A program made the position numbers and the translations under genes. A stretch of 29,086 nt of DNA from a virus (Duplodnaviria > Caudoviricetes): positions 1 through 29,086 of the IMG/VR virus record IMGVR_UViG_3300020440_000062; one strand, given 5' to 3'. Shown in pieces: positions 1 through 29,086 of this stretch (position 1 is the stretch's first letter; each line of letters begins with the position of its first letter). The notes under the pieces were generated by a model. The model saw only the letters and a list, made by a program, of their open reading frames with translations, made no database searches and was not told the DNA's origin.

Positions 1-1936
1 TTGCTCTCCCATCTCCTCCACCAAAAAGATTACTGAAAAAGCCTTTGATTTCCTCGCCATAACCTTCGTAGGCCGCTAGTCCACCACCTACAGCAGTTCC
101 TAAAGCGGCGCCAAGGGCAGTACCGATAATAGGAACCATTGAGCCAATGGCCGCACCTGTTAAAGCACCACTTGCCGCTCCTGTGGCAATTCCTAATCCT
201 TTTTGCACATCATTGTCTGATTCTGCTCCTGCTTCGGCCATGTTCATTCCAGCATTGACTCCAAATGCACCTGCTCCGATCATTCCTAGTCTGCCTAAAA
301 ATCTCATTCCTTTTTGGAAGATCCCTGCTTTTCCTTTGCCGCCTCCACCGCCCATGAAGCCACCACCCATTCCTCCGGCGGCTTTAATTCCTGCTGTTGT
401 TCCTGTTTTGACGGCGAGGAATAATGGCACTGTGTCTTTTAAAATACCAAAGCCTGTTTGTATTCCTTCCTTCATGACAAAGAGTAAACCTGCCATCTCT
501 GGGGTTAATTTTTTGACATCTTCGGAAAGTTTTCCTAGCATATCATTCAGAGATCCTGTGCCTGTGCCTACAAAATCGTCTACCAGTTTTAAAAATCCGG
601 TTTTTGTGCTGTCAACTGCACTTGTTAAGTTTTTGAGATTAGTTTCAAACTCTGTGAACTCTTGTGTAAGTTTGTCTGCTTCTTTTTGTTGCTCTCCGAT
701 TGCGTCTGCTGTGTTCAAACTTGCTGTTGCCAGTTTGTTTACTTCACCTTGTAGTCTTAAAAACTCAACTGTACCAGTCGCTGTTGTTTCATTGAATCTT
801 TTGTTTGATCTCTGTGCCGCATCTCTCATTCTAGTCATGGCTTCTTCGACTGTGATGTTTCCTGCGATTAGATCTTTTACAATTTGTTGTGACTCCGGTA
901 TGTTTTGTGCAAACTCGATTGCCGCGTCTGTTACAGGATTACCTGCTGTTGCAATTAAGTCTTGTAAACCTGTTGACAAACCAGGGGCAAGTTTTGTAAT
1001 ACCTGCTTCAAACTGTTGTAAGTTCTGTGCAACTATTGGAGTCTGTGTATTGAGCATTGCAAGGAATCTTTCGTTGGCAAGCGACGCCTCCATTTGTCTT
1101 GCAAGATCTTCTCTTTGTTGACCTGTCAGCCTTGCCAGTCTATCAAGTTGTTCTATGTAATCTCTAGCAGTCTTTAACTGTTGTGCCTCTGACTGTTGTG
1201 TAAGCAAACCTGTTCTTCTTTGTAGTGTTAGGTTGCTTATCAAGAATTCATTTATTTCTTCAACCGTAAGTCCAAGTGGTGCCAAGAAACTAATGTTGGC
1301 ATCTCTAAATTGTTTTGATAAACCTGCAAATTGTTTTGCACCTTCTGTGGTAGTACCAAATAACAATGCCAATGCCTCAGAATTTTTACCAATCATGTCA
1401 ACAAAATCAGTGATTGGTATTCCTGCGTTCGCTGATGCTTCTCGTAATTGTATTAGGTTCTGTCCAAATGTTGCACCAACAGATGACAATGTTCTAAATG
1501 CATCGGTTGATTCACCAAATAAATTTCCAATCCTTGCAAGTGATTCACCAACTCGACCAAACTCGGCAAGAGACGCTGTGTAATCTTGTATTCTGCCGGT
1601 ACCTTCACTGACTGCTTTTGAAAATTTCCCAACAAAACTTGTTGTTTTGACCGTGCCTTTTGCAAATCCGGTTGCCGCTTTTTCAGATAAACCAATTGAT
1701 TCGCCTACGTTTTTAAAATTTTGCTCTAATTTGGAAGATACACTAAACAGCCTTTTTCTCTGCTCAATTGCTCTCTTGATTTCTTTTTGTTCTTGTTCAG
1801 ATAATTTGCTGTTCTTTTCTAATGCTCCGCCGGCCTTGATCAGGCTTTTACGGTAATTCTCCAACTGCTGTGAATTGGTAATTTTTGATAATTCTTCTAA
1901 TATTTTCTGTACTTCAGGATCCATTTTTTCTACCAT
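1..1936 (-). CDS. Tail tape measure-like protein (3'-partial, runs off the left edge)
   Basis: Not in the ORF track because there is no stop in the window. Manual translation from ATG 1936 (alternative in-frame ATG 1924): MVEKMDPEVQKILEELSK...; long helical Ala/Gln/Leu-rich sequence (e.g. DYIEQLDRLARLTGQQREDL) ending in a Gly-zipper hydrophobic stretch (GAASGALTGAAIGSMVPIIGTALGAALGTAVGGGL). It is preceded by a minus-strand TATAAATA and lies next to chaperone genes. Confidence 0.8.
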   Translation of the reverse strand, partial: MVEKMDPEVQKILEELSKITNSQQLENYRKSLIKAGGALEKNSKLSEQEQKEIKRAIEQRKRLFSVSSKLEQNFKNVGESIGLSEKAATGFAKGTVKTTSFVGKFSKAVSEGTGRIQDYTASLAEFGRVGESLARIGNLFGESTDAFRTLSSVGATFGQNLIQLREASANAGIPITDFVDMIGKNSEALALLFGTTTEGAKQFAGLSKQFRDANISFLAPLGLTVEEINEFLISNLTLQRRTGLLTQQSEAQQLKTARDYIEQLDRLARLTGQQREDLARQMEASLANERFLAMLNTQTPIVAQNLQQFEAGITKLAPGLSTGLQDLIATAGNPVTDAAIEFAQNIPESQQIVKDLIAGNITVEEAMTRMRDAAQRSNKRFNETTATGTVEFLRLQGEVNKLATASLNTADAIGEQQKEADKLTQEFTEFETNLKNLTSAVDSTKTGFLKLVDDFVGTGTGSLNDMLGKLSEDVKKLTPEMAGLLFVMKEGIQTGFGILKDTVPLFLAVKTGTTAGIKAAGGMGGGFMGGGGGKGKAGIFQKGMRFLGRLGMIGAGAFGVNAGMNMAEAGAESDNDVQKGLGIATGAASGALTGAAIGSMVPIIGTALGAALGTAVGGGLAAYEGYGEEIKGFFSNLFGGGDGRA

Positions 1937-1946
1937 TTTATACGCA

Positions 1947-1954
1947 TATAAATA
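1947..1954 (+). promoter_or_regulatory. T4-type late promoter TATAAATA for the 2003 gene
   Basis: Exact TATAAATA in the intergenic gap; a gp55-like sigma factor is encoded in the window. Confidence 0.75.
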
Positions 1955-1979
1955 TAGACATACATACGTTAATATGTTA

Positions 1980-1987
1980 TATTTATA
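1980..1987 (-). promoter_or_regulatory. T4-type late promoter TATAAATA for the tape-measure-like gene
   Basis: Forward TATTTATA = TATAAATA on the minus strand, about 45 nt upstream of ATG 1936. Confidence 0.7.
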
Positions 1988-2002
1988 GACGGAAAAAACA
2001 CA

Positions 2003-2860
2003 ATGACAAATGAAACAAAACCTTTAAGCAAATACTATAGACAACCACAGATCTATATCAGATTCCCAAGTGGTGGACAATTTTATCCTCCACAGGTGGT
2101 CAAGCCAACTGCAAATGGTGAATACCCAGTGATGCCCATGACAGCAGTGGACGAACTTGCATTCAAAACACCAGACGCCATGATGAATGGCCAGGCGACA
2201 GTGGACGTGATAAAATCCTGCATACCTGACATCTTAGATCCATGGCAGATAGTGAACTACGACTTGGACACAATACTTGTTGCGATCAGAATTGCAACTT
2301 ACGGTGAAAAAATGGATTTGGAAGTCACAACTCCAGTAACCAACGAGAAATACACACAATCATTAGATCTAAACACAGTGCTTGAATCACTAGTTGGCAA
2401 GCCAATTGAAAATGTCGCAGTGATGAATGACGGCATGAAAATAACAAGCAGGCCATTGACTTACAGACAAATCACTACTTCTCAATTGACACAATTTGAA
2501 CAGCAAAAAATGTATGCTCAGGTCAATACAAGTCAACTGTCAGATGTAGAAAAAACAGCAAAGTTCCAGGAAGCATTTAAAAAACTTACGCAGTTGAATT
2601 CTAGTCTTTTATTAGGAAACATAAACAGCATTGAATTGCCTACAGGTGAAACTGTTACTGATCCTGCACAGATAAAAGAGTTTGTTGACAACGCTCCGAC
2701 TAAACTTATTAAGGAACTAGAAGACAAAATGAGTGTTTTGAGACAACAAGGTTCAGTGAAACCTATACAGATCAAAGCAACAGAAGAACAGATCAAAGCA
2801 GGAGTGCCAAGCACTTTCACAGTGCCTATAGCATTTGATAACTCAAATTTTTTCGTATAA
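2003..2860 (+). CDS. Baseplate hub / tail assembly chaperone, T4 gp26-like
   Basis: 285 aa; N-terminal PLSKYYRQPQIYIRFPSGG, PMTAVDE and DLDTILVAIRIATYGEKM resemble gp26-family proteins; C-terminal NFF; adjacent to the tape-measure-like gene. Confidence 0.7.
   Translation: MTNETKPLSKYYRQPQIYIRFPSGGQFYPPQVVKPTANGEYPVMPMTAVDELAFKTPDAMMNGQATVDVIKSCIPDILDPWQIVNYDLDTILVAIRIATYGEKMDLEVTTPVTNEKYTQSLDLNTVLESLVGKPIENVAVMNDGMKITSRPLTYRQITTSQLTQFEQQKMYAQVNTSQLSDVEKTAKFQEAFKKLTQLNSSLLLGNINSIELPTGETVTDPAQIKEFVDNAPTKLIKELEDKMSVLRQQGSVKPIQIKATEEQIKAGVPSTFTVPIAFDNSNFFV
2845..2854 (+). other. Candidate programmed -1 ribosomal frameshift site (A AAT TTT TTC)
   Basis: Two overlapping X XXY YYZ heptamers in the correct codon phase, just before the TAA at 2858; the -1 frame opens at 2842 and is continuous with ORF 2866..3084. 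Confidence 0.65.
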
Positions 2861-2865
2861 AATTA

Positions 2866-3084
2866 GTGACAATGGGGGAATCTGACATGATTTCCTTTTT
2901 TAAGGACCTAGAAAATGAATGTAAAAATCTCAAGAATGAATTGTTTAAAATTTGTTGGTATATGCGTGGAGGCGTAACATACCAAGAATCCCTAGCACTA
3001 TCCTTTGATGACAGACAGATCATCGGTGCACTCATAAAAGAAAACTTAGAAACAACCAAAAAAACAGGACAGCCATTTTTTTAA
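2866..3084 (+). CDS. Small baseplate/tail assembly protein (gp51-like); probably the C-terminal part of a frameshift fusion
   Basis: 72 aa with WYMRGGVTYQESLALSFDDRQII; GTG start without an obvious SD; lies in the -1 frame of the upstream gene. Confidence 0.65.
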   Translation: MTMGESDMISFFKDLENECKNLKNELFKICWYMRGGVTYQESLALSFDDRQIIGALIKENLETTKKTGQPFF

Positions 3085-3137
3085 TTTGAATTATATGATA
3101 TTATTATCATGCTAATGAAAGGTTTTAAATAAACACA

Positions 3138-4097
3138 ATGTTCAAAGGAGCATACACACCGCAGGACTCTGCACTATTTGGATCTTTTGAATGTCCAGAA
3201 GAGGTCGACATACCGTTGACCGACATAGAGGCCTATAAACTATGGCCAAATCTCAATTGGATGTACGACAAACCAAAACTGTGTGAAAGCCTCAAAGTCA
3301 AACACAACTTCTCTGGCATAATGCCTGAAGAGTTTCCGGTGTTTCAGAAACCCATTCAGAATTTACACGGACGTGGACAGAACACAAAACTTATTTCAAA
3401 CCCAAAAGAATTTGAGAAGAGTTATGTGCCGGGAACCTTTTGGATGCCGGCATACACAGGAAACCATTGGAGCGTGGACGTGATCATGCTGAACGGTAAG
3501 GTGGCCGATTATTTCTGTGTGCTGGGACATCCATCTTTTGACGGAATGTTTGACTATTGGGAATACAAGGGAAGAGTAGACGAGAACATCGGCAAGTACG
3601 ATGAACATATGTTACAGGCATCTATCAAAGCAACTGACTTCTGTGAGAAACATCTTCAAGATTATGGATGGAGCGGAGTGATAAACTTTGAACTGATAGG
3701 TGAGAACATAATCGAGGTGCACTTGAGAATGAGTCCACAATTTGCAGTGATGTACGGTGAGGCAGTCTTGAAACAGTTGCCTGACGTTTACGCAGGAAAC
3801 AAGTACAAGAAAGATCCCATGAAGCAGACACCACCCGGCGGATATGTTTTACCTATGTTTGTAGAAGAGGCTCCTAAACACGGTTTCGAGGTCAACGATA
3901 AGAAAATTAAAGAAGTTCTCGACGACGAGAACGTGCGCCACGTCAGTTTTGAGTACACTGGAGATAACAATCTGGAAGATATCGCACACCCACCCGGCGG
4001 ATTTTACCTGGGAAGTATCACAGTCACAAATCTAGACAAGGGCAAAGAACAACGTAAAGAACTTTTCAAAGCATTTGTATCAAGAGATAGTCATTAA
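3138..4097 (+). CDS. ATP-grasp-fold protein of unknown substrate
   Basis: 319 aa; MYDK, FPVFQKPIQNLHGRG (KP lysine plus Gly loop), GNHWSVD and INFELIGENIIEVHLR (E...ExxxR metal-binding end) follow the ATP-grasp motif order. Confidence 0.6.
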   Translation: MFKGAYTPQDSALFGSFECPEEVDIPLTDIEAYKLWPNLNWMYDKPKLCESLKVKHNFSGIMPEEFPVFQKPIQNLHGRGQNTKLISNPKEFEKSYVPGTFWMPAYTGNHWSVDVIMLNGKVADYFCVLGHPSFDGMFDYWEYKGRVDENIGKYDEHMLQASIKATDFCEKHLQDYGWSGVINFELIGENIIEVHLRMSPQFAVMYGEAVLKQLPDVYAGNKYKKDPMKQTPPGGYVLPMFVEEAPKHGFEVNDKKIKEVLDDENVRHVSFEYTGDNNLEDIAHPPGGFYLGSITVTNLDKGKEQRKELFKAFVSRDSH

Positions 4098-4099
4098 TG

Positions 4100-4146
4100 A
4101 GATGTCTAAAGACATCTAAACTTCGCTTACGCTCGTTTGTTTTTTT
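4100..4146. terminator. Tandem hairpins plus T-tract after the ATP-grasp stop (terminator-like or ssDNA signal)
   Basis: AGATGTC-TAAA-GACATCT (4100-4117), then AAAC...GTTT (4118-4138; minus strand AAACGAGCGTAAGCGAAGTTT), then T7 at 4140-4146. Confidence 0.45.
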
Positions 4147-4520
4147 AAAAACGCAACTGTAAGAACAAAATGCTTAACGCATTGCGTTTACTGTGGCAGA
4201 TTTTGAAGTCACAATTCTGCTGTTTCCAGCAGAACTGACTTTGTCTCTGTGGCGAGTGTCGAAGTCACCATACATCGCTACCAAATTTGGCCGGGCGGTT
4301 GTGCGGTACCCGTTTGCTCATTCCTAACAACGCGAGCCTGTAAAGTCTTTGTATGATAATCCATTACAGACTTGAGGGTGCTTCTTTTTCCTTGCAGTGC
4401 CTCATCTTTTTTGCCGTGTGCATCTTGTGATTCACCACCTACTATTAGTTCGGCGCACTTCACGTTTTACCTGGATGCTATTTTTGCCTGTGATTTTAAT
4501 TTGAGAAAGTTTGTGCCTAT
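4145..4520 (-). ncRNA. Putative large structured non-coding RNA (~375 nt), family not recognised
   Basis: About 475-nt gene-free gap in an otherwise packed genome; locally GC-enriched (33/60 GC at 4261-4320); upstream sigma70 promoter; GAAA-tetraloop hairpin; several helices that need G-U pairs available only on the minus strand; possible pseudoknot; terminal 8-bp stem running into a U tract. Confidence 0.65.
4191..4268 (-). repeat. Two 22-nt imperfect direct repeats GTGACTTC-N7-GCCACAG flanking a hairpin
   Basis: 4247-4268 (GTGACTTCgacactcGCCACAG) and 4191-4212 (GTGACTTCaaaatctGCCACAG), 17/22 identical, 56-nt period. Confidence 0.85.
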
Positions 4521-4526
4521 CACTAG

Positions 4527-4555
4527 TATATAACACACACAAATTTTGAGGTCAA
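4527..4555 (-). promoter_or_regulatory. sigma70-type promoter firing into the non-coding element
   Basis: Minus strand TTGACC (4555-4550), 17 nt, then TATATA (4532-4527) preceded by TG (extended -10); overlapping TATACT at 19-nt spacing. Confidence 0.65.
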
Positions 4556-4572
4556 TCTTTTTGAGTTTAAAT

Positions 4573-5013
4573 ATGGATATGAGTTGGATTTATCAAGAAA
4601 AACCTATTAATGAATTACCAAATGATTGTGTTGGCTTTGTGTATCAGATTACAAATACAACTAATGGTAAGATGTATATTGGAAAAAAATTAGCAAAGTT
4701 TAGTAGGTCGAGGAAACCTTTAAAGGGCAGAGTCAACAAAAGAAGATATAAAATTGAATCGGATTGGCAGGATTATTATGGATCAAGTGATGCATTAAAT
4801 GAAGATATACAAAAAATTGGTAAAAGTAAATTCAAAAGAGAAATATTGTTTTACTGTAAATCAAAAGCAGAACTTTCTTACGTGGAGGCCAGGGAACAGT
4901 TTGCACGTAAAGTTCTTGAAACAGACGATTACTACAATGGTCATATCCGTGTGAGAATACATGGATCGGGAATTATGAGAGAGAAATCAACTAAAGGAAT
5001 ACTCAGATCATAA
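4573..5013 (+). CDS. Stand-alone GIY-YIG (Seg-like) endonuclease
   Basis: GFVYQITNTTNGKMYIGKK, YYGSS, FKREIL, conserved E (YVEAREQF) and YYN; likely start ATG 4573 or 4579 rather than TTG 4546; no C-terminal NUMOD/HTH module visible. Confidence 0.85.
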   Translation: MDMSWIYQEKPINELPNDCVGFVYQITNTTNGKMYIGKKLAKFSRSRKPLKGRVNKRRYKIESDWQDYYGSSDALNEDIQKIGKSKFKREILFYCKSKAELSYVEAREQFARKVLETDDYYNGHIRVRIHGSGIMREKSTKGILRS

Positions 5014-5048
5014 AAAAAGCCTGTACAAATAATGCACAGGCTTATTTT
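5012..5048. terminator. Bidirectional intrinsic terminator between convergent genes
   Basis: AAGCCTGT (5017-5024) / ACAGGCTT (5036-5043) stem, A7 run on the left (U tract for the minus strand) and TTATTTT on the right. Confidence 0.8.
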
Positions 5049-5068
5049 AACGTTAAATTAAAATCCAA

Positions 5069-5260
5069 TTACGAAGCGGCCTTCTCGGCGTTTTTCGCTT
5101 CCTGAATTTCTTTTCTTCTTGCTTTGATCAATTTAGACAAAGATGCTAGTGCCTTTCTTGCTCTAGTGGCACTTGCTTTTACGCCCTTCTCTGTGAACTT
5201 TTGGTTCTCTTCAGAGTATGACTGAATCTCTGTCATGATCTGTTCATGTGTTTGTGACAT
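5069..5260 (-). CDS. Histone H1-like Hc1 family small basic protein
   Basis: 63 aa with KFTEKGVKASATRARKAL...RRKEIQE, matching the KGxKAxxxRARK core of Hc1-like proteins; AAGGA SD upstream. Confidence 0.7.
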   Translation of the reverse strand: MSQTHEQIMTEIQSYSEENQKFTEKGVKASATRARKALASLSKLIKARRKEIQEAKNAEKAAS

Positions 5261-5301
5261 AATATTACATCCTTTTTTTGTTATATTAGTTATAACTCTT
5301 T

Positions 5302-5332
5302 AATTTAAGCAGAAAAGAACTGGTTTTGTCAA
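5302..5332 (-). promoter_or_regulatory. Possible sigma70 promoter for the Hc1-like gene
   Basis: Perfect TTGACA (5332-5327) with weak -10 candidates (TTAAAT or TAAATT at 18-19 nt). Confidence 0.45.
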
Positions 5333-5339
5333 GTGAAAT

Positions 5340-7115
5340 CTAAATTACTATTTCAACATCGTTGGAATAATTGGTAAAACCGTTTTCTTTTACAACTTTT
5401 AATACAGAATTCACTCTGCTTACCAATTCATCTTTGTGTGAAATCAAGAAAATATTTTTATTTTGTGTTCTCGACATATCTTTTAGAACCGCCATCGATG
5501 ACTCAACTCCTGATGTGTCCATTCCAGCGTCAACTAATTCGTCGATGAACAATAAATTAATTTGTTGGTAAAGAGATTCCCAAACATCTCTGAATGCCCA
5601 ACTCAAACTCAATATCAATCTATTTCTTTCACCTCTACTTAAATTATCAAAATCTAATTCTCTACCAAGTTCTTCGATCTGTACTGTGAGATCCGAAAGG
5701 AAAGTAACTGTGTGTGGCAATTTTACCTGACCGAGATAGTATGCCAGTCTTTGGTTCAAATATGTCAAGTTTTGTTCAATTATTCTAGTTCTAACAAAGG
5801 AGTCTTTTGCAGTCAAAAGTTTGTACAAGAAATCTTGGTGTCTTCCTAAATCTTCTAGTTCATTTATATTAGTGAAGTCAACCTTTTGGATCGCTTTTTT
5901 GCTTAACTCGTCGATTTGTTCTTGATAAGGGTCGGCTTCCTTTTCTAATCTCTCTAATTGATTTTTGAGATCTGCTAATGATCCTTTATGGTTATATGCT
6001 TCATCTATAGAGTCATAATACGTGTCTGGCAATGCACCAATATCGCCAATAGAATCGATTCCTTCTGTTACAATTTTAAGATCTCCTTCGAGTTTATCTG
6101 CGTAGGTTTGAGATTCGTTGAGAGTTTGATTCAATTTGCTTACCAATTGTGTATGTTTGTCAGTATGTAATTCTTGTTCGCAAGTTGGACACTTTTGTTG
6201 TTCGGCATATTTTAAATCTTTTTTAGTCTTCTCTACTTGTAGGTTTGCTTTGGTAAGAGAATCTTCGTGGTATGCTTTTTCTTTTTGTAAACTTCTCAAT
6301 GCTGTTTGGTTTTCATTATGTTTTACAACTTGTTTGTGTGCAGTAAGTTCCTTTTCAATGTCAACTTTTTCTAAATCTTCTATTGCTGTTTTTAATTTTT
6401 CTACGTTTTCATGGTTTTGAGATTTCCATGCATTGCTTCTAATCTGTAAGGAATCTATGCTTTGTTCAATCTTTTCATTTGATGATGTAATAGCGTCTAT
6501 TCTAAATTTTTCTTCTTGCACCTCAGTTTTGTTAGACTTCATCTGTTCTTTTAAAAGATCTGCTTTCTCACTTAACAATGTGATACCTAATAGTTGTTCA
6601 ATTATTTCTCTTTGTTCTGCTTGTTTTGTGGCCAAGAACGGTTGTGTGTAAGTATTCAATGCTATGATGTTTTTAAACATTGCATGAGTCATACCCAATA
6701 GTTTATTAATTTCTTTTTGTGTTTCTCTGTTTTCGCCTTGTGCCTCATTGGCATCGGCATTTTGTTCAATATTGTTTGCAAAGAATTTAAACAGTTGTGG
6801 TTTTCTACCTCTTTGTATTGTGTAAGATACATTATTTTTTTCAAAAGTAACAGACACCATCATGTCTTTACTATTAGTTTTATTAACCAAATTGTCTCGT
6901 CTTATTTGTGTTAATGCTTCACCAAAAAACACATAACTGATGGCATTGATTATAGTAGTTTTGCCTGTACCATTTCTAGCACCGGCATCGTCGCCACCCA
7001 GGTCCATATTTTCGCCAAGTACAAGCACGAGATTTTTATTAGCAAAATCTATGCTCTGTGTGGCATTACCCACACTCATGAAGTTTTTTACAGTTAAGGT
7101 TTTAATTGTTAACAT
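5340..7115 (-). CDS. gp46: Recombination endonuclease ATPase subunit (T4 gp46 / Rad50 / SbcC-like)
   Basis: Walker A NGTGKTT, coiled coil with zinc hook CPTC, signature LSRGE, Walker B LLFIDE, H-loop ISH. Confidence 0.95.
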   Translation of the reverse strand: MLTIKTLTVKNFMSVGNATQSIDFANKNLVLVLGENMDLGGDDAGARNGTGKTTIINAISYVFFGEALTQIRRDNLVNKTNSKDMMVSVTFEKNNVSYTIQRGRKPQLFKFFANNIEQNADANEAQGENRETQKEINKLLGMTHAMFKNIIALNTYTQPFLATKQAEQREIIEQLLGITLLSEKADLLKEQMKSNKTEVQEEKFRIDAITSSNEKIEQSIDSLQIRSNAWKSQNHENVEKLKTAIEDLEKVDIEKELTAHKQVVKHNENQTALRSLQKEKAYHEDSLTKANLQVEKTKKDLKYAEQQKCPTCEQELHTDKHTQLVSKLNQTLNESQTYADKLEGDLKIVTEGIDSIGDIGALPDTYYDSIDEAYNHKGSLADLKNQLERLEKEADPYQEQIDELSKKAIQKVDFTNINELEDLGRHQDFLYKLLTAKDSFVRTRIIEQNLTYLNQRLAYYLGQVKLPHTVTFLSDLTVQIEELGRELDFDNLSRGERNRLILSLSWAFRDVWESLYQQINLLFIDELVDAGMDTSGVESSMAVLKDMSRTQNKNIFLISHKDELVSRVNSVLKVVKENGFTNYSNDVEIVI

Positions 7116-8124
7116 CTAAATTATTATAAATCGCCATTAAAATATTTTTGTCATAAGTTTCAGAATCAACGCCGTCTAATTGTTTTAACACAATTTGATC
7201 AACTGAGTCAAATTTTTCAACTTTTACCAGTGGTTGTTGTGCTTGATCAATTTGTTCTGGAATTAGTTGTAATTCTCTTAATTTGTATTTTTCCATGAAC
7301 GTTTCTCTTATAAAGTTTGCTTCTTCGTAAGATATCTTTATGTCTAATGAAACTCTCACATACATATTTGGTTGCAACATATCGTCGGCATCGTTTAATA
7401 GTTTACTAATTTTGAAGTTTCTATATCTTGGCATATCAGGCCAATTGATATATTTTGGTTTGCCATCCCATTCCAATATCATCATACCACGTTCGTCATC
7501 TCCAGAGTCTGCGTAGTTGTGCGGAAACGCATTTCCCATATAATGAATATTGTTGCTAATCTGCCTTTTATGGAAGTGTCCTGTGAACATATATTCTTGA
7601 TTCTTAAAATGTTCTGCTTTGATAGTACCTGTGTCAGGCATATCCACCATTGCATTCATTTTAAAGTATGGCAATTCAAAATGGCCAAACATATACCTTG
7701 CTTTTATTTCTTTTATCTTTTTCCATTCATCTTGCACCACCCATGGAATAATTGCCACATCGTTCTCAATAATCCATTCATTTACAATATGGACATTTGG
7801 AATATATCTTACAAACTCCATGCTATTAATTTCTCTTTTGTCTCTGTAAAACAAATCGTGATTGCCCATTATGACATAAACTTTCTCGAAAGCCTTGCCT
7901 AACCTTTCCATGTTTGAAACTGTGTAGTTCATAGTGGATACGTTTGTGGATGATCTGTGGTGATGCCAATCGCCTAAAAATATGCAAGTTTCACAACCGT
8001 GTGCTTTTGCTTGTTCTATAAACCAGTGAACAAACGATTCACAATCATCATTGTGTATTCTGCTGTTCCCCTTCATACCAAAGTGTATGTCAGTAAAGCA
8101 GGCGACTTTATTAAAAAAGTTCAT
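7102..8124 (-). CDS. gp47: Recombination endonuclease nuclease subunit (T4 gp47 / Mre11 / SbcD-like)
   Basis: Metallophosphoesterase motifs DIH, GD, GNHD, GH and GHFH; directly upstream of gp46. Confidence 0.95.
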   Translation of the reverse strand: MNFFNKVACFTDIHFGMKGNSRIHNDDCESFVHWFIEQAKAHGCETCIFLGDWHHHRSSTNVSTMNYTVSNMERLGKAFEKVYVIMGNHDLFYRDKREINSMEFVRYIPNVHIVNEWIIENDVAIIPWVVQDEWKKIKEIKARYMFGHFELPYFKMNAMVDMPDTGTIKAEHFKNQEYMFTGHFHKRQISNNIHYMGNAFPHNYADSGDDERGMMILEWDGKPKYINWPDMPRYRNFKISKLLNDADDMLQPNMYVRVSLDIKISYEEANFIRETFMEKYKLRELQLIPEQIDQAQQPLVKVEKFDSVDQIVLKQLDGVDSETYDKNILMAIYNNLDVNN

Positions 8125-9062
8125 TACTTTTTACTTTCTTTATATTTTAACAGTGAAAAATCTCTTTCACCTGTTTTTTTAAAATGTCTATTAAACAATG
8201 CCATTGATGTTTTAGTTGCCACCCGCACAGCACTATTTCCTGTTTTTTCTTTTTGTTTGTAGGTCGCGGTTCCCATTTCATTCGCACTCTGTCTTGTGAA
8301 CGAAGGATTCATTCCAGCGTCTTCTAGTATGTCGTCTCTGATGTTTTGATTTCTTTTTTCAATGTTTAATATTCTTGTAAAACTATTAGTTATCGCCGCT
8401 GTGTAGTAGGCAAACGGATTCTCGGATTTGGATTCATCAAATTGTAAACCTATTTGACTCAATTGCATTAGTGCTTGTGATCTCATCTCATCGTTGTACG
8501 TATAACCTCTCCAGTTTGATCTTGTGCCATATCTTTCACAGAGTTTCATAAACATCATTGCTAGATTTTTTGTAATTGTACCGTGGTCGACACTGAAATA
8601 GCCGTTACTCATTCCTCCAATCCAATGAGATTTGCCAACGCATTTTGGTTTTGCTTTCTTGTCTAACCTATAATGTTGGAAAGGTGGAAAATTACATTTT
8701 GCATGATGATCCGATGTTTGTTTAGGATTCCTTTTTCTTGTGCTGTCCAAAGGCACGTGATCAAAAGTCATTACACGAAAAACTAAATCTGTTTTGTCTA
8801 TTGTCCTAGGCGATACAGTAAAATCTGATAATTTTATCTTTTTTTGTCCTTGTGCTTTTGCTTCTTCCCAAGCAGTCACAGTCATTTTTTTTGCTTTATT
8901 TTTTCTTGCTTGAGCGATTGAACTGGCATTTATTTTGGAAAGTGCAGGCAGTATTATATCATAGTCAGCATCTTTGTCGGCCACGTATGAACTATACGTA
9001 CCCTTACTTTTGTGTATTTCTTTCAGCAGATCGCGGTTGTTTAAGTATTTTACTCGTTTCAT
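8124..9062 (-). CDS. gp55: Late-transcription sigma factor, T4 gp55-like
   Basis: YLNNRDLL N-terminus, NWRGYTYNDEM, FDESKSENPFAYYT...SFTRILNIEK; 55-47-46 order as in T4-like phages; TATAAATA boxes present in the window. Confidence 0.85.
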   Translation of the reverse strand: MKRVKYLNNRDLLKEIHKSKGTYSSYVADKDADYDIILPALSKINASSIAQARKNKAKKMTVTAWEEAKAQGQKKIKLSDFTVSPRTIDKTDLVFRVMTFDHVPLDSTRKRNPKQTSDHHAKCNFPPFQHYRLDKKAKPKCVGKSHWIGGMSNGYFSVDHGTITKNLAMMFMKLCERYGTRSNWRGYTYNDEMRSQALMQLSQIGLQFDESKSENPFAYYTAAITNSFTRILNIEKRNQNIRDDILEDAGMNPSFTRQSANEMGTATYKQKEKTGNSAVRVATKTSMALFNRHFKKTGERDFSLLKYKESKK

Positions 9063-9127
9063 AAGTTATAACCTTTTAATTAAAATGTATTGCCGTACGG
9101 GGAATTAAATGCGCCTATAATTGTGCC

Positions 9128-9135
9128 TATAAATA
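9128..9135 (+). promoter_or_regulatory. T4-type late promoter for the baseplate operon
   Basis: Exact TATAAATA 58 nt upstream of ATG 9194. Confidence 0.75.
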
Positions 9136-9142
9136 TGTTTAA

Positions 9143-9171
9143 AGTATACGAAATTTAATTTGAAAATGCAA
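9143..9171 (-). promoter_or_regulatory. sigma70-type promoter for gp55-gp47-gp46
   Basis: Minus strand TTGCAT (9171-9166), 17 nt, TATACT (9148-9143). Confidence 0.65.
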
Positions 9172-9193
9172 CCTTTTAAAAAGAATTAAAAAT

Positions 9194-10102
9194 ATGGCAG
9201 ACACTTGGAACACTGTAGACGTTGATAATGAACCTAATAACCCAGGCTTTAATGCGGACAAAAAATCCGTAGCAAAAACGATAGCGGGTGCGGGCGGTAA
9301 TATTTTCAACAGGACACTAGGTAGACTATTTGGTGCTAAATTACCACCAGGAGCCGAAGGTCCAATGGCGACCAATACCCAAGCGGCATGGTCAAAAAGA
9401 ACTAATCAAACCGACTGGCGTGTCAAACTAACGTTAAGGAAAAACGAAGATATGTATAATTTCTTTTTTGGCAACGCGAAAACAGGTGATACAAGTCAAA
9501 CAAAATTGCTAGGTCCTTTGGCAAATGACGGCGGAATTGTTTTTCCTTTAACACCATCGATTATTATACAACATCAAGCCAATTATAATGCTTTAGCACA
9601 AACACATTCAAATTATCCATTTTATGCATATGAAAATTCTGAACCTGCAAACTTGACGATTGTAGGAGAATTTCCTGTGCAAAATCAAAGTGATGCACAA
9701 TACTGGGTTGGTACATTGCATTTTTTAAGATCAGCAAGTAAAATGTTTTTTGGTGGAGATGATACTGCCAACAGAGGAAACCCACCTCCGATACTTACTT
9801 TGAATGGATATGGAAATCATGTCTTCAAAAATGTTCCTGTAATTATTACAAGTTTTACAGTTGAACTTACTCAAGGAGTTGATTATATTTCGACTTCACA
9901 GAATAATAAAATAGCAACACCAAATCAAACTTCACAAACTTACACACCAAATGATAGTTTGCCAGAAACATGGGCGCCTACACAAAGTATCTTTACAGTT
10001 CAGATACAACCAGTATACTCAAGAGATACAATTAAAAAATTCAGTATGCGACAATTTGTTGATGGAAATTTAAGTAATAAAGACGGAGTAGGATTCATTT
10101 AA
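9194..10102 (+). CDS. Baseplate tail-tube initiator-like protein (gp48/gp54-type)
   Basis: 302 aa; IVFPLTPSI, GNPPPILTLNGYG and NVPVIITSFTV are typical of tube-fold baseplate proteins; first gene of the baseplate operon. Confidence 0.6.
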   Translation: MADTWNTVDVDNEPNNPGFNADKKSVAKTIAGAGGNIFNRTLGRLFGAKLPPGAEGPMATNTQAAWSKRTNQTDWRVKLTLRKNEDMYNFFFGNAKTGDTSQTKLLGPLANDGGIVFPLTPSIIIQHQANYNALAQTHSNYPFYAYENSEPANLTIVGEFPVQNQSDAQYWVGTLHFLRSASKMFFGGDDTANRGNPPPILTLNGYGNHVFKNVPVIITSFTVELTQGVDYISTSQNNKIATPNQTSQTYTPNDSLPETWAPTQSIFTVQIQPVYSRDTIKKFSMRQFVDGNLSNKDGVGFI

Positions 10103-10401
10103 TGGCAAAATATTCAAACACTTCTCCATACTTTGCTACAGAAGAAAATAATATTAGTTTAGACTTTTTTGTGCCAAGAACAATTACGGCCGAGGACGAC
10201 GATATATCTTATACTATCGATAGAATATATGCTTACAGACCCGACCTACTTGCATATGATTTATATGGCAATCCAAGACTTTGGTGGGTGTTTGCACAAA
10301 GAAATCCAGACTCAATAGAAGATCCAGTCTATGATTTCGCTCCGGGGGTTGTAATACAGTTGCCAAAATTAAGCAATCTGCAAAAAGATTTAGGAGTTTA
10401 A
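10102..10401 (+). CDS. Baseplate wedge protein, gp53-like / LysM-like
   Basis: RPDLLAYDLYGNPRLWWVFAQRN...IQLP motif; TAATG-coupled to the upstream gene. Confidence 0.8.
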   Translation: MAKYSNTSPYFATEENNISLDFFVPRTITAEDDDISYTIDRIYAYRPDLLAYDLYGNPRLWWVFAQRNPDSIEDPVYDFAPGVVIQLPKLSNLQKDLGV

Positions 10402-10402
10402 T

Positions 10403-12520
10403 ATGCCCGGCGAATATTACTCATCTCCGAGTGAAGGTAGCACACTTTCAAAATCTAAAGATGAAAAAGGCAAAAATAACGATGTAATAAAATCCAAAGC
10501 CATTGTTCCAAATGCTTTACATCAATATGCATCTTATAATTACATCTGGACTTTATCTGGATTATCAGAAGAAGAGATAAGAGATCCAAAGTTATACAAA
10601 ACGAATCCTCCGCACGATATTATTGCACGTTCCGGCGGCATAGGTCCATCAACTTCTTTTAACAATGCTAGTCCTTTTGATACACCAAAAGATGTTTCAG
10701 GGGACGGAATGGGAATGGAGGCGGTATATGCTAAAGAAAGAAATAAAAGTAGAATCGAAACAGCAGAGGCCTCTAATTTGATATTAAAAAGAAATCACGA
10801 TATTTTTTTTAAAAGAGTAGTGATGACTGGTTCTTATGTGCCTAATCCCGATAGGAAACTTATGAATTTTAACAAACTTGAAATGGATTTAGAAGAACCT
10901 TTAGGTATAACTTTATTTGAAAAACTTAGAGCCGCGGCCTATAACAACGGTTATTTAGATCATACTGATGCACCATATCTTTTAACTTTAGAATTCGTAG
11001 GCATGGACTCAACTGGTAAAGTAATTAGGAATCCAGTGCCAAAAAAATATTATCCAATCAAAATTTCAAATTTTATAATGAATTTAAATGCGGGCGGCAC
11101 AACATATTCAGGCATAGCAGTACCATGGACTGAGTTTGGAATGTCTAACAGGTTTTTGTATACGAGGGGACAATTCAAAGTTGAAGGAAATTCTTTACGT
11201 GAAAAATTTGATTCTATCACAGAAGGATTAAAATCAAACCAAGAAAAAGAAATTGCTAAAAATATTAAGCAACACATAGATGAATACGTAATACAAATAC
11301 ATCCAGATTTCAATACCGAAAAATATACTGGTGATGTAGCAGACGTCAAGCAAATGCAATCAAGTGATTTTGAAACCGAAGGTAAACAAACAACAAAATC
11401 AGAGATGCAAGTAAATCCTGGCACAGCAGTTAGTAAACTTATCGAATCAATCATGCTGTCTACTCCATATTACAATGATCTAGTTAAAAATGTTGTTGAA
11501 AAATATTTTGGCAAAGACGGAAAACCTTCAAGTGGTGTAGGAGGCGTTATAGATGGTGAAATGGTTCCTTGGTTTAAAATTTTAACATCTGTGCAAACTG
11601 AAAAACCATTTGATGATATTACAAAAATGCACAAAAAGAAAATTATATATTCAGTACAACCTTATCAAATTCATATTTTAAATTTTGCCGTACCAGGTTT
11701 AAGTGGTGCGGATATGATGGGCAAATATGTTAAAAAAGATTATCAGTACATCTTCACTGGCCAAAATTTAGATATTTTAGATTTAGATATAAACTACAAG
11801 GCGGCTTTCTTTCAAAGTTCTTTGACTTCGGGATCGAGAGCGGATACAGGAAACGATGCAAAGGATACTTCGGGAGATGAGAATGCTAATTTATATTATG
11901 GACAATCTAGATATCCAGAACCAGAACTACCTTTAAGAAGTTATCCTGGCATTAGTAGTACAGAAGATGCAGTTCAACGTGCAGATAAAAGTAATAAGAC
12001 GCAAGAATTTTTTGATTATCTTATAAATGGCACTGGCTTTATGGTCAGAGTAGAAATGAAGATAATGGGAGACCCTTCGTTTATAGGTGATCATTATGCC
12101 GAACCTATCAAAGTAATGGGTGATGGAAAAATACAAAAAGTTGAAAGGGTTGGGTCATATGGTGGTAATGTTTGGGACGAACAACAAGGTGCGTTTGACC
12201 TTGACCAAGGAGAACCGTTAGTAACATTGCACTTCAGATATCCTACAGACTTCGACGAGGTATCTGGAAATTATAAATTTAAATCTCAGGAAGAAATTCA
12301 GTTCTCTGGTTTATATAAGGTCTCGAGAGTAGAAAGCACTTTCGATAATGGTCAGTTTACTCAAATACTTACGATGGTGAGAATGAATAATCAAAAAGGC
12401 GATAAGAAATCGGCCAAACCATTAATTAACAAAGAGAAGATTAACTACCAAGATGCCAAACCAAAAGCATACAACGTAACTGATATTGATGCGGCAGGCA
12501 GAATAAGAGGCGGATTATAA
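10403..12520 (+). CDS. Putative baseplate hub protein (gp27/gpD-like)
   Basis: 705 aa between the gp53-like and spike genes; C-terminal KIMGDP and FSGLYKVSRVESTFDNGQFTQILTM are typical of hub proteins. Confidence 0.6.
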   Translation: MPGEYYSSPSEGSTLSKSKDEKGKNNDVIKSKAIVPNALHQYASYNYIWTLSGLSEEEIRDPKLYKTNPPHDIIARSGGIGPSTSFNNASPFDTPKDVSGDGMGMEAVYAKERNKSRIETAEASNLILKRNHDIFFKRVVMTGSYVPNPDRKLMNFNKLEMDLEEPLGITLFEKLRAAAYNNGYLDHTDAPYLLTLEFVGMDSTGKVIRNPVPKKYYPIKISNFIMNLNAGGTTYSGIAVPWTEFGMSNRFLYTRGQFKVEGNSLREKFDSITEGLKSNQEKEIAKNIKQHIDEYVIQIHPDFNTEKYTGDVADVKQMQSSDFETEGKQTTKSEMQVNPGTAVSKLIESIMLSTPYYNDLVKNVVEKYFGKDGKPSSGVGGVIDGEMVPWFKILTSVQTEKPFDDITKMHKKKIIYSVQPYQIHILNFAVPGLSGADMMGKYVKKDYQYIFTGQNLDILDLDINYKAAFFQSSLTSGSRADTGNDAKDTSGDENANLYYGQSRYPEPELPLRSYPGISSTEDAVQRADKSNKTQEFFDYLINGTGFMVRVEMKIMGDPSFIGDHYAEPIKVMGDGKIQKVERVGSYGGNVWDEQQGAFDLDQGEPLVTLHFRYPTDFDEVSGNYKFKSQEEIQFSGLYKVSRVESTFDNGQFTQILTMVRMNNQKGDKKSAKPLINKEKINYQDAKPKAYNVTDIDAAGRIRGGL

Positions 12521-14034
12521 TGGCTGAAAATATACATTTAACAGGTGACGTTTTCACAACCAAAGCACCGGGTAAAGATCAATCCTACGGTACCGTTGGA
12601 TCCGGTCCTTACATAGGAATAGTCAAGCAAAATAAAGACCCTGAAAAAATGGGAAGATTGGGTGTGGTGATTCCAAACCTAGCAAAAGCACCAAACACAA
12701 AATCAAATGAATTAATAATCTGTGAATATCTAACACCATTCTATGGAGCAAAAAGTCTTCAGGTTACAGGAAAAGATAAACCATACAGTTATGATGAAAG
12801 TCAGCATTCATATGGTATGTGGGCAGTGCCACCCGATATCGATACACGAGTCCTTGTAATTTTTGCTGAAGGCAAAATATCAAATGCATTTTGGATAGGT
12901 TGCGTACAGGATTCCTACACAAATCACATGGTTCCTGGTCTAGGTGCATCAACGCAGACAAGTGTAGATACATCAGACGAGAGTCAAGCAGAGACTAAAA
13001 AAGAACAAACTTATGGAACTGATTATGTGCCTGCAGGCGAGGCAAATAGGAATTTTTGGTCGCAACAAGGAGGCAAGTACGAAAATATTAAAAAGCCTAT
13101 ACATCCATTTGCAGAGACTTTAAGGGAACAAGGCCTAATCCAAGACACAGTAAGGGGAACAACATCATCATCTGCAAGGAGAGAATCTCCTAGTAATGTT
13201 TTTGGTATCAGCACCCCGGGTCCTGTAGATAAAACAAAACCAACAAAACAACTTGGCCCAACTGACGCACTAGAAGATGTACATACTTCAAGACGTCCAG
13301 GACACACTTTTGTTATGGATGACGGTGATAATAATGGAGACAACCATCTTGTACGTTTGAGAACAAGTTCTGGTCATCAAATATTATTGCACGACACAGA
13401 AGGTTGTGTTTACATAGCAAACGGATCAGGTGAAGCATGGATGGAGTTTTCAAACAATGGAACTATAGATATCTATTCCGGCAACAGTATTAATGTAAGG
13501 TCAAGCACGAATATGAATTTTCATAGCGACGCTAATATTAGTTTTTACGCAGACGGCGAAATAAAAATGAAAGCAGGCGGAAAACTTGTAATGGATGGCA
13601 GTAGAATACAAGCCATGTCTGACAACGATATTATGATTCATGCAGAAAATGGATCTATAACAACCAAAGCAGTCAACAGTAATATTTTAAGTTACAGTGC
13701 ATCTGGTCAACAACATCATTCAGGTGGTGATATACACATGGCAGGGACCGAAGTACATATGAATTCAATTGCGGCGGACAGTGAAATAGTTACTACTATG
13801 ATTAGAACAGATATGCAGTCCACTGATCCATCAGGTACTAACACACTTGTTGTGCCAATTGCAGATGTCAATACCTCACTCAAAGGTTTAGCACAACCAT
13901 TAAAATCAAGTCCATTAGCAAATGATTCGATGGACGGAATGCGTGTACCAACACACGAACCATATGCAGAACACTTTGGAAAAAAAGTTGGACTTAAAAT
14001 GTTTACAGGAGCAGGCAAACAGCCTTGGAAATAG
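12520..14034 (+). CDS. Baseplate central spike, gp5/VgrG-like (OB fold plus beta-helix), no lysozyme domain seen
   Basis: DPEKMGRLGVVIP, WAVPPDIDTRVLVIF, GHTFVMDD, RTSSGHQILLHD, beta-repeat region, RVPTHEP near the C-terminus. Confidence 0.8.
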   Translation: MAENIHLTGDVFTTKAPGKDQSYGTVGSGPYIGIVKQNKDPEKMGRLGVVIPNLAKAPNTKSNELIICEYLTPFYGAKSLQVTGKDKPYSYDESQHSYGMWAVPPDIDTRVLVIFAEGKISNAFWIGCVQDSYTNHMVPGLGASTQTSVDTSDESQAETKKEQTYGTDYVPAGEANRNFWSQQGGKYENIKKPIHPFAETLREQGLIQDTVRGTTSSSARRESPSNVFGISTPGPVDKTKPTKQLGPTDALEDVHTSRRPGHTFVMDDGDNNGDNHLVRLRTSSGHQILLHDTEGCVYIANGSGEAWMEFSNNGTIDIYSGNSINVRSSTNMNFHSDANISFYADGEIKMKAGGKLVMDGSRIQAMSDNDIMIHAENGSITTKAVNSNILSYSASGQQHHSGGDIHMAGTEVHMNSIAADSEIVTTMIRTDMQSTDPSGTNTLVVPIADVNTSLKGLAQPLKSSPLANDSMDGMRVPTHEPYAEHFGKKVGLKMFTGAGKQPWK

Positions 14035-15027
14035 ATGTCAGGAAGAACTAACATAAAAGGTACAAAGGGTTACGATCCAGATTACGCAAAAGAAATTCAT
14101 AAAAAGAATATCGAATCAGCGGGTGCATCTGGGCAAGGATTTTACAATGCCGAAATGGGAAAAGAGTTTGCAAAAGATTTGAAAAATATTTTAGAGCCAC
14201 ACGTCACTGCTTTAAAAAATGAAATTGATCCTATTTGGAAAAATAATTCAGCAAGTCCCGGCAGTTCAGAATTTGTATCACAATTGAACAGGACAAGTAG
14301 TATTTTTGCAGTAAGGTCAGGACAAATAAAAGCAGATTTAGATGCTTACTTAGAAGAAAAAGGACTTAAAGATTCTACCGATTTGGAGTCAGTTCAAAAA
14401 GCGAAAAATGAATTTTTAACAAAGTATGCTTCTACGTATGGAGTACCAACAGAAACATTTGACAAAAAATCTAAAACATCAAATGTCAAAGCAACAACTG
14501 GATCGGTTGATATACAAAGTATTTCAAAATCGGCTCCAATAAACGCATCGGCTCTTAAAGATCAAGTATTTGTAAATACTGACGCTGTAATGAGCAAGTC
14601 GGGAGATTTTTCAAAATTAGTTAATACAAACATCAAGAAAGCAACAGGCAATTTGAGTTTTGATGATATTGGCAGTAAAATTGGAAATTTTGCTGAGGCC
14701 GGAACTGCATCAATTAGTAACTTACTGGGAGACATCAAGAACCCAGATTCACAGATCGGCGGAATGATTACTAAAACTTTAGGAAAGGTCGAAAGTTTAT
14801 CAACAAATTTTGACGCAAATATGTTCAATAAGAATATTCCTAATATGCCAGATCTTAAATCGCTTGTACCCAAGGGTGCATCTAATGTAAATATATCAAA
14901 TGCTGTTTATAAAACAACAGTTGGTAACAACGTTGTTAGTGTCACTGAAGTAAAATCAGTGATAGCAGATACAGGTAAAACTTTAGGATCAGTATCTAAA
15001 AGCAGTGGAAAGGTTTTTGACATTTAA
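14035..15027 (+). CDS. Hypothetical virion-associated protein
   Basis: 330 aa, Lys/Ser-rich, between the spike and gp25; starts in frame immediately after the spike TAG. Confidence 0.65.
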   Translation: MSGRTNIKGTKGYDPDYAKEIHKKNIESAGASGQGFYNAEMGKEFAKDLKNILEPHVTALKNEIDPIWKNNSASPGSSEFVSQLNRTSSIFAVRSGQIKADLDAYLEEKGLKDSTDLESVQKAKNEFLTKYASTYGVPTETFDKKSKTSNVKATTGSVDIQSISKSAPINASALKDQVFVNTDAVMSKSGDFSKLVNTNIKKATGNLSFDDIGSKIGNFAEAGTASISNLLGDIKNPDSQIGGMITKTLGKVESLSTNFDANMFNKNIPNMPDLKSLVPKGASNVNISNAVYKTTVGNNVVSVTEVKSVIADTGKTLGSVSKSSGKVFDI

Positions 15028-15410
15028 TGGCAACGAATAAAGTAATATACAGAGGATTCAGTTCCAAATCAGATCAAACAAATTACAAATTGTATGACTT
15101 TGAACTAATCAAGCAGGATTTAATTAACAGACTATCTGTTAGAAAGGGTGAAAGAGTAGAAAATCCTGAATTTGGTACAATTATATACGATGCTATATTT
15201 GAACCATTAACTGAAGCATTAAGACAGGCTATTGCGGATGATATCACAGCAAATTTGAATGCAGATCCTAGGCTTTCTACAAAAGAAATCAATATCAGTG
15301 AATATGAACACGGTATTGCTGTAGAATGTTCTCTAACATATCTGCCATATGATATTACCGAAAAACTTATATTCAAGTTTGATGAAAATTCATCAGTAAG
15401 TCTATCTTAA
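15027..15410 (+). CDS. gp25: Baseplate wedge subunit / sheath initiator, gp25-like
   Basis: LIKQDLINRLSVRKGERVENPEFGTIIYDAIFEP...DPRL. Confidence 0.9.
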   Translation: MATNKVIYRGFSSKSDQTNYKLYDFELIKQDLINRLSVRKGERVENPEFGTIIYDAIFEPLTEALRQAIADDITANLNADPRLSTKEINISEYEHGIAVECSLTYLPYDITEKLIFKFDENSSVSLS

Positions 15411-15430
15411 TATACGTACATAATTAATAC

Positions 15431-15438
15431 TATAAATA
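15431..15438 (+). promoter_or_regulatory. T4-type late promoter for gp6 and the giant gene
   Basis: Exact TATAAATA 15 nt upstream of ATG 15454. Confidence 0.75.
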
Positions 15439-15453
15439 TTCGTATTACACGTT

Positions 15454-18400
15454 ATGGCCACAACAGAGAGACAAAATAGACTATTAGTAGCAGAGGATTG
15501 GAGAAAGATCTATACTGCATTCCAGCAGGCAGATTTTAAGTCCTACGATTTTGAAACCATCAGAAGAACAATGGTATCATATCTACGAGAAAATTATCCA
15601 GACGATTTCAACGATTTTACAGAATCTTCTGAGTATGTTGCACTTCTTGATCTTATTGCCTACATTGCTCAGTCATTGTCCTTCAGAGTAGATTTGAACG
15701 CCAGAGAAAATTTTTTAGAGACAGCAGAAAGAAGAAATTCAATATTAAGATTAGCAAGATTAATTAACTATAATGCTAAAAGAAACAAGAGTGCCAATGG
15801 TTTACTAAAGATCAATTCTTTACAAACAACACAAGATGTCAAAGATAGTTCAGGAACAAATTTAGCAGGATTGAATGTTAATTGGAATGATGCTTCAAAC
15901 CCAAATTACAGAGAACATTTTACAACAATTCTTAATGCTGTAAATTTATCAGGTCAAACATTTGGCTCGCCATTGGAATCAGGCACCGTTGGTGGAATCA
16001 AAACAGAAGTTTATACTACAACATCAACAAATACTGATATTCCTGTTTTTACATTTAACAGATCTGTAAGTGGAATTAATAGACAATTTGAAATTGTACC
16101 ATCAACAATAGCAACAGGATCTAGTATTACTGAAAGCACTCCTATTCCTGGTTCCGGATTTAGTTACATTTATAGATCCGACGGAGCAGGTGATTCATCA
16201 AACAACACAGGATTTTTTGTCTCCTTCAAACAAGGGAGTCTAGATTATGAAGAATTTACAGTTAACCAAGCAGTTACAAATCTAACAAAACAAATTAATA
16301 TTAACAACATTAATAACGACGATGTATGGCTATGGCAATTAAATGATTTCGGTCAACCGAGTGCATTATGGTCTCAAGTGCCAACCACTTCTGGAAACAA
16401 TGTAATATATAATTCTTTGAGTAAAACAGAGAGAAATATTTACAGTGTGCTTACAAGATTAAATGATCAAGTAGAACTGGTATTTGGCGATGGCAATTTT
16501 GCAAATATTCCAACAGGTACATTTAGGTTGTACTATAGAACAAGTGACAATGCGAGATACAGTATTCAACCAAACGATCTAAAAAATATTAAGTTTGAAT
16601 TAAATTACAAAGATGCCGACGGTGGCAATCAAACTCTTACTGTCACAGCAGGTCTTAACAGATCAATTTACAATGCTAGTGAGTCTGAAGATAATGACTC
16701 AATCAGAGAAAAAGCACCACAAGTTTATTATTCTCAAAATAGAATGATCACTGGAGAAGACTACAATGTTGTGCCTTTAAGTGCGTCACAAGATATTATT
16801 AAAGTAAGAGCGTTAAACAGAAGTGCTTCTGGTATATCAAGAGCGAAAGAAATTATTGATCCAACAGGAGCCTACTCAAACATATCTGTTTTTGCAGATG
16901 ACGGTATTTTATACACAGAAGAATCGTTACAAAGTTTTACATTTACTTTTGCAAATAAAAGTGAAATTTTAAACACGTTAGATACAAAAGTAGAAAGTAA
17001 ATTAAAGGAAGCATATTCAAGACAATTTTATTATAAAAAATACGGAACTAAAGATCTTTCAACGATAACTGCCACGTGGGTCAGTACTACAACAGGCACA
17101 AACACAAACACAGGATACTTTACAACCGGATCTGGAGCATTAGTGATTGGAAGTTTTGCAGTCAGCAATCTAAAATACGCTAAACCAGGTTCATTGATTA
17201 AGTTTACATCACCTGATACAGATAAATTTTTAAATGGTAAGTTTGTTGCATCTACAACAGCAGAGGCACAAGATAGAGCATGGGCCAAAATTGCTAGTGT
17301 GGTAACAGATGGAGCAAACGGTGGTTCTGGAAATTTAGAATCAGGACTTGGTCCTATAACACTTGCAGATGTTATTCCAAACGGTGCTAAACTAGATTCA
17401 ATTTTTCCACCATTGACGACAAACTTTACTGCAACACTTAAAGAGGATATCCAAGCAAGAGTTCAAGCATATGAAGATTTTGGATTAAGATATGACATCG
17501 ATTCAGCAGAGTGGAAAGTAATAACTGGTACAAATTTAAGTACATCTAATGTATTTTCTACAACATTCCAAGGAGACACAACAGGCACAAACAAAGATGC
17601 AAGTTGGTGGTTTAAATTTACTAACGATGGTGTAACTTATACCGTTAATTACAGAAAATTAGAATACCTTTTTGAATCAGAAGGACAAAATAAATTCCAT
17701 TTTGATATAAATGAAAAAATTTATGATTACAAAACAGGACAAAGTGTAAAAGACAATATTAAATTGCTTAAAAGTAACATCATAACTTCTACAAGCAATG
17801 CGGTTGGCTATCCAATTACATGGCAAGTAGTTGACACAGTACAAGAATCTGATGGTTATCAGGACAACAGAAAAGTTAAAGTTGGATTTTTTGATAGGGA
17901 CGACGACGGTGTTGTTGACAATCCAGAATTATTTGATATTATTATAGAACCAAGCAACACACCTGCGAGTAAATTTGTTTTCTTTGAAAAATATATCTCA
18001 GATAACAACATTGAAAGATATAGACCTTATGCGGCGTCTAATTTTACGGTTGTGCAGAATGAATCAAGTATCACTCTTCCAGGTTCATATACTGACGGAC
18101 AATTATTTTATTTTTATGATTCCAGCGAAGATGTGATTAAAAAGTTTAATTCAACAACAGGTCTATTAGAAACTACATCAGACTACATTGCACGTGCAGG
18201 TAGATCAACATTAGAATTCCAGTACAAGCATTACGCAGGTCAAAATACAAGAATTGATCCTTCCATGACTAATATTATAGATCTTTACATTTTAGAAAGA
18301 GGTTATGATCAAAACTTTAGGACATGGTTAAAAAATGGTGGCACAAAACCTATACCTAGCACTTCTGATCAGTTGAGAATATCTTACAGCACGACTTTAG

Positions 18401-18933
18401 ATAGTCAAAAAGCATTATCAGATCAAATTATCTATCACCCTGTTGCTTACAAAATTTTATTCGGTACTAATTCTGAAGAAGAATATCAAGCAACATTTAA
18501 AGTTGTCAAAAACCCAAGCACAAATTTATCTAACTCGGTAATAAAAACAAATGTTATATCTGCAATAAACGAATTCTTTGCACTAGATAACTTTGATTTT
18601 GGTGATACATTTTATTTTACTGAACTTGCTACCTATATACACAATAAGATGGCACCTGATCTATTGACAGTTGTTATTGTACCAAATCAAGCAACACAAT
18701 CATTTGGATCTTTGTTTCAGGTAACAGGATCATCAGACGAAATTTTTATCAGTGGGGCCACCGTTAATGATGTAGAAATCATCGACGCCATTGGAGCAAA
18801 TCAATTACAAGCATCAGGTACAGTTGTAACATCAACTACTACAACAACAAATGTATCGCGATCGACTTCAGCAGTATCCGGCACCACTACATCTTCATCA
18901 TCATCATCTGGTAGTAGTGGGTCAGGTTACTAA
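15454..18933 (+). CDS. gp6: Baseplate wedge subunit, gp6-like (extended, 1159 aa)
   Basis: YDFETIR...LLDLIAY...ENFLETA...LARLINY, LVFGDGNF, IREKAP...SQNRMITGEDY; follows gp25; Ser/Thr/Gly-rich tail. Confidence 0.85.
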   Translation: MATTERQNRLLVAEDWRKIYTAFQQADFKSYDFETIRRTMVSYLRENYPDDFNDFTESSEYVALLDLIAYIAQSLSFRVDLNARENFLETAERRNSILRLARLINYNAKRNKSANGLLKINSLQTTQDVKDSSGTNLAGLNVNWNDASNPNYREHFTTILNAVNLSGQTFGSPLESGTVGGIKTEVYTTTSTNTDIPVFTFNRSVSGINRQFEIVPSTIATGSSITESTPIPGSGFSYIYRSDGAGDSSNNTGFFVSFKQGSLDYEEFTVNQAVTNLTKQININNINNDDVWLWQLNDFGQPSALWSQVPTTSGNNVIYNSLSKTERNIYSVLTRLNDQVELVFGDGNFANIPTGTFRLYYRTSDNARYSIQPNDLKNIKFELNYKDADGGNQTLTVTAGLNRSIYNASESEDNDSIREKAPQVYYSQNRMITGEDYNVVPLSASQDIIKVRALNRSASGISRAKEIIDPTGAYSNISVFADDGILYTEESLQSFTFTFANKSEILNTLDTKVESKLKEAYSRQFYYKKYGTKDLSTITATWVSTTTGTNTNTGYFTTGSGALVIGSFAVSNLKYAKPGSLIKFTSPDTDKFLNGKFVASTTAEAQDRAWAKIASVVTDGANGGSGNLESGLGPITLADVIPNGAKLDSIFPPLTTNFTATLKEDIQARVQAYEDFGLRYDIDSAEWKVITGTNLSTSNVFSTTFQGDTTGTNKDASWWFKFTNDGVTYTVNYRKLEYLFESEGQNKFHFDINEKIYDYKTGQSVKDNIKLLKSNIITSTSNAVGYPITWQVVDTVQESDGYQDNRKVKVGFFDRDDDGVVDNPELFDIIIEPSNTPASKFVFFEKYISDNNIERYRPYAASNFTVVQNESSITLPGSYTDGQLFYFYDSSEDVIKKFNSTTGLLETTSDYIARAGRSTLEFQYKHYAGQNTRIDPSMTNIIDLYILERGYDQNFRTWLKNGGTKPIPSTSDQLRISYSTTLDSQKALSDQIIYHPVAYKILFGTNSEEEYQATFKVVKNPSTNLSNSVIKTNVISAINEFFALDNFDFGDTFYFTELATYIHNKMAPDLLTVVIVPNQATQSFGSLFQVTGSSDEIFISGATVNDVEIIDAIGANQLQASGTVVTSTTTTTNVSRSTSAVSGTTTSSSSSSGSSGSGY

Positions 18934-21900
18934 TGGCTGATTATAGCAATCCTAATTCGACACAAAATTTTGAAGTAGTAACTGAAGGAGATAATTTTAC
19001 TCTCAGACGTTCTATTGCACATCTTCCTGCTTTTTACAGAACGCCGGCAAATGAAAAATTTTTAACAAGCACGATAGATCCCTTAATACAAAAAGGTCAA
19101 CTTAAAAGACTTGATGGTTATACAGGTAGATTAGATGCGTACACAAGGACAAAAAACGACACGTATTTAGATGCTACCACAACTGATAGAACTGCATATC
19201 AATTAGAGCAGACAGTAACCTACATTGATAAAGATACAACAAGTATCAACCCAGAAGATCAAATTAAGTTTACAGGAACGTACGACGATTTTTTAAATCA
19301 ATTGAAGTATTTTAACGTTCCATTAAACAATCATGATAGAATTACAAAAGAAAAGACATATGGATGGAATCCAGCAGTAGACTTAGACAAACTTATCAAT
19401 TACAGAGAATATTACTGGTTGCCCACTGGTCCAAATCTAGTCAATATATCAACTGTTGGAAAAAACACAGAGGTTGAATACGATGTTTCAACAATCACAG
19501 AGGATGGAAGTTCAGTCAGAGGATATGTTTTTGGGCATAAAAAGAACGAACAAAATCCTACAATCACTTTGTATAGAGGAAACACTTACAAATTTAATAT
19601 AGATGCACCCGGACATCCTTTTAACTTGATGACTGAACCAGTCAATACTGGTGTTGCAGAGGACGGAAGTACTTCTATAATCTATTCTGATGGCGTGACT
19701 AACAATGGGACGGATAAAGGTACTGTTACTTTCACTGTGCCAACATCGGCACCTAATTCATTATTTTATCAATGCGGAAATCATGCTAATATGCATGGTA
19801 TCTTTTTAATTAAAACCGTCGATGACAATACATTGATGGATCCAACGAATGATATTGTTGGAGTAAAAAATTATAAAACATCAAAAATTAAATTTACAAA
19901 CGGTTTAAAAATTAAATTTGGTACTGCTGTTGTAAATGATCAAAAAGAAACTTACGCAGACAAAGAATTCTACGTTGAAGGTGTTGGAAGCAATATCACA
20001 CTGACACCGACCGAAGACTTATTAGTTCCAGAATCATATTCAAAATTGACAACAATACCTTTTGACAATTATGGTTACGATCAAAGACCTTATGCCAAAG
20101 CATTTTATTTGCCTGAAACTCCTGATTACATAACAATTAAAAGAGACTCAATTGACCAAAATGCATGGTCCAGATATAACCGATGGTTTCATAAGTCTGT
20201 TATTGAAGACATAGCAAAGGCCAATGATGCCACCGCAGAGATAGATGAAACTGCAAGGGCACAAAGACCTATAATTGAATTTGACTCTAATTTAAAATTA
20301 TTTAATTTTGGCACAGTGGCAAAAAAATCAGTAACACTTGTTGATAGTGTCACAACAGATGCGTTCTCAACTATTGTAAACCAAGGAGGATACTACATCG
20401 ACGGAATTCAAGTAAGTGACGGTATGAGAGTATTGTTTACTGCTGATGAAGATTCATTAGTAAAAAATAAAATCTTTAGAATTAAAGTTCTTACAATTCA
20501 AGGAGAGTCGCGACTATCACTACAATTAGAAGAAACTTCTGACACGTCGCCTCTAGAAGGCGAGAGTGTGTATGTTGAGTTTGGTGCAAAACATCAAGGG
20601 AAAACTTATTACTATACAGAAAAAGCAGGACCTAACAAAAATGAGAAAAAATGGGAATTAAGTCAAGAAAAAACAAAACTTAACCAACAACCTAAATTTG
20701 ATTTGTTTGACGCAGATGGTATTAGTTTTAGTGATGACACAGTATACTTGTCTAATAACTTTGTAGGATCTGAAATCTTTAATTATGCAACTTCAACGGC
20801 GGCAGTGTCCGATACAGTGCTTGGTTTTAAAGTAAAATATAACACAGTGAACAATACAGGAGATATTGTTTTTGAATCTGATTATAATAAAGGCTCTTTC
20901 ACATATAAACCAGGAGACGAATTTTTAACTAAAAAATATTCTACAGGATTTTTACACGTAACAAAAAATGTTTCGCAGTATGATAATCGAGTAAATTGGA
21001 TTGAAACTGAAACGGAATCTAAACAAAGGGTAAAAAGAACATTTTTTGCTACTGAAAAAGAAAAGAAAATATTTCCAATTGATTTTTATAAAGGATCTGC
21101 ATCTCTTACAGACATAGAGGTTAGTGTAAAAGTAAACGGAATATTTAAAACTTTAGATACAGATTATACACTTGTTAATGGAACGTCGACAAAATTTGTT
21201 AAGTTTACTGAAGATTTACTTGTAAATGATATAGTTACAATTTATGGTTATTCTGCAACTGATAAGGTATCTAAAAAAGGAATTTACGAAATACCTGATA
21301 GTTTATCAAACAATCCTTTGAATAGCACACTTGAAAGTTTTACGTATGGACAAATTGCAAATCATTTATCAAATGTAATTTCTAAAAATACCGATGTAAC
21401 AGGAACAGTACCTGGTGTATCTAATATTAGAGATTTTCCTGATGCATATAGAAAAGGCGGAATGATACAACAGCACTCCGGGTCTATGCCAACTGCTGTA
21501 TTCAACTTAATAGATAAAGAAGCAAACTTTATTTCTGCATTAGATTACACTAGAAGAGAATATGAAAAATTTAAAGAAAAATTTTTATCATTCAGCACTT
21601 CAGAAACTTACGAAGGTGATCCAGTAACACACGTTGACAATATTCTTACAGAAATTGCTAAAAAGCAAACATCAGCATTTCCTTTCTATTATGAAGATAT
21701 GTTAGGATGGGGAGAAACGTACAGTAAGAGAGAATACACTGTGATGGACAGCCTGGAAACAAGTTACGCCTTGGATTCTCAACACAGCATCACAAGTTTA
21801 AGCAATAGAGCAGTATACGTTTATCTAAACAAAGTTCAACTATGCCATGGCGAAGATTATACATTCAGCACAACAGATGATAGTGTAACCATACTTAAAA

Positions 21901-24900
21901 CTTTGGCCGAAGGCGACACTTTAGAAATTAGAGATTACGGCGACACCACTGGCAGTTTTGTTCCGGTCACTCCTGCAAAACTAGGTTTACGTCCAAAATA
22001 TAAGCCAGAGTCTGTAAGTGATAATTCCTATCTTACAACACAAACAATGATTATTGGACACGACGGTAGCAGGACAAAAGCATATGGCGACTTCAGAGAT
22101 GATATATTACTTGAACTAGAAAAAAGAATTTACAACAATATAAAAGTGGCATACAACAAAGAAGATGCCGAAGCAAATGATATCATTCCATCTGCCTTTG
22201 CTAAAACTGATTACTCATTGGCAGAATCTAATGGCATAATTGCAAAAGATTTTTACAAGTGGTCTGGAAATAATAATATTGATTACAGGATTAATGACGT
22301 ATTTTTAGATGCCGGACAATTTACTTGGAACTATTCGTTCAGTAAAGATATAAATGGTGAGAATGCTCCCGGTCATTGGAGAGGCATATATCAATACTAT
22401 TTTGACACACAAAGACCACATCAAACTCCGTGGGAGATGTTAGGCTACTCAGAAAAGCCAACCGGGTGGGACGCAAGATATGGAGTCGCTCCATATACAT
22501 CAGGAAACGAAGTTTTATGGGATGACCTTGAACGTGGTTATGATTATGTTCAAAACAAAGTGATTGATAGATATGCTAGACCAAATCTTAAGCAATATTT
22601 GCCGGTAAATGAAAATGGAACACTAGTTTCGCCTATACAAAGTCAAACTGTAAATGGTTTTACCAGACAAAATATAAATGGTTTTTGGAAGTTTGGTGAT
22701 CACGGCCCGGCGGAGACTGCGTGGAGGAACAGTTCTTCTTATCAATTCAGTTTAGTAAAATTACAAGCACTTGCAAATCCAGTTAAATTTTTTGGAATAA
22801 AATTTGATCCAAGCAGACTTACAAAAAATGTTGCTGATAACTTTGTGTCAACAGAAACTAATTTAAGGCAGAGACTTGTAGATTCTAGATATCACCTAGA
22901 AACCATTACAAATGATGTGACTGGAGCAGTGACAAGGTATCAGACAGCAGGATTCCAACCTATGACTGTAAATTATTTGATTGGAAAAAATCAAGATCCT
23001 GCTATCTATTTCTATGATAAGATGAAAAATTTGAACGTGCAACTATCTTACAAGTTAGGCGGGTTCACGGCGAAAGATAATTTACGTATTCTAACCGATT
23101 CTTTATCACCAGGATCAACTTCCGGAAGTCAATTTGTTCCAAGTGAAAACTATCATGTGGCTTTCAGAGCGAGTAACCCTGTAAAGAGTTATTATTACAG
23201 CGGATTACTGATTGAGAAAAATTCAGCAATCACATCAGATGGATCTACTGTTGCACCTGGATATAGAGTTTTAGGATATGATTCAGAAAATCCTTACTTT
23301 AACGTATATGCACCAATACAAAATACAAATAGATCAATTCTAAAAACAGGCAAAGCCACGGCAATAAAGTATTCTGATTTTGTTGATTTTGTACAAGAGG
23401 TACCTTATGGAACTGTTTTTAGCACTGCACAGGAAGTAATTGATTTTATAATAGGTTATGAAAAATATTTGATATCGCAAGGTTTCAGATTTAATAGTTG
23501 GTCATCAGAATTAGGTGCTACACTTAATTGGACAACATCTGCAAAAGAATTCTTATATTGGACCACACAAGGATGGGGCCCAGGATCCGCTATTGTTTTG
23601 AGTCCTGGAGCATCTGGCTTTCAATTAGAGACAAAAAATGTCGCAATTGGAAAATTACAAGATGTCTATGGAAATTATTCTGCAGTCGATGCCGGCGGAC
23701 GTTCAATTAGTGTAAAAGATCTAAGCACTAAAAGAGGCAGAAACAATTTTGAATTGACTGTTAGGAATGAAGAATTAGGACTGTATGGAATTAATCTTCA
23801 CGCAGTTGAAAAAGAACACATACTAATTTTTGATAATAAAACAGTTTTCAATGATATTATATTTGATATCAGCACTGGATATAGACAACAAAGATTAAAA
23901 CTTATTGGTTGGAAAACAGATAATTGGAGTGGTGATTTCTTTGCTCCGGGATTTGTATTTGACAATGCAAAAGTAAGTGCCTGGACGGCAAACACAGATT
24001 ATCTATTAGGTGACAATGTAGAGTACAACGCAAAATTCTATGTTGCAAAAGTAAATCATAATTCTGGCACAAAATTTGACATAGAAGTATGGACTAAAAA
24101 AGATAAAAAACCGGAAGCAAAATTATATCCAAACTTTGATTATCGAATATCACAATTCAATGACTTCTATGGTTTGGAGACAAACAACTTTGATTCGGCA
24201 CAAGAAAAATTAGCACAACATTTAACAGGATATCAATCAAGAGATTATCTTGAAAATTTATTTAAAAACGAAGTATCTCAGTATAAATTTTATCAAGGCT
24301 TTGTAAGAGAAAAAGGAACTGAGAATGCTTTAAACAAATTAGTTAAAGCAAAATTTTTAGATGAAGACATAGATTTATCAATTTACCCAGAATGGATGAT
24401 CAAACAGGGAGAATTTGGTAACACAGATTCTGATAAAGCAATTCAAATTAAGTTGCCAGACACTTCCGTTTTGACCGATCCAGTCAGTATTGAAATGTTT
24501 GACAGTGACGCAGACACCAAACAATATGATAGATCCTTCGGTGTGTCTAAAGATGATTTATATGAAAAGCCATTAGAGTTTACAGCATCAACGGCATTCG
24601 GCAGATATGATTATGCCAACGGAATAGACAAAGATAATGTGCAGTTCTACAAGACTGCTGGATATCCAAGGTTAGACGATGTGCAACATACTGCGTTCAA
24701 CATAGCGGACATTTTAAATTTAGATGTAAATCAACTTACAAAAAATGATTTGATATGGATTGCAAATAATGAAAGCAATGATTGGGACGTACAAAGAGTT
24801 TTTGCAACCAGAAAACAAGTGAAATCAATAGCAAGTATCAACAACGATACACAATTACAATTTGAATTTACAGGAAATCATGATCTTTCACTTAATTCAA

Positions 24901-27900
24901 AAATTACGCAGTATGTAATGATATCTGATTCGCAATATTCGGACATTAACAAAGTTTTTGCAGTGACATCTGTTCCAAGTAATACAAGTATTATTGTAGA
25001 TTATGATGGACCAAAGATTGGAGCAATACAAAATTTAAAAGATGGCTCTTCGGTAAGCACATACGGAAATCTTTCAAAATTCCAAAGTGTAAGATTTGAT
25101 ACTATAGACAACATATATGATAGAATAAGTTTTAATGATTTTAGAAATAAAGATACTGTGAATAGTATACCTGGTGATAAAATTTTTATAGATAGTAATA
25201 CAGCAGGCAAATGGAACGTGTATGAAAAGGTAGTGCCAACTGTAAACAACACAATTACATCACCAAATCTATCTAGCAACAGTCAAAACTTTGGCTGGCA
25301 AACTGTGGCAAGAGATGACGGAAAATACGTTGCCATTTCAGCACCAGATGATACACAAGGCAAGGTACACTTCTTTTTTAGAAAAAGTGTCACAGCAGGT
25401 ACACAATTTGGCCTCAACAGAAGTTTCAGCCTCACGTCAAACAATGATGCAACAAGCAGATGCGGATATTCAATGTCTATCAGCACAGACGACAATTGGT
25501 TGTTTGCAGGAGCGCCATATTACAATATTGACGAAGACGGTAGCACCGTACATGAAGATCAGGGTGCCCTACAAAGTTTTCAATGGGATCCTGTAAGACA
25601 ACAATATACTGAAAAAGCATTGATCCATGCACCACACAATGACTCAACAAACAGGGTTGGTGCAAACTTTGGGTGGAGCCACGCATCAGCGGAACTTGCC
25701 ACAAACGAAAAATATCTCTTTGTAGGAGCACCGGGATTTAACACAGACGAAGGACAAGTTTTTGTGTACAAATGGTCAGTGGGTGCAGATGGTTCAACGT
25801 ATGACACTTGGACGGAAGTAGGAACACCGATAACAGCGGGATCGCCAACAAGTAGCGATAGATTCGGACACAAAGTTGTCACTAACGACAACGGTGATAT
25901 AGTAGCAATAAGTGCCGTAAGTTCGTCTACCGCGGGAAGAGTAGAAATATTTGTTAGAGGCGGTAGTAGCAACGATGGATCAACAAAGCCGACATGGACA
26001 AGAGTACAGACATTACAGACAGTTGCCTCAGACGGTAGTTCAATGAACAATCAATTTGGCGCAGATATGAGTATGTCTAAGGATGGAAAGACCTTAGTAA
26101 TTTCTGCACCGGGTGCCGAAGTAGAAGATGGTAGCACAGGCACATTCCAAAATGATGCTGGAAAAGTATTTGTGTATCAATGGAACTTAGACGGTTCTAC
26201 AAATCAATACACACAGACACAGAGCATACTGCCACCATCTAAGAAAAGCAACATTAAATTTGGTTCGAGTGTACACATTAACAAGACAGGAAATAGAATA
26301 GCAATTGGTTCAGAAGGAAAAGACAATCCTAGAAGAATGCTTTTTGATTCAGGTGAAACAACTTTTGATCTACAAGATACAAACATTGTGGACATGAACA
26401 AGCAGTCTGGAAGTGTATTTGTAGCAACAAAATATAATACGAAATTTATAATAGACGAAGAGAAAATTACAAACAATGTTTCTGGATTAGATGCTTTTGG
26501 AAAATCAGTGCATATGCTAGACAACTCTCTGTTTATTGGATCACCACAAGATGATGTAGGTGCCACGGATGACGGATCAGTTGCACACTTTGATACATCT
26601 GTAAGCGACAAACACGGGTGGACTCAATTACGTGAAGAAACTAACTTTATAGACAACAGAAAAATATCTTCGGCATTTATTTTTGATAGGTCCAAAAATA
26701 CAATTTTAGATTACATCCAATATTATGACCCAATAAAAGGACAAATATTTGGCTTGGCCGACAAGGAATTAAAATATAAAACTACTTGGGATCCTGCGAG
26801 TTACAATTACAATCCAACAGGATCAAATCAATCCAAAACTGCGTGGGGAGAAGAACACATCGGAGAAACATGGTGGGATCTTTCAAAGGTAAAATGGGTT
26901 TGGTATGAGCAAGGTGATCAGGAATACAAGACAAAAAATTGGGGCAAAATTTTTCCGGGTTCTAGTATTGATGTGTATGAATGGGTAGAATCAACCTTAC
27001 TTCCGAGTGAATGGAATAATCAAGCAGATACAACAAATGGATTGTCAAACAGGATATCTGGTATGCCACTAGATCCAACAAACAATTCTTTCACTGTGAA
27101 ACAAAAGTATGATAGTAAGAAAAACGAATTTATAAATTATTACTACTACTGGGTAAAAGGTAGTGTGTTCGTTCCTGGCATAGGCAAAACTGTGTTTGAG
27201 AGAAACAATTCAACAGCAATTATATCTAATTTGTTAACAAATCCAAAATTATCAGGCTTAAAATATTTTGGAGTTTCAGATCAAAATAAAATAATCTTGT
27301 ACAATGTCAAATATCTATTGCAAGATGATAATATTGTCTTTAATATAAATTACAAAACCAACACAGGTGACGCAAGTAGGCATCAGGTATGGAAAATATT
27401 TGCAGAAGGTGATCCACAAATAAGACCATCTACCGAGATAGAATCCAAATGGTGGGATAGTTTGGTTGGTCACGATGCAAGTGGAAACGTGGTGCCAGAT
27501 AAATCATTACCGGTCAATAGAAGATACGGCACTTTGTTGCGTCCTCGACAAAGTTGGTACGTAAACAGATTCAAAGCATTGAAAGAAATAATTGGCTACA
27601 CTAACACTATCCTTAAAGCAAAACAATTAGTAGGAACGATAAGTTTCACTAATTTAAATTTAGATGATCCTCAGCCAACTGCTACATCAGGAGAATACGA
27701 TGGCACAGTAGCGACGTATGAAGATTTAGGTTATCTTAACACGGCAGACTTCAGTGGCAAAGTGAAATATTTGGTTACAGCAGATGAAAATATTGGTGGT
27801 TTGTGGGCGATACATGAATGGAGTGGCACAGAATGGACTAGAATAAAAGTTCAAACTTACAAGACATCAAAATATTGGACATATGCTGATTGGTACAAGA

Positions 27901-29086
27901 CAGACGGAGCGATGTCACACAATGAAAATACAAGAATTGACAAACAAGTTCAGTATGAATATGAACTAGATTCACTTGACCTCACTGTGGGACAACACGT
28001 CAAGGTTACCACAAGTTCTGGAGGCGGATGGAAAGTATTCATGAAAACCGCAACTGGCTGGGAAAATGTTGCAACGCAAAATGGAACTATACAAATTTCA
28101 TCTGATGTATATGATTACACAATTTCCTCATCAGGATTTGCAGGAACAGATACATTTGACACAAACTTCTATGATGATGAGCCAACAGCAGAAACTAGGA
28201 ATATATTGACCGCATTGAGAGACGATATTTTCGTTGGTGATTTGGAAAAGGAATACAATACAATATTCTTTATTGGATTGAGATATGTTTTATCAGAGCA
28301 GACTTATGTTGATTGGTTAAGCAAGACCTCATTTTTAAATATCACAAATAGTTTAAGGCCATTGAATCAAAGAAAATCTTATTCTACTGGCAAAGATGAT
28401 TATGTGGAAAAATACATCAGCGAGGTCAAACCTTATTCAACTAAAGTAAGGGAATACAAATTAAAATATACAAGTGATGAAACATTAAAAGGTTTGAATA
28501 CGGACTTTGATTTGCCTCCATTCTACGATGTAACACAGGCAAAAACTAGGCCAATAGAAACATCTGGTGTAAACGACCAAACTAAACTCACAGAGTTTCC
28601 TTGGAACACGTGGAAGCAATATCATACAAAATACATCAAGAGTATTACAATTACAAAAAGCGGATCTGGTTATCAGACGACACCAACTGTATCTTTTATT
28701 GGTGGTGTAGAAGAAGAAACAGGTCCTTACACTCTATTAGGTAGAAGTAATTCGGGTACCACTAGTGGTACTTACGGATATTTTTATCCATTATACACAC
28801 AACAAGTAAATGCCAACATTGCTGATCAACAGAATGGTGGTACAGGCAGTTCACATTCACACACATTTGAAGAATATCCAAATAGAACTTTTTATATGCC
28901 AGACAGCATGATGAATCATGGCGTTGCAACAGATCCAGGCACATACAAAATTTTTGCTGAAGGAACACAAACTCACGCAACAGCGACGGCGGTGGTGTCT
29001 GACGGAAAATTACAAAAAATTAACATAACAACAAATGGCGTTGGATATACAACTACCCCACAAATTATTTTGACTGGTGGAAGAAA
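18933..29086 (+). CDS. Giant multidomain virion/baseplate protein (>3380 aa, 3'-partial; gp7-like position)
   Basis: ATG 18933 overlaps the gp6 TAA (TAATG): MADYSNPNSTQNFEVV...; spot translations stay in this frame to the window end, and the track lists no stop-terminated ORF in it. Contains a cupredoxin-like motif, seven FG-GAP-like blades and GxGYxTxP repeats. Confidence 0.9.
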   Translation, partial: MADYSNPNSTQNFEVVTEGDNFTLRRSIAHLPAFYRTPANEKFLTSTIDPLIQKGQLKRLDGYTGRLDAYTRTKNDTYLDATTTDRTAYQLEQTVTYIDKDTTSINPEDQIKFTGTYDDFLNQLKYFNVPLNNHDRITKEKTYGWNPAVDLDKLINYREYYWLPTGPNLVNISTVGKNTEVEYDVSTITEDGSSVRGYVFGHKKNEQNPTITLYRGNTYKFNIDAPGHPFNLMTEPVNTGVAEDGSTSIIYSDGVTNNGTDKGTVTFTVPTSAPNSLFYQCGNHANMHGIFLIKTVDDNTLMDPTNDIVGVKNYKTSKIKFTNGLKIKFGTAVVNDQKETYADKEFYVEGVGSNITLTPTEDLLVPESYSKLTTIPFDNYGYDQRPYAKAFYLPETPDYITIKRDSIDQNAWSRYNRWFHKSVIEDIAKANDATAEIDETARAQRPIIEFDSNLKLFNFGTVAKKSVTLVDSVTTDAFSTIVNQGGYYIDGIQVSDGMRVLFTADEDSLVKNKIFRIKVLTIQGESRLSLQLEETSDTSPLEGESVYVEFGAKHQGKTYYYTEKAGPNKNEKKWELSQEKTKLNQQPKFDLFDADGISFSDDTVYLSNNFVGSEIFNYATSTAAVSDTVLGFKVKYNTVNNTGDIVFESDYNKGSFTYKPGDEFLTKKYSTGFLHVTKNVSQYDNRVNWIETETESKQRVKRTFFATEKEKKIFPIDFYKGSASLTDIEVSVKVNGIFKTLDTDYTLVNGTSTKFVKFTEDLLVNDIVTIYGYSATDKVSKKGIYEIPDSLSNNPLNSTLESFTYGQIANHLSNVISKNTDVTGTVPGVSNIRDFPDAYRKGGMIQQHSGSMPTAVFNLIDKEANFISALDYTRREYEKFKEKFLSFSTSETYEGDPVTHVDNILTEIAKKQTSAFPFYYEDMLGWGETYSKREYTVMDSLETSYALDSQHSITSLSNRAVYVYLNKVQLCHGEDYTFSTTDDSVTILKTLAEGDTLEIRDYGDTTGSFVPVTPAKLGLRPKYKPESVSDNSYLTTQTMIIGHDGSRTKAYGDFRDDILLELEKRIYNNIKVAYNKEDAEANDIIPSAFAKTDYSLAESNGIIAKDFYKWSGNNNIDYRINDVFLDAGQFTWNYSFSKDINGENAPGHWRGIYQYYFDTQRPHQTPWEMLGYSEKPTGWDARYGVAPYTSGNEVLWDDLERGYDYVQNKVIDRYARPNLKQYLPVNENGTLVSPIQSQTVNGFTRQNINGFWKFGDHGPAETAWRNSSSYQFSLVKLQALANPVKFFGIKFDPSRLTKNVADNFVSTETNLRQRLVDSRYHLETITNDVTGAVTRYQTAGFQPMTVNYLIGKNQDPAIYFYDKMKNLNVQLSYKLGGFTAKDNLRILTDSLSPGSTSGSQFVPSENYHVAFRASNPVKSYYYSGLLIEKNSAITSDGSTVAPGYRVLGYDSENPYFNVYAPIQNTNRSILKTGKATAIKYSDFVDFVQEVPYGTVFSTAQEVIDFIIGYEKYLISQGFRFNSWSSELGATLNWTTSAKEFLYWTTQGWGPGSAIVLSPGASGFQLETKNVAIGKLQDVYGNYSAVDAGGRSISVKDLSTKRGRNNFELTVRNEELGLYGINLHAVEKEHILIFDNKTVFNDIIFDISTGYRQQRLKLIGWKTDNWSGDFFAPGFVFDNAKVSAWTANTDYLLGDNVEYNAKFYVAKVNHNSGTKFDIEVWTKKDKKPEAKLYPNFDYRISQFNDFYGLETNNFDSAQEKLAQHLTGYQSRDYLENLFKNEVSQYKFYQGFVREKGTENALNKLVKAKFLDEDIDLSIYPEWMIKQGEFGNTDSDKAIQIKLPDTSVLTDPVSIEMFDSDADTKQYDRSFGVSKDDLYEKPLEFTASTAFGRYDYANGIDKDNVQFYKTAGYPRLDDVQHTAFNIADILNLDVNQLTKNDLIWIANNESNDWDVQRVFATRKQVKSIASINNDTQLQFEFTGNHDLSLNSKITQYVMISDSQYSDINKVFAVTSVPSNTSIIVDYDGPKIGAIQNLKDGSSVSTYGNLSKFQSVRFDTIDNIYDRISFNDFRNKDTVNSIPGDKIFIDSNTAGKWNVYEKVVPTVNNTITSPNLSSNSQNFGWQTVARDDGKYVAISAPDDTQGKVHFFFRKSVTAGTQFGLNRSFSLTSNNDATSRCGYSMSISTDDNWLFAGAPYYNIDEDGSTVHEDQGALQSFQWDPVRQQYTEKALIHAPHNDSTNRVGANFGWSHASAELATNEKYLFVGAPGFNTDEGQVFVYKWSVGADGSTYDTWTEVGTPITAGSPTSSDRFGHKVVTNDNGDIVAISAVSSSTAGRVEIFVRGGSSNDGSTKPTWTRVQTLQTVASDGSSMNNQFGADMSMSKDGKTLVISAPGAEVEDGSTGTFQNDAGKVFVYQWNLDGSTNQYTQTQSILPPSKKSNIKFGSSVHINKTGNRIAIGSEGKDNPRRMLFDSGETTFDLQDTNIVDMNKQSGSVFVATKYNTKFIIDEEKITNNVSGLDAFGKSVHMLDNSLFIGSPQDDVGATDDGSVAHFDTSVSDKHGWTQLREETNFIDNRKISSAFIFDRSKNTILDYIQYYDPIKGQIFGLADKELKYKTTWDPASYNYNPTGSNQSKTAWGEEHIGETWWDLSKVKWVWYEQGDQEYKTKNWGKIFPGSSIDVYEWVESTLLPSEWNNQADTTNGLSNRISGMPLDPTNNSFTVKQKYDSKKNEFINYYYYWVKGSVFVPGIGKTVFERNNSTAIISNLLTNPKLSGLKYFGVSDQNKIILYNVKYLLQDDNIVFNINYKTNTGDASRHQVWKIFAEGDPQIRPSTEIESKWWDSLVGHDASGNVVPDKSLPVNRRYGTLLRPRQSWYVNRFKALKEIIGYTNTILKAKQLVGTISFTNLNLDDPQPTATSGEYDGTVATYEDLGYLNTADFSGKVKYLVTADENIGGLWAIHEWSGTEWTRIKVQTYKTSKYWTYADWYKTDGAMSHNENTRIDKQVQYEYELDSLDLTVGQHVKVTTSSGGGWKVFMKTATGWENVATQNGTIQISSDVYDYTISSSGFAGTDTFDTNFYDDEPTAETRNILTALRDDIFVGDLEKEYNTIFFIGLRYVLSEQTYVDWLSKTSFLNITNSLRPLNQRKSYSTGKDDYVEKYISEVKPYSTKVREYKLKYTSDETLKGLNTDFDLPPFYDVTQAKTRPIETSGVNDQTKLTEFPWNTWKQYHTKYIKSITITKSGSGYQTTPTVSFIGGVEEETGPYTLLGRSNSGTTSGTYGYFYPLYTQQVNANIADQQNGGTGSSHSHTFEEYPNRTFYMPDSMMNHGVATDPGTYKIFAEGTQTHATATAVVSDGKLQKINITTNGVGYTTTPQIILTGGR
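19554..19812 (+). other. Cupredoxin-like domain within the giant protein
   Basis: NPTITLYRGNTYKFNIDAPGHPF...VTFTVPTSAPNSLFYQCGNHANMHG; H 19614, C 19773, H 19782, M 19791. Confidence 0.6.
25284..26591 (+). repeat. Seven FG-GAP-like repeats (beta-propeller) within the giant protein
   Basis: FGWQ..VAISAP, CGYS..LFAGAP, FGWS..LFVGAP, FGHK..VAISAV, FGAD..LVISAP, FGSS..IAIGSE, FGKS..LFIGSP, each followed by a GxVxxF/Y-like strand. Confidence 0.75.

Follow-up and report, generated by a model that had tools for sequence, protein, structure and literature searches.

What does the one long gene-free gap in this stretch of phage DNA encode? The window, by which we mean the whole stretch analysed (29,086 nt), is T4-like jumbo-phage DNA that encodes baseplate genes, gp46/47 and a late sigma factor. 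Its phage genes find their best isolate matches in PA5oct, Phosso, Atu_ph07 and 121Q-like phages. Positions 4098-4572, flanked by a 319-aa ORF and a SegE-like GIY-YIG ORF, form the longest ORF-poor gap in the window. An earlier note had recognised this gap as gene-free and had offered a choice between a stand-alone structured RNA and a primer RNA of the ColE1 or T4 kind. It had also called the gap GC-enriched; at 41% GC, against 45% in the neighbouring 500 nt, the gap is not distinctive in this respect.

A structured RNA on the minus strand

Comparison of homologues shows that the gap encodes a structured, doubly pseudoknotted minus-strand RNA of an undescribed family, predicted to run from ~4520 to 4150. 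The element was found on the same strand (E < 1e-24) in 63 of 80 viral loci fetched by the GIY-YIG protein, these being the best 80 of 569. Motif scans yielded at least 120 viral and at least 118 metagenome loci, and the totals are estimated at ~230 and ~720, part of the metagenome matches being due to chance. In an alignment of 28 copies, each below 88% identity, 97.1% of cells paired and 34/60 pairs were compensatory. None of 500 shuffles was as good, and slid controls paired in only 32-42% of cells. Because G-U cells outnumbered A-C cells 152 to 10 in the homologue alignment, the RNA strand is the minus strand, as the earlier note had argued from G-U pairs. Single-sequence folding was modest (z −2.16 minus, −1.79 plus), and it is therefore the homologues that decide on structure. 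Their covariation in the syntenic gap bears out the proposal of a new pseudoknotted RNA.

The sigma70-type promoter (4527-4555, minus strand) that had been read as TTGACC-17-TATATA is present at 4555-4550 and 4532-4527, with a predicted start at ~4520. A simple promoter scan omitted it from its list; the pattern TTGAC-N15-19-TAYAWW is kept in 37/56 homologues. Further along the minus strand lies a variable leader (4485-4518) in which AGGCA is repeated at 4518-4514 and 4489-4485; relatives have as many as four copies. A 5' domain (4420-4478) comprises helices 4478-4474/4424-4420 and 4464-4460/4430-4426, each with 3/5 pairs compensatory, and is followed by a hairpin (4373-4404) with a conserved GCUCU..GAAA.AG loop, a motif also found in PA5oct copies.

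The loop-bearing helix and its pseudoknot, both proposed previously, contain the top mutual-information pairs. We traced the helix (4335-4372) as 11 bp, 4372-4362/4345-4335, with 9/11 pairs compensatory, and the first pseudoknot as loop 4358-4350 with 4274-4266, with 6/9 compensatory. An invariant core junction (4275-4333) holds a second pseudoknot, formed by GUUG (4331-4328) and CAAC (4301-4298), the latter lying within the loop of a CGGG/CCCG hairpin; it is invariant in marine copies, and 5/5 of its pairs are compensatory in 15 enterobacterial-family copies. That hairpin had been noted before with coordinates one base off; it lies at 4312-4292. The GNRA hairpin (4212-4237) held up as a strong helix between two repeat units (98% of cells paired, 5/11 pairs compensatory). 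The last proposed helix, 4189-4149 (ACGCA/TGCGY), formed in 33/56 homologues and failed in the rest. It falls in a variable 3' segment (4140-4190) that carries a U run at 4151-4147.

The earlier note had recognised no tRNA, tmRNA, RNase P or group I/II intron core in the gap, and our searches agree. None of the Rfam 15 covariance models, including RNase P, tmRNA, group I/II introns, GOLLD and ROOL, scored at gathering level (best E 0.59, a 27-nt hairpin), and ARAGORN detected neither a tRNA nor a tmRNA gene. The internal 61-aa ORF is not a gene, because it is open in just 2/56 homologues; on both of these grounds we rejected a tmRNA. A nuclease-associated guide RNA (HEARO/omega-like) was likewise rejected, the element showing no constant linkage to one nuclease gene.

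Contigs within the gap occurred in 8/8 metatranscriptomes examined, out of 15 RNA runs matching the element. Their right ends were at 4433, 4461, 4493, 4505, 4509, 4509, 4512 and 4534, those of four runs (4505-4512) falling near the predicted start. Left ends in two studies were at 4156 and 4157, and one run had an additional contig spanning the promoter into the GIY-YIG gene. These contigs and their ends are a weak hint of transcription, because they are unstranded and come from runs selected by the element's own sequence words, with no DNA-run control. A relative in PA5oct, ncRNA004, is transcribed at a low level that is highest early (0.08, 0.03, 0.02%; PMC7318152 Table 1).

The genes around the gap vary. 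The SegE-like GIY-YIG gene (4573-5013, plus strand; PF19835, E 4e-38) is divergent from the RNA; it is missing or reversed next to many element copies, and isolates have other neighbours. It is thus a usual neighbour without obligatory partnership. A TTTAAA-containing motif (4562-4575, plus strand) lies immediately 5' of its start codon and backs onto the RNA promoter; most close relatives keep this motif, which we take, from the T4-type consensus, to be possibly a late promoter. The 319-aa ORF on the other side (3138-4097, plus strand) has raised GC (~45%) and a sole match to a PHROG of unknown function (E 4e-9). It is probably a recent insertion, because it adjoins the element in just one other locus among at least 120 motif loci. 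A phage-encoded, histone H1-like Hc1 protein (5069-5260, minus strand; PF07432, E 4e-13) shares 77-94% identity with its counterparts in many close marine relatives. A 324-aa ORF without a family match (147-1121, plus strand) lies antisense within a tape-measure-like gene and is probably a shadow ORF. The window is located on contig C10, and the bin is 2.03 Mb. Contigs C13, C2, C22, C24, C6, C29 and C19 of bin G000 are phage-like, with 35-38% GC against 28-30% in the main contigs, and probably represent this jumbo phage, or a relative of it, in a bin shared with a bacterium.

Matched hexamers and a downstream GA motif

Among the helix signals in the mutual-information analysis, one pair of segments, 4253-4247 and 4197-4191, covaried by identity (z 7-13). 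These segments belong to bipartite direct repeats of ~22 bp. Unit 1 (4245-4268) consists of GTGACTTC at 4268-4261 and the hexamer GCCACA at 4253-4248, and unit 2 (4191-4212) of GTGACTTC at 4212-4205 and the same hexamer at 4197-4192. Hexamer 1 equalled hexamer 2 in 56/56 copies, which carried seven variants at a spacing of 47-60 nt without fixed helical phase. The identity extended to 127/127 distinct type-A copies, the type filter having been passed by 99/125 further loci. When the repeat columns were left out of tree building, 11 changes were required for either hexamer alone and again 11 for both together, so that all 11 minimum changes were shared. Divergent marine types found with model R1 (E < 1e-8) mostly carried matched pairs of their own, similarly spaced.

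Hexamer 1 lay inside a local hairpin loop in 45/56 homologues, and its complement was absent from the RNA strand in 56/56 copies. The tracts thus stay identical, lack a partner on the RNA and, as described below, are partly copy-specific; the simplest explanation would be base pairing between tract 1 in the RNA and the template strand at tract 2. Repeat unit 2 would then be the site at which the hexamer-1 loop pairs with the template strand. An RNA-DNA helix that tolerates wobble pairs might permit G/A states, which the hexamers never showed. One flanking position had G/A asymmetry (10 vs 0) and another did not (15 vs 11); a broader wobble-direction signal (53/172, partial parse) was discarded when proper alignment reduced it to one position.

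Past the apparent RNA end, a GAGC..GCGA motif followed hexamer 2 at 19-70 nt in 51/56 marine copies. In the window this tandem-GA hairpin motif (4119-4138) reads GAGCGTAAGCGA at 4134-4123, ~55 nt past hexamer 2. The tandem-GA pattern has a background of 0.12-0.24 per kb per strand. In its strict form it occurred 3' of 6/12 enterobacterial copies and 0/3 PA5oct copies. The last feature is a terminal hairpin, AGATGTC-TTTA-GACATCT (4100-4117), which in an alignment by eye is kept while its sequence changes.

Relatives in isolated jumbo phages

Sequence comparison places the marine, Agrobacterium, Pseudomonas and enterobacterial elements in one family. Direct blastn of the gap against isolates gave chance matches only, a marine HMM did not match the isolate loci, and model R1 failed to find any of the enterobacterial loci. 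Only marine copies went into model R2, whose two best hits on 1.41 Mb were the PA5oct 13-kb copy (E 0.0013) and the CBB 94-kb copy (E 0.0036), these E values being rough; R2 missed 13 of the 15 known isolate sites in that sequence. R2 also found an Atu_ph07 copy (E 8.7e-6) that bridges the branches, combining the marine core loop with the enterobacterial CCCC/G6 hairpin. Read by eye, the repeats of this copy in marine framing are ACTC-ATGAAT and TCT-ATGAAT, and those of a paralogue 107 kb away are ACGCAT and CCGCAT.

The syntenic slot of the window is gene-free in 121Q and CBB and largely so in PA5oct, and the 121Q element recurs in conserved form throughout the RaK2-like phages. We counted four same-strand copies in 121Q, five in CBB and three in RaK2, on the majority gene strand and at sites orthologous by flanking genes. 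PA5oct has three, one of which is the published ncRNA004; isolate relatives overall carry 2-5 co-oriented copies per phage. Of the apparent moves of the element in RaK2, Erwinia and Yersinia, the one in RaK2 was rejected: the match there proved to be a paralogue, whose site is orthologous to that of another 121Q/CBB copy. Copy gaps in CBB were 52-84 kb (min-gap P 0.005). Even spacing was weak elsewhere (P 0.05 in 121Q, 0.13 in RaK2, 0.19 in PA5oct), and these genomes are not independent.

The three bases preceding the repeat in 121Q, CBB and RaK2 matched within a copy and differed between copies (ATC, ACC, ACG). Because the coupling is partly copy-specific, it would act in cis. The enterobacterial repeat core is genome-wide (CGTCAA, CGTCAG, CTTCAA), with a repeat spacing of 49-100 nt; a trans factor or gene conversion would also explain this shared core. 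Gene conversion does act, as copies tend to cluster by genome and the 3' halves of two RaK2 copies are 93% alike.

Marine models detected no copy in Phosso, Vibrio 2.275.O or Melnitz, and a related marine contig of 197 kb, rated 55% complete, held one copy only. In Phosso the syntenic slot is a 1-kb GC-rich gene-free gap (9760-10773 in locus coordinates), unmatched by the marine models and followed by RNase HI; it is possibly a different or far-diverged RNA. We rejected the adjoining RNase H as evidence, given that no element was detected there. Vibrio phage 2.275.O has a superfamily-2 helicase-like gene (6999-8699 in locus coordinates) in the slot that holds the element in relatives.

A copy occurred in 2/5,426 E. 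coli genomes, and the one examined sits on an integrase island at ffs. This island in NZ_AP027515 (~10 kb, locus 4958-14857) carries an IS3-split integrase, a 303-aa unknown protein and the RNA element with GA-type hairpins beside it, together with DUF4326, DUF488 and dual-OB genes and a resolvase, and is a candidate jumbo-phage satellite. The 303-aa protein gave only a sub-threshold Lin1244_N match (E 0.022) and had no phage homologue. Among GTDB pattern hits, 4/34 scored as true copies; all four are on short MAG contigs and are probably mis-binned phage.

A candidate replication primer and its comparison with known systems

The structured RNA common to both of the original options stands. 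As to function, we lean with modest confidence towards the primer option and suggest, from sequence features and their comparison with known systems, that the RNA is a ColE1-like replication primer acting in cis and that the locus is an origin. A primer appears preferable to a stand-alone RNA because of the matched direct hexamers, the downstream motif identical to one in ColE1 and the co-oriented, dispersed isolate copies. The early peak in the low-level transcription of PA5oct ncRNA004 also counts for a primer. The RNA would be transcribed from the TTGACC-17-TATATA promoter and fold with its two pseudoknots, and its looped hexamer 1 would anneal to the template strand of the DNA at the matching hexamer 2. 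This pairing would nucleate an R-loop; RNase H or a similar enzyme would trim the RNA, presumably with the 3' segment (4140-4190) as the RNA-to-DNA switch zone, and the RNA would be extended as the leading strand. On the displaced strand, GAGCGTAAGCGA is predicted to fold as a hairpin and serve as a loading signal for helicase and primase, or a primosome. RNase H (PF00075) is encoded in 121Q, in CBB and on the bacterial contig of G000, and was not found in PA5oct or the 197-kb marine fragment.

Several observations count against a primer. The earlier note had suggested GC skew as a check for an origin; skew at fourfold sites showed no switch in 8 genomes or contigs and tracked gene direction, and a single bidirectional origin was rejected for this reason. 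We also count against it the lack of a carrier among 72,556 plasmids, the single copy in the 197-kb marine fragment, the genome-wide core of the enterobacterial repeat, the incomplete GA motif outside marine copies, the weak even spacing, the limited wobble asymmetry and the three phages in which no copy was detected.

The strongest rival, which we consider unlikely, is a stand-alone ornate RNA acting in trans, a GOLLD/ROOL-like scaffold or a protein sponge in which the hexamers are twin sites for one phage protein or RNA. The large doubly pseudoknotted fold with its invariant loop would suit such an RNA, as would the AGGCA repeats in the leader, the repeat core common to all copies of one enterobacterial genome and the gap contigs in all eight metatranscriptomes, runs selected by the element's words. 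It leaves unexplained, however, the copy-specific matching, the dispersed fixed positions and the conserved ColE1-like motif past the apparent 3' end, and the PA5oct paralogue is rare rather than abundant in the transcription data of PMC7318152.

We give a smaller chance to a cis-acting R-loop or conformational switch that serves another DNA process, such as a recombination hot spot, a packaging or DNA-entry signal, or control by a cis antisense RNA over unit 2. For cis coupling, a complementary strand supplied by the locus itself is enough, replication skew is absent, and an endonuclease is the divergent neighbour at the window's slot in marine phages, 121Q, CBB and PA5oct. That nuclease is missing at other copies, however; a promoter scan and inspection of relatives by eye revealed no antisense promoter at a consistent place, and the ColE1-like order of features speaks for replication. 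It is improbable that a phage initiator protein uses the repeats as DNA iterons, with the RNA merely opening or activating the origin: their bipartite form and the genome-wide enterobacterial core would fit, whereas the variable spacing in both branches, the perfect identity across 11 changes, the differing pairs within Atu_ph07 and the position of unit 1 in an RNA hairpin loop would not. Least probable of all is a small RNA element, mobile or selfish, with repeats left as target or template-switch scars, since despite its multiple copies and its presence on an integrase-bearing E. coli island, its sites are orthologous between distant phages, its repeats are internal rather than flanking, and neither a reverse transcriptase nor a transposase is found among the window's genes.

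If the primer reading is extended to the family, a broader picture emerges that we put forward tentatively. In jumbo phages like RaK2, PA5oct and Atu_ph07, from oceans to enterobacteria, replication may start at ribozyme-sized, self-addressing primer RNAs with a re-programmable hexamer loop. These would be protein-free multi-copy origins convergent with ColE1, perhaps borrowed by small chromosomal islands for replication during jumbo-phage infection. The literature searched held no description of this RNA family, nor of any origin or structured RNA family for this jumbo-phage group. The core motif was absent from six searchable supplement files of PMC10690425; a listing elsewhere in that supplement is conceivable. 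A primer would provide the first candidate replication origin for a large jumbo-phage group, extend structured-RNA priming beyond ColE1 plasmids and mitochondria, and make available a programmable phage-dependent replicon. The model predicts that a single hexamer change kills function and that a matched double change restores it, and culturable members, the 121Q-like coliphages, make it testable now. Should it prove false, a large phage RNA and its identity-coupled repeats would still call for an explanation.

GOLLD, ROOL, OLE and raiA are RNAs of the same size class, with pseudoknots and a phage location. The element differs from them in having no Rfam match, and we know of no direct-repeat coupling or downstream DNA-type hairpin motif in these RNAs. 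PA5oct ncRNA004 is a paralogue of the syntenic-slot copy (E 2e-19) and of the 13-kb copy found by the marine model (E 3.5e-23), and differs in that the strict GA motif is absent. The part of PMC7318152 that covers ncRNA004 presents it as a transcribed region only, without structure or function. T4 resembles the phage element in having several dispersed, promoter-driven origins, described as transcript-primed R-loop origins (PMC3016281), in a T4-like genome. However, a T4 origin such as oriF or oriG needs no more than an AT-rich unwinding element with a middle promoter and forms its R-loop without sequence specificity, whereas the phage element keeps a 370-nt conserved fold and matched repeats.

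For ColE1 (NC_001371), we observed only two G6 runs on the RNA II strand, at 928 (a predicted hairpin loop) and at 1175. An A run at 1193-1197, which we take to be the origin, is followed on the same strand by GAGCGTAGCGA at 1332, presumably the primosome site. GAGCGTAGCGA is the sole tandem-GA match on both strands of ColE1's 6646 bp and is letter-for-letter a common marine variant. The octamer CTCGTCAG (1167-1174) before the origin-proximal G6 equals repeat 2 of several CBB-type copies, which may be chance. In work by Masukata and Tomizawa from 1990, the ColE1 RNA loop reportedly pairs with the template strand. In ColE1 priming the hybrid persists, trimming is by RNase H, and helicase is loaded onto the non-template strand (PMC5043065); the phiX174 primosome site is a hairpin (PMC5778457).

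A ColE1-type replicon by homology was rejected: blastn with a 121Q copy and a marine copy against 72,556 plasmids gave no match, and there was no Rfam match. Unlike RNA II, to which it has no sequence similarity, the phage element has two pseudoknots, shows no RNA I or Rop, and lies in a ~350-kb phage, in multiple copies in isolates; its hexamer is variable and repeated 47-60 nt apart, whereas ColE1 uses G6 tracts ~247 apart. The two share a promoter and a long non-coding transcript that folds. In both, a looped tract recurs on the sense strand close to the 3' end, with a GAGCGT(A)AGCGA motif downstream on the same strand.
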